Shown here piece by piece: positions 1 to 64,000 of a stretch of DNA of 64,000 bases. The position numbers and the translations under genes were made by a program. The notes beneath the pieces are model-generated. The model saw only the letters and a list, made by a program, of their open reading frames with translations. It was not told the DNA's origin and ran no database searches. Source of the DNA: Moraxellaceae bacterium (lineage in GTDB: Bacteria > Pseudomonadota > Gammaproteobacteria > Pseudomonadales > Moraxellaceae); contig JAGLBJ010000001.1 in NCBI GenBank assembly GCA_018260315.1, positions 42,420 to 106,419 of the forward strand. The letters run 5' to 3'. Positions within the stretch are counted from its first letter, which is position 1; the number at the start of each line of letters is the position of its first letter.

Positions 1-1274
1 ACCTGGGTCATAAAATCCATGACTACCACTACCACAATCAATAGCGAAGTCCCACCTACATGAAATGGAACATTAAAAGCTGCCTGTAAAATCATTGGTA
101 ACAAACAAATAATGGTGATATAAATGGCCCCAATAAACGTTAGGCGATTTAAAACCAAATCTAAATAACGACTGGTTTGCTCACCCGGGCGTATACCAGG
201 TACATAGGCACCACTGCGTTTTAGGTTCTCAGCTACCTCTTTCGGACTAAACACCAATGCGGTATAAAAATAGCAAAAGAAAATAATCAGTACCGCAAAC
301 AAAACCAAGTACAGGGGTTGGCCAGGAGCTAGCACTAAAGCCATATCTTGAAAAAACCGCTGCAAAACATTAGGGTTAGGGACATTACCGATCCATTGTC
401 CTAAAGTAGCCGGAAACAATAACAAGGAACTGGCAAAAATCGCAGGAATCACCCCTGCCATATTAATTTTTAACGGCAAATGACTGCTTTGCGCTGCAAA
501 CAATTTACGGCCTTGTTGTTGCTTTTGAGCGTAATGTAAGGGAACTCGGCGCTGAGCCCGCTCCATAAATACGACAGCAGCCACGACTAACAATCCCAGT
601 ACCGCCATAATGAGTAACATAACCAAACTGGTCGTACCGTTTTTAACTTGGTCAAACGCCTGAATAACCTGACTTGGCATCGTCGCCACAATCCCGGCAA
701 AAATCAGCATGGAAATACCATTTCCAACGCCACGCTCAGTAATTTGTTCACCTAACCACATTAAAAACATAGTTCCAGCCACCAGTGAGGTGACTGCCGG
801 AACATAAAACGCCAATCCCGTTGATAAGGTGATATGCTGACTGATCAATCCAGCCGACATTCCGACGGCTTGAACCAATCCCAGCAACAATGTTCCCTGA
901 CGGGTCAATTGATTAATTTTCCGCCGTCCGGTTTCCCCTTCTTTCTTTAATGCTTCTAATGAGGGAACAACGGTGGACATAAGCTGTACAATAATGGACG
1001 CCGAAATATAAGGCATAATGCCTAAAGCTAAAATCGACATACGTTCTAGGGCACCACCCGAAAACATATTAAACAAACTTAAAATGGTGTTCTTATTTTT
1101 TTCAAATAAATTGGCTAGCTGATCAGGATTAATACCTGGAACAGGAATATGCGCACCCAACCGAAAAACGATCAGGGCGCCAAATAAAAACAATAGCCGC
1201 TGCACCAACTCTCGATAACCTTCACGGGCCAAAGGATTAGCAGGTGAATGACGTCCTAAACTGGGCAGGGCCAC
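1..1274 (-). CDS. secY: Preprotein translocase subunit SecY (3' end lies beyond the window edge)
   Basis: Absent from the ORF track because no stop codon lies in the window. Minus-strand translation from GTG at 1274 (4 nt after the rplO stop) gives [57 protein letters not shown]..., a SecY N-terminus. The frame stays open to position 1. Canonical position after rplO. Confidence 0.9.
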
Positions 1275-1278
1275 GTAG

Positions 1279-1719
1279 TTATTCCTCGACTTTGCCGCCG
1301 GCTGCTTCAATGGCAGCACGCGCACCTTGAGTCAATGCTACACCTTGTACCGTAAATGCACGGCTTACCGTGCCAGATAACATAATACGTGCACGAATCT
1401 TATCGTTACGTACTAGATTAGCCGCTTTTAAGGTTTCTAGGCTGATAATATCACCGTCAATTTTATTCAATTCAGATAAACGAACTTCAGCCGTTTGCAT
1501 GGCAAGTTTGCTCGTAAAACCAAATTTTGGTAAACGACGATATAATGGCATTTGACCGCCTTCAAAACCTGCACGAATACTTGAACCCGTACGGGAGGTC
1601 TGACCTTTAACGCCACGACCCGCGGTTTTACCTAAACCCGAACCAATTCCACGACCCACGCGGCGATGTTCACGTTTTGCACCTTCTGCAGGTGCCAACT
1701 CATTTAAACGCAGAGTCAT
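1279..1719 (-). CDS. rplO: 50S ribosomal protein L15
   Basis: 146 aa. [40 protein letters not shown] is the L15 signature. Sits at the spc-operon position before secY. Confidence 0.96.
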
Positions 1720-1722
1720 GGC

Positions 1723-1899
1723 TTATTCCTCGACACTGACCATATAATAAACCTGATTAATCATACCTCGATTTGAAGGAGTGTCTTGCACTTCAACCGT
1801 ATGACCAATGCGACGTAATCCTAAACCCTGTAAACACAATTTATGGTTTTTTAACCGGTGTGCACTGGATTTTTTCTGGGTAACTTTAATCATTTTCAT
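1723..1899 (-). CDS. rpmD: 50S ribosomal protein L30
   Basis: ORF-track ORF (1723..1950) trimmed to [58 protein letters not shown], 58 aa, the normal L30 size. Start is 7 nt after the rpsE stop. Confidence 0.9.
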
Positions 1900-1906
1900 G
1901 TTTATT

Positions 1907-2413
1907 TTATCCCCGAATTTCATCAACAGTTTTGCCGCGTTTTGCCGCAACTTTTTCTGGCGATGTCATGCTTTTTAACCCTTTAAACGTTGCATAGACA
2001 ACATTAGTGGCATTGGTTGAACCATAACATTTAGACAATACGTTTTTAACGCCTGCCACTTCTAATACTGCACGCATAGCTCCACCTGCAATGACACCCG
2101 TACCTTCAGAAGCAGGTTGCATATAAATGCGGCTGGCACCGTGGTTAGCAGTAATAGCATGTTGCAATGTAGTACCGTTTAAATCAACCGTAATCATATT
2201 GCGACGTGCAGCTTCTAACGCTTTTTGAATCGCCGCAGGAACTTCACGTGCTTTACCACGACCAAAACCCACTTTACCATTACCATCACCCACAACGGTT
2301 AATGCGGTAAATGAGAAAATACGACCACCTTTGACCACTTTAGCAACACGGTCAACGGCAACCAGCTTTTCTACAAAGCCTTCCATTTGTTGTTGCTGTT
2401 CAGGTTTTGCCAT
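1907..2413 (-). CDS. rpsE: 30S ribosomal protein S5
   Basis: 168 aa. [46 protein letters not shown] is typical S5. Operon order matches. Confidence 0.96.
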
Positions 2414-2415
2414 GA

Positions 2416-2766
2416 TTAAAACTCCAGTCCGCCAGCACGTGCTGCATCAGCCAAAGCTTTAATGCGGCCATGATATTTAAATCCAGAACGGTCAAAGGCT
2501 ACTTTGGTAATACCAGCAGCTTTAGCACGCTCAGCAATTAACGTACCCACTTTTTGGGCTGCATCAACATTACCTGTCGAACCCGAACGTAAGGACGTAT
2601 CCAATGTAGAGGCTTGAACCAATACTTTGCTACCATCAGCAGAAATAACTTGTGCATAGATGTGACGCGGTGTGCGGTTAACACACAGACGAGTCGCACC
2701 CAATGCACGAATGTGCAAACGTGTGCTTTTGGCACGACGTAGCCGGGTTTGTTTCTTGTCGTTCAT
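2416..2766 (-). CDS. rplR: 50S ribosomal protein L18
   Basis: 116 aa. [35 protein letters not shown] is typical L18. Confidence 0.96.
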
Positions 2767-2780
2767 ATTGAACCTCGCGT

Positions 2781-3314
2781 TTATTTTTTCTTGGCTTCTT
2801 TACGGATAATTACTTCATCCGAATAACGGACACCTTTACCTTTATAAGGCTCTGGCGGACGATAAGAGCGAATATTAGCCGCTGCTTGTCCAAGTAACTG
2901 CTTGTCGTTAGACTTCAAAATAATTTCAGTCGGAGTCGGGGTTTCAGCAGTAACGCCTTCTGGCAATTTAAAGTCAATAGGATGTGAAAACCCTAAGGCT
3001 AAATTAACCATTTGACCTTTAGCCTGCGCTTTATATCCTACGCCAACCAATTGCAGTTTACGCTCAAACCCTTTGTCCACCCCAGTAATTAGATTATTAA
3101 TCACTGAGCGGGCTGTCCCTGCTTGCATCCATCCCGCAGGCGTTGCCTCAACGGGACTAAATAGAAGTTGGTCATTTTCCTGTTTGAGCTCGACCAGTGC
3201 ATGCAGGGTAAATTGCAGCGTACCACGACTGCCTTTTACAGATACCTGCCGACCGTTCTGAGTGACTTCTACCCCTTTAGGTAAAGTCACTGGGGCTTTT
3301 GCCACACGAGACAT
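2781..3314 (-). CDS. rplF: 50S ribosomal protein L6
   Basis: ORF-track ORF (to 3356) trimmed to [28 protein letters not shown]..., 177 aa. The 14 upstream codons are not L6-like. Confidence 0.95.
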
Positions 3315-3340
3315 GAGGATACACCTATGAATAAAACGAT

Positions 3341-3380
3341 TAAAAAAACAAACCATGAACGCCGATTTCAGTGTTCATGG
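3341..3380 (-). terminator. Terminator/attenuator-like hairpin plus U-tract inside the spc operon, in the rpsH-rplF spacer
   Basis: Perfect 8-bp inverted repeat ccatgaac (3353..3360) / gttcatgg (3373..3380) with a 12-nt loop. On the minus-strand RNA it is followed by UUUGUUUUUUUA (reverse complement of 3341..3352). Confidence 0.35.
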
Positions 3381-3423
3381 ATTGATTGACACACCACTGA
3401 CTAATGCTCTTTAAAATCCAAGA

Positions 3424-3819
3424 TTAAGAAACAATAGCAATTACTTCTCCGCCAATCCCTGCAGCACGGGCCGCACGATCGGTCATGATTCCTTTATTGG
3501 TCGATATAATGGCAATGCCCAACCCCTGTTTTATACGAGGTAATGCGTCTTTGCCACGATATTGACGTAAACCTGGACGGCTAAACCGTTTAATCGATTC
3601 AATAACCGGTTTACCTTCAAAATATTTTAAACTTAAAGTCAGCGTTTGCTTGCCTTCATTATCCGTCACTTCAATGCCATCAATAAAACCTTCAGATTGC
3701 AATACTTGAGCAATTGATTGTTTTAACTTAGACTGAGGCATCGAAACATCAGGTTTTTTTGCCATTTGTGCATTACGTACACGAGTTAACATGTCCGCAA
3801 CGGTATCTTGCATACTCAT
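3424..3819 (-). CDS. rpsH: 30S ribosomal protein S8
   Basis: 131 aa. [22 protein letters not shown] is typical S8. Confidence 0.96.
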
Positions 3820-3830
3820 ACTGCGCGCTC

Positions 3831-4136
3831 CTACCAGCTAGCCTTGACCACGCCTGGCACGTCGCCTTGCATGACTTTTTCACGCAACATGTTACGCGAC
3901 AAACCAAATTTACGGAAATATCCATGTGGACGACCCGTTAAGCCACAACGGTTACGCAAACGTACAGGCGATGCATTACGCGGTAAAGCTTGTAGTTTTT
4001 CCATCGCTGCATAACGCTCTTCATCGCTTGCGCTTGAACTCGCAATGGTCGTTTTTAACAATTCACGTTTAGCCGCGTACTGCGCTACCATTTTTTCGCG
4101 CTTGAGTTCGCGATTAATCATGCTCTTTTTAGCCAT
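3831..4136 (-). CDS. rpsN: 30S ribosomal protein S14
   Basis: 101 aa. [17 protein letters not shown] ... [26 protein letters not shown] ... ASW is typical S14. Confidence 0.96.
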
Positions 4137-4145
4137 CTCGATCTC

Positions 4146-4682
4146 TTACTTGAAAGGGAAGCCGAATGCGCGCAGCAATGCACGGCCTTCGTCATCTGTG
4201 GTGGCAGTGGTGGTAATGGTAATATCCATACCGCGAATCCGGTCAATTTTATCGTAATCAATTTCTGGAAATACGATCTGCTCTTTAATCCCCATGGAAT
4301 AATTACCGCGACCATCAAACGATTTTGCGGAAATCCCGCGGAAATCCCGAATCCGTGGAATGGCAATCGAAATTAAACGATCCAAAAATTCATACATGCG
4401 TTCGCCACGTAATGTGACTTTACAGCCAATAGGCCAGCCTTCGCGAATTTTAAACCCTGCAATGGAAGTCCGCGCGTGCGTAATAACAGGCTTTTGACCG
4501 GCGATTAACTGCATATCAGCAACTGCACCATCAAGCAACTTTTTGTCTTGTGATGCCCCACCAACACCCATATTCAAGGTGATTTTGGTAATCCGTGGAA
4601 TCTGCATTACATTATCAACGCCCAACTCTTCTTTGAGTTTTGCCTTGAGTTCATTGTTATAACGTACTTTAAGTCTGGCCAT
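4146..4682 (-). CDS. rplE: 50S ribosomal protein L5
   Basis: 178 aa. [21 protein letters not shown] ... [11 protein letters not shown] is typical L5. Confidence 0.96.
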
Positions 4683-4694
4683 TGCCTTTTCAAC

Positions 4695-5018
4695 CTATGA
4701 CTGTGCCACCGCCACTGGTTCACCATTTGAACGATAAACACGTGTTTTCACACCCGCTTCATCAATATGATAACCAACACGGTCAGCTTTTTGGGTTGCA
4801 GCGTTTAAAACCGCCACGTTAGAAATATGAAGCGAAGCCTCCTGAACAATGATGCCGCCTTCTGCACCCGTCGTCTGATTAGCTTTTTTATGCTTCTTAA
4901 CCAAGTTTAAGCCTTCAATTACAACTCGTTCGTTGCGCACCGAAAGCACTTTACCTTGATTACCCTTTTCTTTACCTGCGATTACAATAACTTGGTCGCC
5001 TGCTTTAATTTTTGCCAT
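4695..5018 (-). CDS. rplX: 50S ribosomal protein L24
   Basis: 107 aa. MAKIKAGDQVIVIAGKEKGNQGKVLSV carries the KOW motif of L24. Confidence 0.96.
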   Translation of the reverse strand: MAKIKAGDQVIVIAGKEKGNQGKVLSVRNERVVIEGLNLVKKHKKANQTTGAEGGIIVQEASLHISNVAVLNAATQKADRVGYHIDEAGVKTRVYRSNGEPVAVAQS

Positions 5019-5027
5019 AACTGCCTC

Positions 5028-5396
5028 TTACAATACTTCAGGGGCCAAGGAAATGATTTTCATAAATTGCTCAGTACGCAATTCACGAGTCACTGGTCCG
5101 AAGATGCGGGTGGCAATGGGGGCTTTGTTGTTGTTTAACAAAACAGCAGCATTATCATCAAAACGGATCAATGACCCATCTGGACGACGAATACCAAATT
5201 TTGTACGTACAACAACGGCGTTCATCACGTCGCCTTTTTTGACACGTCCGCGTGGAATGGCTTCCTTAACGGTTACCTTGATAATATCGCCAACTGAAGC
5301 ATAACGGCGATGCGAGCCGCCCAGTACTTTAATGCACTGAACGCGGCGAGCGCCACTATTGTCTGCTACGTCGAGCATGGTTTCAGTTTGAATCAT
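5028..5396 (-). CDS. rplN: 50S ribosomal protein L14
   Basis: 122 aa. [33 protein letters not shown] is typical L14. Confidence 0.97.
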
Positions 5397-5446
5397 TGCC
5401 CTACTCCAAGACTGTGCATTAAAGCATAAACGACTAAGGGGTGAAG

Positions 5447-5475
5447 ATTTTAGCCGATTTTATGATGTAATGCAA
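5447..5475 (-). promoter_or_regulatory. Candidate sigma70 promoter of the spc operon (rpsQ-rplN spacer)
   Basis: Minus strand reads TTGCAT-17 nt (tacatcataaaatcggc)-TAAAAT. It lies about 45 nt upstream of the rplN ATG, where the spc promoter sits in E. coli. Confidence 0.5.
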
Positions 5476-5483
5476 ATAAAATC

Positions 5484-5750
5484 TTAATTCTGCCCAGCCT
5501 GTTCAATTACTTCGACTAAAGTCCACGCTTTAGTTTTAGAGATTGGACGGCACTCTTTAATGGTCACCACATCGCCCATTTTGCAGATATTGTTTTCATC
5601 ATGAGCATGCAGTTTGGTTGAGCGGCGAATCATCTTGCCATAAACTGGATGCTTAATCCGACGTTCAATTAATACTACAATGGATTTTTCCATTTTATCA
5701 CTGACCACACGGCCAGTTAAGGTACGTTGAATGGTGGTTTGTTCAGTCAT
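5484..5750 (-). CDS. rpsQ: 30S ribosomal protein S17
   Basis: 88 aa. [31 protein letters not shown] is typical S17. Confidence 0.96.
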
Positions 5751-5941
5751 TATACAGTCCCCTTCTCGGTGAGTAAGGTTTTTAAGCGTGCAATCATTTT
5801 ACGCGCAGATTGAATTTCATGCGTGGTGCGCAATTGATTGGTTGCTTTAGCCATACGCAAACGGAACTGGGTTAACTGCTGCTCATCAAGCAACGTAGTC
5901 AACTCTTCAACAGATTTTTCACGCAAGTCTTTTGTATTCAT
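5750..5941 (-). CDS. rpmC: 50S ribosomal protein L29
   Basis: 63 aa. [23 protein letters not shown] is typical L29. Start overlaps the rplP stop (TAATG). Confidence 0.95.
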
Positions 5942-6354
5942 TACATAATCGTCCGCAACACAATCGAAGTTTTGAACGGGAGTTTAGCCGCCGCAAGCGT
6001 AAAGGCTTCACGCGCCAACTCTTCAGATACCCCTTCGATTTCGTACAAGATTTTACCAGGTTTAATTTCGCAAACCCAATACTCGACGTTCCCTTTACCG
6101 TTACCCATACGTACTTCTAACGGTTTTTCGGTAATCGGCTTATCCGGAAATACTCGAATAAATAATTTACCGCCCCGCTTAACACGACGTGAAATCGTAC
6201 GACGACATGCTTCAATCTGACGCGCAGTCATACGACCCCGTTGAATCGATTTTAAAGCAATGGTACCAAATGCGACGGTACTACCGCGATGCGCAAGGCC
6301 GGTATTGCGACCTTTTTGCATTTTACGGAATTTTGTACGTTTAGGTTGCAACAT
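5941..6354 (-). CDS. rplP: 50S ribosomal protein L16
   Basis: 137 aa. [24 protein letters not shown] is typical L16. Confidence 0.97.
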
Positions 6355-6357
6355 GGA

Positions 6358-7170
6358 TTATTCCCCTTTGTCTGCAGCCTGACGGCCACGACCTTCACCA
6401 CGACCTTCACCACGACCTTCGCTATTGCGTGGGCGACGCGGTTGGTCATCACGACCTTCGTTACGGCCATCATTGCGACCACCACGACGTTTTGCTGGGC
6501 GCACTTCATCGGCTGGTGACGGGTTCATGACCTGTTTCATACCGCCTAAAATCTCACCACGGAAAATCCAGACTTTAATGCCAATGGTTCCGTAAGTGGT
6601 TTCAGCCCGTACAGATGCATAATCGATATCAGCCCGTAAAGTATGTAACGGTACACGACCTTCACGATACCATTCAGTCCGCGCAATTTCTGCACCGCCC
6701 AAACGACCTGACACTTCAACCTTAATGCCTTTGGCACCTGCACGCATGGTATTTTGCACGGCACGTTTCATCGCACGACGAAACATCACGCGTTTTTCCA
6801 ATTGTGATGCAATGCTTTCAGCCACTAAACGTGCATCTAAATCAGGACGATCAATTTCATGAATGTTGACTTGCGTCGGTACACCCATCATTTTGGTTAA
6901 ATCTTTCGCCAACGCTTCAATATCTGCACCCTTGTTACCGATAACGATACCAGGACGAGCAGTCGATAACGTAATCTTAACCGCACCCGCTGGGCGTTCA
7001 ATTAAGATATGGCTTAACATAGCCGCTTTTAGTTTTTTATATAAAAACGTACGCGCTTCCAAATCTTTAAGCAAATAAATGGGATACTGCTTAGGGCTAG
7101 CATACCAGTTTGCATTATGACGTTTGGTGACACCTAGACGGATGCCAATCGGATGAACTTTTTGACCCAT
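6358..7170 (-). CDS. rpsC: 30S ribosomal protein S3 with an Arg/Gly/Glu-rich C-terminal extension
   Basis: 270 aa. [24 protein letters not shown] is typical S3. The tail is ...[44 protein letters not shown]. Confidence 0.96.
6386..6420. repeat. 12-bp tandem repeat (ccacgaccttca, about 2.9 copies) encoding the GRGE repeats of the S3 tail
   Basis: Read directly: ccacgaccttca ccacgaccttca ccacgaccttc. In frame (12 = 4 codons). Confidence 0.9.
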
Positions 7171-7171
7171 A

Positions 7172-7501
7172 TCAGACCCCTACCTTCACGGTGATGTGGC
7201 ACGTACGTTTACTAATGCGATCGGCACGGCCTTTAGCGCGTGGTGAAATCCGCTTTAACGTGATGCCCTCATCCACATAAATGGTTGATACGCGCAAGTC
7301 GTCTACATCCAAGCTATTATTATGTTCAGCATTGGCAATAGCCGATTCCAAACATTTTTTAACCAATACCGCAGCTTTACGATTGCTAAATGATAAAATA
7401 TCAAGAGCACGTCCAACCGGCTTGCCACGCACAAGGTCTGCAACCAAGCGCGCTTTCTGGGCCGATATGGCAGCGCCGCACAATTTGGCAGTAACTTCCA
7501 T
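7172..7501 (-). CDS. rplV: 50S ribosomal protein L22
   Basis: ORF-track ORF (to 7567) trimmed to [27 protein letters not shown]..., 109 aa, the normal L22 size. The longer ORF would overlap rpsS. Confidence 0.94.
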
Positions 7502-7511
7502 TTTGGGCACC

Positions 7512-7787
7512 TTACCGTTTGGATTTCTTGTCAACGCCATGACCACGATAGGTCCGCGTTGGCGCAAATTCGCCTAATTTGTGACCGACCATATGCTCAG
7601 TAATAATCACTGGCACATGGTTACGACCGTTATGTACAGAAATGGTATAACCAACCATATCCGGAAGAATCATTGAACGACGCGACCAGGTTTTGATTGG
7701 CTTGCGTGAGTTGCTGGCTTTGGCGGCTTCGATCTTGGCGTACAAGTGCGCATCGACGAAGGGGCCTTTTTTCAATGAACGAGGCAT
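7512..7787 (-). CDS. rpsS: 30S ribosomal protein S19
   Basis: 91 aa. [22 protein letters not shown] is typical S19. Confidence 0.97.
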
Positions 7788-7798
7788 GTTCTAAGTCC

Positions 7799-8623
7799 TT
7801 ACTTGACGCGGCGATCGCGAATAATCATTTTAGTGGTCCGTTTGTTACTGCGAGTTTTAAAGCCTTTGGCTTTTTGACCCCACGGGCTCACCGGTTGAAT
7901 ACCTTTATTACGGCCCTCACCCCCACCATGCGGATGGTCTACAGGGTTCATCGCCATGCCACGAACGGTTGGACGAATACCACGCCAACGACTGGCCCCT
8001 GCTTTACCTAATGAACGCAGATTATTCTCGCTGTTTGATACTTCACCCAACACAGCTCGACATTCAATATGAATTTTACGCATTTCACCTGAACGCAAAC
8101 GTACAATCGCATAACTGCCATCACGGCCTAGTAACTGCACTGAAGTTCCAGCAGAACGCGCTAATTGTGCACCTTTCCCGATTTTTAATTCAACACAATG
8201 CATGGTCGAACCTAATGGCATATTGCGTAACGGCAAGCAGTTCCCCGTACGAATAGGCGCATCATCACCTGACTGTACAACATCACCGACATTTAACCCT
8301 TTAGGGGCAATCATATAGCGACGTTCGCCGTCAGCATACTTTAATAACGCAATATGTGAAGTACGATTAGGATCATATTCAATCCGTTCAACCGTTGCAG
8401 GAATACCGTCTTTAGTGCGTTTGAAATCAACAATACGATATAACTGTTTATGACCACCCCCGACGTGACGAGTCGTGATATGACCATTATTATTACGACC
8501 ACCAGTTTTCTTTTTACTTTCTACCAACGGTGCAAATGGACGACCTTTGAACAGATGTGGATGAACCACTTTCTCTACAAAGCGCCGCCCGGGCGATGTG
8601 GGTTTAGCTTTTACGATTGGCAT
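7799..8623 (-). CDS. rplB: 50S ribosomal protein L2
   Basis: 274 aa. [20 protein letters not shown] ... [15 protein letters not shown] is typical L2. Confidence 0.97.
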
Positions 8624-8634
8624 AATATGCGTCC

Positions 8635-8958
8635 TTATTCCGTAACCGTTTGCACGGCATCAGGCGTGGTGTCTGCAACCGGTACAGCCTGCCCCGCCTT
8701 AAGCGTGACATAAGCTTTTTTGGTATCAGAACGACGACCAATGGTTTGACCAAAGCGCTTTGCTTTGCCTTTAATGCTTACGGTATTGACGGCTTGAACT
8801 TCAACCCCAAACAGTTTTTCGACTGCTCGCTTGATTTCAAGTTTTGTGGCCGTTGGTGTTACTCGAAATACCTGTACACCCTGTGAATCTGCTAAGCGTT
8901 GAGCTTTTTCAGAAAAAACAGGCCCTAACAGGATCTGATACAAACGTTCGTTATTCAT
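8635..8958 (-). CDS. rplW: 50S ribosomal protein L23
   Basis: 107 aa. [45 protein letters not shown] is typical L23. ATGA overlap with the rplD stop. Confidence 0.95.
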
Positions 8959-9557
8959 CCCAGTTCTACCTCCAGCTTTTTAGCTGCATCGACTGACATG
9001 ATGACTTTGTCAAAAGACACCAAACTAACGGGATCAACCGCAGCAGAGTCCATAACATCTACATGTGGCAAGTTACGTGCTGCTAAATACAGGTTTTCAT
9101 CGACTGCTTCAATCACAATCAAGGCACGTGTTGCGTTCAAAGCCGTTAATTTACCCAATAGTTCTTTTGTACGGGGCGCAGAAACACTTAACTCTTCAAC
9201 CAATACCAACCGGTCTTGACGAACCAATTCTGCCAAGATGCACTGCATGGCACCGCGATACATCTTACGGTTTACTTTTTGTGACCAATCCTGAGGACGG
9301 GCTGCAAATGTTTTACCGCCGCCACGCCAGATAGGGCTACGAATTGAACCCGCACGCGCACGGCCCGTACCTTTTTGACGAAATGGCTTTTTACCACCGC
9401 CCGACACTTCACCACGCGTTTTTTGCGCTTTACTGCCTTGCCGTCCTGCAGACAAATAGGCTACAACGACTTGATGCACCAAGGCTTCGTTGAACTCTCT
9501 GCCGAAGGCAACATCGGACAGCTCAACCGCTGCACCAGAAAAAGTCTTCAGATTCAC
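8955..9557 (-). CDS. rplD: 50S ribosomal protein L4
   Basis: ORF-track ORF (to 9608) trimmed to GTG at 9557, giving (M)[30 protein letters not shown]..., 200 aa. GAGGGG Shine-Dalgarno upstream. Start is 1 nt after the rplC stop. Confidence 0.94.
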
Positions 9558-9558
9558 G

Positions 9559-10206
9559 TTATTCCCCTCGGGCCTTAATGGATGGACGCACGATAACATC
9601 ACCCCCAATCGCGCCGGGTACTGCGCCTTTTACGACCAAAACATGACGTTCGGCATCAATAGACACGATTTCTAAACCTTGCACAGTCACACGCTCATCG
9701 CCCATGTGACCAGCCATTTTTTTACCTTTAAAAACACGACCCGGCGTTTGGTTTTGCCCCGTCGAACCATGCACACGATGCGATACCGAGTTACCATGTG
9801 TCGCATCTTGGGTCCGGAAATGCCAGCGTTTTACACCACCCTGAAAACCCTTACCCTTGCTTTGACCGGTAACGTCAACCACTTGGCCGACTTTAAACAC
9901 GTCTACATCAATGCTGCCGCCGACTGCGCGATTGGCCAATTCCGCTTCAGTTGCGCGAAACTCCCAGACTCCACGTCCAGCCGCTACGCCCGCTTTTGCA
10001 AAGTGTCCTTTCATGCCAGCCGTTACCCGGCCTTCACGACGTTCGCCCGTTGTAATTTGAACCGCATGGTAACCGTCTGTTTCCAGCGTTTTAATCTGTG
10101 TAATGCGATTGGGATCAACTTCGATCACCGTCACAGGCACAGACACACCAGCATCATTAAAGACCCGTGTCATACCGCACTTGCGACCCACTAGACCTAT
10201 AGTCAT
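9559..10206 (-). CDS. rplC: 50S ribosomal protein L3
   Basis: 215 aa. [30 protein letters not shown] is typical L3. Confidence 0.97.
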
Positions 10207-10267
10207 TGTGTTTAAACCTCTTATTAAGCCTCATGCTGTGCAATGTTGTTGCAACAGATACCGGCCG

Positions 10268-10579
10268 TTAGCCTAAAGCAATCTGTACATCTACACCGGC
10301 TGCTAAATCCAGCTTCATCAGTGCATCAACAGTCTTGTCTGTTGGCTGAACAATATCAACCAAACGCTTGTGGGTGCGGATTTCATATTGATCTCGCGCG
10401 TCTTTGTTCACATGCGGTGACGTTAAAACGTTAAAGCGTTCGATGCGCGTAGGCATCGGAATTGGGCCGCACACTTGTGCACCAGTACGCTTGGCGGTTT
10501 CAACAATCTCTTGAGCCGACTGGTCAATCAGACGATGATCAAACGACTTCAAGCGGATGCGGATTCTCTGGTTAGCCAT
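10268..10579 (-). CDS. rpsJ: 30S ribosomal protein S10
   Basis: ORF trimmed to [34 protein letters not shown]..., 103 aa. GGGAG Shine-Dalgarno upstream. First gene of the S10 operon. Confidence 0.95.
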
Positions 10580-10994
10580 TGCCACCATCTCCCAGCCAAA
10601 ATAAAAACTTGTCCTTGACCACTAACATATAAAATGCGTAGCAAAGACGGTAAATTCACCAAGGTCAGGATCGATGCCCCGACTGTATGCAAACTCTGCT
10701 TAAAATCAGACTTCGCTTTAAAAGGTGACGTATTGTACTTAAGGCATGTTTAAATAACAAGCCCTTTTAACGATAAATTTAAGAGAAATGATGTTAAAAA
10801 ATGCTAAACAAGGAATATTCTCGTGATTTTATGCACAATAGGCGGCTTTTAAAAAAATAATACTCAAAAATGCCGCGCCTTAATGAATAAGGATCCAATA
10901 GTTTAGCTACTTTTTATTCTTAGGTGATATCCTCCTAGGACAGTACGTTAGGATTAACGTATTATCCTATTAAATCAATCCGTACATAATTTGA

Positions 10995-11759
10995 TTAGGT
11001 TAAGCGTCCTTGTAACACAAACTCTGCTGCACGTTCTAGTAAAGCATTGCCCGCTTTAAATTGCTCTTCCGGCACGGGTGAAATATGCTCGGCAGGTTGC
11101 ACAAAAGGGCCTGGGGTTAAATCTTTATAACCATCATCGGCTAAAAATAACGCGGCATTTTCTGGGGTGGTTTCCGGGTGGAATTGAAAACCTAATACTC
11201 GTTCGCCATATTGATACGCCTGATGCGGACAAGCCGTATTTTCAGCTAGCCAAACAGCCCCTTGCGGTAAATCGAACGTATCGCCATGCCAGCTTAACAC
11301 CTTGATTTCTTGAGGAAATTCAAACACTCTAAGGTTCTTTTCGGCCGCAACTGGACGGCCATAGACGGGCCACCAACCAATTTCCTTATGAGCATTGGGT
11401 TTAACGGCTGTCCCCAATGCGCTGGCAATCAATTGCCCACCTAAACATAAGCCCAGCACTGCTCCGCCCGCCTTGATATAATCGGCAATCCATTTTTTTT
11501 CGGTCACTAACCATGGATAATCGGCTTCATCATTTACACTCATGGCGCCCCCCATAATCACCAGCAAATCGACATCTTTTATCGCAGGCAAGGCAGCAAT
11601 GGTCTGACCCTTAGGCACTTTATAAAACGGTGTGGTACTGATAATGGCCTGCTGCCGTTCAAGCCACTGCGCCAAACTCCCCAGACCCTCGCCTTTAATG
11701 TGCTGAAAATAATGAACCCGTAACGGTTTTCCGAGTATTACTAGGGTTAATTCGGTCAT
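10995..11759 (-). CDS. Class-I glutamine amidotransferase-like protein (GuaA N-domain-like, COG0518 type)
   Basis: Catalytic-triad context GLCLGGQ ... FQFHPE. ORF trimmed to MTELTLVILGKPLRVHYFQH because the upstream 22 codons look like non-coding read-through. Confidence 0.75.
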   Translation of the reverse strand: MTELTLVILGKPLRVHYFQHIKGEGLGSLAQWLERQQAIISTTPFYKVPKGQTIAALPAIKDVDLLVIMGGAMSVNDEADYPWLVTEKKWIADYIKAGGAVLGLCLGGQLIASALGTAVKPNAHKEIGWWPVYGRPVAAEKNLRVFEFPQEIKVLSWHGDTFDLPQGAVWLAENTACPHQAYQYGERVLGFQFHPETTPENAALFLADDGYKDLTPGPFVQPAEHISPVPEEQFKAGNALLERAAEFVLQGRLT

Positions 11760-11869
11760 AGTGGGCACCCTTGAAAAAATAAGCAAAATAAAATTGAAGT
11801 GTAAGGTAAACGCAGCGCAAAACATGCTATTTTTAGGCCAAACCCGTATCGAATTGTTAGGATTTATGT

Positions 11870-13087
11870 ATGCCCAGCCGTGTTCTACCCAAAAATGCTT
11901 CTAAACCCCCTTTAACTACACAAACTCACCTAGCACATTTATCTGAGCCTACACCTGGCTTTAAGGCCATAACTGCACCTGTTCACAAGGCATCAACGGT
12001 GATTTTTGAATCGGTTGCAGCGATGCGTGCACATGATTGGCGTAACGATGAAACCTATAGTTATGGCTTACACGGAACCCCGACCACGCAGCAATTACAA
12101 CGCCAATTAGCCCAACTCGAAGGCGGACAGCATTGCACATTGGTGCCCAGTGGATTGGCGGCGATTTCAGTGGTGAATCTGGCCTGTCTAACGTCAGGCG
12201 ATGCGGTGCTGTTGCCCTATAATGTTTATGGTCCGACGCGTGAAATGACCGAACAACTATTAGGCCGCTTTGGGGTTGAAACGATTCTGTATGACCCAGT
12301 CGATTTATCGACTTTTGAGCTGCCGGCACATGCCAAACTGTTATGGATAGAAGCGGCAGGTTCAGTAACATTTGAATTTCCTGACCTGTTGGGTCTGATT
12401 AAACGGGCCAATACCCAGCAGGTTTTAACGGTTTTGGACAATACGTGGGGCGCAGGTCTGGCCTTTAAAGCATTTGATTTACCGGAGCAATTAAAAGTCA
12501 ATATCGTGGTACACGCTCTTACCAAGTATCCGAGCGGTGGGGCCGATGTGCTCATGGGCAGTATTATTACCCAAAGACAAGACCTGCATTTAAAGATTAA
12601 AGCAGCTCGTGCCCAGCTTGGCTTAGGCGTGGCCGCCAATGATGTTGAGCTGATTTTGCGTAGCTTGCCGCATATGCAGTTACGCTATGATGCCCAGGAT
12701 AAAAGTGCTAGACTTCTGGCAGACTGGCTGCAAAATCGGCCTGAAATTGCGCAAGTATTGCACCCGGCCCATACCGATAATGCAGGCTATGCGCATTGGC
12801 GAACGGTTTGTGGGGCAACTCAACGCGCAGCCGGTCTATTTTCAATTATTTTCAAACCACAGTATGCCCAAGGACAAATTGACCGGTTCTGTGAGGACTT
12901 GAATCTTTTTAAATTAGGATTTAGCTGGGGTGGGCCGGTCAGTCTGGTCATGCCGTACGATCTGACAGAAATGCGCAATCCTATGCCATCTTATTTAACG
13001 ACAGGCTGTTTGGTACGGCTGTGTATTGGTCTGGAAGATACGCACGATTTACAGAACGATTTGACGCAGGCTTTAAGGATGCTCTAG
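11870..13087 (+). CDS. metC: Cystathionine beta-lyase (PLP-dependent)
   Basis: 405 aa. Colinear with E. coli MetC as I remember it: DNTWGAGLAFKAFD, HALTKYPSGGADVLMG (PLP lysine), FSWGGPVSL, RLCIGLEDTHDL. Confidence 0.85.
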   Translation: MPSRVLPKNASKPPLTTQTHLAHLSEPTPGFKAITAPVHKASTVIFESVAAMRAHDWRNDETYSYGLHGTPTTQQLQRQLAQLEGGQHCTLVPSGLAAISVVNLACLTSGDAVLLPYNVYGPTREMTEQLLGRFGVETILYDPVDLSTFELPAHAKLLWIEAAGSVTFEFPDLLGLIKRANTQQVLTVLDNTWGAGLAFKAFDLPEQLKVNIVVHALTKYPSGGADVLMGSIITQRQDLHLKIKAARAQLGLGVAANDVELILRSLPHMQLRYDAQDKSARLLADWLQNRPEIAQVLHPAHTDNAGYAHWRTVCGATQRAAGLFSIIFKPQYAQGQIDRFCEDLNLFKLGFSWGGPVSLVMPYDLTEMRNPMPSYLTTGCLVRLCIGLEDTHDLQNDLTQALRML

Positions 13088-13188
13088 CCCTTTAGAGTGG
13101 ATTTTTTTGGTCGATTTAAAGCGTTTTAAACACGTTCAAACACTATCGCTCAACCCAATCAAAACCAACCACCCCCAGGAGTAACCTG

Positions 13189-13563
13189 ATGAAACCCTAT
13201 AGCCTTATCGGAGTGTTCATGCTCTGCGGATTATCGGGATTAAGTCATGCCGATGTATTACGTGATGGCGGAACCGAGCATATGTACTGCTCATATAAAG
13301 GCAAAATAGCCAGCCGTCCTTGCTTGGTGCATGTTGATTATGTGCCTATTCATGCATCACACATGTTAAAAACTATACAGATTAACTGGCCCGATGGCGA
13401 CGAATCCTTTTATACATGGAACTGTTTTCAAAATGAATGTACCTTGACTAAAAGTAGTGAGCGTGGTGGCTGGGCAAACTATACCGCTCAGCGTTACATA
13501 GGAGGCTATGTGATTCGACGCAACGGCCGCGAGTGGGTACGGCTGCACTATGGCCAAAACTGA
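13189..13563 (+). CDS. Hypothetical small secreted protein
   Basis: 124 aa. AGGAG Shine-Dalgarno. N-terminal signal peptide MKPYSLIGVFMLCGLSGLSHA. No family recognised. Confidence 0.6.
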   Translation: MKPYSLIGVFMLCGLSGLSHADVLRDGGTEHMYCSYKGKIASRPCLVHVDYVPIHASHMLKTIQINWPDGDESFYTWNCFQNECTLTKSSERGGWANYTAQRYIGGYVIRRNGREWVRLHYGQN

Positions 13564-13621
13564 CCTGATTCATTAAAGGTAGATGTATTGATGTTTTGCT
13601 TCTTTTTATTGATAAAACGCC

Positions 13622-14536
13622 ATGATTAAACGTTCAATTCATACCTTATCAATACTCTATATCTTACAAGGGTCATTTTTTAAACGATTATGGCTGCCGT
13701 TGTTGTTGCAGTTTTTATTTTCAAGTCTGGTTTATTATTATCAAACCCATTTTTTTGATTATCAAGTGCCGCTTAGTGCCTCCGTGTTTACGCTGCCGGG
13801 TATTGCCTTGGCGATTTTCCACGGCTTTTGCAATAATACTGCTTATGATCGTTATTGGGAAGGACGCAAGCTATGGGGTACACTGATTTGGCAAAGCCGT
13901 AATATCGCGCGACAAGTATTGAATTTATCGCAAGTCCCGCTTTTGGAAAAGCAAGCCTTTATCCGTCTGGTTATTGCCTTTGCGCACAGTTTGCGTCATC
14001 AGTTGCGCTATGAGGATCCTTATGGCAGCATGCAGCGCATTCTAACGCCAACACAATATGCAGCAGTTGTTCAACACCCTTTTTTAGGCCTGCAATTAAG
14101 TCAAACCATGGGCACGCACCTGGCTGACTGGCAGCAGCAAGGTTTGATAAACGGCTGGGAATGGCAAACCATTGATGCCACCGTAAGAGAAATTGCTTAC
14201 GTTCAGTCAGCTTGTGAACGCATTGCCAACACGCCCATTCCATTTGCTTATTTCGTCTTGCTGCATCGCACTGTATATTTGTATTGTTTTTTATTGCCGT
14301 TTGGACTGGGAACTACCATTGGCTGGGTGACGCCGATCATGGCAACCTTTGTCAGCTACACCTTTATGGCCCTTAATGAAATCGTTGATGAGATTAGCGA
14401 ACCGTTTGGCACCGCAGAAAATGACCTGCCCCTAACGATGCTTAGCGATACGATTGAAACTCAACTGGCCCTGTTAAGTCAGCAAACCTTTACGCCTGAA
14501 ATACGAGCGAAACTGCCGGCCAACATTATTCAATAA
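13622..14536 (+). CDS. Bestrophin-family (UPF0187/YneE-like) anion channel
   Basis: 304 aa. The family-typical segment AYDRYWEGRKLWG follows two N-terminal TM helices, and more TM helices lie near residue 200. Confidence 0.7.
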   Translation: MIKRSIHTLSILYILQGSFFKRLWLPLLLQFLFSSLVYYYQTHFFDYQVPLSASVFTLPGIALAIFHGFCNNTAYDRYWEGRKLWGTLIWQSRNIARQVLNLSQVPLLEKQAFIRLVIAFAHSLRHQLRYEDPYGSMQRILTPTQYAAVVQHPFLGLQLSQTMGTHLADWQQQGLINGWEWQTIDATVREIAYVQSACERIANTPIPFAYFVLLHRTVYLYCFLLPFGLGTTIGWVTPIMATFVSYTFMALNEIVDEISEPFGTAENDLPLTMLSDTIETQLALLSQQTFTPEIRAKLPANIIQ

Positions 14537-14716
14537 CCCACTTTAAAAAACATTGCAATAAGCGCATCAAACCGATTAAAAACTTGCCAATTCACCAACT
14601 TCACCTAACGATTTCATCTATTTTAAAAACATTTTTACAATGCGCACTTTGTCTTCATTATTTTGTAACAATAAACAGGTTCAATAGCCTATCAATGTAA
14701 AATTCTAGGACCCTCT

Positions 14717-16543
14717 ATGCACCCTTTTAATACAACTAAAACTCGTTTGACGCTGGCTTTGAGTGCCAGTTTATTTGCACTTGCTGCCTGTGGCGGCGGG
14801 GATAGTTCAGCCCCTGTCATCACTTCAACGCCTATTGCTCCGGTCAATGTACGCATCATTGCCACCAACGATTTTCATGGCAATATTGATGCACCTGCCG
14901 CAACCAATGGCGGAACAGTGGTTTTAGCCAGTTCAACCAATGCAGCCGGTGTACCTGTTCGTGCCGGTGGTGCTGCTTACTTGGCAACGTTGGTTAAACA
15001 GCTTAAAGCGGCTAATCCTAATAATATCGTGGTCGGTGCCGGTGATATTGTCAGTGCAGCGCCAGTCACGCCTACATTGACGCACCAGGAAGCCGCGATT
15101 GATGTCATGAATCAAATTGGCCTAGAAGTCAGTTCGGTGGGTAACCATGAATTTGACCAAGGCATGACCGAATTAAACCGTTGGCAGAATGGCGGCTGTT
15201 ACCCCGGCGGTACCATTGGTGTTGATACCTGTTTACAAAACGGTACCTTTACAGGGGCTAAATGGAAATACTTATCGGCCAACGTCGTTGATGCGACCGG
15301 CAAAACGATATTGCCGGGCACCTACATCAAAACTTTTGGTGATGTACGTGTAGGCTTTATCGGTTTAACCTTAAAAGGTACCCCAAGCGTTGTCAGTGCA
15401 ACCGGTGTTAAGGGTCTGACCTTTTTAGATGAAGTCAGTACGATTAATACAACGGCCGCTGCGCTTAAAAAATCGGGCGTTGAAGCGATTGTCGTCCTGA
15501 TTCACCAAGGCGGTCAAAGTACAGCCTCCTTGTTTAACGATAAAACCTGCCCGGGCTTTAACGGTGAAATTGCCCCCATCGTTGATGGGTTATCTAAAGA
15601 CGTTGACGTGATTGTGAGTGGTCATACGCATCAGGAATATGTCTGTAGCCGCAACGGCAAGTTGTTAACACAAACCGGTTTCTATGGTAATGCGTTGACT
15701 GCTATCGATTTAACCATTCAGCCGGGTGTTGGCGTGACGGCCAAAAAAGCGGATAATGTACCGGTTATCAATGATTTAAATACGGCCTTGCCCAGCAATT
15801 TAACGGCCTTAGCGCCCGATAGCGCAATTGCCGGTTTGGTTAAATTCTACAATGATAAGACGGCTGCCATTCAAAACCTGCCAGTCGGCACTATCACTGC
15901 ACCGATTATGCGTGCCCTGTTCCCCAACACTACCAACCGTGATGAAACGGCTGAAGGTGCAATGGGTGACGTGATGGCTGACGTCTATTTAAATGGTGGC
16001 CCGCAAGCCGATTTTGCGTTTGTAAATCCGGGCGGCGTACGAGCCGATTTACCCTATAACGCCCATGGCGTGCCGGGTCAAATTACCTATGGCGACTTGT
16101 TGACGGTCGCACCGTTCGGAAATACGCTGGTAACCGTTGATATGACTGTTCCGCAAATTGTTCGTCTACTGGAAAACCAATGGGAAGCGCCAAACTGTGC
16201 TGCCAAAACCGGTGCAAATGGCTGTGGTCGCCTGTTGCAGCCTAGTGCCAACTTTACCTACACATGGGATAACAGCAAACCTGCCGGTGCGCCTGTGGGC
16301 CAAGGTGCGCGCGTTGTGGTGAGTTCGATTAAATTAAACGGTCAGCCACTGGACAGCACCAAAACCTATCGCATTACGTTTAATAGCTTCATGGCACCAG
16401 GACCGGGCGATAACTTTACGGCGGTTACGTCAGGGACTAATGTTAAAGACAGTCAGGTTAAGGATATTGATGCATTGGTTAGTTATGTTAAAGCACACCC
16501 TAACCTTGCACCGCCTGCACCCCGTGTAACTCGTATTAACTAA
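14717..16543 (+). CDS. Lipoprotein bifunctional metallophosphatase / 5'-nucleotidase
   Basis: 608 aa. Lipobox LFALAAC. Calcineurin-like motifs NDFHG, GDIVSA, GNHEFD, HQGG, SGHTH, followed by a 5'-nucleotidase C-terminal domain. Confidence 0.85.
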   Translation: MHPFNTTKTRLTLALSASLFALAACGGGDSSAPVITSTPIAPVNVRIIATNDFHGNIDAPAATNGGTVVLASSTNAAGVPVRAGGAAYLATLVKQLKAANPNNIVVGAGDIVSAAPVTPTLTHQEAAIDVMNQIGLEVSSVGNHEFDQGMTELNRWQNGGCYPGGTIGVDTCLQNGTFTGAKWKYLSANVVDATGKTILPGTYIKTFGDVRVGFIGLTLKGTPSVVSATGVKGLTFLDEVSTINTTAAALKKSGVEAIVVLIHQGGQSTASLFNDKTCPGFNGEIAPIVDGLSKDVDVIVSGHTHQEYVCSRNGKLLTQTGFYGNALTAIDLTIQPGVGVTAKKADNVPVINDLNTALPSNLTALAPDSAIAGLVKFYNDKTAAIQNLPVGTITAPIMRALFPNTTNRDETAEGAMGDVMADVYLNGGPQADFAFVNPGGVRADLPYNAHGVPGQITYGDLLTVAPFGNTLVTVDMTVPQIVRLLENQWEAPNCAAKTGANGCGRLLQPSANFTYTWDNSKPAGAPVGQGARVVVSSIKLNGQPLDSTKTYRITFNSFMAPGPGDNFTAVTSGTNVKDSQVKDIDALVSYVKAHPNLAPPAPRVTRIN

Positions 16544-17181
16544 TGACCAATTTACCCGTTACGTCTGCAAAATCGCGTCAGTCCTTTGGGCCTGGGGCGA
16601 TGGCATTCTATTTGATGGTGATTATTGGCTTAGGGGTAGGATTAGCGCTCTGGTTAAACCATCATGCTCAATCTCAAGCCGCCCCTGTGCCTTTAGCCGC
16701 TCGATCCGAAGTGAGTGCTTCGAATTATTCGGCTATTATTCCCGATCAGAGCCATTCATCAATCTCTGCTGCTCTTCGTATTCAGATTCAAGACGGTATA
16801 GAAACAGGACGCGCACAGTGTTTTCATTTAATTCACCACGATACGTTACCGTATGAACAATGCCTTAAAACCTTAATTGACCAAACGCAGGCTTTATCTG
16901 CCAGGCGTTTGGGTTTAAGTTATTTTGGCTGGGTCGGCGCGATGAATTCGGTTCGTGTCGGAATGCGCGGTGCAGATGTGACCGCATGGTATATGCAGCA
17001 AACGTTTTTACCGATACAGCACCACTTGAACATCAGTGATGCTGCATTGTGTGCCATGATTGATGGAAACTGTACGGTTCGAATCGCGCAACTTAAACAA
17101 CAACTGGCCGCCTCTAAACCGACTCCTGCCCAATTAGATGAAAACGGCGAAGATGGTGACCATCATGCGCAGTGGAATTGA
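16543..17181 (+). CDS. Hypothetical single-pass membrane protein, translationally coupled to the 5'-nucleotidase
   Basis: 212 aa. The ATG shares one nucleotide with the upstream TAA (TAATG). One TM helix (AMAFYLMVIIGLGVGLALWL). No family recognised. Confidence 0.6.
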   Translation: MTNLPVTSAKSRQSFGPGAMAFYLMVIIGLGVGLALWLNHHAQSQAAPVPLAARSEVSASNYSAIIPDQSHSSISAALRIQIQDGIETGRAQCFHLIHHDTLPYEQCLKTLIDQTQALSARRLGLSYFGWVGAMNSVRVGMRGADVTAWYMQQTFLPIQHHLNISDAALCAMIDGNCTVRIAQLKQQLAASKPTPAQLDENGEDGDHHAQWN

Positions 17182-17221
17182 TAACGGGCAGTTTGAAAAG
17201 TTAGAGTGATGAATTACTACG

Positions 17222-17249
17222 AAGGAAGCAATCTCAGGGTTGCTTCCTT
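17222..17249. terminator. Hairpin between convergent genes (candidate bidirectional terminator)
   Basis: aaggaagcaa (17222..17231) and ttgcttcctt (17240..17249) form a perfect 10-bp stem with an 8-nt loop. Confidence 0.5.
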
Positions 17250-17282
17250 AACTGCTCATGTTTGTTCTTAACTAATAATTAG

Positions 17283-18923
17283 CTAAACCGGTTTGCCAGC
17301 TTTAGCTCGTTGAACTGCGCCCAGTAATGCTCCAATGGCTGCATAAGTCGTATCTTGCGCCAAGCCTGCGGCAAATACGCTTTTTTGTTCATGCTCAATT
17401 TCAATAAACGCCAGTGCCTGTGCATCGGTATCAGTACCCAGACTCTGCTCGCTAAAACTTAAAATTTTTACACCCCCTACAGCCTGTGCAACTGCTGCCA
17501 GTAAACCTTGTCCGATGCCCATTAGCTTTTGATTTGCCAACACCATTTGCACCTGAACCCCCTGCGCATCTGTTGCAACCGTATAGGTCACTTCAGGGCC
17601 CTGATTGACATACGTTGCCTGAAAATACTGCCAAACTTCTGCTGCACTAACCTCACAGGCAGTGGTATCAACGTGTTGCTGAATGATTTTTGAAAATTCA
17701 AGCAACCATTTGCGCGGCAAAGTTATGCCATACTGCTGCTCAAGCAAAAATGCGATTCCGCCTTTACCTGACTGACTGTTGACTCGGATAATATCCTGAT
17801 AGGTACGCCCGATATCAGCCGGGTCAATGGGTAGATACGGTACCTGCCACAATCCGATGGTCGGCTGGGCAGCACGTTTGGCAAATCCCTTACGAATGGC
17901 ATCTTGGTGCGAGCCTGAAAACGCCGTATGAACCATGTCGCCTACATACGGATGGCGCGGATGAATTGGCAAGCCGGTACACTGGGTCACACATTGCGCG
18001 GTTTTATCAATTTGGCCAAAATCCAGGCCACAATCAATACCTTGCGTATGTAAATTTAATGCCAACGTCACTAAATCGACATTGCCGCTACGTTCACCAT
18101 TACCAAACAAGCACCCCTCTACTCGTTGCGCGCCTGCCAATTGCGCCAGCTCTGCCGCAGCGACCCCCGTGCCCCGGTCATTATGCGTATGTACCGACAA
18201 AATAAGATGCTCACGCGGCGTTAAATGCGTATTCATCCATTCAATCTGGTCAGCAAAGATGTTCGGTGTCGCGTTTTCAACCGTCGTAGGCAAGTTAATA
18301 ATGACCGGACGCTGTGCCGACACCTCCCATGCCTGCAACGCCGCCTGACACGCTGCCAAAGCAAACGGCAATTCGGTCGAGCTAAAGGTCTCAGGCGAAT
18401 ACTGTAAAATCCACTGCGTTTGGGGTTGCTGGTCCGTTAACTGTTTTAAATACGTCACCTGTTCGGCAATCAGATTTAACACGGCATCAGTCGTCATGTT
18501 AAATACCGTATCGCGCCAGACGGGAGCCGTCGCATTATACAAATGAATGATGACGCGCGGCGCACCGGTCACAGCCTGTACGGTTCGCTCAATTAAATCC
18601 TTGCGCATTTGGCACATGACCATCACTGTCACGTTACACGGCACGCGGTTTTTTTCAATCAATTGACGGGTGAAATCAAAGTCAATCTGTGATGCCGCCG
18701 GAAAACCCACTTCTATTTCACGCAAGCCCACCCGCACCAGTTCATCAAACAAACGTTGCTTGGTTTCAATACGCATTGGTTCAAATAAGGCCTGATTGCC
18801 ATCGCGTAAATCGGTGCTTAACCATATCGGCGCGTGGGTGATAGTGCGGCTCGGCCATTGTCGCTGCGGCAATTCAATGGGCGCTGTGGCGGTATATTTA
18901 TGCGGCTTAAAAAAGGACGTCAT
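17283..18923 (-). CDS. leuA: 2-isopropylmalate synthase (long LeuA form)
   Basis: 546 aa. LPQRQWPSRTITHAPIWLSTDLRDGNQAL and HTHNDRGTGVA are LeuA signatures. Has the C-terminal regulatory domain. Confidence 0.9.
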   Translation of the reverse strand: MTSFFKPHKYTATAPIELPQRQWPSRTITHAPIWLSTDLRDGNQALFEPMRIETKQRLFDELVRVGLREIEVGFPAASQIDFDFTRQLIEKNRVPCNVTVMVMCQMRKDLIERTVQAVTGAPRVIIHLYNATAPVWRDTVFNMTTDAVLNLIAEQVTYLKQLTDQQPQTQWILQYSPETFSSTELPFALAACQAALQAWEVSAQRPVIINLPTTVENATPNIFADQIEWMNTHLTPREHLILSVHTHNDRGTGVAAAELAQLAGAQRVEGCLFGNGERSGNVDLVTLALNLHTQGIDCGLDFGQIDKTAQCVTQCTGLPIHPRHPYVGDMVHTAFSGSHQDAIRKGFAKRAAQPTIGLWQVPYLPIDPADIGRTYQDIIRVNSQSGKGGIAFLLEQQYGITLPRKWLLEFSKIIQQHVDTTACEVSAAEVWQYFQATYVNQGPEVTYTVATDAQGVQVQMVLANQKLMGIGQGLLAAVAQAVGGVKILSFSEQSLGTDTDAQALAFIEIEHEQKSVFAAGLAQDTTYAAIGALLGAVQRAKAGKPV

Positions 18924-19103
18924 GAGGCAATACTACTCTCTCAGTGAAAAAGCTAGAATAGCAAAATGCATACGCCATTAAATTGCAAATAATGTCCTAT
19001 TTTTCATGGATTCTGGCATAATAGGCCAAATAGATTGATTTATTAAAATATTCTGCCAAAATTGAGTCTTAGCATGATTTTTATTTATTTTAGGAGACAA
19101 TAA

Positions 19104-19583
19104 ATGTCGGCTTGTTTAACATTAGACCGATTTGATTATCACATTTTAGATATCTTGCAAACCCAAGGCCGTATCAGCAATCAGGAGCTAGCCGAGCAAG
19201 TGGGCTTGTCGCCATCGCCCTGTCTGCGCCGAGTTAAGGCTTTAGAGCAGGCGGGCTGGATTACCGGCTACAGTGCCCAGTTAAATGCTGAAGCGCTTGG
19301 TCTGACGTTGATGGCACTGGTGCAGATTGGCATGGACGAACACACCCCTGAACGGTTTGCAGGCTTTAATGCAGCCGTAATTCTATTGCCGGAAGTGGTC
19401 GAATGTTTATTGATTACCGGGCAACAAGCCGATTATCAACTTAAAGTCATTGTTAAGGATTTAAAAGCCTATCACGATTTTTTATTGAATAAAATTAACC
19501 GCATAACGGGCGTGACCACGGTTCATTCTAGCTTTGTGTTGGAACGGGTCCTTGATACAACGCGCTTACCATTATTAAAATAA
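19104..19583 (+). CDS. Lrp/AsnC-family transcriptional regulator
   Basis: 159 aa. LDRFDYHILDILQTQGRISNQELAEQVGLSPSPCLRRVKALEQAGWI is the AsnC-type HTH, followed by a RAM domain. Divergent from leuA. Confidence 0.88.
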   Translation: MSACLTLDRFDYHILDILQTQGRISNQELAEQVGLSPSPCLRRVKALEQAGWITGYSAQLNAEALGLTLMALVQIGMDEHTPERFAGFNAAVILLPEVVECLLITGQQADYQLKVIVKDLKAYHDFLLNKINRITGVTTVHSSFVLERVLDTTRLPLLK

Positions 19584-19662
19584 TCACTATTAGATAATCA
19601 CTATTAGATAATCACTATTAGATAATCACTATTAGATAATCACTATTAGATAATCACTATAT
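19581..19662. repeat. 14-bp tandem repeat (taatcactattaga, 5 full copies plus a partial sixth)
   Basis: Read directly. Units start at 19581, 19595, 19609, 19623, 19637 and 19651 (partial). The first unit contains the TAA stop of the Lrp-family gene. Confidence 0.95.
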
Positions 19663-19682
19663 TGATTTAATGTTCACATAAA

Positions 19683-19720
19683 AAACCATTTACGCGCCAG
19701 TATTGCAGCGTAAATGGTTT
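19683..19720. terminator. Bidirectional intrinsic terminator between the Lrp-family gene and ftsZ
   Basis: aaaccatttacgc (19683..19695) and gcgtaaatggttt (19708..19720) form a perfect 13-bp stem with a 12-nt loop. An A-run lies upstream and a T-rich stretch downstream. Confidence 0.75.
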
Positions 19721-19772
19721 GTTCATAATATCACTTGTTGACTACAAGACCTCAATGAATCCTTTAATTCGC

Positions 19773-20984
19773 TTAACGTTTTTGTTGACGATTTAAAAAA
19801 TCCTGAATACTGACCGACGCCGGGCGCGGTGCTGGCTGGGCAGGGGCTGGCGTTGGTGCAACCTCCGCCACAACAGGCGGCGTTGTCCGGCGGGTAATTG
19901 CGGGCTCTTCGTCGGCAATTGGCATGGACGGCGTCTGGGGTATATGCGCACTGCCATACTGGGCTGCTGACACCGTCGGAACCCCTGCCGGTGCTGCATT
20001 TTCGTTGCGGCTTAGGCCTGTAGCAATTACGGTTACATGTAATTCATCTTTTAATGTAGGATCAGTCACCGTACCATAAATAACTTGGCCGTGTTCCATA
20101 TCGGCTATCTGCTCAACAATATCGGCAACCCGTTGAATTTCATTTAGTTTAAGATCTTCCGAACTCTTAATATTAATAATAATGCCCTTCGCATCGCGCA
20201 AGCAAATGTTATCCAGTAACGGGCTGCGAATTGCCGCTTCGGCCGCCTGACGCGCACGGTCTTCACCACGGCCAATCCCCATGCCCATCATGGCATAACC
20301 GCGTGAACTCATGGTGGTTTTCAAATCGGCAAAGTCCAGATTCCATGAGCCGGGTACGGTAATTAATTCATGAATACTGCGCACTGCATTAAGCAACACA
20401 TCATCAGCTTTTTTAAGCGCATCATTTTTGGTTAATTCGCCATAAATATCCAGCAGCTTTTGATTAGGAATAATAATCAACGAGTCGACATGTTCGGATA
20501 ATGCCTCAATGCCCTTTTCGGCCGATTTAATGCGCCGGCGACCTTCAAAATCAAACGGGGTGGTGACCACGGCTACAGTTAAAATACCCATTTCCTTGGC
20601 AATTTCAGCAATCACAGGCGCGGCTCCGGTCCCGGTTCCTCCGCCCATGCCAGCAGTGATAAACGCCATATCCATGCCGGTCAAATATTGCCGAATCGAA
20701 TCGCGTTCTTCTTCTGCTGCGGTACGGCCAACGTCGGGATTTGCGCCAGCTCCAAGGCCGCGAGTACTTTGAACGCCTAACTGTAACTTGATCGGCGCTG
20801 ACATATGCGCTAACGCCTGACTGTCAGTATTGGCACAGACAAAGTTTACGTCACTTACGCCCGATTGCACCATGTGCTCAACCGCATTACCGCCGCCGCC
20901 GCCAACCCCAAACACGATAAACGTTGCCGGAGTGCTGTCTTTATTGTTGGTTTTTGGTTCAATCATACGTAACACGGGTTCCAT
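19773..20984 (-). CDS. ftsZ: Cell division protein FtsZ
   Basis: FIVFGVGGGGGNAVEHM and GMGGGTGTGAAPVIA are tubulin signatures. The ORF-track ORF starts at GTG 20996. I prefer ATG 20984, which follows GGAG by 6 nt. Confidence 0.95.
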   Translation of the reverse strand: MEPVLRMIEPKTNNKDSTPATFIVFGVGGGGGNAVEHMVQSGVSDVNFVCANTDSQALAHMSAPIKLQLGVQSTRGLGAGANPDVGRTAAEEERDSIRQYLTGMDMAFITAGMGGGTGTGAAPVIAEIAKEMGILTVAVVTTPFDFEGRRRIKSAEKGIEALSEHVDSLIIIPNQKLLDIYGELTKNDALKKADDVLLNAVRSIHELITVPGSWNLDFADLKTTMSSRGYAMMGMGIGRGEDRARQAAEAAIRSPLLDNICLRDAKGIIINIKSSEDLKLNEIQRVADIVEQIADMEHGQVIYGTVTDPTLKDELHVTVIATGLSRNENAAPAGVPTVSAAQYGSAHIPQTPSMPIADEEPAITRRTTPPVVAEVAPTPAPAQPAPRPASVSIQDFLNRQQKR

Positions 20985-21161
20985 GGTTTTCTCCACCCAA
21001 AACAGTAAAATAACAGTAAAAATTCTGATGATGCAGCCTGCTATCCCTGTTCCAATCTGTCAAGTACTGAACACTTTATAGCCAATGCAAAGTGTTAAAA
21101 TTTATTTCAGGTTATCAAGCGTTTGTTGTCAAGTAGGCCTAATCTAAGCTTTCAAGGCCCG

Positions 21162-22424
21162 TTAGACCAATTGTTTTAAGCGCTCAATCAACCATTGAAA
21201 CGGCCGCAATACTCGAAGTGGCGGCCCTTCAGCATGAATAACCTGCCCCGATTCACTTAAACGCTGCTCACTTTGACTATATAATAATAAACCCGCAGCC
21301 GTATCATAACCAGGCTGAGACAGCATATCGCGGCGCACAGGGTCGCTCGTGGTTAAAACACTTTGCGTACTAGCCATATGCACAGGCAGACCTAAAAAAT
21401 GCCGCGCCAGACTGGTCATGCCTTCAATTTGACAGGCTTCGCCGCTTAGGACATAACCGCGCTGCAACAGCCCGATCGCGCCCGACTCTTCAAGCACGGT
21501 ATACACCTGTTGCAAAATTTCCTCATAGCGTGCAATGATGATATCGGCCAGTTCCAGGCGACTTAACGTTAAATCGGGCATATGCCCTGTGCTGGCAATA
21601 CGTATAAGTTGCTCAGGCTTAATGCTGGCCCGATCTACGCTGCCGTATTTTAATTTAAATATTTCGGCTTGGTCATAGCTGGTTTTTAGCACCGCAGCAA
21701 TATCGCGCGTTACCTGGTCGCCGCCCACGCTTAAGGTATGACTCAACACCAGACGATTTTCACCGTATACATTAATGTTGGTTGTACCCGCACCAATATC
21801 GACCAAACAGATACCCTGTTCACGTTCCTCAGGCAGCAGTGCCCGCTCAGCTGTAGCCAAACTGGCAATAATCATTCGCTCAATGCCAATCCCCGCTCCT
21901 TTCATGGCGCGTTCCAGGGTTTGCATGGTATCAATCGGCAAAAACATTAAGTGATAATGACCCGTAATACTGCTGGCGCTAATGCCCACGGGGTGCTCAA
22001 CCCAATCCCCCTGCCCGTTGATGGCAATGCCTTGCAATACATTATTAATCAGATAATGGTCGGGCAGGGAATATTGGCTTTTTGCCATCTCAAGTGTCCG
22101 TACGAGCTCCGTCGTGTTAACCACCTGTTCCAGTACTGCCGTTTGACCCATGGCATTAAAACTTTTAAGCTCCGGGCTCGGAATGCCCACCCAAGCGGTA
22201 TGAATGCGACAATCTGCCATCTCTTCGGCTTGCGCGACGGCTTCTTTGATGGCGGCGATGACCTTATCCATATTTTGGATAATGCCACGCTGCATTCCAC
22301 GATTAGGCGCATAGGCAATGCCCGTCACTTCAATGCGCTCAGAAGAATGCACGCGCCCCACCAGCACCGATACTTTCGATGTGCCAATATCTATGGCCAC
22401 AATGCTCGAAATGCTGTCTGTCAT
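21162..22424 (-). CDS. ftsA: Cell division protein FtsA
   Basis: 420 aa. VAIDIGTSKVSVLVG is the actin-like ATPase N-terminus. C-terminal amphipathic helix. Sits between ftsQ and ftsZ. Confidence 0.93.
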   Translation of the reverse strand: MTDSISSIVAIDIGTSKVSVLVGRVHSSERIEVTGIAYAPNRGMQRGIIQNMDKVIAAIKEAVAQAEEMADCRIHTAWVGIPSPELKSFNAMGQTAVLEQVVNTTELVRTLEMAKSQYSLPDHYLINNVLQGIAINGQGDWVEHPVGISASSITGHYHLMFLPIDTMQTLERAMKGAGIGIERMIIASLATAERALLPEEREQGICLVDIGAGTTNINVYGENRLVLSHTLSVGGDQVTRDIAAVLKTSYDQAEIFKLKYGSVDRASIKPEQLIRIASTGHMPDLTLSRLELADIIIARYEEILQQVYTVLEESGAIGLLQRGYVLSGEACQIEGMTSLARHFLGLPVHMASTQSVLTTSDPVRRDMLSQPGYDTAAGLLLYSQSEQRLSESGQVIHAEGPPLRVLRPFQWLIERLKQLV

Positions 22425-22535
22425 GTAAACGTCCTTGGTAACGGGCTTTTAAATTATGTCCTGTTTAAAAACAGGAAAACTTGCAGCAATAGTGATGGCT
22501 ATTTTGCACCATTTTTAAGTGTATTGCATGTGTTT

Positions 22536-23558
22536 TTAATCGGGCTTCGGCGCTTTTTTAACGGTATGTGATGAGGGTTTCGGTTGCCCTGTATGCTTGA
22601 CCGCTTGGGACGGTTTAGCCTTGATGGGTAATGATTTTGTCGATTTAACAGCAGTTTTTAACAAGGCTTTAGGCGTTTTAAGAGCTGGCTTTTGCGAGGA
22701 TTGTTTATTATCCGTGGTGACTTGCTGTACCTGAACAATGCGACCGTTATCGATTAACGGCATGTAACCGTTTTGCCACTGAAGCGCCAGGCCGTTACGA
22801 TAGCGCAAATCGGCTACCGCAATTTTTGACCAGTACGGCGCCAAACTACCGGCTGCGACCTGCTCTAATCGTTTGATTTTATCGGTGGTCTGTTCCTGGT
22901 CTACAATCATGCGCTGATAATTAGAAAACTGTACAAACCAGGTCATACGGTCCGTTAAATGGAGTTCCTTAACGCGCATTTTTAAGGGTTCAAAAATTTG
23001 ATTGATAGTTAAATACTGCTGCATGATGGCATTATGCTGGCTGTATGGCCCATATAAAATAGGTAAATCGGGGTGGGATTTAGGCTCAGCTTCGGTAAAA
23101 ACAGCGCCTTGGTCACTGAGCAAACGGCCACTTCCCCATTGCGCAATGGCATGATGCGACACCACCCGCACTAAAATACCATCGGGCCAAAACCGGCTAA
23201 CAGTCACATGCTGCACCCATGGCAGGGTTAAGGCTGCATCGCGTAAGCTCAATAAATCGGTGGTAAAGTAGCCTTGAGTGATCAATGGGCTGACGTGTTG
23301 CTCGACCTGCTGTTGTTCAATAGGGTTTAAATCGCCTTGAATATGAATTTGGGCAATCGGGGCATGCCGAATTAAATTCCAGACCGTCCACACCAGTATG
23401 CCACATACCGCCAATGCCAGCAGTAACATGGCCCAACTGCTCCACGTCGCCAAACGCTCACCCCAGCTTTGACCAGGCTGTAATATCTCAGTCACAGGGT
23501 CTGACGGCTCAGGCGTAACACGACGTTTAGGGCGCAAGTAAGCGGGCAATTCTGCCAT
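22536..23558 (-). CDS. ftsQ: Cell division protein FtsQ with a Lys/Pro-rich C-terminal tail
   Basis: 340 aa. One TM helix (WAMLLLALAVCGILVWTVW), then POTRA and FtsQ domains. Sits at the ddl-ftsQ-ftsA position. About 60 aa of basic low-complexity tail. Confidence 0.85.
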   Translation of the reverse strand: MAELPAYLRPKRRVTPEPSDPVTEILQPGQSWGERLATWSSWAMLLLALAVCGILVWTVWNLIRHAPIAQIHIQGDLNPIEQQQVEQHVSPLITQGYFTTDLLSLRDAALTLPWVQHVTVSRFWPDGILVRVVSHHAIAQWGSGRLLSDQGAVFTEAEPKSHPDLPILYGPYSQHNAIMQQYLTINQIFEPLKMRVKELHLTDRMTWFVQFSNYQRMIVDQEQTTDKIKRLEQVAAGSLAPYWSKIAVADLRYRNGLALQWQNGYMPLIDNGRIVQVQQVTTDNKQSSQKPALKTPKALLKTAVKSTKSLPIKAKPSQAVKHTGQPKPSSHTVKKAPKPD

Positions 23559-23601
23559 AATCAGGGGTTGTCCTTGCTAAAATGCGTGCCTGCTATATGG
23601 A

Positions 23602-24606
23602 TCATGCAGTTGCGGTCAGTGTTTGGGCCAAAATGGCACGGCATAAGGCGGCAAACTCCAGTCCGATAGCGCGTGCAGCCTTAGGCACTAGGCTATGGTC
23701 GGTCATTCCGGGCACGGTATTGATTTCCAATAACCAAAACTGACCCTCTTCGTCCTGCATGGCATCAATGCGCCCCCAGCCCTGAGCACCAACAGCAGCA
23801 AAGGCTTGTTCAGAGAGTTGCTGCAAGGCCGTTTCTTCAGCTTCGGTTAAGCCACAGGGGATACCATACGTGGTGTCGTTGCGTAAATACTTGGCTTTAT
23901 AATCATAAAACGCCACATCTTTAGGCGGTTCTAGGCGAATCACCGGCAGTGCCTTGCCATTTAAAATAACGATGGTAAATTCACGGCCTTTAATCCATTG
24001 TTCCGCCATCACCATGGCATCATGTTGACCGGCCAGCTTAACCGCATCTGCCAAATCTTCCAGGCGGTCTACTTTACTCATGCCAATGCTTGAGCCTTCG
24101 CGTACCGGTTTAATCATCAATGGAAAACCTAACCGATTGGCTACGTCCTGTAAATCGGAGTCGGCCGTTAATGAACAAAATTGTGCAGTCGGCAGGTTGC
24201 AGCCCTGCCAGAGTTGTTTGGTGCGGGCTTTATCCATGCCTAATGCCGATGCCATGACGCCCGACCCTGTATAGGGTACGTTAAGCCATTGCAGCACACC
24301 CTGAATTTGCCCATCTTCCCCGCCCCGCCCGTGCAACACAATAAACGCCCGGTCAAATGCTTTTAAATCGGCAATAGAACGTTCAGCCGGATCGAACGCC
24401 ACAGCGTCTATGCCTTGTTGCTGTAGCGCAGCTAATACAGCCTGACCACTATTTAGAGATACTTCACGCTCAGCCGACCTGCCCCCTAACAGAACTGCCA
24501 CTTTTCCAAACTGCGCGTTCTCAATCGACGACGCATTTAATTGGGCCAGTAAAGCGCTTGCGGCAGGTTGTTGCCAAGCCGCCAATGTGTCAGATAACGT
24601 ACTCAT
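23602..24606 (-). CDS. ddl: D-alanine--D-alanine ligase
   Basis: [22 protein letters not shown] ... ATP-grasp ... [15 protein letters not shown]. The ORF-track start is 24618. ATG 24606 has a GAGG Shine-Dalgarno 6 nt upstream. Confidence 0.92.
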
Positions 24607-24702
24607 GCTGTGCCTCATAGTTTAAAAGGGTCTAAAAATCGCTATCGAAAAGCGTTAGCATAAACAGATAAACGTTTTAATACTCAATATCCATACAAAA
24701 CG

Positions 24703-26193
24703 CTAAATAAGACTCGGTTCAGGTTGTAAATACAAACTATGCTGAGCCAACTCTACAGAAATAGTCCCTACATTGCCTGCACCTTGCGTCAACAGCACAT
24801 CGCCGGCTTTTAACACCTGGCGTAAGGTTTGCGGCAAATGACCCTCAACGGGATCGACCAAAATAGGCTCCACTGCACCGCGTAACCGAATACTGCGGGC
24901 CAGACTTCGACTATCGGCGCCTACAATCGGCTTTTCGCCAGCAGAATAAACCTCCAGCAATAACAACACATCGACGGTCGAGAGCACTTCTACAAAATCA
25001 TCAAAACAATCACGTGTGCGGCTATAACGATGCGGCTGAAACAACATCACTAAACGGCGGTCAGGGTGACTTTGCCGCATGGCGCGAATGGTTGCCTCAA
25101 CTTCGCGCGGGTGGTGTCCATAATCATCAATTAATTTAACGGTTTGTGGCACGTCTGATCCTTCGGTCAATGCTTGAGATTTAAACGGAAATTCGCCTTG
25201 AATCTGAAAACGCCGTCCGACACCGCTAAAACCTTCCAAAGCACGGGCAATCGCTGCATCTGATACCCCTTCATCAGTTGCAATACCAATCGCTGCCAGC
25301 GCATTCAAGACATTATGCAGCCCCGGAATGCTTAACGTCACCGTAAGCGGCGCGTGCTCTTTACGCAATACCGTAAAACGCGTTTGCATACCCAGTTGTT
25401 CAACATTGATGGCGCGAATATCGTTTTGCTCGTTAAACCCGTAGGTAATCACCGAACGTCCAATACGCGGCAATAACTCTTGAATCACCGGATCATCGCC
25501 ACACATCACGGCCAAACCATAAAACGGCAAACGATGCAAAAACTGGATAAACGTATCTTTTAAGACTTCAAAACTACCACCGTATGTGTCCATATGGTCG
25601 GCATCAATGTTGGTAACAATAGCCGCCATGGGCTCAAGATACAAAAATGATGCATCACTTTCATCAGCCTCGGCTACCAAATAACGACTCGCGCCCAATG
25701 CTGCATTGGTACCGGTTCGATTCAGCAAGCCGCCAATGACATACGTCGGGTCAAGACCTTCTTCATCAAGCATGCAGGTTAACAAACTCGTGGTGGTGGT
25801 TTTGCCGTGGGTACCCGCCACTGCAATACCGTGCCGATAACGCATTAGTTCCCCCAGCATTTCGGCGCGGCGTACTACAGGCATGTGTTTGGCATTAGCA
25901 GCCTGGATTTCGGGATTTTCGGCATCAATGGCGGTAGAGACGACCAGCACGTCGGCGCCTTCGATATTTTCGGCTCGGTGGCCGATAAAAATATCGATGC
26001 CCATGCTTTTAAGGCGCTCGGTATTCTTGCTTATTTTTAAATCCGAGCCTGAAATAGCATACCCCTGATTTTTAAGCACTTCGGCAATACCGCACATGCC
26101 TGCGCCACCAATGCCGATAAAATGAATCCTCCGAATGCGTCGCATTTCAGGAATTTCAAGCAAACGATGGCTTGGTTTTGGCACAGCAGACAT
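24703..26193 (-). CDS. murC: UDP-N-acetylmuramate--L-alanine ligase
   Basis: [18 protein letters not shown] and [14 protein letters not shown] are Mur ligase motifs. The ORF-track start (26211) is TTG. ATG 26193 has GGAG 7 nt upstream. Confidence 0.93.
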
Positions 26194-26695
26194 GAACACA
26201 CTCCGAAGCAATTTTTAAACACCATAAAGACGCTGTACTCGATGGCACAGGCCGGTAAATTTTAAGGCAGTTTAGGCGAATTGTCTTTAAAAATTCATGA
26301 ATTTGTCTAAAAAACTAAATCTTTTAAAGCATTAGTGGCAAGTTCTATAAAAAAAGCGTTCGTTTTAATAAAAAGAGGGCATTTTTAAATTAAAGTATTA
26401 ACTGGCATATGGATTTTAAATCGGGTCAGAAAATGTTATAGACCTTTACCCGTTTCTCTGGTGAAACTAATCAGCCAGCCCTAGGTAAAAGTCTGATGAA
26501 AACCTAAATTAAAATACTAACCAAGCCAAATATCAAGTCAAGTCTATAACAATCTTTTCAAAAGAGCCAAAGACCGTATAAATCTTTTGGAAATCGGAAA
26601 AAGCTGAGTTTATCAAAGATAATTTTTTATTCAAAATCAAAAAATTAACTCTTAAAACCTCAACAAAATCAAGATGTGATGATAACATTAAGCCT

Positions 26696-27793
26696 TTAAC
26701 AACTTAAAATAATGTCCGTCACTTGTCGGGTCGCATGGGGCATGGCTAGGGCACGGGCTTTTTGGGCCATTTCCAAACGTGTCTGGGGATTTAATAGGGG
26801 TTGTAATAATGCTGCCAAACGTTCCGGGGTTAAGGTTGATTGCGGACACAAAATAGCCGCGCCACTGTCGGCCAGATATCGAGCGTTTGCGGTTTGATGG
26901 TCATCGACGGCGCTGGGCAACGGCACAAATACAGCAGCAACGCCGACCGTTGCCACTTCGGTCACGGTTAAGGCGCCCGCCCGACAAATGAGCACGTCAG
27001 TTGCGGCATAGGCACCGGCCATATCATCAATAAAGGCGACGACGTGCGCTGTTTGATGACGTTGTAAACTCGTCTGATAGCGCTGCTGTGTGGCTTCAAG
27101 CTGCGCCTGCCCGCACTGGTGAATAATATCCAGCGGCACATTTAGGAGAGTCAGGGCACTGGGCACCCGTTCATTTAAAACCTGCGCCCCAAGCGACCCG
27201 CCGATGACTAAAATTTTAAGGGAGTCCGTTCGATTCGGCAAACGTTCAAGCGGTGGTGCCACCTGGCAAATTTCGGCCCGTACCGGATTACCTGTCGTTT
27301 TAACCTTGGCCTGCTCTGGAAAAGTGCTCGGAAAGGCCTGCAATACATAGCGCGCCACTCTGGCCAGTTGGGTATTCGTAAGCCCTGCAACCGCATTTTG
27401 TTCATGAATAATGAGCGGAATACCCAATAATCGCGCTGCCAATCCGCCCGGCCCGGCAACATAACCGCCAAACCCTGCCACTGCATCAATGTTTAACTGG
27501 CGCATAATCCGCATGGCTGCAAGCACCGCTCCCATAATTTTAAACGGAGCTGCCAACAATCGCCCAATACCATTCCCTCGTACCCCTTGAATATCTATTG
27601 GATAGAGTTTAATGCCGGTTTGAGGCACCAAGCGATGTTCCATACCCTTTAAGGTTGCAAGCCAATGCACCTGCACCCCGTGCGCCTGCAATGCATGCGC
27701 TACCGCCAGTGCCGGAAACACATGCCCGCCTGTGCCTGCTGCCATAATCAGCACATTTTTAATATGATTCGAGGGATTAAGAGGCGTTGTCAT
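26696..27793 (-). CDS. murG: UDP-N-acetylglucosamine--N-acetylmuramyl-(pentapeptide) pyrophosphoryl-undecaprenol GlcNAc transferase
   Basis: 365 aa. VLIMAAGTGGHVFPALAVAHAL is the MurG N-terminal G-loop. Sits upstream of murC. Confidence 0.93.
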   Translation of the reverse strand: MTTPLNPSNHIKNVLIMAAGTGGHVFPALAVAHALQAHGVQVHWLATLKGMEHRLVPQTGIKLYPIDIQGVRGNGIGRLLAAPFKIMGAVLAAMRIMRQLNIDAVAGFGGYVAGPGGLAARLLGIPLIIHEQNAVAGLTNTQLARVARYVLQAFPSTFPEQAKVKTTGNPVRAEICQVAPPLERLPNRTDSLKILVIGGSLGAQVLNERVPSALTLLNVPLDIIHQCGQAQLEATQQRYQTSLQRHQTAHVVAFIDDMAGAYAATDVLICRAGALTVTEVATVGVAAVFVPLPSAVDDHQTANARYLADSGAAILCPQSTLTPERLAALLQPLLNPQTRLEMAQKARALAMPHATRQVTDIILSC

Positions 27794-28001
27794 GAAGGTA
27801 TCCAGTTTTTATGGGGATAAACCTGTATTTTACCGTAAATCGCGCTGTAAAGACCATGCTTAAAACCGGTGCCAATAGAACGATAGACGTTAATGATTTC
27901 CATTTTAGGGGTCAAAACAGCGTGTCGCCGCACGCAAACAGCTTTTTAAGCACCTGTTATGGTAAGATTTAACCACAAACCTTACCAGTCTTACCTTCAT
28001 T

Positions 28002-29264
28002 ATGTTTATGATTATTTCGGGTCATTTAAACCTCTTTCACTCAAAGCATTTACCCTATAGCTTAACGACCGTTCTATCATTTGCAGGACTGCTGCCTGTG
28101 AGCAGTTTTGCCCAAAACAACTTTAACTCGATAACAGCAACGCCTATTGTATTGGAAACTGTGCCCGGCCCTTTAAGTTCGAATACCCTAAATATTGCGA
28201 CAGATAATAACTTGCCGGCTGTGCAATCGGTCATCATTGAGCCTGTACCTGTTCAACCCACAGCAACACAAGCCGCTATAGCAAACAAGGTATCTGTAAT
28301 CTCTGCTGAGGAGCCTACAGGCATTATTGATAAAACCATTCGCTGGGTTGATATTAGCCATGCAGCCACCGAAACCTATTTAAATGCCAAAGCCAGATTT
28401 TTAGATGGTTATTTGGCCGATGCCCCCGCTAGTGATGATGCGCGCGCGCAAGTTCGAGTCCTTTTAGATACAACGTTTGACCGTTACAATCGTCCCAGTA
28501 TAAGCCTGCGGTTACGCGGTAGTCTTAAATTACCCAAAGCCTCCAAACGGTTACGGCTAATGTTTGGAAATGACCAACTAGACGATGAACAACGGGTCGG
28601 CATTGCTACACAAAATGTCGGCTCGCTGAACAACACCTCCATCGTACCCAATCGCTTAGGCCAGCCGGGGCCGTTCGGCAATAGTAATTTGCGTCAGGTA
28701 AACGAACAAGCCTTGCGCGATAATGCCTCCATTGCATTACGCTGGCTTGTACCATGGGCCAAAGTGATTCAGACCAGCGCCGACCTGGGTATACGCTCGA
28801 ACATGGACGTTTATGCGCGGGCGCGGGCCACCAAACATTGGGATTTTCCCACAGAGGATATAAACACCTTTGTCCGACAAACCCTACGCTATGGCAGCCG
28901 TAGCCAACTGTACAGCCGGACCGAATACCAGGTCAATTATCAGCCTGAAAGCGCGCCACTGCTCAGCAATTTAAGTTCCATTACCTATGAAGACGAACAA
29001 AAGCCGTTGGGGTTGCAGTGGGCCAATCAGCTCAGCCGCGAGGAACATTTTTTTAAAGACCATACATTAAGTTACGGGCTCTATGCAGGTGGTCATACGC
29101 GTCATGGCTTAAGTACCGACAGTTACGGGCCCTGGGTGTCATGGCGGCAAAATGCTTTTCGCGACTGGTTTTGGGTACGAACCGATTTGAATTATTTAAA
29201 CGATAAGCTCAATCATCGGCCACATTATTTGTCGTTCTTGTTGCGATTGGAAACCGTATTTTAA
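28002..29264 (+). CDS. Hypothetical outer-membrane beta-barrel candidate
   Basis: 420 aa. Signal-peptide-like LTTVLSFAGLLPVSSFAQ. Alternating hydrophobic pattern in the C-terminal half, ending in ...LRLETVF (aromatic terminal residue typical of BAM substrates). No family recognised. Confidence 0.55.
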   Translation: MFMIISGHLNLFHSKHLPYSLTTVLSFAGLLPVSSFAQNNFNSITATPIVLETVPGPLSSNTLNIATDNNLPAVQSVIIEPVPVQPTATQAAIANKVSVISAEEPTGIIDKTIRWVDISHAATETYLNAKARFLDGYLADAPASDDARAQVRVLLDTTFDRYNRPSISLRLRGSLKLPKASKRLRLMFGNDQLDDEQRVGIATQNVGSLNNTSIVPNRLGQPGPFGNSNLRQVNEQALRDNASIALRWLVPWAKVIQTSADLGIRSNMDVYARARATKHWDFPTEDINTFVRQTLRYGSRSQLYSRTEYQVNYQPESAPLLSNLSSITYEDEQKPLGLQWANQLSREEHFFKDHTLSYGLYAGGHTRHGLSTDSYGPWVSWRQNAFRDWFWVRTDLNYLNDKLNHRPHYLSFLLRLETVF

Positions 29265-29292
29265 TTTTTTTAATAAGTTATAGCTCATAAAA

Positions 29293-29321
29293 AAAACCGC
29301 TATTTTGAAAATAACGGTTTT
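29293..29321. terminator. AT-rich hairpin between convergent genes (candidate bidirectional terminator)
   Basis: aaaaccgctatttt / aaaataacggtttt are imperfect inverted repeats (one mismatch), flanked by an A-run and a T-run. Confidence 0.4.
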
Positions 29322-29349
29322 AAGATACCGACAGGTTTAATGGCTCTGA

Positions 29350-31311
29350 TTAACGTTGTAACAATAGCCCATTAACGCGTTTTAAATAGCCTGCCGGATC
29401 TTCGGGCAAGCCCCCTTCTGCCAATAATGCCTGGTCAAAAATGACATTGGCCAAATCTTCAAACTGACTGGCTGACGTATCTTCGGCGGCGGCTTCCAAC
29501 CGTTTAACCAGCGGGTGCTCCGGATTAATTTCCAGCGTTGGCTTACTCTCCGGTAAAGCTTGGCCCATTTGTTTCATCAGACGTGCCATTTGCCCGGACA
29601 TTTCCCCTTCATTGACGACCAAACAGGCCGGACTATCGACTAAACGAGTGGTTACGCGCACCTTTTGCGCTTTATTTTTAAGCACATCGCCTAAACGCGT
29701 TAAAATCGGTGCCAAGGTTTTAGAAGCCTCTTCGGCAGCCTGTTTTTCGGTGTCGTCCTGCAAATGTCCCAAATCGACCGCACCTTTTGCAACACTTTGA
29801 AGCGGTGTGCCTTCAAACGCAGTTAAATAGCTCATTGCCCACTCGTCTACGCGGTCCGTCATCAACAAGACTTCAATGCCTTTTTTACGAAAGACTTCTA
29901 GCTGCGGGCTATTTTTGGCAGCATTTAAGGTTTCGGCGGTTACATAATAAATGGCCTTTTGACCTTCGGGCATACGCGCCTTGTAGTCAGCCAGCGATAC
30001 ATTTAAATGATCGTCATGGGTACTGGCAAAGCGCAACAGTTTGGCCAGTTTATCTCGATTACTAAAATCTTCGCCCAAACCTTCTTTTAAAACAGCGCCA
30101 AACGCATTATAAAAGGTCTGATATTTGGCTTTTTGCTCGTCTTCAGGGCTGTTTGCCAAACTTTCAAGCGTGCTCAATATGCGGCGCGTATTGCCTTCGC
30201 GTATGGCTTTAACGTCGCGGCTTTCCTGCAACAGCTCACGGCTCACATTAAGCGGCAAGTCGGCACTGTCAATCACGCCTTTAACAAACCGCAAATATGG
30301 CGGCAATAAGTTATCGGCATCTTCCATAATAAACACACGTTTCACATACAGCTTTAGCCCACTGCTGCGCTCACGATAAAATAAGTCTAGCGGTGCTTTA
30401 CTGGGAATATACAAAAGTTGCGTATATTCGGTGCTGCCTTCAACGCGGTTATGCGTCCAGAGTAATGGCTCGTCCTGGTCGTGCGCGATTTGTTTATAAA
30501 ATTCAATATATTGTTCATCGGTAATATCTTTTTTAGGGCGTGTCCACAATGCACTTGCCGAATTAATAGTTTCCCATTCATCAGTCACGACCATTTTACC
30601 GGCATCGTTTTCATTTTCAGGTTCTTGCCAAACTTCCTTGGCCATCTGAATCGGCAGGCTGATATGGTCAGAATATTTATTGACCACATTTTTAACTTTC
30701 CATGCCTGCAAATAGTCTTTGGCATCGTCGCGCAAATGTAAAATAATATGTGTACCGCGTTCAGCCTGTTCAATGTGTTCAACCGTAAAATCACCTGTAC
30801 CGGTACTCACCCAACGAATCGCGCTGTCTTTGGGCGCTCCGGCATGGCGCGATTCAACCGTAATTTTATCAGCCACAATAAAACCCGAATAAAACCCAAC
30901 CCCAAATTGTCCGATTAACTGTGCGTCGGCTTTTTGGTCGCCACTCAAACGGCTCATAAAGTCTTTGGTACCCGATTTTGCAATGGTGCCGAGGTTTTCG
31001 ATGGCTTCTTGTTCGGTTAAGCCAATGCCGTTATCGCTAATCGTAATCGTGTTATGTTCGCTATCAAGTTTGATTTTAACGTTTAAATCGCTGTCGCCTT
31101 CGTAGTATTCAGGGTGATTAATCGCTTCAAAACGCAATTTGTCGCAAGCATCAGACGCGTTTGAAATCAATTCACGTAAAAAAATCTCGGGATTAGAATA
31201 TAAAGAGTGCGTGACCAAATGCAGTAATTGCGCAACTTCTGCCTGAAAACCGTACTGTTTGGCACTGGGCGCGTTATGTTCCTGGGGCTGTTGTTGAGAG
31301 AGGTCGCTCAT
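29350..31311 (-). CDS. htpG: Molecular chaperone HtpG (Hsp90)
   Basis: 653 aa. [42 protein letters not shown] is the Hsp90 GHKL N-terminus. Confidence 0.96.
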
Positions 31312-31396
31312 AATAAACTCCTGATTTGGTTAACGTTAAACGTGCATAAATAATCACGGTAAATAAATAGCAAAAAGGGTTAAATCACTGTTTGTA

Positions 31397-31424
31397 CAAT
31401 GGGGTCCCTGTACCCATTTTCAAG
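31397..31424 (-). promoter_or_regulatory. Sigma32 (RpoH) heat-shock promoter of htpG
   Basis: Minus strand reads CTTGAAA-13 nt-CCCCATTG, matching the CTTGAA/CCCCATnT consensus. It lies about 85 nt upstream of the htpG ATG. Confidence 0.65.
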
Positions 31425-31744
31425 TTATTTTGGATTAGCAATAACAAGTTAGGGTCAAAACGCCAACGCCCGGCTGCTATATTGTGCTGTTACAGTAGCG
31501 CAAGATGGCAGGGGCATTAACATTAAGAAAACCAACAGCAGATTTAGGGGTGTATTTTTAAGAGCTCACCTTGACTTAAAAATCCAATTCTTCAATATTT
31601 TTTAAAGTGATGAATAGCTACATGATTGAATCAATGGTTTAAACATCAAATGACTGAATAAATCTTAAAAACAATCATGCAACAAGGCTTGAGAATAACG
31701 TAAAATGCTCCCTTCTTGATGATGATTTAAGGATTAAGCGCAGC

Positions 31745-32227
31745 ATGTTAAAGCAACTCATGCAACGTAAACCCCAAGTGCTGCAATACCTGTTAAATTT
31801 TTATCCGCCGTATTTTGGCGCAGGCGTTCGCATTACCCGGCTGGATTTGGAACATGGCAATATCGATATTAAAATGCCCTTAACACGCCTGAATAAAAAC
31901 TATGTCGGCACCCAGTTTGGCGGCAGTTTATACTCAATGATTGACCCGTTTTTTATGTTTATTTTAATGCATCATATGGGGTCGGGTTATGTTGTGTGGG
32001 ATAAAGGCGCAAAAATTGATTTTGTCGCGCCGGGACGAGGCACTGTTTATGCCAAGGTTCGCTTGACTCTAGAGCAAATTGCCGAAGTCAAAACGGCCGC
32101 CGCCACCGGTGAAAAAGTGTTGCGGGATTATCCCGTCGATATAACAGACGATAGCGGTCAGGTTGTCGCGCATATCATTAAAACGTTATATATTCGTCAA
32201 AAAAGGCCCCAGGCAACGGCACAGTAA
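31745..32227 (+). CDS. DUF4442 / YiiD C-terminal-like hotdog-fold protein (putative thioesterase)
   Basis: 160 aa. LNFYPPYFGAGVRITRLDLEHGNIDIKMPLTRLNKNYVGTQFGGSLYSMIDPFFMFIL matches my recollection of this family. Confidence 0.55.
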   Translation: MLKQLMQRKPQVLQYLLNFYPPYFGAGVRITRLDLEHGNIDIKMPLTRLNKNYVGTQFGGSLYSMIDPFFMFILMHHMGSGYVVWDKGAKIDFVAPGRGTVYAKVRLTLEQIAEVKTAAATGEKVLRDYPVDITDDSGQVVAHIIKTLYIRQKRPQATAQ

Positions 32228-32270
32228 GGAATCCCTCAGTAACGCTTTACTTTTCTAATCAAGGCTGCTT

Positions 32271-32801
32271 ATGTATACCACGGGCTTATTATGGCCGCAT
32301 TTTTGGGTCAGCGTTTTTACAGTTTTACTGACTTTTTCCAGTGCCGCCCTGGCTATTTTTATACACTATGAAGGCCTGTATCGATTAAATAGCTGGCTGC
32401 TTGGCATTAACCGCAAACATTTACGCGGTATGTTGCTTTCAACGATGCTGCTCATTTTAGCGCTCCATATCAGTGAAATTTGCCTGTATGGGCTGGTTTA
32501 CCGTGCGACGTTGTTATGGCCGGAAATTGGCAGCCTGCAAAATGCCAGCCCGCACAATACCCATAGCGCACCGCACTTTTTAGATGCGTTCTATTTTTCT
32601 GCGATTGTCTATACTTCTCTGGGCTTTGGCGATGTGGTGCCTGTGGGCGCAGTGCGTATGTTGTCGGCTGTAGAAGGCTTGCTTGGCTTAATGCTGATTG
32701 CCTGGTCAGCATCGTTTAGTTTTATGCAGATGGAACGTTATTGGCCCGCACCCGACTTAGAAACTGGAGAAGAAATGCGGCATAATCCTGATAAATGGTA
32801 A
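32271..32801 (+). CDS. Minimal potassium-channel-like protein (Ion_trans_2 type pore)
   Basis: 176 aa. TM helices plus a pore-helix/selectivity-filter segment FYFSAIVYTSLGFGDVVP (TxGxGD-like). No RCK or other regulatory domain. Confidence 0.7.
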   Translation: MYTTGLLWPHFWVSVFTVLLTFSSAALAIFIHYEGLYRLNSWLLGINRKHLRGMLLSTMLLILALHISEICLYGLVYRATLLWPEIGSLQNASPHNTHSAPHFLDAFYFSAIVYTSLGFGDVVPVGAVRMLSAVEGLLGLMLIAWSASFSFMQMERYWPAPDLETGEEMRHNPDKW

Positions 32802-32855
32802 CGTTAAGGCTACCCTTCCGCTTGAATACATCAATTTTCCGTTTGTATTTTCACC

Positions 32856-34880
32856 ATGATACGTAAACCGCCTATTATGCCTGCGCTTATAGAATGGCAT
32901 ACGATAACTGATGCCGACCATAAAGTGTATCATTTGCCATTTTCCAAACAATTTAATGATATTTATTATTCTACCGAAAACGGTCTGGCCGAAGCCAGAC
33001 ACTTATTTTTACAAGGCAATCACTTACCACAGCGATTAAGTGCCTTACAGCCTTTTGAACATTTTTGCATTGGTGAACTGGGCTTTGGTACAGGATTAAA
33101 CGTGCTGGCAGTTTGGCATCTGTGGCGACAGGTTCGGCCGTATGCTAATAATTGGCTACATATCGTCACCACTGAAAAACATCCCTTAAACAGAGCAGAT
33201 TTAATGCGCGCCCTCAGCAATTGGCCGGATTTAGCCGCCTTGAGTGAGCAACTGTTGGCACAATATCCGCCTTTAATGGCAGGTTGTCATCGCTTAATAT
33301 TTGCACAAGACAACGTCAGTCTTGATTTATGGCTGGGTGATGCTGCCGATTGTTTAGCTCAGGTGGCAGCGCCGAGGCCGCTTAATGCCTGGTTTTTAGA
33401 TGGTTTTACACCGGTGCATAATCCTGACCTGTGGCAAACGGCAGTTATGCAGCAGGTACAACGTTTATCGGGACCGGGTACAACATTAAGTACATTTAGT
33501 GTAGCGGGCGTAGTCAAACGTGAACTAGTAGCTCATGGATTTAATATTCAAAAGCAAGCGGGCTTTGGCCAAAAGCGGGCCATGTTAACGGCGTACCGGC
33601 CACCAATGAATGATTTAGAACATCAGCCTCAGGCCGACAAGCCATCATCTTCTAATTTCCGGGCTACCACTAAAATAGCGATTATCGGCGCAGGGATTGC
33701 TGGGTTATCAACTGCCTATGCATTAGCGCTTCGAGGTTTTCACGTTGATTTATATGATCAACAATATCCCTTAGCTGGCGCTTCCGGTAATCCAAGGGCG
33801 CTTCTTATTCCTCGTTTAACGTTACCTGAGCTAGCGCACGAACATTTTCATACGCTGGGCTGGCTAAGTACGGTGCGCTGGTGGAAGGCGTGGCAACATA
33901 CAGTTAATGGCACTGAAACGGTGATTGAATTAACATCAACAGCTTACGATGCACCGGGCGGATTAGCTCTAGCAACACCTAAAAATTCGCTGGATTTAAG
34001 CCGTTTGCAATACGACAATAACGAGATTTTACAGCCGCTTAATCCACAGCAAGCCAGTACGCTACTCGGTCAACCGGTTCAATCAGAAGGGGCATATTTT
34101 CCGGCAGCGGCTGTGATTAACCCCTTCGCCTTGGCGCGACAGGTTATGGGCCATGCTGCCATCGCCTTTAGGCAAGCCACAATTACTCGGTTGATTGAAC
34201 AGGCATCAACACAAGGCACAGCTTGGCAATTGGCAGGTATTCAAAACCCAGACACGCCAGTTCATCTAGTAGAAGTATTACCTGAAGTTTATTCCCATGT
34301 GGTGGTCTGTACGGCAGAATTTAACCAAACCTTACTGCCTTTTATTGAACCGTTACAGGCGATACGTGGTCAAGTTTCCTGGTTTAAAATAGATGCTAAA
34401 CTAGCGCAATATTTGCCAAAATTACCATTAACCTATGGCGGGTATTGTTTAAGGTTTGAAGCCTCTAAAGAACACCAACCCATGCCCTATTTTTTATTAG
34501 GCGCGTCTTTTATTCGGCAAAATCCACCATTAGCCAATATAAACACTTCACCTGTGACAGATGAAGAACACAAGCATAATTTTGGATTATTGCAAGAGGC
34601 ATTGCCAGCATGTGCAAGCTGGTTGCCCCCGATTAACGACTGGTTAGGGAGAGCCGCAACACGTGTACAAACCCGGGATTATTTGCCCGTCGTAGGGGAA
34701 ACAGTACTGAAAAACGTTTTTATAGTGACTGCATTGGGCTCAAAAGGCTTTAGTTTTGCACCCTTATGTGCCGAAATCATCAGCGCAGCAGTCACCCAAA
34801 CACCGGCACCCGTATCCCAAAACCTGCTTAAGGCATTGCACCCTAAGCGTTTATATCGAAAAATCAAACAAAATCATTAA
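32856..34880 (+). CDS. mnmC: Bifunctional tRNA (mnm5s2U34) methyltransferase / FAD-dependent cmnm5s2U34 oxidoreductase
   Basis: 674 aa. N-terminal FNDIYYSTENGLAEARHLFLQGNHLPQRL ... DAWFLDGF-type methyltransferase domain. C-terminal FAD domain with KIAIIGAGIAGLSTAYAL. Confidence 0.88.
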   Translation: MIRKPPIMPALIEWHTITDADHKVYHLPFSKQFNDIYYSTENGLAEARHLFLQGNHLPQRLSALQPFEHFCIGELGFGTGLNVLAVWHLWRQVRPYANNWLHIVTTEKHPLNRADLMRALSNWPDLAALSEQLLAQYPPLMAGCHRLIFAQDNVSLDLWLGDAADCLAQVAAPRPLNAWFLDGFTPVHNPDLWQTAVMQQVQRLSGPGTTLSTFSVAGVVKRELVAHGFNIQKQAGFGQKRAMLTAYRPPMNDLEHQPQADKPSSSNFRATTKIAIIGAGIAGLSTAYALALRGFHVDLYDQQYPLAGASGNPRALLIPRLTLPELAHEHFHTLGWLSTVRWWKAWQHTVNGTETVIELTSTAYDAPGGLALATPKNSLDLSRLQYDNNEILQPLNPQQASTLLGQPVQSEGAYFPAAAVINPFALARQVMGHAAIAFRQATITRLIEQASTQGTAWQLAGIQNPDTPVHLVEVLPEVYSHVVVCTAEFNQTLLPFIEPLQAIRGQVSWFKIDAKLAQYLPKLPLTYGGYCLRFEASKEHQPMPYFLLGASFIRQNPPLANINTSPVTDEEHKHNFGLLQEALPACASWLPPINDWLGRAATRVQTRDYLPVVGETVLKNVFIVTALGSKGFSFAPLCAEIISAAVTQTPAPVSQNLLKALHPKRLYRKIKQNH

Positions 34881-35305
34881 TTCACACGACGTAATGCGGT
34901 TTGACTGCTTAAGGTTTCTTGACACTTACGCACACCGTGTAAAATATGCGCTAATGCGGTCCCCGGCGTTGACAACACCATAACAATTAACGTGACATCA
35001 ACCGTTTTAAACTCACGTACGTAAATATGACCATTGTTGGCTTCAATCGTAAGTGACCGGCAGCCTTCCAAACCCGCTTCAAACACCAGTGCGCTACCCA
35101 TAGCCAACATCGAGCTACTTACGGCAGCCAATTTATCGCTGTTGTAATCGGGCACGGCAGACAACGTAAAGCCGTCCATAGTGGCTAACATTGCCGATTT
35201 AATACCCGTTACATCGTCGCGTAACTGGGTCAGCGAACGCCTTGCCTGTACCAAAAACAGGGGTTCAAATTTGTCGGTCACTACTTTATTGGGCATAATT
35301 TTCAT
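34877..35305 (-). CDS. Roadblock/LC7 (MglB/CvnB-like) domain protein
   Basis: 142 aa. VTGIKSAMLATMDGFTLSAV ... KLAAVSSSMLAMGSAL ... SLTIEANNGHIYVREF ... LIVMVLS follows the Robl alpha-beta-alpha pattern. Lies 66 nt downstream of the GTPase gene. Confidence 0.75.
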   Translation of the reverse strand: MKIMPNKVVTDKFEPLFLVQARRSLTQLRDDVTGIKSAMLATMDGFTLSAVPDYNSDKLAAVSSSMLAMGSALVFEAGLEGCRSLTIEANNGHIYVREFKTVDVTLIVMVLSTPGTALAHILHGVRKCQETLSSQTALRRVN

Positions 35306-35371
35306 CTCTTAACATAGAATTTAGGGTAAAGCTGCTTCCGTTAGCCACTACAGGTCAACGCGATGTCAGGC

Positions 35372-35902
35372 TCAATCTTGCGGTTCTAACAGGGCAATGA
35401 GGACATGCAGCAACATCGAAATATCTTCACGACGGCGCGCATCAACAAAAAATAACGGAATCGATAAATTACGTGCTTTTAACCAGTTAGCATATTGTTC
35501 GGTATCTTGATTTAAGCCTTCGTCAGCATGAGTGACTGCTAACACCAACAACACATTGGGGTCATTTTCAACGTAATAATTGACGTATTTTTCAAGTTGC
35601 GAAATCGGATTTTCAGCCGAATGATCGACGTAAATAATCGTCCCCAATGCGCCAGTCTGTACTGTTTTCCAGACAAATTCAAAGCGTTCTTGCCCGGGCG
35701 TACCGTAAATCATCACTTCAACATCATCACCGAGTTTTACAATGCCGTAGTCAATACCAACCGTCGTCATTGCTTTAGTATGTTGGTCTTGGTCGATATT
35801 CGCCACATCGGTTGAAACCGGTGTACTATCCGAAATCGCGCGAATAGCGGTTGTTTTGCCTGCACCCATTGCACCAGCAAACACAAACTTATAACGCATC
35901 AT
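35372..35902 (-). CDS. Small Ras-like P-loop GTPase of the MglA / CvnD (COG2229) type
   Basis: 176 aa. G1 GAMGAGKTT, switch-I TTVGIDYG, G3 YGTPGQERF (the xGTPGQ variant typical of COG2229), G4 VTHAD. AAGGA Shine-Dalgarno. Confidence 0.8.
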   Translation of the reverse strand: MMRYKFVFAGAMGAGKTTAIRAISDSTPVSTDVANIDQDQHTKAMTTVGIDYGIVKLGDDVEVMIYGTPGQERFEFVWKTVQTGALGTIIYVDHSAENPISQLEKYVNYYVENDPNVLLVLAVTHADEGLNQDTEQYANWLKARNLSIPLFFVDARRREDISMLLHVLIALLEPQD

Positions 35903-36070
35903 GCTAGCATATCCTTAGTGAAACATTATACAGCGCTTAAAAAGCGCTTAATAATAACGTGTTATAAAAAAAGAATGGGTTAAATAACCTACTGCGACAT
36001 CTTTAAAAATTCTATCCAATAGCGCTTTTAGCCTCTTTAAGACCGGCCGTTTAAAATAATCTAGGGCGCA

Positions 36071-37045
36071 TTAAAGTCCCAATTTGGAACGTAACCGTCC
36101 CAACATGCCCTTAAAACCTTGTCCTTGCTGTACTTCCGGGGGCAGCCCTGCATTACGATTATTGAGCTTGACCTGTGCTGCGGTATTATCTGCCGAGGTC
36201 GCCGAACGTGCATAGCCCAACAATTGTAAGGCATGTAACGTTTGGTTAATCGTTGCGCGGTCAATATCCCCAATGGCCAGCAAATCTTGCAGAGAAGAAT
36301 TTTTAACGTGCAAATAACCACAAATACGTAAAATATCACTAATCGGCATGGGTGCAGCCGGTTGCGGCCAACGGTCCAAGGTCCAACGTTGTTCTAAGGC
36401 AGCCGCTTCTCTACCGTCTTCACCGCCCAGTCGCCATGCCAAATCCCATAACCAGACAGACATAGGCATGCTAACTTCGGCAAGAGGCTGCGGTATGGCT
36501 CTTACATCAAACGTGGCGTGTGAAATTTGTCGGCTAATATTGGCATTTAACGGCCAAACCCGATGATTTGTACTGTCAACCCAAGCCAGTGGCTGACCAT
36601 TGGCCGTTAATTGACCCTGTCCGCCTTTTTGCCATAATGCTTGTAAATTTTCGAGAATCTTATCATCTTTGGGAGCCTGATTTTGTCCAGGGACGATACC
36701 GCTCGCAACACGCAAATATTGATATAAATCGGAGGTCGATTGAATGGGCACTGAAATCGAATATTGTTGATTTTCTTTAACGACTTCAAAGGGCTTTGTC
36801 GGGTCGCGACGTACCCACAGGACCCGCACATGGCCTGCTTGCAAAAGTTTATTAATTTGTGGTGAATCCATAAATAAATGGCTGACAATCAACAACTGTT
36901 TTGAAGGGTCTTGACCGGTAACCCACTCTAAGCTTAAGCCGTGTTCGGCGCTTAACATTCTAAAATAACCACGTACTAAGCTTTCATCGGCGTTCGATAA
37001 CCCGACACAAGCAATGCGCAATACTTTACCATCAATCGAAGACAC
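36071..37045 (-). CDS. Orphan ~325-aa protein: receiver-like N-terminus without acidic pocket, Trp-rich middle, DUF742-like HTH segment, C-terminal amphipathic helix
   Basis: Open frame 36071..37060 (TTG at 37060, no Shine-Dalgarno). GTG 37045 follows GGGGGA by 7 nt and is preferred. No ATG occurs before codon 35. No family recognised. Confidence 0.6.
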   Translation of the reverse strand: MSSIDGKVLRIACVGLSNADESLVRGYFRMLSAEHGLSLEWVTGQDPSKQLLIVSHLFMDSPQINKLLQAGHVRVLWVRRDPTKPFEVVKENQQYSISVPIQSTSDLYQYLRVASGIVPGQNQAPKDDKILENLQALWQKGGQGQLTANGQPLAWVDSTNHRVWPLNANISRQISHATFDVRAIPQPLAEVSMPMSVWLWDLAWRLGGEDGREAAALEQRWTLDRWPQPAAPMPISDILRICGYLHVKNSSLQDLLAIGDIDRATINQTLHALQLLGYARSATSADNTAAQVKLNNRNAGLPPEVQQGQGFKGMLGRLRSKLGL

Positions 37046-37284
37046 TGGGTTTTCCCCCAAAAGTCACAAAATAAAAAGCGGCGTTTATAACCAACATTGG
37101 GGTACGCTACATACTTTGAACATAATATCTAACAGCATTTTTACTAAAATTAATAAGCCCGTTAATTTAATATCCAACAGCCATGCATCAAACAGTCATC
37201 ACTTACTTTACAAATAATCGTCAATTTACGAGCGATCGGTCATCTCAATACCGCATGATATCACCATGTCCTTAAGATAACAAA

Positions 37285-37312
37285 ATAACTTGACACCGCA
37301 GCATCAAGTTAT
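37285..37312 (-). terminator. Hairpin downstream of the 118-aa Roadblock gene
   Basis: ataacttga (37285..37293) and tcaagttat (37304..37312) form a perfect 9-bp stem with a 10-nt loop. On the minus strand it is followed by UUUGUU. The stem is AT-rich and therefore weak. Confidence 0.35.
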
Positions 37313-37339
37313 GTTTAAACCTCTAAGCCATTTTAAGAC

Positions 37340-37696
37340 TTAAGAAAAGTCTAAGTTGCCTTCATATGATTTTAGACTGTGCCGTGCCATCGCTAAGTTA
37401 GCTTTCTTACGGTCTAATACAACGTAGATAAATAACGCAGGATTACGCTCTAAAGGACGTAACAAGTGATATTGTTTGCCTAAAGTGATTAAAATATCTT
37501 CGATATTATCATTTAAGCCCAAAGAGGCGGCAACGCGACGTTTAGCACGTAACACTTCGGTATTACCCGCAGCGGCTAAATCTAAATCGATGTTGTCACC
37601 ATCCATTGCCAATGCTAAACCACTATCACTATCAACGATTGCAGATGCAATATAACCATCTAAACCTTTTAAATCATCCAAACTTAATTTTGCCAT
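37340..37696 (-). CDS. Roadblock/LC7-like protein (second copy, different subfamily)
   Basis: 118 aa. GAGG Shine-Dalgarno 5 nt before the ATG. LKGLDGYIASAIVDSDSGLALAMDG ... DILITLGKQYHLLRPL ... LFIYVVLD fits the Robl fold pattern. Confidence 0.6.
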   Translation of the reverse strand: MAKLSLDDLKGLDGYIASAIVDSDSGLALAMDGDNIDLDLAAAGNTEVLRAKRRVAASLGLNDNIEDILITLGKQYHLLRPLERNPALFIYVVLDRKKANLAMARHSLKSYEGNLDFS

Positions 37697-37769
37697 TTTA
37701 GCCTCTCTAGTAGATTAGAAAAATAAGACTTAAAGCATCCATTATAGACGTTTTAACGTTCTAACATGA

Positions 37770-37785
37770 TAGCAAAGCTTTGCTA
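37770..37785. promoter_or_regulatory. Perfect 16-bp palindrome TAGCAAAGCTTTGCTA upstream of the Roadblock gene (candidate operator)
   Basis: Read directly. Its centre lies about 80 bp upstream of the ATG at 37696. Confidence 0.3.
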
Positions 37786-38236
37786 CCTTTTATACAGCAA
37801 CTGTTAGCATGGTCAAAAGTTGCATCACACTTAAACGGTTGCATCGCTGTATCATACTTTGATGTTTAGCAATGAACAAGCCTAAAGCCTTATTATTACA
37901 TATCTAAACAATAAACTATAAGATCGTTGCTTTTTTAAGAAAATAATATGAAGTATCAAGACATTACTTCATTTATGCAACCATCTGATTACAGACGATC
38001 GAATCAATGAGCTTTTAACCGAATAAACACTTGCTCACTCAACTCACCATTATCCTTTATTTTTACAATAGTTCACTACCTTAAGTCTAACGTTTTACGG
38101 CTTTCATCGGAAATGTGCATATTTTAAGGAGCAAACAGATCAATTGTGCTCATTCACTCTTATATTTAAGGCCAGTCTTACTTATAGTGAACATTTGTAA
38201 GATGTTTTAAAATAATTGTTTAACCATGTTTATAAG

Positions 38237-39325
38237 CTAAAGATTAGATTCATCATTTAAAACAAAACCATTGACCTGCCCATAAGCGTTGACAAAGGGC
38301 GCCGTCAATTCCATCATCAATTGAATATGCAAAGCGGAGCTATTTAAAGCCGGAATATACTCATATTCACGCCCGCCAGCCTCTAAAAAGACCTCTTTAT
38401 TTTCAATCGCCAGCTCTTCTAACGTTTCTAAACAATCGGCACTAAATGCAGGACTGATAACGTGTACCGAATGCACGCCAGCCTTACCCCAGTCTTCTAA
38501 AGTTTGATTGGTATAGGGTTTAACCCACTCTTGCTTGCCAAAACGCGATTGAAAAGCGATACCCCATTGATTCGCTTGTAAATTCAAGGCCTTAGCTAAA
38601 CGTTCAGCAGTCGTATGACACTGTGCCGCATAGGGGTCACCTTTTTGGACATTGACCGCCGGTATACCGTGAAAGGACATTAACAGGCGTTCAGCCTGAC
38701 CATGCTCGGCCCAAAACTGTCGTACACTTTCTGCCAAGGCAGCAATATAGGTTGAATGCGCATGGTAATCCTTAATAATGGTTAAATGCACTAAATCGCG
38801 TTGCTGGCGGCACCAGTCTTGAACGGCATCATAAACAGGAGCCGTCGAAGTGGCCGAAAACTGCGGGAATAACGGTAAAACAATAAAATGCGTCATACCG
38901 GCTTGCCGCAATTGACTAAGCACATCATGAATATGCGGCGAGCTGTAGCGCATCGCTGGCACCACTTGAACCGTCGGCGCGTTTTGAGCTTGCTTACCCT
39001 GACTGGCTAGCCCAGCATTTAACGTATTATACAGCGCCTGTGCTTGCTCTAACAAAATATGCCGCATCGGAGAATCGCCATTTTGCCAGATATGAGCATA
39101 TGCAGCCGCGACTCGTTTACGCCGCAGGGGAATAACCGCTAGATTTAAAATAAAAAACCATAACCATTTAGGCAATTCAACCACGCGCGTATCACTTAAA
39201 AAAGCCCGTAAAAACCGGCTTACAGCGGTCGGCGTTGGGGCATCCGGTGTGCCTAAATTGACCAACACAATGGCGATTTTAAACATGTGAGCGGACGATT
39301 GAGACGATTTGGGTAAAACTGACAT
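38237..39325 (-). CDS. hemH: Ferrochelatase
   Basis: 362 aa. IAIVLVNLGTPDAPTPTAVSRFLRAFLSDTRVVELP is the HemH N-terminus. The true start may be the internal MFKIAIV (39286). Confidence 0.9.
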   Translation of the reverse strand: MSVLPKSSQSSAHMFKIAIVLVNLGTPDAPTPTAVSRFLRAFLSDTRVVELPKWLWFFILNLAVIPLRRKRVAAAYAHIWQNGDSPMRHILLEQAQALYNTLNAGLASQGKQAQNAPTVQVVPAMRYSSPHIHDVLSQLRQAGMTHFIVLPLFPQFSATSTAPVYDAVQDWCRQQRDLVHLTIIKDYHAHSTYIAALAESVRQFWAEHGQAERLLMSFHGIPAVNVQKGDPYAAQCHTTAERLAKALNLQANQWGIAFQSRFGKQEWVKPYTNQTLEDWGKAGVHSVHVISPAFSADCLETLEELAIENKEVFLEAGGREYEYIPALNSSALHIQLMMELTAPFVNAYGQVNGFVLNDESNL

Positions 39326-39352
39326 TAAAATATAATCCCCAACATAAAGACT

Positions 39353-40426
39353 CTATTGCATACGTTTTAAGGCCCAAGCCCCCGCACCGCCCAGTAAAAT
39401 CAGAGGAACTACGACAAACCAAGCCGGCGAGACGGTATAAATCAAACTCATATAACCTAAAAAATCTTGAAGATAACGAAAGCCTAATCCAACAAATAAA
39501 GCAATGACGATTCTAAATCCGATAGACTGCTGCCGCAGTGGACCAAACACAAACGAACACGCCACAATAACCAGCACTGCCAATGCAAACGGCGCCATCA
39601 GTTTTTGCCACCAGGCCAGTTTATACGAGGCCGGTACACTGCCCTGCTGCTGCATATAGTGCATATATTGCCAAAGCTGGGTAGGCGCTAGTGCACTGGG
39701 CTCACTGGTTAATAAATGCACAAAACGCGGCTCTAGATTTAACGGTATATCATAAGTGGGTTGTAACGTACGGCTTAAACTACCATCCGGTAGCACACGG
39801 GTTAAATAGACCTGTTTTAACCGCCACATCGGCGCTTTACTTAGACTTTGTGGTAAAAAATCGCCGGCTTGGGCAGTCATGGTATTGGTCAGGCGCGCCT
39901 GATTATCAAATTGCATCATTTGAATATCATCAATATGACCCTGACTATTGGCATAGCGCAAATAAATAAACTGTTGATTATTTTTAAGCCAAAAGCCGTG
40001 TACCTCGCCCAGTTTGGCGGTTTGACCGTGCTGGCGTACCCGTTGTGCACGCTCGGCGCTGTACGGCAAAATAAACTGACTCAGCAGCAGACTTAACACC
40101 ATAAATAATAATGCCGGCCGCAGCACCCAGCGCACAATACGCCACAAACTAACCCCCGCCGCCCGCATAATAATGAGCTCACTACTGCTCGCAAGCAACC
40201 CGAGTCCGATAACGCTGCCCATTAAACAGGCAATCGGCAATAACGCATATAAAAATTCGGGCAATAACCAAAAAATATAGGTGAGCGCCTGCCACGCGTT
40301 ATAGTCATTTTTAAGCTCGCTTAACTGACCAATATAAGCAAAAAACGCTTGCAAAAATAGCAGTAAACCCATAGCGCCAAGCATAGCCAGTCCGGTCGTT
40401 TTACTCACATAACGCGCTAACATCAT
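39353..40426 (-). CDS. lptG: LPS export ABC transporter permease LptG
   Basis: 357 aa. YjgP/YjgQ-family permease. MMLARYVSKTTGLAMLGAMGLLLF is the LptG-type N-terminus. Immediately downstream of lptF. Confidence 0.85.
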   Translation of the reverse strand: MMLARYVSKTTGLAMLGAMGLLLFLQAFFAYIGQLSELKNDYNAWQALTYIFWLLPEFLYALLPIACLMGSVIGLGLLASSSELIIMRAAGVSLWRIVRWVLRPALLFMVLSLLLSQFILPYSAERAQRVRQHGQTAKLGEVHGFWLKNNQQFIYLRYANSQGHIDDIQMMQFDNQARLTNTMTAQAGDFLPQSLSKAPMWRLKQVYLTRVLPDGSLSRTLQPTYDIPLNLEPRFVHLLTSEPSALAPTQLWQYMHYMQQQGSVPASYKLAWWQKLMAPFALAVLVIVACSFVFGPLRQQSIGFRIVIALFVGLGFRYLQDFLGYMSLIYTVSPAWFVVVPLILLGGAGAWALKRMQ

Positions 40427-40458
40427 GGCAGTACTCTAAACATTTTTATCCATATAGA

Positions 40459-41568
40459 TTACGACGCTGGGCTACGGCTGGCTAACCGTTGCTGTATTTT
40501 TGGCCAATAATTCAGCCACACTGCAAAACCGGTATATCCCAGCAACACAATCACAAAAAATAACGGGCTTAATTGATTTTTACCGACACGCGTTTTAACG
40601 GCAATCAGCAGCACCACAACTGAGGCAAACATCACGATGGCAGGAAATAATTTTAAAAACCGCCCCTGCCGAGGGCTAACCGAAGATAACGGCAAGGCCA
40701 GTAATACTGCCAGCGCAATGACCCACGGCATCACCAGACGCCACCCCAGTTCTGCACGTGACGGCGCCTGATGTTGCTGGGTTAATAACAGCGGCGTTGA
40801 ACGGGTTTCCAAATCGGTAATGGTTTGACTTGTAGCATCGTGGGCAATGCGCAGCCGATAATATGAAAACTCCACATGATTATATTTTAAGCTATGCGGC
40901 AGGGCCTGATATTGCCGACCATTCACCAAATCGATAATACTGGCTTGCTGGGTGGGGTCTGTAACACGGCTGGCTTTTTGGGCTAAAATCAGCCTGTCCA
41001 TAGCTCCGGGTTTATCGGGCCGTTGATAAATAAACACATTATGCAGCTCGCGCCGGTCATCAGACAAATTATCGGCATAAATAGTATATGGCCCACTCGA
41101 TAAAAATTCACCCGGTTTGACCATATCAAACCCGCTACGCACGGCCTGCGACGCAAACAACACATACGATTCACGCGTGCCCCACGGTCCAACCTGTAGC
41201 GTTAACAGCGCTTCAACCAAGATTAACAACAACACTAAAGGCCACAATTGCCAGCCTAACTGTCCTCGACTAACTCCGCTACTGTTAAAAATTGCCATTT
41301 CGTGGTCGACATATAATCGACCAAACACCAACATCACCCCGATAAATAACGACAACGGCACAATTAAAATTAAAAAATCGGGCAAGCGATAGCCCACAAT
41401 ACTCAATAACACATGAATATCCATACGTCCCTGGGCTGCCAAACCAAAATATTTAACTGACCGCGTACCCACCATAATAAAGGTGAGCAGCGCGGTCACG
41501 ACTGCTGTTGTGCCGAACACTTGACGAATTAAGTATTTTTGAATGATATGCACAGTAACTTTAATCAT
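40459..41568 (-). CDS. lptF: LPS export ABC transporter permease LptF
   Basis: 369 aa. IIQKYLIRQVFGTTAVVTALLTFIMVG is the LptF-type N-terminus. Paired with lptG. The start could be the GTG 5 codons in. Confidence 0.85.
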   Translation of the reverse strand: MIKVTVHIIQKYLIRQVFGTTAVVTALLTFIMVGTRSVKYFGLAAQGRMDIHVLLSIVGYRLPDFLILIVPLSLFIGVMLVFGRLYVDHEMAIFNSSGVSRGQLGWQLWPLVLLLILVEALLTLQVGPWGTRESYVLFASQAVRSGFDMVKPGEFLSSGPYTIYADNLSDDRRELHNVFIYQRPDKPGAMDRLILAQKASRVTDPTQQASIIDLVNGRQYQALPHSLKYNHVEFSYYRLRIAHDATSQTITDLETRSTPLLLTQQHQAPSRAELGWRLVMPWVIALAVLLALPLSSVSPRQGRFLKLFPAIVMFASVVVLLIAVKTRVGKNQLSPLFFVIVLLGYTGFAVWLNYWPKIQQRLASRSPAS

Positions 41569-41854
41569 TTAATCCATTGAGTGAAGCATAACAGGCCTGT
41601 GCGGTTTACGCCATGCAGGTTTTACCGTGATGTTAGCGTTTAACAATGTATAGTCTTATTCAAATTTAAAATTGACCTCTCATTAAATCGATAAAAACTA
41701 TGTTTAGAACTTTCTATCGTTAAATATTTAATCCCTTAAATGCATTACAGTTTTAGTGACCGTCATGCATATTAAATTGTGCATGCTTTGTATCCTGCCG
41801 CCTTGTCTACTCAATTTTTACTTAAAATAAAATCCATTTTTTAGGAAAAACGCT

Positions 41855-43147
41855 ATGTTCTCGCCGCATTTATTACCCGAAACCTTTGATTTTGCAAGCA
41901 TTGACCCTTATGAATTAACCATGCTGGTCATTGGAGTAACGTTATTGCTTGGGGTAATGATTCCGCAGCTATTGTTACGTCGTTATTATACGTTCCCCCT
42001 CATTTTTATGGGCATGGGCGCGCTATTATTTGGATTAAATCCAGAATTATCGCGGCCTATTCCGTTCACGGGCAATGAGCGGCATTTTTGGGAACGCCTG
42101 ACCGAAGCAGTTTTGGTCATCTCGTTGGTAGGGGCAGGCCTAAAAATTGACCAACACGATTTTTGGAAATGGCGCATTAGCTTGCGTTTATTGGCGATTA
42201 CCATGCCGATTTGCATTATTTTAACCGCATGGCTCGGTATGGTCAGCTTAGCCTTTAGTTTGCCGGCAGCCGTTTTATTGGGCGCTATGTTAGCGCCAAC
42301 TGACCCCGTTTTAGCGGGCGATATTCAAGTAGGCCCTCCTAATCAGGGCGACGGCAACCGCGTGCGTTTTGCGTTGACCAGTGAAGCGGGTTTAAACGAT
42401 GGGGCATCTTTTCCGTTTGTGTATTTGGCGATTGGTTTGGCGTCACTGGGTACGGCGCATATGGGTGATTGGATTGGCACATGGTTTGTGCGTGATTTAA
42501 TTTATCGTTTGGTCATGGGCGTTTTTATGGGCTGGCTGGTAGGAAAAACGTTGGCCTTTTTGCTTTATCGTTTTCCCAAGAACAACCCCATTGCCGAATC
42601 CAGCATGGGCGTCATGGCACTGTGTTTATTTTTTGTAGTGTATGGGGCAACAGAACTGGTTGGGGGCTATGGTTTTGTGGCTGCATTTATTGGCGCAGTT
42701 ATGGTGCGGCGGTCATCGTTTGAACACAGTTATAATCACACCATGTTTGAATTTACCGAAAATCTGGAGCACGGATTAACCGCCGTTACGTTGTTTTTTC
42801 TGGGCGGATTATGGATTAATGTCTGGAAATGGATTACGATGCCCATACTGGTGGTCGTCACACTGTTGATTTTAGTCGTGCGACCTTTGGCAGGCTGGAT
42901 TGGTTTAATAGGCAGCAATTACACCTATCCGGAACGGGCAGTCGTCTCGTTTTATGGCATACGGGGCTTGGGGTCTGTGTATTATTTGGCGTATGCCACA
43001 TCGGCTGCAAGTTTTACCGAAGCGCCGCAAATGTGGGCAATCGTCTTAACCGCCTTGATTATGTCGTCGGTCATTCACGGTATTACGGCCATTCCGGTAA
43101 TGCGCTATATCGATTTATTTTCAAGGATTCATCGTTTAAAGGCCTGA
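41855..43147 (+). CDS. Cation:proton antiporter (CPA1, Na+/H+ exchanger family)
   Basis: 430 aa and polytopic. LGAMLAPTDPVLA and SEAGLNDGASFPF are Na_H_exchanger motifs. Confidence 0.8.
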   Translation: MFSPHLLPETFDFASIDPYELTMLVIGVTLLLGVMIPQLLLRRYYTFPLIFMGMGALLFGLNPELSRPIPFTGNERHFWERLTEAVLVISLVGAGLKIDQHDFWKWRISLRLLAITMPICIILTAWLGMVSLAFSLPAAVLLGAMLAPTDPVLAGDIQVGPPNQGDGNRVRFALTSEAGLNDGASFPFVYLAIGLASLGTAHMGDWIGTWFVRDLIYRLVMGVFMGWLVGKTLAFLLYRFPKNNPIAESSMGVMALCLFFVVYGATELVGGYGFVAAFIGAVMVRRSSFEHSYNHTMFEFTENLEHGLTAVTLFFLGGLWINVWKWITMPILVVVTLLILVVRPLAGWIGLIGSNYTYPERAVVSFYGIRGLGSVYYLAYATSAASFTEAPQMWAIVLTALIMSSVIHGITAIPVMRYIDLFSRIHRLKA

Positions 43148-43173
43148 TTTAAGATTCAGCCATGTATAACATG

Positions 43174-43202
43174 AGGGGTCGGTTTAATATCGACCTTTTT
43201 TT
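43174..43202 (+). terminator. Candidate intrinsic terminator of the antiporter gene
   Basis: ggtcg/cgacc core stem, extended by G-U and A-U pairs, with a 9-nt loop, followed by a T7 run. Confidence 0.4.
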
Positions 43203-43226
43203 AAACGATTTAAAATGAAGTTTATG

Positions 43227-43356
43227 ATTAGACCTCTTACATGAATTGCCTTTCGTTTATGTTCTAATCATTGATCAATTTGCCTCATGATATGCGCTTA
43301 CAGAGTTTATCAATCAATCTGATGGGTTAAATCTTGATGCATGAAAGAGGTCTAAT
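43227..43356. repeat. 130-bp element bounded by 20-bp inverted repeats (attagacctcttacatgaat / atgcatgaaagaggtctaat, 18 of 20 complementary)
   Basis: Read directly on both strands. The core tagacctct[t/a]tcat recurs at 44239..44252. Confidence 0.7.
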
Positions 43357-43373
43357 ATTCTTCTGCTTGTTGT

Positions 43374-43838
43374 TTATGCTGCTTTCCAATAAGGTTCACA
43401 GCTCGCCTTATCAACTCTTATATCGGTAATTTTCTTGCCATTTGCAAATTCATAAGTCACCAAATTGACCATGCCAACCCGTATAAAATCCTTGATATCG
43501 GGTTTGGCACATAAAACTGAAACAGTATAGTCAGTAAAATATTTTTGCATTTTATTTGTATCTTTTTCGCTCAGATTATCATAACCGTTTGAGAGCTGCA
43601 AAGTCTGACTCAATGTCAAATCATTCACTTTGGCCATTTTAATGATTTGGGTTCCTGCGTATTCGGTTTGTATGACACTTAGGCTTGGTAATTGCGTATT
43701 TTTGACGGAATAATCGACTGCTTTCCTGGCATTTTCAATTAACTGCTCTTGTACCTGCTTATCGCCACGATCATTTAAGTATTTAATAACGCCCCCCAAT
43801 ACAGCAAGAGCTATTGCTATTATTAAAAATCTATTCAT
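43374..43838 (-). CDS. Hypothetical membrane-anchored or secreted protein
   Basis: 154 aa. N-terminal hydrophobic helix MNRFLIIAIALAVLGGVI. AT-rich codon usage unlike the neighbours. Starts 12 nt after the upstream gene. Confidence 0.6.
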   Translation of the reverse strand: MNRFLIIAIALAVLGGVIKYLNDRGDKQVQEQLIENARKAVDYSVKNTQLPSLSVIQTEYAGTQIIKMAKVNDLTLSQTLQLSNGYDNLSEKDTNKMQKYFTDYTVSVLCAKPDIKDFIRVGMVNLVTYEFANGKKITDIRVDKASCEPYWKAA

Positions 43839-43850
43839 TTTATCTTCTGA

Positions 43851-44081
43851 TTATGCAAACAATACAACCAAAGCCATCATTAAAACAATCGCAAAAATGA
43901 TGATAATTATACCCAATATGCCTCCTTGCCAGCCCGCTAGATGATCCCATGCATTGCTAAATTGGCTAAAGGGTCTATCACTTAAAAATTCTAATAAACC
44001 CATTAGGGCAGCAACCAGTGGCATAGCTAAGAGAATTAACTTGAAGACTCCACCACTTGCTGAAGGGGCATGACCACTCAT
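43851..44081 (-). CDS. Hypothetical small two-TM membrane protein
   Basis: 76 aa. Hydrophobic segments FKLILLAMPLVAALMGLL and ILGIIIIIFAIVLMMALVVLFA. Confidence 0.55.
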   Translation of the reverse strand: MSGHAPSASGGVFKLILLAMPLVAALMGLLEFLSDRPFSQFSNAWDHLAGWQGGILGIIIIIFAIVLMMALVVLFA

Positions 44082-44084
44082 TAT

Positions 44085-44168
44085 CTAGGTTAAAATAATA
44101 AACGAAAAAAAGCCCCCACCTATTAATTTAATGAGTCCGCTTGTTCTTACCGACTCTGTATTCTTCAT
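44085..44168 (-). CDS. Candidate 27-aa peptide (MKNTESVRTSGLIKLIGGGFFSFIILT), first gene of the small-protein cassette
   Basis: Below the ORF-track size cutoff, so translated by hand. GAGGA Shine-Dalgarno 6 nt before the ATG. Its TAG stop is 3 nt before the ATG of the 76-aa gene. Confidence 0.35.
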   Translation of the reverse strand: MKNTESVRTSGLIKLIGGGFFSFIILT

Positions 44169-44238
44169 AAAACTTCCTCATATCTTATGCTGTAAGTACC
44201 TTTATTTTAAATCCAGTTTATTGCACAATTTTTGAGTT

Positions 44239-44252
44239 ATGAAAGAGGTCTA
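44239..44252. repeat. Third copy of the atgaaagaggtcta motif, upstream of the small-protein cassette
   Basis: Identical 14-mer to 43341..43354 in the same orientation. The two copies bracket 43374..44168. Confidence 0.7.
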
Positions 44253-44406
44253 TTGTAAACTCATTTTCTTAGAATTATTTCTATTTTATAAAAAAGAGCG
44301 ATGTTGATATCTCGAAATTGGACAGATTAACTCCAACTTCGTCGCTCAGCCCTCAACGCCTAATAGTAATGTAAATTAATTAAGGAAATAAGCTGCGTTG
44401 CTGCCA

Positions 44407-45231
44407 TTAATCGCCTGCTATACGCTGTAAGTGCCACAGCTCAAATTGCGCCTCGGTTTGCAGCTCAGGTTGGGCTTCAAGCGCTATGCGACGCTCACGG
44501 TTAGCCTTCCATGCATAGGGCGTCATACCGACTAATTGGCTAACGGCCACCTGATTTAAGGTCATTGGTGCCATAATCGTTTGCCGTTCCATACATTGAA
44601 AATGGGCCAATAAAGGCGCCAGAACACGCTCGGGTTCATGCGGTCTAACCTGTTCAAACAGGGCGGCCCGCAGGCTGTGCACATGATTAGATGCTGGAAC
44701 GGCTACCACGACATGACCTTGGGGCGTTAAAATACGCATGATTTCAGCCACTGGAATAGGACTAAATAAACTGGTTACGGCATCAACACTAGCAGGCGCC
44801 ACCGGAATATGGGCAGCACTCGCAACCAGCCACTGAATATCGGTTTTATAGCGTTTAGCCGCCGCCTGTACTGCGGGCTTGGCAATATCAAAGCCCATAA
44901 CGTCTGCTGAAATGTTAGGTAAAACGGACGTATAGTACCCTTCACCACAGCCGATATCGACCACATTGGTAAGCGACAATTGAGCCAGTTTTTGTAAGAA
45001 CGCCCGGCGCAACGGTTCATAATAGCCGCCGTCCAAAAAGGCTCGACGCGCAGCAACGGCTTGAAGCGTATCACCGGGATTCAGACTTTTTTTATGTTGA
45101 ACCGGCAATAGATGAACATAGCCTTCACGCGCCACATCAAAGCCATGACCGTTTTGGCACGTCCATGTTTTAGATGCAGTTCGCAAAGGCGCCTGACAAA
45201 GGGGACATTGATACTGCATAACCACACTCAC
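44407..45231 (-). CDS. rlmA: 23S rRNA (guanine745-N1)-methyltransferase
   Basis: 274 aa. YQCPLCQAPL...WTCQNGHGFDVAREGYVHLLPVQHKKSLNPGDT (Zn-ribbon) and VVDIGCGEGYY (SAM motif), as in E. coli RlmA. Confidence 0.85.
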   Translation of the reverse strand: MSVVMQYQCPLCQAPLRTASKTWTCQNGHGFDVAREGYVHLLPVQHKKSLNPGDTLQAVAARRAFLDGGYYEPLRRAFLQKLAQLSLTNVVDIGCGEGYYTSVLPNISADVMGFDIAKPAVQAAAKRYKTDIQWLVASAAHIPVAPASVDAVTSLFSPIPVAEIMRILTPQGHVVVAVPASNHVHSLRAALFEQVRPHEPERVLAPLLAHFQCMERQTIMAPMTLNQVAVSQLVGMTPYAWKANRERRIALEAQPELQTEAQFELWHLQRIAGD

Positions 45232-45261
45232 TAGCCGTACTTATTTAAACCCAGGCGTACC

Positions 45262-45300
45262 AAAAATAAAGCCCAATCCGACACCATTGCCAGATTGAGC
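45262..45300 (-). terminator. Candidate intrinsic terminator of gltBD
   Basis: On the minus strand, gctcaatc / gattgggc form an 8-bp stem (one G-U pair), followed by UUUAUUUUUGG. Lies about 70 nt after the gltD stop. Confidence 0.5.
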
Positions 45301-45372
45301 CTGTTTTAATTTCACCGATTAACTTAACGAGCCTTAAATTTAACTTAAAACCAATACGCCATGCAAAAAAAC

Positions 45373-46821
<1,449 letters not shown>

Positions 46822-49800
46822 TTATTGAGGGTCGGCTTGAGTGGTTTTTAACAGCGTCAATAAATTGGCCGCCTTCGGTTTAACCAGATAGAACTTGCGC
46901 ACATATTCATCAAAGGCATTTAAAATAGTTTGACCCCACGCACTGCCGGTTTCCTGCACATATTCTTCAAGCACACTGCGTAAATGATGGCGATAATGCT
47001 CGGTTGATTCGGTTGAAATACGATTTAAATCGATAAGTTCATGGTTGCACCGGTCAAAGAAATCTCCTTCCATATCCAGCACATATGCAAAACCACCGGT
47101 CATTCCGGCACCAAAATTCAGGCCAGTACGCCCTAAAACTGTGACCAAACCGCCGGTCATATATTCACAGCAATGGTCGCCCGCGCCTTCAATGACGGCA
47201 TGCGCGCCCGAATTACGCACGGCAAAGCGCTCGCCTGCTGTACCGGCTGCAAAAAGTTTGCCACCCGTTGCGCCATATAAACATGTATTGCCGATAATAG
47301 CCGTTTCCTGACTGGCAAATGGCGACCCTTTCGGCGGATAAATGGCAATCGAACCACCCGCCATGCCTTTGCCGACATAGTCGTTGGAATCACCTTCCAG
47401 GCGAATATGCAGGCCGCCCGCATTCCAGACACCCAACGATTGCCCAGCCGTACCGCTTAAATGCAGGGTAATCGGTGCATCGGTCATGCCTAGATTGCCG
47501 TAACGTTGCGCAATTTCACCCGACAAACGCGCCCCCAGCGACCGGTCACGATTATGCACCGTATAGGTAAATGTGCCACCCGATTTTTGCTCAATCGCAG
47601 GTAGAATATCCTGTACCATTTGCTCGGCCAGTTCGCCCTTGTCATGCGGCTCGTTGCGGCCTTCAGTGCAATATTGCGGCGCACCTTCAGCACTGGCATG
47701 AATCGTCAATAGCGGTTTTAAATCAATATTGCGCTGTTTGTCGGTAGTTCCTTCAATCATGCTGAGTAAATCGGTCCGGCCAATGAGGTCACGCAACGAC
47801 CGCACGCCCAATAACGCCAGCCATTGCCGCGTTTCTTCTGCCACAAACCGGAAGAAATTGATCAGCATGTCAGGCTCGCCGATATAATGCTGTTTACGCA
47901 ATACGTCTTGTTGTGTAGCCACACCGGTTGCACAGTTATTTAAGTGACAGATGCGCAGGTATTTACAACCCAGCGCAATCATCGGCGTAGAACCGAATCC
48001 AAAACTTTCAGCGCCCAAAATCGCCGCTTTCACGACATCTAAACCGGTTTTTAAACCGCCATCGGTCTGAACACGCACCTTGCCGCGCAACCCGTTGATG
48101 CGTAATGCCTGATGCGCTTCCGACAGGCCCAGTTCCCAAGGCGAACCGGCATAATGAATCGACGATAACGGACTTGCTGCCGTTCCGCCGTCATAGCCTG
48201 AAATGGTGATAAAATCGGCATAGGCTTTAGCTACACCGGCAGCAATGGTTCCTACTCCGGGCTCGGCAACCAGTTTGACTGAAACCATCGCACGCGGATT
48301 AACCTGTTTTAAGTCAAAAATCAACTGCGATAAATCTTCAATCGAATAAATATCATGATGCGGTGGTGGTGAAATCAAGGTTACGCCGGGCACCGAATAA
48401 CGTAAGCGTGCAATGAGTCCGTTAACCTTGCCGCCCGGTAATTGCCCGCCTTCACCCGGCTTGGCCCCTTGCGCTACTTTAATCTGCAACACTTCAGCCG
48501 ATGCCAAATAAGCCGGTGTAACACCAAAACGACCTGAAGCAATTTGCTTGATTTTTGAATTTTTGAGCGTACCGTAACGTGCCGGGTCTTCACCACCTTC
48601 ACCCGAATTTGAGCGCCCGCCAATCGTATTCATGGCAATGGCGATCGACTCATGCGCTTCAGGCGACAATGCTCCAAGCGACATACCAGCCGAATCAAAC
48701 CTCGGCAAAATCTCTTCGACTGATTCTACCTCGGCAATATCGATACGCTGTTCGGTATTTAAGGTCAATAAATCACGCAACGTAGCCACAGGTCGATTAT
48801 TCACCAAATCTGCATAGCGCCGATAATCTTCATAATCGCCCGACCGAACCGCATCATGCAACGTGTTTATCACGTCGGGATTAAAGGCATGGTACTCTTT
48901 TTGATAAATATACTTTAACAAACCACCCGCATCAATCGGTTGACGTTTTTTCCAGGCATGCGCCGCCAATAAAGCCTGGTCATGCTCTAAATCAACAAAA
49001 CGCGCCCCTTCGATACGGCTTGGTACGCCTTTAAAACAACACTGTACCACTTCAGAAGCCAGCCCAATGGCTTCAAACAATTGTCCTGCACGGTACGAGG
49101 CAACCGTTGAAATCCCCATTTTCGACAAAATTTTCAGCAGGCCCTTATCAATGCCTTTACGATAATAAGCCTGCGCTTCCAACGGGTCGCCCAACAATTC
49201 CCCACGCGCCACCAAATCGTTAATAACATCATAAGCCAAATACGGATACACCGCCGACGCACCAAAACCAATCAGTACGGCAAACTGATGCGGGTCACGT
49301 GCCAGGCCGGTTTCAACCAGAATATTGGCATCAGTACGCAAGCCCACTTCCGATAAATAATGGTGAATGGCACCCGTGGCTAAAATTGCACTGGCTGGCA
49401 AATAACCGGGCCGAATGGCTTTATCAGACAATAACAGTAGGGTCGCACCATCGCGAACCGCTTGCTCAGCCTCCGCACAAATGCGTTTAAGGGCCGCTTC
49501 CAAGCCTTCGGTTTGGGCATAATTTAAATCGAGGATATAAAGCGCATAACCGGGCCGCTTGATGGCGCGTAACTGCTGCATTTTGCTGGCACTAAGCACG
49601 GGACTCGAAATAATTACACGGTCGGCATGTTCAGGGCTTTGCTCAAATACGTTTTGCTCACGGCCAAGCGAGGTTTCAAGCGACATCACAATCGATTCGC
49701 GCAACGGGTCAATCGGCGGATTGGTCACCTGGGCAAACTGTTGGCGGAAATAATCAGCCACATGACGAATTTTATGTGACAAAACCGCCATCGGAGTATC

Positions 49801-51306
49801 ATCACCCATTGAACCGACAGCTTCCTGACCACTTTCAGCCAACGGACGAATGATCTGGTCACGTTCCTCAAAGGTTACATGAAACATTTTTTGCGCTGTC
49901 AGCAACGTATCATCGGTTAATGACTGCTTTAACAACTGTTCTTCAGCCGCTTCATCGTCCAGAATCCGCAGTGCACGTTCACGCAGCCACTGCTTGTAGG
50001 GATACGCCGTTTTTAACCGCGCATCAATATCATCGGTATCTAAACGTTCACCGGTCTGGGTATCAATGACCAGAATTTGACCCGGCCCGACGCGCCCTTT
50101 GGCAACCACGTCTTCAGCCGCATAATTCCATACGCCAATTTCGGACGCCAAAGTAATATAACCGTTTTTAGTGATGACCCAACGCGCAGGCCGCAAACCG
50201 TTACGGTCCAGCATACACACCGCATGACGGCCGTCCTGAATTACCAGACCGGCCGGGCCGTCCCAGGCTTCCATGTGTTTGGCGTTAAATTCATAAAAGG
50301 CGCGTAAATCGGCGTCCATGGTATCGACATTTTGCCAGGCCGGTGGAACCAACATACGCAACGCACGGAATAAATCCATACCGCCGCCGACCAAAATTTC
50401 CAGCATGTTATCAAGACTTGACGAATCGGAACCCGTACGGTTGATTAACGGTTTTAGATCAAGCAGTCCGGGCAATAACGGATTATCCATTTTAGGGGTA
50501 CGCGCAACTGACCAGTTACGGTTGCCCATAATCGTATTGATTTCGCCATTATGTGCCAAGTACCGGAACGGCTGCGCCAAGGGCCAGCGTGGCAACGTAT
50601 TAGTCGAAAACCTTTGATGAAACACACAAATATGTGTCGTCATCGCAGGGTTACGTAAATCGGCATAAAACTGCTTTAAGACTTCCGGCATCATCAAGCC
50701 TTTATAGCTGATGACCGTACTGGCCAAGGTGGTTACATAAAACATTGAATCATGCTGTAAGGCTTGCTCGGCACGGCGGCGCGCTAAAAATAACTGGCGG
50801 TTAAATTCAACCTCGCTCATGCCTTCTGGGGCGGATACCATAATTTGTTCTAAATGCGGCAACGTGCGTAAGGCAATTTCACCCAATACCTCAGGCGCAA
50901 CCGGAACCACACGCCAGCCCGCAACCGTAAGTCCCACCTTCTCGATTTCCTGATTTAAAATCAATTTGGCTGCTTTGGCAACTGCCGTATCCAGACTTAA
51001 AAACACAGTACCGACTGCAAAAATCGGGCTTAGTTTAAAGCCTGATTGTTCGGCTTCTTGACGAAAAAATGCCTTGGGCATCGCCAGTAACAAGCCGCAC
51101 CCGTCACCCGTTTTGCCGTCGGCTGCAATGCCGCCACGATGGGTCATGTGCCCGAGGCTGTAAATGGCCGTTTCAAGCAAATCATGGCTCGCCTGCCCCT
51201 GCATGTGGGCAATCATGCCAAAGCCACAGTTATCCTTAAATTCGTCCGGTTGATACAGGCCGAGTGCTTGAGAAGGTGCAGGTTGAGCAGTGTGCGGCAT
51301 ATGCAT
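46822..51306 (-). CDS. gltB: Glutamate synthase (NADPH) large subunit
   Basis: ORF-track ORF (to 51411) trimmed to [34 protein letters not shown], which contains the Ntn-amidotransferase Cys. The GATase, central, FMN and GXGXG domains all read through. Confidence 0.95.
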
Positions 51307-51576
51307 GGCGTACCCTTGAACGAATCTTGAACAAATAAGGCAAGCGCTTCTTATGATAAAAAAGCGCGTAAAATGGTGTGTTATTCTATAGAAAACTTGA
51401 ACATTTCTCAATGACCGAACGATACTGAGTTTAAATAAGCCCTACAACATATTACGACAAGCAGTGCTGTAACAGGTGTAGATGACACTAAGCCCTGTTA
51501 AAACGATGACAATTTATACGGTATCAGGCTCAAGTATGAGCCTAAATGTTGCAAAATATAGGCCAAAATTCAGTGC

Positions 51577-52548
51577 TTATTGAGCAGTGTCGGGCACAGT
51601 GTCGCCTTTAGTCGTGCCCGAATCCTCATTATGCAAACCTTCACTAAAGCGAGCAGCAGGCACTGTCTGAACGGGGAGCGGCCGCTCAATTTGGTCTGAC
51701 GGTAATGCACCAAAACGGGGCTCTGTACTGACAGTTCTGGTGTGATGAACCGATGCTGGCATATCGTTGCTCTTATCTTCATGATAACGAACCGGCGCGG
51801 CGTGATGCGTGATTTTTTCACTCGAACCATTAGCCTGCTCACTCGTACGGGCCTCATGATGTCGTACCGGCGCGGGCATGGCTGCTGGCGGCAAACCTGC
51901 ATCGACTTCAACCTTACGTAAATTAACGCGCGGTACGGTATCCATTAAACCCGTGGTTTTAACTTCAGCACCTTCATCGGACACTAAATCTTTATAACTC
52001 GAAAAACGCTCAGGGAAGGCTTTAACGCTGGCCGGCAAATCAAAATTGACGGTTTGTAGCGCGCCCATGGCCGTTTGTACCGTGTTAAACAACCCATACA
52101 CCAGCACGAAACTTTCCTTTTTCTTATTGTTAAGTCGCATATAGTAAAACTGGCTGCGGTCACTTCGGTGTGATAGATAATCGGTAATCACGGCCTCTTC
52201 TGTAACATTCATAACCTGTAGCGTCCAAGCCTGCGCTTGCGTACTAACAAACGTCGAACCTCGAAACTCCGGGCTATGCTTACCGCTAATGGCTTGCTTA
52301 GTGGTTAAATCCAGCAGTGGCACGGCTTGCGTAAGCTCGCCCAAATGTTGACTAAAGCCTTCTGATGCGTCTTTTAGCGTATCGACTAATGTTTCGGTGT
52401 CTTCTTGAGGCGCAACCGGCTTGACAACGCGGGTATGCTGCTGAATCCAGAACCAGGTGGCGACGCAACTGACTAATAAACTGATACCTAGAACTAACCA
52501 AATCCAAGCGCGCCCTTGAGGCTGAGGCGCCATTGCTGTTGTGGTCAT
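51577..52548 (-). CDS. SPOR-domain membrane protein (DamX-like position) with a His-rich C-terminal extension
   Basis: 323 aa. TM helix [26 protein letters not shown]-like block AWTLQVMNV...[25 protein letters not shown] overlap with the aroB stop. Confidence 0.7.
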
Positions 52549-53642
52549 GCCAATACTCCAAAGTGTCGCTGCGTTAATGTGGCGGTTAAGTCAGTATCAT
52601 CGACTCCTTTTACAATCACCGCTTCGCCTAAACGTTTTAATAAAATCAGGCGCAACTGTCCTGCTAAAACTTTTTTATCCTGTAACATCAACGATTTAAA
52701 TTCATCAGCAGACATAGCCGGTGGATCAACGGGTAAATTGGCCTGCTGCAAAATTGCCCGGACGCGAGCCACATCCGCCAAACTTAACCAGCCTAAACGA
52801 TACGACAAATCGGCCGCTTGCAGCATGCCCACCGCCACTGCTTCACCATGCAGCCACTGACCATAGCCCATATGCGTTTCTATCGCATGGCCAAATGTAT
52901 GGCCTAAATTCAACAACGCGCGCGCGCCCTGTTCATGTTCATCGGCCGCCACAATACGCGCTTTATGCTGACAGCACCGCTCTACAGCATACATCAAGGC
53001 TTCAGGTTCTTGGGCTAGCAGCTTGGGCATATTGATTTCAAGCCACGTTAAAAATTCGGCATCGCACAGCAAAGCATATTTAATGACTTCCGCCAGGCCT
53101 GCCGATAATTCGCGCGCTGGCAAAGTATTTAAATGGCTTATATCGGCCAAAACGGCGCTTGGCTGTTTAAAGGCACCAATCATGTTTTTACCAAGGGCAT
53201 GATTAATACCCGTTTTACCGCCTACACTGGAATCGACCTGAGCCAGTAAAGTTGTAGGAATTTGAATAAAATTAACCCCACGCTGAAAACTTGCTGCTGC
53301 AAAGCCGGCCATATCGCCAACGACGCCGCCCCCCAAGGCAATAACGGTACAGTCTCGATTAAACCGCGCTTGCATCAAGGCATCAAAAATTAAATTTAAA
53401 TGGGTTAAATCTTTGTGGACTTCGCCATCGGGCAATAAACAACTGGCCACGTGATAATCTTTCAAGGCCTCTTGATAACGAACCAGATAAAGCGGCGCAA
53501 CGGTGGTATTGGTTACAATAAGTACCTGACGGCCGCTCAAATGTTGCAGCAACAACGGTTCAGCCGGTAACTGCGCGCCAATGTAAATCGGATAACTGCG
53601 TTCGCCAAGCGCCACTTGAAGCGTTATATAAGAATGTTTCAT
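52545..53642 (-). CDS. aroB: 3-dehydroquinate synthase
   Basis: 365 aa. [48 protein letters not shown] is the AroB core. Confidence 0.95.
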
Positions 53643-53672
53643 AACACGTTAAACATCGACCAAAAATAATAT

Positions 53673-54218
53673 CTAGTTTAACGGGTTTATGCTGACAAAT
53701 TGAATTATTTTTTGTGCCAATTCACGCGCCGAGCCTTCATACGTTGGAATAACGCTATGCGCGGTTTGTCTGTAAAGTGGGTCACGCACCTCCAGCAAGG
53801 CTTGCAAACGCGCCTGCGGATTGTCCGTTTGCAATAAAGGCCGAGAACGGTCACGTGCCGTACGCTGCACCTGCATTTCAACGGGTGTATATAAATAAAT
53901 TACGTAACCGCGATTATGCAAATAATGCCGATTCGCCGCTGACAGCACTGCACCGCCGCCCGTTGCCAATACAATATTTGGTAATTGAGTCAGTTGTGCT
54001 ATCGTATTTTCTTCACGCAAACGAAAGCCAGCCTCCCCTTCTTTCTCAAAAATCCAGGGAATACTGGCACCGGTACGCGTTTCTATTTCAGCATCGCTGT
54101 CTAAAAAAGGGCGTTCCAGTAAGTCAGCCAGATGCTTGCCCACCGTCGTTTTACCGGCCCCCATAGGTCCAACCAAAAACAAGCTGGGTAATGCCTTCGC
54201 TGAGGTAAATAACTGCAT
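53673..54218 (-). CDS. aroK: Shikimate kinase
   Basis: 181 aa. LFLVGPMGAGKTTVGKHLADLL is the P-loop. Start overlaps the pilQ stop (TAATG). Confidence 0.93.
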   Translation of the reverse strand: MQLFTSAKALPSLFLVGPMGAGKTTVGKHLADLLERPFLDSDAEIETRTGASIPWIFEKEGEAGFRLREENTIAQLTQLPNIVLATGGGAVLSAANRHYLHNRGYVIYLYTPVEMQVQRTARDRSRPLLQTDNPQARLQALLEVRDPLYRQTAHSVIPTYEGSARELAQKIIQFVSINPLN

Positions 54219-56416
54219 TAAGGCGTTCCGCTGGTTCCTTTTTCGCTAACCAAACGCGGCGTTACAAAAATCAGCAATTCCTGTTTGTCATTGCTTTTTA
54301 CATTATGTTGAAACAGACGACCGACATAGGGCAAATCACCTAGAAATGGCGTTTTGGTCACACTATTGGTAATTTGATTTTGAAAAATACCGCCTAATAC
54401 CACCGTTTGTCCGTCATTGATTAAGACATTGGTCGACACCCGGTTAGTATCAATCGCCCTAATACCGGTGGGCTGAATTTCGCCCGGTGTATCGCTGTTA
54501 ACGAACAATTCCATACCAATCCGGCCATCTGGCGTGATGCTGGGGGTTACCTCCAAGCTGAGCTCAGCATTGATAAACTGTACCGATGTTGCACCGCTTG
54601 AGGTCGCAGCCTGATAAGGAATTTGGGTACCTGCTGCAATGCGCGCCTTTTGCTTATCTGTGGTTAATACTTTAGGGGTCGCAACGACTTCACCTTTGCC
54701 GTCTGCCTGTAGAGCCGATAACTCCAAATCCAACATTAAATTAGACATCGACAGTAAACCAAATGCGATGCGACTTGCACCGGTACCGGTTGCGCCCATA
54801 TCGACACTTAAATTTTGCGGTGTCGTAATAGTATACTTAGCACCACTACCATAGCTTGCCGCCGCTGGATTTCTTAAATCCATTAACGTCGTCGTGCTGC
54901 CACCGACCAATAAATTGCGATTATTGGCGATGCCTTTACTAAGTACGCCCCATTTTACCCCGAGCTCTTTGCTAAAACTGTCGGTCGCACGCACAATGCG
55001 TGCTTCAATCATGACTTGACGTACTGGCACATCAAGTTTTTCGATTAAAGAACGAATTTCATCAATTTTACGTGTCACATCATGAATAATTAACGTATTT
55101 GTTCGCACGTCCTTTGATACCGTACCCCGAGGCGATAGCAAACTGCCCACCGTCGCGTCGGTATTATTACTGCTAATACTGGTCGTATTACGTCCCGAAG
55201 TAATTAACGTTTCAATATCAGCCACTTTGGCATAGCTTAACCGAATGTATTCGGTGCGTAGTTGCTCAAGCTGCTCAAGCTGTTTTTTACCTTCTGCTTC
55301 TTGCTTTTCACGAGCAGCTAGTTCATCCGCCGGGGCAATTAAAATCACATTGCCATTACGGCGTTTATCTAAGCCTTTGGTACGTAAAATAATATCAAGG
55401 GCTTGGTCCCAGGGTACATTTTGCAGACGAATCGTAATCCGGCCATTCACCGTATCACTTGCGACCAGGTTAAAGCCGGTAAAGTCTGCAATTAACTGCA
55501 AGACTGAACGCACTTCAATATCCTGAAAATTTAAGGATAATTTTTGTCCAGTATAGGTGATTTGTTCCGCTTTTTTCTGCTCTTCGCGCGCAGGCGGCTT
55601 AACACTAATGATTAATTTACGGTCAGTTTGATACGATTGAAATTCAAACGGACCATTAGGCTCAATCACCACTACACCTGTATTGCCCTCATTATAGGCA
55701 TCAACCGTTTTAATCATGGTGCCACTATCGCCAACATTTAACCGGCGAACCATACTTTGCGCTATTTTAGTACTTGCAAATCGTGCAATCAAACGATTGC
55801 CTTGCTGCTGCACATCGACCGGTATGTTAGCATCGCCCAGACTGACAATCACCTGACCTTCGTTATTGGCGGCGCGCTTAAAATCAACGCGATTTACTTG
55901 CACATTACCGCGTTGCGAACGCAATGCAGCAGAAGGCTGAGCGGCTGGAATTAAACCAGGTGCACCAATTTTAAGCACTAGCGTATGGCCTTCAACCCGA
56001 GTCGTATAGCCGCCTTGCTCGGTTAAATTGATAACCAACCGGGTCAGCTTATTATTATCTAACACGGTAAGATTACGCGTTCGGCCTTGGTCAATATTTT
56101 GATAACGATGATCTACCAAACTGTGCGTTTCGGGTAAATCGAGCACGAGACGCGCCGGCTTTTCAATCTGATAGGCTTGAGGGGCCGGTGGCGCAGCATC
56201 AAATTTAAGGCGCAGTTCGGTTTGACCACGGTCCAACGCAACCGGAATCACATCGACCAAATTAACCTGGGCTGCATAGGCACTTTGTACACTGGCAACA
56301 CTTAACGCCACCCAGACAAATTTAGACATATAAGTATTCCCTGCAAGGTGCCGTCCTGACGACTTTATTTCTTGTGCTAATGCACGTTTTAATGGATTTT
56401 GCATATTATTCCCCAT
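54218..56416 (-). CDS. pilQ: Type IV pilus secretin PilQ
   Basis: AMIN-like N-terminal repeats, then the secretin core (...VVLGGIFQNQ...TKTPFLGDLPYVGRLF). The signal peptide MSKFVWVALSVASVQSAYA begins at codon 30, so the true start may be ATG 56329. Confidence 0.92.
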   Translation of the reverse strand: MGNNMQNPLKRALAQEIKSSGRHLAGNTYMSKFVWVALSVASVQSAYAAQVNLVDVIPVALDRGQTELRLKFDAAPPAPQAYQIEKPARLVLDLPETHSLVDHRYQNIDQGRTRNLTVLDNNKLTRLVINLTEQGGYTTRVEGHTLVLKIGAPGLIPAAQPSAALRSQRGNVQVNRVDFKRAANNEGQVIVSLGDANIPVDVQQQGNRLIARFASTKIAQSMVRRLNVGDSGTMIKTVDAYNEGNTGVVVIEPNGPFEFQSYQTDRKLIISVKPPAREEQKKAEQITYTGQKLSLNFQDIEVRSVLQLIADFTGFNLVASDTVNGRITIRLQNVPWDQALDIILRTKGLDKRRNGNVILIAPADELAAREKQEAEGKKQLEQLEQLRTEYIRLSYAKVADIETLITSGRNTTSISSNNTDATVGSLLSPRGTVSKDVRTNTLIIHDVTRKIDEIRSLIEKLDVPVRQVMIEARIVRATDSFSKELGVKWGVLSKGIANNRNLLVGGSTTTLMDLRNPAAASYGSGAKYTITTPQNLSVDMGATGTGASRIAFGLLSMSNLMLDLELSALQADGKGEVVATPKVLTTDKQKARIAAGTQIPYQAATSSGATSVQFINAELSLEVTPSITPDGRIGMELFVNSDTPGEIQPTGIRAIDTNRVSTNVLINDGQTVVLGGIFQNQITNSVTKTPFLGDLPYVGRLFQHNVKSNDKQELLIFVTPRLVSEKGTSGTP

Positions 56417-56419
56417 TTT

Positions 56420-56956
56420 TTAAGTGCCCACTTGTGTCAAGACGAGAGTACGCGGCCGTTCAATAAAGCCCTCACGACCATCTGGCACAATTTCGATGAG
56501 TCCAATTTCAGTTGGTTTGATACTGACCACACGACCATAATTTTTGCCCATATAGTTACCCACCTGAATGCGCATAATGCCCCCTTTCGGAGATTCAATC
56601 AGTGCATTGAGGGGGCCGCCCGGACTTTGTATCGTGCCCCGCATTTTTAAATCTTCTAATTCAAACGTTTCCAAAAACTGTGGCGGCCGAGTGGTATCAG
56701 GCATCACACGGTGAGCTGCAATAGAGGTTAATTCTTGTGCCAGGCTACCAGGCAAAAAAGGGCTGCGTAGCTGCTGGGCTGCATAGTTAAAGCTAGGCAC
56801 CGGCAAAAAAACGGGCGGTGGCGGTACAGGCAAAGCAGGCTTACTGTGAATCTGCTGCATGCGCGTATTGACTTCAGCAACCCGCGAGTCACAACCGGCC
56901 AGCGTCAATGCACAAATGGCAAGGACAAGGGTATTTTTTTCATATCCTCGCATCAT
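56420..56956 (-). CDS. pilP: Type IV pilus assembly lipoprotein PilP
   Basis: 178 aa. Lipobox LTLAGC. Sits between pilO and pilQ. ATGA overlap with pilO. Confidence 0.88.
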   Translation of the reverse strand: MMRGYEKNTLVLAICALTLAGCDSRVAEVNTRMQQIHSKPALPVPPPPVFLPVPSFNYAAQQLRSPFLPGSLAQELTSIAAHRVMPDTTRPPQFLETFELEDLKMRGTIQSPGGPLNALIESPKGGIMRIQVGNYMGKNYGRVVSIKPTEIGLIEIVPDGREGFIERPRTLVLTQVGT

Positions 56957-57726
56957 TTTTTAGCATCCTTATTCTTAGCGTCTTTATCCTTAGTCGCCTG
57001 GTCTGCTGCTTTCTTGTCTTCAGCGAGTTTATCATTATAGCGATAGGTTTTGGCGTGCAACGTCATTGCCAGGACCGGGACTTCACTTTTTGCATTAACG
57101 CCGGTTTTGGCCTGCGGCGCAATATCAAAGTCGTGAACGGTAATAATGCGCGGCAAGGCCGCCAGGCCACTGATAAAGCCACCAAACGCATGATAATCAC
57201 CCTGCCCTACAATCGTAATCGGCAGTTCGATAAAAAATTCGCGAGTGACCTCAGATTCTACCTTAATATCTTGAAATTTAAGGCCGCTGCCGACTCCGGT
57301 GAAGTTAATGTCCTGAATCAAACTGGGGATTTCATGTTCTTTAGGCAACTGCTGAAGCAACTGACCGAAGGTTTGTTCCATCTGGTTAATTTGCTCCTGA
57401 TACTTTTGCAAATTACGCAGCTTGGAATCTTTTTCTTCATAATCCTTTAGCAATACTTCTTCTTGTGCATGGGCCCGGTCAATCGAATCTAGCATCGGTT
57501 TTAACAATAAAAAATAAGCCAGTGCCAAGACCAAAAACGCCGTAAACAACAATAACGTAATTTTAACCGGCATGGGCCAGCTACCCATATTTTGTGGGTC
57601 AAGCGAGTTAAAGCTACTGACAAACTCCTGAAAATTAAACGGTTTTTTGACAGGTTTAGGGACATCGTTCGTAGATACCAAGGCCGGTTCTGAGGCTTTA
57701 TTAAGGGATAAACGGCCTAATTTCAT
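56953..57726 (-). CDS. pilO: Type IV pilus assembly protein PilO
   Basis: 257 aa. TM helix then coiled-coil, PilO-like. ATGA overlap with the pilN stop. Has N-terminal and Lys/Asp-rich C-terminal extensions. Confidence 0.85.
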   Translation of the reverse strand: MKLGRLSLNKASEPALVSTNDVPKPVKKPFNFQEFVSSFNSLDPQNMGSWPMPVKITLLLFTAFLVLALAYFLLLKPMLDSIDRAHAQEEVLLKDYEEKDSKLRNLQKYQEQINQMEQTFGQLLQQLPKEHEIPSLIQDINFTGVGSGLKFQDIKVESEVTREFFIELPITIVGQGDYHAFGGFISGLAALPRIITVHDFDIAPQAKTGVNAKSEVPVLAMTLHAKTYRYNDKLAEDKKAADQATKDKDAKNKDAKK

Positions 57727-58664
57727 GGGGTTTTACCTCCCGTTGTACCAGAAACGGCGGGTGCAGTAATAACGGTCGTCGTTGTGGTGGTATTGGTGGC
57801 TGCGGGTGCGGCGTTGACAGGAGGCAAATTGGCATGAACCACAGGCGCAGGGCTTACGGGTGCCGAGGTCACTTTAATTGTATTGACTGTCGTTGCTGTC
57901 GTTGCCACGCTGACCGGAGGGTTCGGAATAACGGTGGTCGGCACTGTCGCAGGACGCGGCGTTACATGACCGGCATTTACGACCGGGGGTGGGCTTATAG
58001 GCATGCCGGTTATGGCCGCAGGAGTAACGCTAGGCGGAGTACGGAGGCCTGTACCGGCTTGAACTTGCTTGCCAGCGTTTTCTTCAGGGTCTTCTAAGTC
58101 AAGGGATAAAATAAACTGGCCATAATTTTGCTCAGGTCTTGGCAAGACTCCCCCTGCTGCGGGCGTGGTCGTTGGTGGAGGCGCAGCTTGAAACGAATTC
58201 ATAAAGACATTTCTAAACCAGGGCGAGGCCTCTAGATTACGAATTAAGGTAGAAACATCGTTTGGACTGTCAGCCTTTCCTTCAATGGTGAATTTATCGC
58301 CCGTTCGCGCAAAACGTGTCAAATACACATTTGGCGGAACCATGCGCGGCACTTCATCAAAAATACGTACAGAGACAGGTCGTTTGCCCTGTAAATCTTG
58401 AATGACTTTCATGCGGGCAATAATTTCGTCCCGATGTTTTTGCAGGTCTTTTAACGATGCAAGTTCGGTATCGAGTTTTCCATTGGCATCGGTTACAATT
58501 TTATTGGCACTTTCCTGTTCATGCAGACGATTATTTAAAAACATCCATAACAAGCCCGACAACAACGCCGATAACAATAAAGTGGCAATACCTAAGGTAA
58601 TAAATTCTTTTTTACGCTGCTCACGGAGTTCTTCACGCCATGGCAGGAGATTAATTTTAGCCAT
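57723..58664 (-). CDS. pilN: Type IV pilus assembly protein PilN with a ~150-aa Pro/Thr/Val-rich tail
   Basis: 313 aa. MAKINLLPWREELREQRKKEF is the conserved PilN N-terminus. Its start abuts the pilM stop (TAAATG). Confidence 0.88.
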   Translation of the reverse strand: MAKINLLPWREELREQRKKEFITLGIATLLLSALLSGLLWMFLNNRLHEQESANKIVTDANGKLDTELASLKDLQKHRDEIIARMKVIQDLQGKRPVSVRIFDEVPRMVPPNVYLTRFARTGDKFTIEGKADSPNDVSTLIRNLEASPWFRNVFMNSFQAAPPPTTTPAAGGVLPRPEQNYGQFILSLDLEDPEENAGKQVQAGTGLRTPPSVTPAAITGMPISPPPVVNAGHVTPRPATVPTTVIPNPPVSVATTATTVNTIKVTSAPVSPAPVVHANLPPVNAAPAATNTTTTTTVITAPAVSGTTGGKTP

Positions 58665-59723
58665 TTAGTCAAAACTCCGTAATGCCAAACCACATGCAAC
58701 CATTAAACGGGGTGCATCTTCTTGTAACGCTGCACGGTCAACATTGGGCGCCACTTGCATATTGACAAAGGGATCAGCCACCGACGTTACATTGCCGAGT
58801 TTGCTTTGCACCATATAGGGCAGGCCCGGCAAGACCGCCGTACCCCCTGCTAGGAGGATATGGTCCACATCGTTAAATTGACTGGCACTGTAAAAAACCT
58901 GCAAAGCGCGCGCCGCTTCTTGCACAATGGAATCCATGAAGGGTGCTAAAATTTCGCTGGCATAATCGTCGGGTAAGCCGCCACTCTTTTTGGCACGCAT
59001 GGCGTCTTCTTCGGTCAGCCCATAACGTCTTTGGATATTATCAGTGAGGACTTTACCGCCAAACGTTTGTTCACGGTTATAGATCATATTGCCGTTTTGC
59101 AGCACATACAGCGTGGTAATGCTATGACCAATGTCAAAAATAGCAACCATATTGCCCAAGTCAGGCACCGCCGCTTCAATGAGTCCAAAAGCACGTTCGA
59201 CCGCATGAGCCTCGATGTCGACGACTTTAACCTCAAGCCCGGCATAGCCTAAAGCCTCAACACGCTGCTCAATGTTTTCAGAACGTGAAGCGGCAATTAA
59301 CACACGCACGCGATTGGGATCGGTCAGAGATTTACCGATAACATCAAAGTCTAGATTAACTTCAGATAGCGGATATGGAATGTGCGCATCGGCGTCAAGG
59401 CGAATTTGATTTTCGCGCTCGTCATCGGTCATGTTGGTGTCCATGTCAATTACCTTGGTAATGACTGTAGACCCCGACACGGCGACAGCTGCCAAAGCAG
59501 TACCGGGCCGGACACGACGTATTAATTTTTCAATCGCATCGCCAACTCCCTCTGCACTGACAATATTTTTCTCTGCCACAGCATTAGGCGGTAGTGGTTC
59601 ACTACCATAATGTTCGATGCAATAACGCCCATTTTGAAGACTTAGTTCAATCAGTTTGACCGACGATGAGCTAATGTCAAGACCAAGCAAGTTTTTTCTG
59701 TTTTTACGCCCAAAGGAAAGCAC
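58665..59723 (-). CDS. pilM: Type IV pilus assembly ATPase-fold protein PilM
   Basis: 352 aa, GTG start. LLGLDISSSSVKLIELS is the actin-like PilM N-terminus. Confidence 0.9.
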   Translation of the reverse strand: MLSFGRKNRKNLLGLDISSSSVKLIELSLQNGRYCIEHYGSEPLPPNAVAEKNIVSAEGVGDAIEKLIRRVRPGTALAAVAVSGSTVITKVIDMDTNMTDDERENQIRLDADAHIPYPLSEVNLDFDVIGKSLTDPNRVRVLIAASRSENIEQRVEALGYAGLEVKVVDIEAHAVERAFGLIEAAVPDLGNMVAIFDIGHSITTLYVLQNGNMIYNREQTFGGKVLTDNIQRRYGLTEEDAMRAKKSGGLPDDYASEILAPFMDSIVQEAARALQVFYSASQFNDVDHILLAGGTAVLPGLPYMVQSKLGNVTSVADPFVNMQVAPNVDRAALQEDAPRLMVACGLALRSFD

Positions 59724-59892
59724 TATATTTATTTCCCTTTTATAGTTCTAAACCCAATAATGGGGCCCCAAGTTGCAGTTTGCCTGAAGTCGCTTTTGCG
59801 CGCAAGACTCTTTTATCATCTGACAGAATCAATTCTTGGCGTTATACTGTCAACTATCGTCCCTTCCTGTTTGGTATTAAACCTTAATTGTT

Positions 59893-62800
59893 ATGAAAAA
59901 GCCATCTAAAAAACTATCGCAAGCTGGACTCATACACCCCATCGTTGCTGTTATCCTATCGTTGCTGCTGGCGGTGCCGGTTGGATTTTACGGGATTTAT
60001 TTATACCTTGCGCCGACGCTGCCCAATACCGAGCTGCTTAAAAGCTCGCCGATTGAAACGCCGATGCAGGTCTATACCAAAGATGGCAAGCTCATCGGTG
60101 AATTTGGCGAAAAACTGTCCATTCCCGTGACTTATAACCAGATTCCATTAAATATGGTGCATGCGTTTTTGGCGGCTGAAGATGCGTCCTTTTTTACGCA
60201 TAGCGGCATTAGCTTTAAAGGGCTGGGCCGTGCGGTTGCTGAAGCGGTGCAAGGTGGCGGGGCCCAAACAGGCGGCTCGACCATTACCATGCAGGTGGCA
60301 AAAAACTTTTATCTTTCACCGGAACGTACCTTAAAACGCAAATTAACCGAAATCTTTTTGGCGCGTGAAATTGAGCAAAATTTAACCAAGCCCGAAATTT
60401 TAACGCTGTATGTCAATAAAATCTTTCTGGGTCAACATGCCTATGGCATTGCAGCCGCAGCACGGGTTTACTACAACAAGCCGCTAAGCGATTTAACTAT
60501 TGCCGAAATGGCGATGATTGCAGGTTTGCCTAAAGCCCCTTCAAAATATAATCCCGTGGTTAACCCTGAACGGGCGCTTGAACGGCGCAACTGGATTATC
60601 GGACGTATGCTACAGCTTGGTTTTATCAATAAAAATCAATACGATACCGCCGTTCATGCACCCATAGGGCTGCACCCTTATGAACATCAACTCGATATGA
60701 ATGCGCCGTACCTAGCCGAAATGGCCCGCTCCGAGATGGTTGAAAAATTTGGCGATAATATTTTAAATTCGGGCTGGAAAGTCTACACCACCGTAAGCAG
60801 CATACGCCAAAAAGCTGCTGATGAAGCAGTCAAGGCAGGCCTTGAAGCGTATGACCATCGGCATGGCTGGTATGGTCCAGAAGAGCTTAAACCCAAGCAA
60901 ACGCTGGCCAGTTTTTATCCGATTGGCAGCATGTATCCCGCACAAGTGACTAAAGTTCAGGCACGCCGAATCGAAGTCCAATTACAAGATGGGCGCATTG
61001 TACCGATTGAATGGAGCGGTTTGTCGTGGGCACGCAAGTTTAAAGATGTCGACCGGACAGGGGGCGCGCCGAGTAATGCTGCACAACTGGTTAAAGTGGG
61101 CGATATTATTCGTGCAAAACCGATTATTAAAACAACGTCCAAAATCATCAAGGCCCAAAAAGCCAAAAAAGATGCCAAAGGTAATATTACGACCCCGGCT
61201 GTGCCAGAACAGGAAGTGATTACTCAGGACGTTACCTGGGTGCTAGGTCAGGTGCCAAGGGTTCAAGGGCAGCTTGTATCGCTTGACCCGCAAGATGGCG
61301 CGTTACAGGCGGTGGTCGGAGGTTACGACTTTAGCGGCAGTAAATTTAACCGGTCTATTCAGGGGTGGCGTCAACCGGGCTCAACCATCAAGCCGTTTAT
61401 TTATTCGCTGGCATTGGAACGAGGTTATAGTCCCAACAGTACAGTCATGGACACGCCCATTCATGTAGGTTCGTGGGAGCCGCAAAATTCCGACGGACGG
61501 TTTTTAGGGCCTATTCCGTTGCGCCGTGCCCTGTATCTATCACGCAACATGGTATCGATTCACTTGCTACAGGCAGTCGGTGTTGAAAATGCCCGAACCT
61601 ATATCAGTCATTTTGGTTTGGTTAAAAGTGAATTGCCGCCGACGCTTTCATTGGCATTGGGTACGGCCCAGGTGGTTCCCTTGCAGATTGCGACCGGTTA
61701 TTCAGCCTTTGCAAACGGGGGTTTTCGCATTCAGCCGTATTTTATTGACCATATCAATGATTACAACGGCAAACAGATGTTTAAGGCCGACCCTGCGCGG
61801 GTGTGTTATTCGTGTGGCAGCAGTACCCTGGTTGAAGAACACAATGCGGCCAATGCCAAACCGTTAATTGAGCCGGTTCAGGCTGATGCGCAAGGTAATG
61901 CCATTACTGCAAAGCCGGTTGACGATAACGGCAGGCTTCCGGTCCAGGACACGGCAGGCGATAAACCATTCAAGCAAGCGCCACGTATCATGAAACCCAA
62001 TGCGGCCTATGATATGGCCAGTATTTTACGTGATGTGGTTCAAAAAGGAACGGGACGCGCAGCCTTAAAAATTGGACGTAATGATATTGGGGGTAAAACA
62101 GGAACCACCAACGATGCTAAAGATGCTTGGTTTTCGGGCTTTCATCCAACTTTGGTAGCGGTGGCATGGGTCGGCTATGACCAGCCCGCCGGGCTTGGAC
62201 GTTCAGAATTTGGCGGCATTGCGGCTTTACCGATTTGGGCCGGTTACATGGAAAAAGCACTGGAAGACACGCCTAAACAGTGGGTCGCGCGCGATGGCCG
62301 GTTACAAAAAATTCCGTTAAGCACTGAAGAGCAAAACAAACGCGATAAACGGGAAGCCGAACGTGCAAAAGCCGATGCAATTGCCAAAGCGCCGCCTTTA
62401 CCGACCGTTGTGCCTCGTCCGATTGCTCCGCCGCCGCCTGCGCCTTCGCCCGTTCTGGCAGGTGCTGCGGTTGCAGGAGTGGCTGTCGTTGCAGCAGCAG
62501 CCCTCAAAGCAGCTCCATTGCCAGCAAAACGTGTGCCACCTGCGCCCCCCGCGGTGCAACCGATTCATGCTCAACCTGTGATTAAACCGGCGCCCAAACC
62601 AGTCAGTCAACCTAAAGAAGAAAAACCGCAGCGTAAGGCAACAAACATTTTAGCTAAACCAGAACCGCATCAGGATACTGCGCATAAAGCCGATACAAAA
62701 GCGCGTGCCGCTCATAAACAGGCGTCGCAAATTGATATTTTTAAACTGCAAATGGCCAAACGTGCAGAACATGAACGGGCCTTAGCCAAATTAACGCAAG

Positions 62801-63015
62801 GTCAGACAGACAGCAGCCATGCCAGCCATGTCAACCACGCTGAAAAGACTAAAAAGCCAACCCATAAAAAGGCAACGGCGCCACCCGATGACAGCAACGA
62901 TACCGCTAAGCCCGTTAAACAGCAGCGTAAGCCACGCAAAGAAAACACCGATAATGCAAACACCGGGGCCGAACAGCCTACCAATATTAATACGGCGGTT
63001 CCAGACCCGTTCTAA
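59893..63015 (+). CDS. ponA: Penicillin-binding protein 1A with a ~220-aa low-complexity C-terminal extension
   Basis: 1040 aa. Glycosyltransferase motifs (EDASFFTHSGI, GGSTITMQVAKN) and transpeptidase motifs (STIKPF, SRN, KTGTTND). Divergent from pilM, as in Pseudomonas and Acinetobacter. Confidence 0.92.
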   Translation: MKKPSKKLSQAGLIHPIVAVILSLLLAVPVGFYGIYLYLAPTLPNTELLKSSPIETPMQVYTKDGKLIGEFGEKLSIPVTYNQIPLNMVHAFLAAEDASFFTHSGISFKGLGRAVAEAVQGGGAQTGGSTITMQVAKNFYLSPERTLKRKLTEIFLAREIEQNLTKPEILTLYVNKIFLGQHAYGIAAAARVYYNKPLSDLTIAEMAMIAGLPKAPSKYNPVVNPERALERRNWIIGRMLQLGFINKNQYDTAVHAPIGLHPYEHQLDMNAPYLAEMARSEMVEKFGDNILNSGWKVYTTVSSIRQKAADEAVKAGLEAYDHRHGWYGPEELKPKQTLASFYPIGSMYPAQVTKVQARRIEVQLQDGRIVPIEWSGLSWARKFKDVDRTGGAPSNAAQLVKVGDIIRAKPIIKTTSKIIKAQKAKKDAKGNITTPAVPEQEVITQDVTWVLGQVPRVQGQLVSLDPQDGALQAVVGGYDFSGSKFNRSIQGWRQPGSTIKPFIYSLALERGYSPNSTVMDTPIHVGSWEPQNSDGRFLGPIPLRRALYLSRNMVSIHLLQAVGVENARTYISHFGLVKSELPPTLSLALGTAQVVPLQIATGYSAFANGGFRIQPYFIDHINDYNGKQMFKADPARVCYSCGSSTLVEEHNAANAKPLIEPVQADAQGNAITAKPVDDNGRLPVQDTAGDKPFKQAPRIMKPNAAYDMASILRDVVQKGTGRAALKIGRNDIGGKTGTTNDAKDAWFSGFHPTLVAVAWVGYDQPAGLGRSEFGGIAALPIWAGYMEKALEDTPKQWVARDGRLQKIPLSTEEQNKRDKREAERAKADAIAKAPPLPTVVPRPIAPPPPAPSPVLAGAAVAGVAVVAAAALKAAPLPAKRVPPAPPAVQPIHAQPVIKPAPKPVSQPKEEKPQRKATNILAKPEPHQDTAHKADTKARAAHKQASQIDIFKLQMAKRAEHERALAKLTQGQTDSSHASHVNHAEKTKKPTHKKATAPPDDSNDTAKPVKQQRKPRKENTDNANTGAEQPTNINTAVPDPF

Positions 63016-63056
63016 AACGCCAGAACAGATTTAATCAACCCGTTAAGGAGCAACAG

Positions 63057-64000
63057 ATGCAACATTCATCAGAATCAATCGTGATTGTAGGCGGCGCGCG
63101 TACTGCAATGGGTGGCTTTCAAGGAAGTTTAGCCAGCAGTACAGCCACTCAACTCGGCGCAAGCGTCATTAGTGCAGCGGTGAGCCGGGCAGGTTTGGCC
63201 CCGACCGATATACAGCAGGTCGTGATGGGCTGCGTGCTGCCAGCCGGTCTAAAACAGGGGCCTGCGCGTCAAGCCATGCGTCAGGCGGGTTTACCCGATA
63301 GTACAGGGGCGGTTACGGTCAATAAATTATGCGGCTCAGGTATGCAGGCCGTTATTCAAGCCACCGACAGCCTAAAAGCCGGCAATGCAGACATTGTGGT
63401 TGCAGGCGGTATGGAATCGATGACCAATGCCCCCTATGTATTGCCCAAAGCACGTGGCGGCTTTCGCATGGGTCATGGCGAAATTAAAGACCATATGTTT
63501 TTGGACGGTTTGGAAGATGCTGAAACAGGTCGTTTAATGGGGTCATTTGCTCAAGATACGGCTAATAAACTGGGTTATACGCGCGAACAAATGGACGCGT
63601 TTGCCATAGAGTCGTTAAAACGTGCTCAAACGGCCATTGAACAAGGCTATTTTGCCGATGAAATTACCCCGGTTACCGTATCAGGCCGTGGTGGCGATGT
63701 CGTTGTAGATAAAGACGAACAGCCGGGCAATGCCAAAGTTGATAAAATTCCGACCTTAAAACCAGCCTTTGCCAAAGACGGTACCATTACCGCAGCAAAT
63801 GCCAGTTCAATCAGTGACGGTGCTTCGGCGCTGGTCTTAATGCGCGAGTCAGATGCTGCCGCAAAAGGTCTAAAACCCTTGGCCCGCATTATTGCCACCG
63901 CCACGCATTCGCAGCATCCGAGCGAGTTTACCGTAGCTCCGATTGGCGCAATTGAAAAGGTCCTGAAAAAGGCCGATTGGCAAGCCGGCGATGTCGATTT
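63057..64000 (+). CDS. Acetyl-CoA C-acetyltransferase (thiolase), 3' end beyond the window
   Basis: Not in the ORF track (no stop in the window). AAGGAG Shine-Dalgarno at 63045. Translation MQHSSESIVIVGGARTAMGGFQGSLA...VNKLCGSGMQAV...ITAANASSISDGASALVLM contains the thiolase active-site Cys context. Confidence 0.88.
   Translation, partial: MQHSSESIVIVGGARTAMGGFQGSLASSTATQLGASVISAAVSRAGLAPTDIQQVVMGCVLPAGLKQGPARQAMRQAGLPDSTGAVTVNKLCGSGMQAVIQATDSLKAGNADIVVAGGMESMTNAPYVLPKARGGFRMGHGEIKDHMFLDGLEDAETGRLMGSFAQDTANKLGYTREQMDAFAIESLKRAQTAIEQGYFADEITPVTVSGRGGDVVVDKDEQPGNAKVDKIPTLKPAFAKDGTITAANASSISDGASALVLMRESDAAAKGLKPLARIIATATHSQHPSEFTVAPIGAIEKVLKKADWQAGDVD

Follow-up and report, generated by a model that had tools for sequence, protein, structure and literature searches.

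What kind of system is encoded by the four consecutive minus-strand genes (g1 to g4) that lie between mnmC and hemH in the window, a 64,000-nucleotide stretch of DNA from a Moraxellaceae bacterium? We consider it rather probable that together they make up a small-GTPase switch of the 'MglA Group 3' kind that is self-contained and has no kinase.

The locus and its conservation

All four ORFs listed in a preliminary description of the window are present at their coordinates on the minus strand, and the flanking genes had been named correctly: mnmC (Methyltransf_30 and DAO domains) and hemH (ferrochelatase). The cassette is surrounded in the window by mnmC, a K+ channel gene, a DUF4442 gene, htpG, hemH, lptG and lptF; as had been claimed, a histidine kinase is absent from this neighbourhood. 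The proposed anatomy of Roadblock, large HTH-containing protein, COG2229-type GTPase and Roadblock, without a kinase, also stands. The features are as follows, with residue numbers of the g2 domains counted from TTG 37060 (329-aa form).

37340..37696, minus strand: g1, 118-aa predicted cryptic Roadblock/LC7-fold protein (ORF, Pfam, AlphaFold2, Foldseek)
37285..37312, minus strand: terminator-like hairpin with a U-rich tract behind it, 28 nt past the g1 stop codon (consensus scan, RNA fold)
37283-37255, minus strand: promoter-like site (consensus scan)
36071..37045, minus strand: g2, 324-aa 'DUF' scaffold (329 aa if the start is TTG 37060)
36701..37024, minus strand: g2 N-terminal domain, aa 13-120, flavodoxin-like pseudo-receiver without the phospho-acceptor Asp
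36371..36664, minus strand: g2 middle domain, aa 133-230, Trp-rich alpha/beta (AlphaFold2 model)
36152..36349, minus strand: g2 winged-helix-like domain, aa 238-303 (profile against PDB)
36074..36121, minus strand: g2 basic C-terminal helix, consensus GFLSRLRxKLGL, in the window FKGMLGRLRSKLGL
35372..35902, minus strand: g3, 176-aa Ras-superfamily GTPase, MglA Group 3 type (Pfam, G motifs)
34877..35305, minus strand: g4, 142-aa classical Roadblock/LC7 protein, CvnB/MglB-like (Pfam, profile matches)

The hairpin between g1 and g2 has a fold energy of -18.9 kcal/mol (z = -3.56 against shuffles), and the two elements of this gap presumably act as terminator and promoter. The g2 start originally chosen, GTG 37045, is also that of the NCBI-derived protein P0001 and has a GGGGGA RBS-like motif 7 nt upstream.

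Co-occurrence and synteny, suggested earlier as a check on the module, were followed in 88 sources, namely the window and 87 further loci. Most of these come from Moraxellaceae, and some from Cardiobacteriaceae or elsewhere; the four families recur together in the 87 loci. A GTPase gene accompanies g2 in 84/88 sources. The order g1>g2>g3>g4 is found in 43/88 sources and g3>g4>g2>g1 in 7/88 (and in one more, L052, without a detected g4); in both of these, the commonest four-gene orders, g1 adjoins g2. A further 19/88 sources have g2>g3>g4, and g4 sits downstream of the GTPase gene in most loci. Another arrangement, g2>g3 alone with no Roadblock gene detected (15/88), implies that Roadblock regulation is not obligatory in cis. 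Relatives also occur in Ralstonia, where one locus (L097) carries all four parts, arranged as g2-like, GTPase, g4-like, g1-like, and in Neisseria. Unbiased clustering of the flanks from 28 lineages returned only the four cassette families as common (in 28, 27, 25 and 17 lineages), with no fifth conserved neighbour family across these flanks. From genus to genus the four families stay together, no other gene family accompanies them, and their clustering is far beyond chance.

The four protein families

The sequence of g3 identifies it as a GTPase of the Ras superfamily, which has the switch-I Thr, the switch-II Gly-Gln and a DAR G5 as well as an intact P-loop. The motifs quoted for this 176-aa P-loop GTPase (GAMGAGKTT, YGTPGQERF and VTHAD) are all present; the full set reads GAMGAGKT (G1), TTVGIDYG (G2), YGTPGQERF (G3), VTHAD (G4) and DAR (G5). 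The protein matches ATP_bind_1 (PF03029) with 33.7 bits (cut-off 27), and there are matches to Ras and Roc as well. A search gave 827 homologues; in an alignment of 21 sequences the motifs are kept, D154-A155-R156 is invariant, and the family form of G4 is (A/G)xTHxD. The 142-aa g4 protein is the classical Roadblock it had been taken for (Robl_LC7 36.8 bits, above cut-off). Its family profile matches the structures 7f8m (6e-12), 9jue, CvnB5 (3leq, 3e-7) and Rv3364c (2e-7), and is nearer to CvnB-like Roadblocks than to MglB (E ~0.8-0.9).

The suggestion that the 118-aa g1 protein is Roadblock/LC7-like is supported by its AlphaFold2 model (pLDDT 88.4, pTM 0.82), which has Roadblock topology in the order alpha-beta-beta-alpha-beta-beta-beta-alpha, although the protein scores 19.5 bits against Pfam Robl_LC7, under the gathering cut-off of 23. 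Foldseek matches the model to the Roadblock 3kye (TM 0.81), to MglB (3t12, 1j3w and 6h5b, TM ~0.8), to MglC structures and to LAMTOR. g1 and g4 both have Roadblock folds, the former as modelled, and belong to two different subfamilies; the recognition of the upstream 118-aa gene as a predicted cryptic Roadblock is new here. Identity of g1 to its relatives is 61-81% and to proteins of Actinobacteria and Deinococcus 53-59%, with >7,900 homologues; by these figures g1 is the best conserved of the four.

g2 matches no family in Pfam or NCBIfam, in line with the earlier failure to place this ~325-aa protein; against Pfam there is a faint MarR_2 match only (aa 255-289), and several family members have weak HTH matches. 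A word-indexed search found g2 itself only and an exhaustive search 90 representatives; the family is fast-evolving and has no Pfam model. The AlphaFold2 model (pLDDT 84.3) and the family alignment, in which the linkers are variable, give the order pseudo-receiver, low-complexity linker, Trp-rich domain, winged helix, second linker and basic terminal helix. The N-terminal domain has weak Foldseek matches to flavodoxins, the LdcI wing domain and the ComE receiver (E >= 1.4e-3). At the end of beta3, where a receiver would carry its Asp, the commonest residues listed for 50 sequences are N (35), S (9) and G (3), with Asp absent among them. The middle domain is confidently modelled and has nearly invariant W169, W203, W231 and P234; structural (Foldseek) and sequence (profile against PDB) searches with it gave no match. 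In the terminal helix (316-326 in the model) R324 is invariant and L327 and G328 are nearly so.

Group 3 MglA systems and conservons

The preliminary description had regarded the cassette as an undescribed system. This does not hold, since the cassette matches the Group 3 MglA systems catalogued in 2015 (Wuichet and Søgaard-Andersen, Genome Biol Evol 7:57; PMC4316618), although that description is still essentially right in saying that no function has been assigned. Host range, GTPase motifs, gene content and homology to named members all agree with the Group 3 description. Group 3 systems are almost exclusively from beta- and gamma-Proteobacteria, with Acinetobacter (A. calcoaceticus, A. oleivorans), Neisseria, Xanthomonas and Stenotrophomonas among the named hosts (PMC4316618); the best 80 cassette loci are likewise in such taxa (Acinetobacter, Moraxella, Psychrobacter, Aquirhabdus, Cardiobacteriaceae, Thiomargarita and the beta-proteobacterium Parvibium). 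The Group 3 GTPase has a G4 that departs from [NT]KxD, the Lys being missing, and DAR as G5 (PMC4316618), as do VTHAD and DAR in the window. The 'DUF' protein of these systems lacks a Pfam family and is predicted to have a receiver-like N-terminus, a variable linker and a winged-helix C-terminus (PMC4316618); g2 shares the lack of a Pfam family, the variable linkers, the winged-helix matches and the weak receiver-like matches. One or two MglB (Roadblock) genes are coupled to Group 3 systems (PMC4316618) and the cassette has two Roadblocks, g4 over the Pfam threshold and g1 by its modelled fold.

Gene order is where the window differs: MglB(g1)>DUF>MglA>MglB(g4), as against DUF>MglA>MglB in Acinetobacter, DUF>MglA>MglB>MglB in Neisseria and MglB>DUF>MglA in Xanthomonas (PMC4316618). 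The 2015 census shows no upstream MglB for its Acinetobacter entries, probably because g1 does not reach the Pfam cut-off. The members named there include A. calcoaceticus (BDGL_002466) and Neisseria. An A. calcoaceticus locus (L056) has g1, g2, a 186-aa GTPase ORF and g4, and 186 aa is the length in the paper's table. The N. gonorrhoeae locus (L100) is matched by our own HMMs for g2 (2e-7), the GTPase (1e-35) and g4 (4e-12).

The cassette had also been compared with the actinobacterial conservons (AGPS; CvnA-CvnB-CvnC-CvnD), a reasonable comparison in that the C-terminal part of g2 resembles the CvnC/DUF742 profile. Shared features are the CvnB-like g4 Roadblock, a COG2229-type GTPase with GxPGQxRF G3 and DAR G5, and a winged-helix protein with a conserved terminal helix encoded between Roadblock and GTPase. 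Membership of the conservons is nevertheless rejected: the cassette has no CvnA kinase and no CvnD-type switch-I insertion or G4, and DUF742 is not among the Pfam matches listed for g2. Conservon operons encode the membrane histidine kinase CvnA, and the kinase was present in the genuine conservons retrieved for comparison. In an alignment, four Streptomyces CvnD proteins have an 8-residue switch-I insertion and (A/V)(V/I)NxF, neither of which is found in the window or beta/gamma GTPases; g3 groups with the latter, its G4 being THxD rather than the actinobacterial NxF type. The g2 protein is indeed far larger than CvnC, as had been remarked (~3x; CvnC is about 110-150 aa), and adds the pseudo-receiver and the Trp-rich domain. 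The second, different Roadblock is a further distinction, as are the hosts, Actinomycetota for conservons and proteobacteria for the cassette.

When 50 g2 family members were compared with Pfam (E <= 0.1), DUF742 was absent from the 25 families listed of 40, and our own DUF742 HMM found no g2 homologue. By hhalign the C-terminal region of g2 aligned with five Streptomyces DUF742 proteins with a probability of 77% and a score of 39.4 (100 column shuffles: mean 11.1, maximum 18.1). The alignment spans the winged helix and the terminal helix, the latter pairing with the C-terminal helix of DUF742. This similarity may be generic to winged helices. The resemblance of these two g2 elements to CvnC/DUF742 is new here; the available part of the Group 3 description mentions neither a basic terminal helix nor similarity to DUF742 (PMC4316618).

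The same region of g2 bears on whether the cassette controls transcription, with g2 as an atypical response-regulator-like DNA-binding protein that would bind promoters through its winged helix and have its activity modulated by the GTPase and Roadblocks. Wuichet and Søgaard-Andersen suggested this role (PMC4316618), and it suits the receiver-like N-terminus and winged-helix C-terminus of g2, whose family profile has its best PDB match in the IclR-type regulator KdgR (E = 0.004; TFE, Z-alpha and TrmB also match). However, the putative recognition helix is poorly conserved with a median net charge of 0, and the whole winged helix is also ~0; the terminal helix (median net charge +4) is the only consistently basic element of g2. 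The winged helix also aligns with CvnC/DUF742, whose member MfpC reportedly acts as a GEF, and the 28 lineages have no conserved neighbouring target gene. We regard control of transcription as an unlikely explanation of the cassette.

Working model and candidate outputs

In the mfp operon the DUF742 protein MfpC is the GEF of MfpB, and the Roadblock MfpD is stated to be the MfpB GAP (PMC11343762); a structure of MfpD has been published (PMC13015309). This GEF/GAP pair is our working model for the cassette, which by analogy would function as a GAP/GEF-controlled switch. g4, probably dimeric, would act as GAP on g3, as MglB does on MglA and MfpD on MfpB. The winged helix and terminal helix of g2 would be the CvnC/DUF742 counterpart, and its C-terminal part may promote nucleotide exchange on g3, hold the complex together, or both. 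The basic terminal helix may tether g2 to the membrane or a partner, replacing the CvnA membrane kinase; as the hydrophobic moment of this helix is unremarkable, its binding to the membrane is a guess. The non-phosphorylatable receiver-like domain could be a docking or input surface, and g1 a co-regulator or adaptor, as homodimer or as heterodimer with g4. Two outputs are candidates: the cassette may govern surface or type IV pilus behaviour, or it may govern gene expression.

The former touches on the polarity module of MglA/MglB/MglC/RomR, which the preliminary description had heard echoed in the cassette. By such a reading the GTPase would mark the sites of pilus assembly or retraction, the Roadblocks would confine it and g2 would be a RomR-like scaffold. 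Like the Myxococcus and Thermus systems (Group 1 MglA-MglB, MglC, RomR/RomX), the cassette combines a Ras-like GTPase and regulators of Roadblock fold; the g1 model can be superposed on MglB (TM ~0.8) and also matches MglC. The two Roadblocks differ from each other, and the scaffold joins a receiver-like domain to a low-complexity linker, a layout that recalls RomR. Type IV pili are known from many Group 3 hosts, but this co-occurrence carries little weight because such pili are so common in these taxa. PilM and PilQ are encoded in the window, as had been pointed out; the link is weak, however, with pilMNOPQ ~17 kb from the cassette and not linked to it in other genomes. pilT/pilU-like genes (PF00437) adjoin the cassette in just 3/88 sources, the closest metagenomic relatives, pilus genes are absent among the conserved neighbours, and there is no conserved genomic link to motility genes. 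Moreover, Group 1 MglA, a GTPase with an intrinsic arginine finger, has the canonical [NT]KxD G4, whereas g3 has THxD, belongs to another MglA group and differs in G5 too. In Snodgrassella, a Group 3 organism, a phenotype was described in 2024 for a Roadblock paralogue of the system: orphan mglB G78R changed host colonisation as well as the spreading of colonies on soft agar (PMC11112851). That paper did not implicate pili, and its mutated mglB is at most a candidate orthologue of g1 or g4. A type IV pilus or cell-polarity role is, in our view, quite improbable.

The four genes could also be thought of as a mobile accessory cassette, such as an anti-phage or stress module, rather than housekeeping signalling. 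Their flanks are variable, several Acinetobacter genomes have two paralogous copies, and copies are carried by a conjugative plasmid of A. wuhouensis and by megaplasmids of Ralstonia. Yet PADLOC gave no meaningful match for any of the four proteins, these contain no nuclease, toxin or other effector domain, and the scan found the cassette in many Acinetobacter species, which together make this reading very unlikely. g1 also occurs alone, distant from any GTPase gene, in Psychrobacter (L101/L102), L103 and Deinococcus (L098), and may therefore serve more than the cassette.

Composition and setting of the cassette

Inspection of the ORFs in the window located all four minus-strand genes of the preliminary description, whose dissection of the region was correct, and mnmC and hemH flank them as stated. 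The genes, referred to here as g1–g4, are:

37340–37696, minus strand: g1, 118 aa, cryptic Roadblock
36071–37045, minus strand: g2, 324 aa (329 aa in the longest ORF), large Pfam-less protein
35372–35902, minus strand: g3, 176 aa, GTPase
34877–35305, minus strand: g4, 142 aa, Roadblock

The motifs GAMGAGKTT, YGTPGQERF and VTHAD are all found in g3, which passes the Pfam PF03029 threshold (33.7 bits, cut-off 27) and also matches Ras and Roc. g4 passes Robl_LC7 with 36.8 bits; g1 lies below the cut-off of this family (19.5 bits vs 23), and scans of Pfam and NCBIfam assign no family to g2. The g2 start proposed earlier, GTG 37045, is also that of the NCBI-derived protein P0001 and has a GGGGGA motif 7 nt on its 5' side; the longest ORF starts at TTG 37060. 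From the listed ORF ends, the intergenic gaps g1–g2, g2–g3 and g3–g4 are 280, 168 and 66 bp, the first becoming 294 bp with GTG 37045 as the g2 start. A stable hairpin (−18.9 kcal/mol, z = −3.6) with a U-tract lies 3' of g1, so g1 may be transcribed partly on its own; Rfam gave no match at E ≤ 0.1 in the region.

htpG, lptF/lptG, PilQ and PilM are encoded elsewhere in the window. The 3' ends of the convergent genes mnmC (plus strand) and g4 (minus strand) share 4 nt (34877–34880), a junction that is the same in the closest relative (locus L006). Between hemH and g1 lies a 540-bp AT-rich spacer (37697–38236; GC 0.35–0.37 against about 0.45 around it) with no ORF of ≥ 60 aa and no Rfam match.

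Relation to Group 3 MglA systems and distribution

The MglA family has been split into five groups, with the conservon GTPases in Group 2 (Wuichet and Søgaard-Andersen, 2015; PMC4316618). Group 3, confined 'almost exclusively' to beta- and gammaproteobacteria, is marked by a G4 that deviates and by DAR as its G5; for its protein of unknown family the survey predicted an N-terminus resembling a receiver, then a variable linker, and a winged helix at the C-terminus. The window cassette has all the features that define the class and is a Group 3 MglA system. The proposal that it is an undescribed system therefore does not hold, since cassettes of this kind had been catalogued computationally (PMC4316618). 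Among the orders listed there are DUF>MglA>MglB in Acinetobacter calcoaceticus and A. oleivorans, DUF>MglA>MglB>MglB in Neisseria and MglB>DUF>MglA in Xanthomonas ('DUF' being the g2-type protein); the window has the full set of parts in another order, and its upstream g1 is missing from the Acinetobacter entries, probably because it falls below the Pfam threshold. An A. calcoaceticus locus (L056) contains the same four genes, with a GTPase ORF of 186 aa, the length tabulated in the survey; along with the Neisseria gonorrhoeae and Ralstonia loci described below, it links the window cassette to Group 3.

The likeness to actinobacterial conservons drawn in the preliminary description does not amount to membership. 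Conservons have a CvnA kinase, a CvnD switch-I insertion and a CvnD-type G4; the window cassette lacks all three, and no kinase is encoded near it in the window, as had been noted. Group 3 MglA systems are the proteobacterial counterpart of the conservons.

A database search gave 827 homologues of the GTPase, those bearing names being from Acinetobacter. Genomes scanned with a GTPase alignment yielded 594 relatives, of which the best 80 come from Acinetobacter, Moraxella, Psychrobacter, Aquirhabdus, Cardiobacteriaceae, Thiomargarita and Parvibium, with no identity above 50% among these 80. For a census, ORFs were called in 87 fetched loci and the window (88 sources) and searched with family HMMs. 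The expected co-occurrence and synteny were borne out: 84 of the 88 sources have a g2-family gene together with a gene for the GTPase.

Arrangements of the cassette among the 88 sources
g1>g2>g3>g4 (window order): 43 sources
g3>g4>g2>g1: 7 sources, and L052 without a detected g4
g2>g3>g4: 19 sources
g2>g3 only: 15 sources

Unbiased clustering of all flanking ORFs across 28 lineages found the four cassette families alone to be shared (in 28, 27, 25 and 17 lineages) and no fifth conserved partner gene. Identity to the window protein is 61–81% for g1, 44–64% for the GTPase, 21–59% for g4 and about 22% for g2; g1 is the most conserved part of the cassette. The Ralstonia locus L097 has the order g2-like, GTPase, g4-like, g1-like.

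The permuted order g3>g4>g2>g1 is often a second copy in one genome. On the conjugative 50-kb plasmid NZ_CP033119.1 of A. wuhouensis (L095), GTPase and g1 matches flank the record origin (1–501 and 48261–48572), as would be expected if the permuted cassette were carried by the plasmid and so were mobile. A mobile accessory function is an unlikely rival reading of the output; a PADLOC scan, which gave nothing beyond trivial P-loop matches, speaks against this, and anti-phage defence was rejected on the same result.

Many Acinetobacter genomes (loci L011, L014–L017, L027, L029 and others) have a second paralogous copy made up of just two genes, one g2-like (325 aa) and one for a GTPase (180 aa), beside which no Roadblock gene was detected. 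The family HMMs recognise the Neisseria gonorrhoeae locus (L100; NZ_CP119140.1, a 2.17-Mb chromosome labelled plasmid), where the Group 3 locus (2891–5560) is apparently pseudogenised, with two overlapping ORFs (4001–4243 and 4168–4536) covering the GTPase and separate N-terminal and C-terminal ORFs covering the g2-like gene.

The two Roadblocks and the large protein g2

The g4 family profile matches solved Roadblocks (7f8m, 6e-12; Rv3364c; conservon CvnB5, 3leq, 3e-7) and, marginally, MglB. For g1 the best PDB sequence match has E = 0.23. Its AlphaFold2 model is confident (pLDDT 88.4, pTM 0.82) and superposes on the Streptomyces Roadblock 3kye, Thermus and Myxococcus MglB, MglC and LAMTOR, mostly with TM 0.7–0.8 (0.59 for MglC). 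The modelling thus supports the Roadblock fold claimed for g1 despite the weak sequence evidence, and we assign g1 as a cryptic Roadblock of another subfamily than g4. That it is a close paralogue of g4 was rejected on non-overlapping jackhmmer sets and an hhalign probability of 1%.

Homologues of g1 number more than 7,900, and those in Streptomyces, Embleya, Nocardia, Deinococcus and Ralstonia show 53–59% identity to it. This extreme conservation across phyla suggests a constrained interaction surface, which merits study in its own right. The gene also stands alone, distant from any GTPase gene, in Psychrobacter, Deinococcus and locus L103; in Psychrobacter it lies between an Fe-S biogenesis gene and gshA, and in Deinococcus gobiensis on plasmid P1. 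Among the loci compared (L096–L099, L101–L103), identity to the Hymenobacter protein is 39%. Tandem duplicates of g1-type genes occur in Hymenobacter and Streptomyces, and relatives are often annotated 'hypothetical'.

g2 looked like an orphan in a word-indexed protein search; an exhaustive search found 90 representatives of 118–544 aa, mostly 300–540 aa. The alignment and the AlphaFold2 model (pLDDT 84.3) delineate, from the N-terminus:

aa 13–120: alpha/beta domain; weak Foldseek matches to flavodoxins, the LdcI wing domain and the ComE receiver
variable low-complexity linker
Trp-rich middle domain; no fold match
winged-helix-like domain; profile matches to KdgR (0.004), also TFE, Z-alpha and TrmB
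second linker
conserved basic terminal helix, GFLSRLRxKLGL, net charge about +4

Foldseek with the full-length model gave weak flavodoxin-like matches; the earlier statement that g2 could not be placed stands in so far as no well-characterised family was assigned. In 47 of 50 family sequences, Asn, Ser or Gly stands at the position of the receiver acceptor Asp, and the N-terminal domain is therefore read as a pseudo-receiver.

The C-terminal region aligns with five Streptomyces DUF742 (conservon CvnC) proteins over the winged helix and terminal helix (hhalign probability 77%, score 39.4; 100 column-shuffled controls, mean 11.1, maximum 18.1). We regard a CvnC/DUF742-like C-terminal part as suggestive, since both could be plain IclR/MarR-like winged helices. 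The winged helix could also point to transcription control as the output; its recognition helix is neutral and poorly conserved, which argues mildly against DNA binding. The composition of the terminal helix resembles that of MinD-like membrane-targeting helices. Its hydrophobic moment (median 0.41, median rank in the top 18% of windows) is not outstanding, and such targeting was kept as a hypothesis only.

A proposed kinase-less switch and its possible output

The best-supported model is a GAP/GEF-controlled switch, the activities of which we infer; folds, motifs and co-inheritance alone are demonstrated so far. By the precedents of MglB and MfpD, g4 would act as GAP on the GTPase; MfpD is cited as a GAP (PMC11343762) and its structure has been reported (PMC13015309). 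The CvnC-like end of g2 would, on the model of MfpC (PMC11343762), serve as GEF and scaffold, with the basic helix as a possible tether, and g1 might be a second regulator.

Type IV pilus or polarity control is a further candidate output. Genes for pilU/pilT-like ATPases (PF00437) lie directly beside the cassette in the three closest metagenomic relatives (L004, 7071–9347; L005, 4642–5613; L006, 184–1314), whereas the corresponding side in the window holds hemH and lptG/lptF. Such genes occur within 8 kb of the cassette in only 3 of 88 sources; a conserved pilus linkage was rejected on this count, and its absence argues against a dedicated pilus module. We consider improbable the fuller scheme of a membrane-tethered, kinase-less G-protein switch in which g2 fuses pseudo-receiver input to a CvnC-type exchange factor, g1 serves as a universal adaptor that even Actinobacteria and Deinococcus share, and the whole governs surface behaviour dependent on type IV pili in Acinetobacter, Moraxella, Neisseria and relatives.

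A literature search for mechanistic studies found none on any Group 3 system. The sole experimental hint comes from Snodgrassella communis, where the G78R exchange in an orphan mglB changed both host-specific colonisation of the gut and spreading on 0.5% agar (PMC11112851); this gene, mglB-3, is at most a possible g1 orthologue. New here are a census of the gene arrangements, g1 as a cryptic and ultra-conserved Roadblock and, in g2, a possibly CvnC-like C-terminal part that ends in a basic helix. The parts list (a GTPase, two Roadblocks of distinct type, and a scaffold whose end is CvnC-like) offers a concrete hypothesis for a Ras-like switch without a sensor kinase, in systems present in key pathogens (the Acinetobacter calcoaceticus-baumannii complex, Neisseria, Stenotrophomonas, Moraxella) and testable in tractable hosts such as A. 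baylyi. Interest would grow if pili, or some other major trait, proved to be under the control of the switch in Acinetobacter or Neisseria.

A different GTPase/Roadblock cassette was seen on the Ralstonia solanacearum megaplasmid AP024100.1 (L089, 3620–7708), in the order Group 3-like GTPase, 436-aa fusion of a P-loop/ABC-like ATPase with a dual-specificity protein phosphatase, Roadblock, IclR-like HTH protein and weak Roadblock.

Follow-up and report, generated by a model that had tools for sequence, protein, structure and literature searches.

A predicted multidomain partner protein of a Group 3 MglA-type small GTPase in a Moraxellaceae genome

Gene X, located on the minus strand at positions 36071..37045 of the window (the whole 64,000-nucleotide stretch of Moraxellaceae DNA analysed here), is assigned by sequence comparison to the partner ('DUF') proteins of Group 3 MglA-type small-GTPase modules. 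Its 324-aa product is a multidomain cytoplasmic protein: a degenerate receiver is joined by a short linker to a Trp-marked middle domain and a winged helix, from which a variable linker leads to a cationic amphipathic helix. Its homologues adjoin GTPases of the same kind across many beta- and gamma-proteobacteria. Judging from its sequence and from analogy with other systems, X would be a membrane-tethered regulator of the adjacent GTPase, and probably its exchange factor.

The open reading frame (ORF) extends over positions 36071..37060 of the minus strand, with its stop codon at 36071-36073, and encodes 329 aa from a TTG at 37060 or 324 aa from a GTG at 37045. The GTG is most likely the start, as the sequence-only reading had guessed, and the TTG the less likely alternative, since a Shine-Dalgarno-like GGGGGA, read off the sequence (37053..37058, minus strand), lies 7 nt upstream of the GTG, the gene call publicly available for this sequence (P0001) is 324 aa long and the alignments of homologues start around residue 7. 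Inspection of the sequence ahead of the TTG revealed no Shine-Dalgarno-like motif. Each peptide quoted in that reading was found in the translation of X. Concerning transcription, no RNA libraries containing X were found; the runs listed are of unstated type and resemble genome assemblies.

The X ORF is real. The impression of an orphan, as X had been called from its letters, arose because a word-index homology search returned the query protein alone, and neither Pfam, NCBIfam nor PADLOC assigned a family to X or to its distant homologues, which would also suit a lineage-specific ORF or one that is not a gene at all. This explanation has practically no probability left: it is refuted by the 90 homologous cluster representatives obtained in an exhaustive HMMER search, by two full-length positional orthologues (35% and 31% identity) and by the pairing of the family with the GTPase in about 80 loci, and the confident alignment-based AF2 model also speaks against it. 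The family, whose members range from 307 to 544 aa, had in fact been described in 2014 (PMC4316618). As the features of X are conserved in its homologues (61 sequences), they go beyond chance. A phmmer search of X against the PDB and a Foldseek search against viral structures gave nothing significant, and a defence-system reading of X was dropped, PADLOC having given no support.

For the gene neighbourhood, 80 genome loci were fetched using an alignment of the neighbouring GTPase and then scanned with an X-family HMM. This HMM matched an ORF beside the GTPase in nearly all 80 loci, immediately upstream in most of them, in taxa including Acinetobacter, Psychrobacter, Moraxella, Cardiobacteriaceae, Thiotrichaceae, Methylococcaceae and Zoogloea.

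Group 3 MglA systems were described by Wuichet and Sogaard-Andersen (2014, Genome Biol Evol, PMC4316618) as 'DUF + MglA + one or two MglB', the fold prediction for the 'DUF' being a receiver-like N-terminus, a variable linker and a winged helix; the Acinetobacter systems are classed as Group 3 in their Table S2. The X protein of A. calcoaceticus DSM 30006, a strain different from the listed PHEA-2, matches X over its full length (BLASTP E 3e-15), and the DSM 30006 GTPase has 186 aa, in agreement with Table S2. X shares with the published 'DUF' proteins a gene directly upstream of a Group 3 MglA-type GTPase and accompanied by MglB/Roadblock genes, the lack of any matching Pfam model, and the succession of receiver-like N-terminus, variable linker and winged helix-turn-helix (wHTH) in the C-terminal region, although its inter-domain linker is unusually short compared to theirs. 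That paper mentions neither the middle domain marked by Trp residues nor the conserved amphipathic helix at the C-terminus; it is also silent on the phospho-acceptor Asp and the Lys having been lost in the Moraxellaceae-type clade, and on the additional divergent Roadblock-like gene that lies upstream of X.

The cluster comprises four genes on one strand, in the order Roadblock-like (R1), X, small GTPase and Roadblock (R2), and the same order was found in the closest relatives, with mnmC syntenic in locus L001. R1 (37340..37696, minus strand) is a 118-aa divergent Roadblock/LC7-like protein, highly conserved across the Moraxellaceae-type loci (52-81% identity), and R2 (34877..35305, minus strand) is a 142-aa Roadblock/LC7 (MglB-like) protein. 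Group 3 GTPases keep the P-loop and the catalytic Gln, depart from [NT]KxD at G4 and have DAR at G5 (PMC4316618). By alignment, the Ras-like small GTPase of the window (35372..35902, minus strand) carries the P-loop GAMGAGKT, the catalytic Gln within the G3 motif GTPGQERF, a deviant THAD at G4 and DAR (in VDARR) at G5, and thus fits the Group 3 MglA type. It is 44% identical to the A. calcoaceticus GTPase (E 1e-57).

Just after R1, a terminator-like hairpin (37312-37285) precedes a promoter-like site (37283-37255) upstream of X, both on the minus strand within 37255..37312 and both recognised as consensus matches only. X and the GTPase are separated by a 168-nt gap containing a TATAAT hexamer, and their strict co-transcription is therefore not assured. 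Rfam gave no match in the cluster or in its intergenic regions. As for the surrounding genes, pilT/pilU adjoin the module in the two closest relatives; pilT adjacency was absent from the window and from the other loci (within +/-4 kb), and was rejected as a general feature on the ground that it is present in those two relatives only.

Concerning the domains of X, the sequence-only reading had proposed a flavodoxin- or receiver-like N-terminus in 'pseudo' form, a Trp-rich middle, a winged-helix-like stretch and a cationic amphipathic C-terminal helix, and all four were recovered in the family alignment or in the structural model. The AF2 model, which is alignment-based, has an overall pLDDT of 82.8 (single-sequence AF2, with a pLDDT of 39, was unusable), and it contains both a receiver-like and a wHTH domain.

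Residues 8-114 (36704..37024, minus strand) are predicted to adopt a flavodoxin/CheY-like fold with beta-alpha alternation, the pLDDT being 84-97 at residues 11-100. Foldseek matched the model with the CheY-like wing domain of lysine decarboxylases (LdcC/LdcI; E 7e-4) and with flavodoxins. Because the Moraxellaceae-type N-domain profile gave only weak, out-of-register matches against the PDB, the link to receivers was routed via distant relatives, whose N-domains align with that of X (hhalign 84%, E 7e-6) and match PDB response-regulator receivers (YycF, Spo0A and others). In these relatives, examples of which are found in Thiothrix and Methylococcaceae, the Asp that closes beta3 and the Lys-Pro that follows beta5 are retained, as in receiver domains (PF00072). 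X itself has the (beta-alpha)5-like fold of receivers, but Ser55 stands in the column aligned to the conserved Asp of the distant members, Val99-Pro100 takes the place of Lys-Pro, and the acidic pair after beta1 appears to be down to a lone Asp20. Among 61 sequences, the phospho-acceptor column holds N in 40, S in 9 and D in only 4; the Lys column holds L in 47 and K in none, the following Pro being kept in 45. The region of the acidic pair reads LSNADE in X, and there only D20 is commonly conserved (35/61), in a register relative to CheY Asp12/Asp13 that is not fixed. Pfam Response_reg (PF00072) matched neither X at E up to 1 nor the members and distant homologues at E up to 0.1. Given Ser55 for Asp and Val99 for Lys, the domain is read as a pseudo-receiver, that is, a degenerate receiver predicted to be incapable of phosphorylation at the canonical site.

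A short low-confidence linker (residues 115-126; 36668..36703, minus strand), delimited from the AF2 model and the alignment, follows this domain; its counterpart in homologues is a Pro/Ala/Gln-rich insertion of 0 to about 100 or more residues. The conserved Trp-marked middle domain occupies residues 127-223 (36377..36667, minus strand) and consists of a helix, three strands, helices and a strand. Just after it, the WPQP motif at residues 226-229 (36359..36370, minus strand) has WPNLTRL as its counterpart in distant relatives. Across the 61 sequences, W41 and W226 never vary and W198 is found in 59, and the WPxP motif is kept in the family, with P229 in 56 of the 61. The middle-domain profile gave no credible match against the PDB.

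The winged helix-turn-helix covers residues 232-283 (36197..36352, minus strand), with helices at 235-247, 252-257 and 263-276 and a strand at 279-281 in the AF2 model, and sequence searches with the C-terminal region gave weak wHTH matches only. Its recognition helix and wing have little net charge (family median 0, X +1). A variable Gln/Asn-rich linker follows (residues 284-309; 36119..36196, minus strand), in which AF2 predicts one helix at 284-299.

The extreme C-terminus, GFKGMLGRLRSKLGL (residues 310-324; 36074..36118, minus strand), is a conserved cationic amphipathic helix with a net charge of +4, modelled at 311-321 with a pLDDT of about 64-71, below that of the folded domains; its hydrophobic face comprises F311, M314, L315, L318 and L322. 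Among the 61 sequences, R319 is present in all, K321 in 47, L322 in 56 and G323 in 57, and the terminal residue is L, I or F in nearly all. Ranked against the members' own proteins, the median hydrophobic moment of the family tail reaches the 95th percentile, and in distant relatives the 99.7th; that of X itself is moderate (0.30-0.46), being diluted by four Gly.

A close parallel to this arrangement is found in the actinobacterial conservons. In ten conservon loci (L089-L098), the order Roadblock-DUF742-GTPase mirrors the Roadblock-X-GTPase order of the window, so that the CvnC/MfpC gene (DUF742, PF05331) lies, like X, between a Roadblock gene and an MglA-family GTPase gene. The window GTPase is 30% identical to a conservon ATP/GTP-binding protein (E 3e-23), with which it shares GTPGQxRF, a deviant G4 and DAR at G5. 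Both X and CvnC/MfpC have a wHTH followed by a conserved C-terminal helix (LLxxVLxGLRxL in DUF742), and the C-terminal helices of the two families are collinear in a permissive alignment. The hhalign comparison of the X C-terminal module wHTH with 10 annotated DUF742 proteins gave 60% (E 9e-5), against 0.4% or less for the reversed and 20 shuffled controls, although many wHTH families match as well or better. X has no match to Pfam DUF742, to which a single one of 40 C-terminal modules matched, weakly (E 0.061), and the DUF742 N-terminal motif (V/L)RP(Y/F)xxTGGRTRP is absent from X and its family, so that specific homology to DUF742 is at most a possibility. DUF742 proteins further differ in their length (about 120 aa), in lacking a receiver and a middle domain, and in a tail that is not cationic, and the X systems lack the CvnA-type histidine kinase of the conservons.

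A second parallel is RomR which, with RomX, forms the exchange factor (GEF) complex for MglA in Myxococcus xanthus. RomR resembles X in having an N-terminal receiver followed by a low-complexity linker, in having an MglA GTPase and a Roadblock GAP as partners, and in being polar or membrane-proximal; unlike X, it has a Pro-rich linker and a Glu-rich C-terminus, lacks a wHTH or an amphipathic tail, and requires RomX. The likeness is by description and not by sequence comparison, and the C-terminal half of X departs from the RomR architecture, with a middle domain, a wHTH and a cationic helix in place of a Glu-rich tail.

In the actinobacterial system, GEF activity has been shown experimentally for MfpC (DUF742), and the Roadblock protein MfpD is described as the GAP acting on MfpB (PMC11343762). 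Since the positional counterpart of X is thus an exchange factor and that of the Roadblock proteins a GAP, it is proposed that X acts on the GTPase through its middle domain, its winged helix and its tail. X would hold the place that CvnC/MfpC has in the sister conservon; these three parts would bind the neighbouring GTPase and favour its GTP form, by promoting or by stabilising it, the C-terminal helix would keep this activity at the cytoplasmic membrane, and both Roadblock proteins would act against it as the GAP. The N-terminal receiver of other lineages, in which the Asp and Lys persist, may gate the module by phosphorylation; in the lineage of X, it may have turned into a constitutive interaction or dimerisation domain. 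As to the output, control of type IV pili or of cell polarity is the leading guess. One hint for pili comes from the pilT/pilU genes that adjoin the module in the two closest relatives only; in Snodgrassella, pilus-type motility and colonisation of the gut were altered by mutating an mglB that belongs to a Group 3 system but is unlinked to it ('orphan'; PMC11112851). As a whole, an accessory protein of a Group 3 MglA-type module working by this mechanism is the best explanation of X, and we give it an even chance. A wider proposal, made tentatively and with less expectation of being right, is that the X family consists of single-chain, membrane-tethered exchange factors that unite a receiver input like that of RomR, a wHTH exchange module like that of CvnC/MfpC and a membrane anchor like that of MinD. 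Most beta- and gamma-proteobacteria would retain a receiver open to phosphorylation; in the Moraxellaceae-type clade it would have decayed, leaving a constitutive membrane-localised switch that possibly positions type IV pili.

The membrane tether is the part of the mechanism for which the tail allows another interpretation. The membrane-targeting sequence of E. coli MinD is KGFLKRLFGG, which the consensus of the X family tail, KGFLSRLRRKLGL, resembles by a short-motif analogy only. Like the targeting sequences of MinD and FtsA, it forms the very end of the protein as a short, cationic, amphipathic helix preceded by a flexible linker; the rest of these proteins is unrelated to X, and the X tail is conserved more strictly than amphipathicity requires. 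Because a membrane anchor would not need R319, K321, G323 and the terminal Leu to be nearly invariant, the tail may instead be a protein-docking motif. It would then bind the GTPase or the Roadblock dimer, in the manner of the C-terminal helix of MglB, which binds MglA allosterically, and X would be a soluble scaffold, GEF or effector. The collinear terminal helix of the DUF742 proteins and the moderate hydrophobic moment of X itself would suit such a docking peptide, which we consider possible but somewhat improbable, given the charge of +4, the hydrophobic face flanked by basic residues, the close resemblance to the MinD sequence and the position after a long variable linker, as is typical of membrane tethers.

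Two other explanations dispense with exchange activity. A receiver followed by a wHTH is the classic architecture of DNA-binding response regulators, and X could be an atypical transcription factor of this kind, its winged helix acting on promoters and its activity being set by the GTPase/Roadblock pair. Transcriptional regulation by Group 3 systems was the original suggestion of Wuichet and Sogaard-Andersen (PMC4316618), and MfpC is also described as carrying a DNA-binding helix-turn-helix (PMC11343762). This is nevertheless unlikely: the charge of the recognition helix and wing is low for a DNA-binding wing, the receiver has no phosphorylation site, DNA binding does not account for the conserved middle domain and cationic C-terminal helix, and the positional counterpart DUF742 is a GEF. 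Alternatively, X might act downstream of the GTPase as an effector, or sequester it in the manner of a GDI, for its tight gene pairing is expected of any obligate partner and it has no identifiable GEF-specific feature; this we regard as quite unlikely, since the module would otherwise possess two candidate GAP subunits and no candidate GEF, and since the position of X parallels that of the GEF MfpC.

Only two bacterial systems in which a Ras-like small GTPase has its own GAP and GEF are well understood, Myxococcus MglA and the actinobacterial conservon. Group 3 systems are widespread among beta- and gamma-proteobacteria, with Acinetobacter, Neisseria, Xanthomonas and Stenotrophomonas as examples, and their partner proteins are all uncharacterised. 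The present analysis provides one such partner with a concrete anatomy and a testable mechanism, in a module that is also carried by the genetically tractable Acinetobacter species. If the exchange-factor and membrane-tether ideas are true, they would join the conservon and MglA paradigms and explain the spatial control of Group 3 GTPases.

The open reading frame at 36071–37060 on the minus strand is present in the sequence, and its translation holds all the stretches quoted in the sequence-only reading, which had favoured a GTG start at 37045 over a TTG at 37060. That choice is borne out. No Shine-Dalgarno-like sequence can be read ahead of the TTG; since the GTG is preceded by GGGGGA (37058–37053, 7 nt 5' of it), the identical public gene call (P0001) is the 324-aa GTG form and homologue alignments start only at about residue 7, gene X is placed at 36071–37045 (324 aa). 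It is the second of four genes on the same strand, between R1 (37340–37696, 118 aa; weak Pfam Roadblock/LC7 match, E = 8e-4) and the genes of a Ras-like GTPase (35372–35902, 176 aa; ATP_bind_1, Ras and Roc) and R2 (34877–35305, 142 aa; Robl_LC7, E = 3e-9). For X itself, Pfam, NCBIfam and PADLOC gave no match. In the 279 nt that separate R1 from X, consensus scans picked out a hairpin resembling a terminator, together with a promoter-like site. The 168 nt from X to the GTPase gene (35903–36070) hold a perfect TATAAT on the minus strand (35930–35925), with TG immediately before it, which might act as an internal promoter of the GTPase and R2 genes; because of these signals, the four genes perhaps form more than one transcript. 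The X–GTPase gap, which contains a repeated AAGCGCT motif, measures only about 10 nt in Acinetobacter loci.

A word-index search with X returned the query alone, and an exhaustive HMMER search yielded 90 cluster representatives (E up to 1e-3), of which the named ones, e.g. from Psychrobacter, are all "hypothetical protein". Around the nearest relatives of the GTPase, all four genes stand in the order seen in the window, and the position of X is taken by an unannotated protein of 374–411 aa: those in loci L001 and L004 align with X over the full length (35% identity, E = 2e-56, and 31%, E = 4e-44), and that of Acinetobacter locus L007 in segments only (about 27%, E = 1e-7). L001 and the window also have in common a convergent mnmC-like neighbour of R2. 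Among 80 loci from a GTPase-alignment scan (one genome per species), an HMM of 61 X sequences matched an ORF adjoining the GTPase gene in nearly all, immediately upstream in most. Positive taxa include Acinetobacter, Psychrobacter, Moraxella and Cardiobacteriaceae, with weaker matches, to the C-terminal part only, in Thiotrichaceae, Thiothrix, Methylococcaceae, Zoogloea, Polaromonas, Craterilacuibacter, Psychromonas and Pseudomonas paralcaligenes, as well as a match in one MAG labelled Acidimicrobiales (L085). The 90 representatives and the homologues beside the GTPase refute the earlier description of X as an orphan, and the family and its gene linkage likewise exclude a non-gene; the domains proposed in the same reading, taken up below, have largely stood.

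Roadblock genes accompany the X–GTPase pair, except in copies such as L010–L014, L021, L035, L041 and L045, where neither R1 nor R2 was detectable. Two paralogous X–GTPase modules per genome were found in A. proteolyticus (L011/L027), A. rongchengensis (L022/L035), Acinetobacter sp. ANC 4204 (L032/L049) and one MAG (L019/L029). The order is GTPase–R2–X–R1 on a single strand in L032, L044 and L051, and GTPase–X–R1, also on one strand and with R2 not detected, in L077. In a Cardiobacteriaceae MAG (L025:2895–3950) and in Acinetobacter tianfuensis (L033:2947–3985), X is divided between two ORFs, one after the other, perhaps through a frameshift or an assembly error, or because the gene is a pseudogene. 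The L085 contig, assigned to Actinomycetota, carries a complete proteobacterial-type X–GTPase–Roadblock module, for which horizontal transfer or a binning error is possible. As for distant modules in Thiothrix, Methylococcaceae, Methylomarinum and Leucothrix (L080, L081, L065, L087 and L075), they hold extra conserved genes, one of about 230–250 aa upstream of X and one of about 215 aa between the GTPase and Roadblock genes (no Pfam match for the copies scanned in L080 and L081), and downstream of most lie genes for a small protein with a PAS domain and for a phosphonate-binding-like periplasmic protein.

Prokaryotic MglA-family GTPases were divided into five groups by Wuichet and Sogaard-Andersen (2014, PMC4316618), of which Group 3, nearly restricted to beta- and gamma-proteobacteria, has a partner protein without Pfam match; Phyre2 assigned it a receiver-like N-terminus and, beyond a variable linker, a winged helix in the C-terminal region. 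In Table S2 of that study, the systems of Acinetobacter calcoaceticus and A. oleivorans are entered under Group 3 as "DUF>MglA>MglB" with an MglA of 186 aa. The A. calcoaceticus locus (L038) encodes a 186-aa GTPase, 44% identical to that of the window (E = 1e-57), and the X upstream of it aligns end to end with that of the window (E = 3e-15). The window GTPase shows the Group 2/3 hallmarks of that study (G4 THAD, off [NT]KxD; G5 DAR). Because of this homology and these hallmarks, X is regarded as a rather divergent addition to a known family, one so far defined purely by computation, with no experimental work found in our literature search. The P-loop of the window GTPase is intact and GTPGQERF is present, in which Gly replaces the Walker-B/G3 Asp of DxxGQ, as in the conservon GTPase compared below.

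The AlphaFold2 model of X rests on a 61-sequence alignment (without alignment, no usable model was obtained) and has a mean pLDDT of 82.8, with 155 residues at or above 90. Residues 8–114 alternate strands and helices; the best Foldseek matches in the PDB are the CheY-like wing domain of lysine decarboxylases (E = 7e-4) and many flavodoxins (E about 1e-2); giant-virus hybrid histidine kinases were listed from a viral library at non-significant E-values. In distant relatives, strand 3 ends in a near-invariant Asp and strand 5 is followed by Lys-Pro, and their N-domain profile matches PDB receivers (YycF, 1e-3; Spo0A, 2e-3; many others lower in the list). The Moraxellaceae-type profile matches this distant profile with 84% probability (E = 7e-6), placing Ser55 on the Asp column. 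Among the 61 sequences, this column holds Asn in 40, Ser in nine and Asp in only four, and the receiver Lys column holds Leu in 47 and Lys in none (Val99 in the window), the following Pro being kept in 45. The proposed pseudo-receiver is thus well supported, by the fold evidence and by the replacement of both columns.

Residues 127–223, modelled as one helix and three strands followed by helices and another strand, correspond to the Trp-rich middle noted earlier and form a conserved domain: W198 is kept in 59 of 61 sequences and the pattern is recognisable in distant relatives. The profile of this domain found nothing credible in the PDB. The WPQP motif (W226 invariant; WPNLTRL in distant relatives) runs into a winged helix at residues 232–283, which, as first proposed, is backed by the model and by weak matches of family members to many such families, including DprA_WH, TrmB, IclR, MarR and ArsR. 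After a hypervariable linker, the last 12–15 residues are conserved superfamily-wide, with the consensus (K/R)GFLSRLRRKLGL (RGLFSRLLKRL in distant relatives), R319 being invariant and G323 present in 57 of 61. This tail, modelled as a helix at lower confidence than the folded domains, is indeed basic (net charge +4) and amphipathic; its muH is 0.30–0.46 in the window X, with a family median of 0.54 (95th percentile of the members' own proteins) and 0.68 in distant relatives (99.7th percentile). It is closely similar to the membrane-targeting sequence of E. coli MinD.

Concerning the likeness to DUF742, all ten actinomycete plasmid proteins annotated "DUF742 domain-containing" belong to canonical conservons, each preceded by sensor kinase and Roadblock genes and followed by one for an ATP/GTP-binding protein. 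The Roadblock–DUF742–GTPase order parallels R1–X–GTPase, and the conservon GTPase is 30% identical to that of the window (E = 3e-23). The C-terminal module of X aligned with these proteins over the winged helix in hhalign (60% probability, E = 9e-5; 0.4% or less for reversed and 20 column-shuffled controls), and a permissive alignment brought the C-terminal helices into register with no gain in score. The DUF742 proteins (L089–L098) end in a conserved helix, LLxxVLxGLRxL, whose position recalls the X tail, without its positive charge. Because X lacks the DUF742 N-terminal motif and any match to the Pfam DUF742 model, and other winged-helix families match at least as well at the sequence level, common descent of this module and CvnC is no more than plausible. 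In mycobacteria, the conservon GTPase MfpB has MfpC (DUF742) as its exchange factor and, by the description in the same paper, MfpD (Roadblock) as its GAP (PMC11343762).

The domain make-up of X, its family and its gene linkage are established by these results; as to its working, gene position, homology of the partners and the weak profile match lead us to propose that X regulates the adjacent GTPase, most likely as an exchange factor or activating scaffold. The 2014 proposal of a DNA-binding transcription factor (PMC4316618) agrees with the order of receiver and winged helix, but the recognition helix and wing are not basic (net charge median 0 in the family, +1 in the window X) and neither the middle domain nor the tail fits, which makes it unlikely; an effector or GDI-like factor is a less probable alternative. 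As a regulator of the GTPase, X would be kept at the inner membrane face by its cationic tail, for which a docking peptide, suggested by residue-level conservation and the parallel DUF742 helix, is a serious alternative to an anchor. Since phosphorylation at the canonical site appears impossible in the Moraxellaceae-type clade, the receiver there probably serves for interaction or dimerisation; in other lineages, where Asp and Lys-Pro survive and some operons include PAS-domain genes, it may connect the switch with a kinase.

R1 and R2 would form the GAP side of the module. R1 matches Roadblock models below threshold (Pfam, 19.5 bits; PDB 7yh1, E = 0.086), and, as it is missing from the 2014 Acinetobacter strings "DUF>MglA>MglB>" (PMC4316618), it may represent a second MglB-like subunit that has gone unrecognised. 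Across Moraxellaceae-type loci (L001–L052), R1 identity is 52–81% vs. 20–35% for X. As for output, pilT/pilU adjoin the module in the two closest relatives and nowhere else among the loci, and in Snodgrassella, mutating an unlinked ("orphan") Group 3 mglB changed pilus-type motility and host colonisation (PMC11112851), which together hint at type IV pili. Beyond the 2014 description, the family gains a conserved amphipathic tail, a middle domain and a clade-specific decay of the receiver, together with the highly conserved Roadblock-like R1 and a link to a now-characterised GEF.
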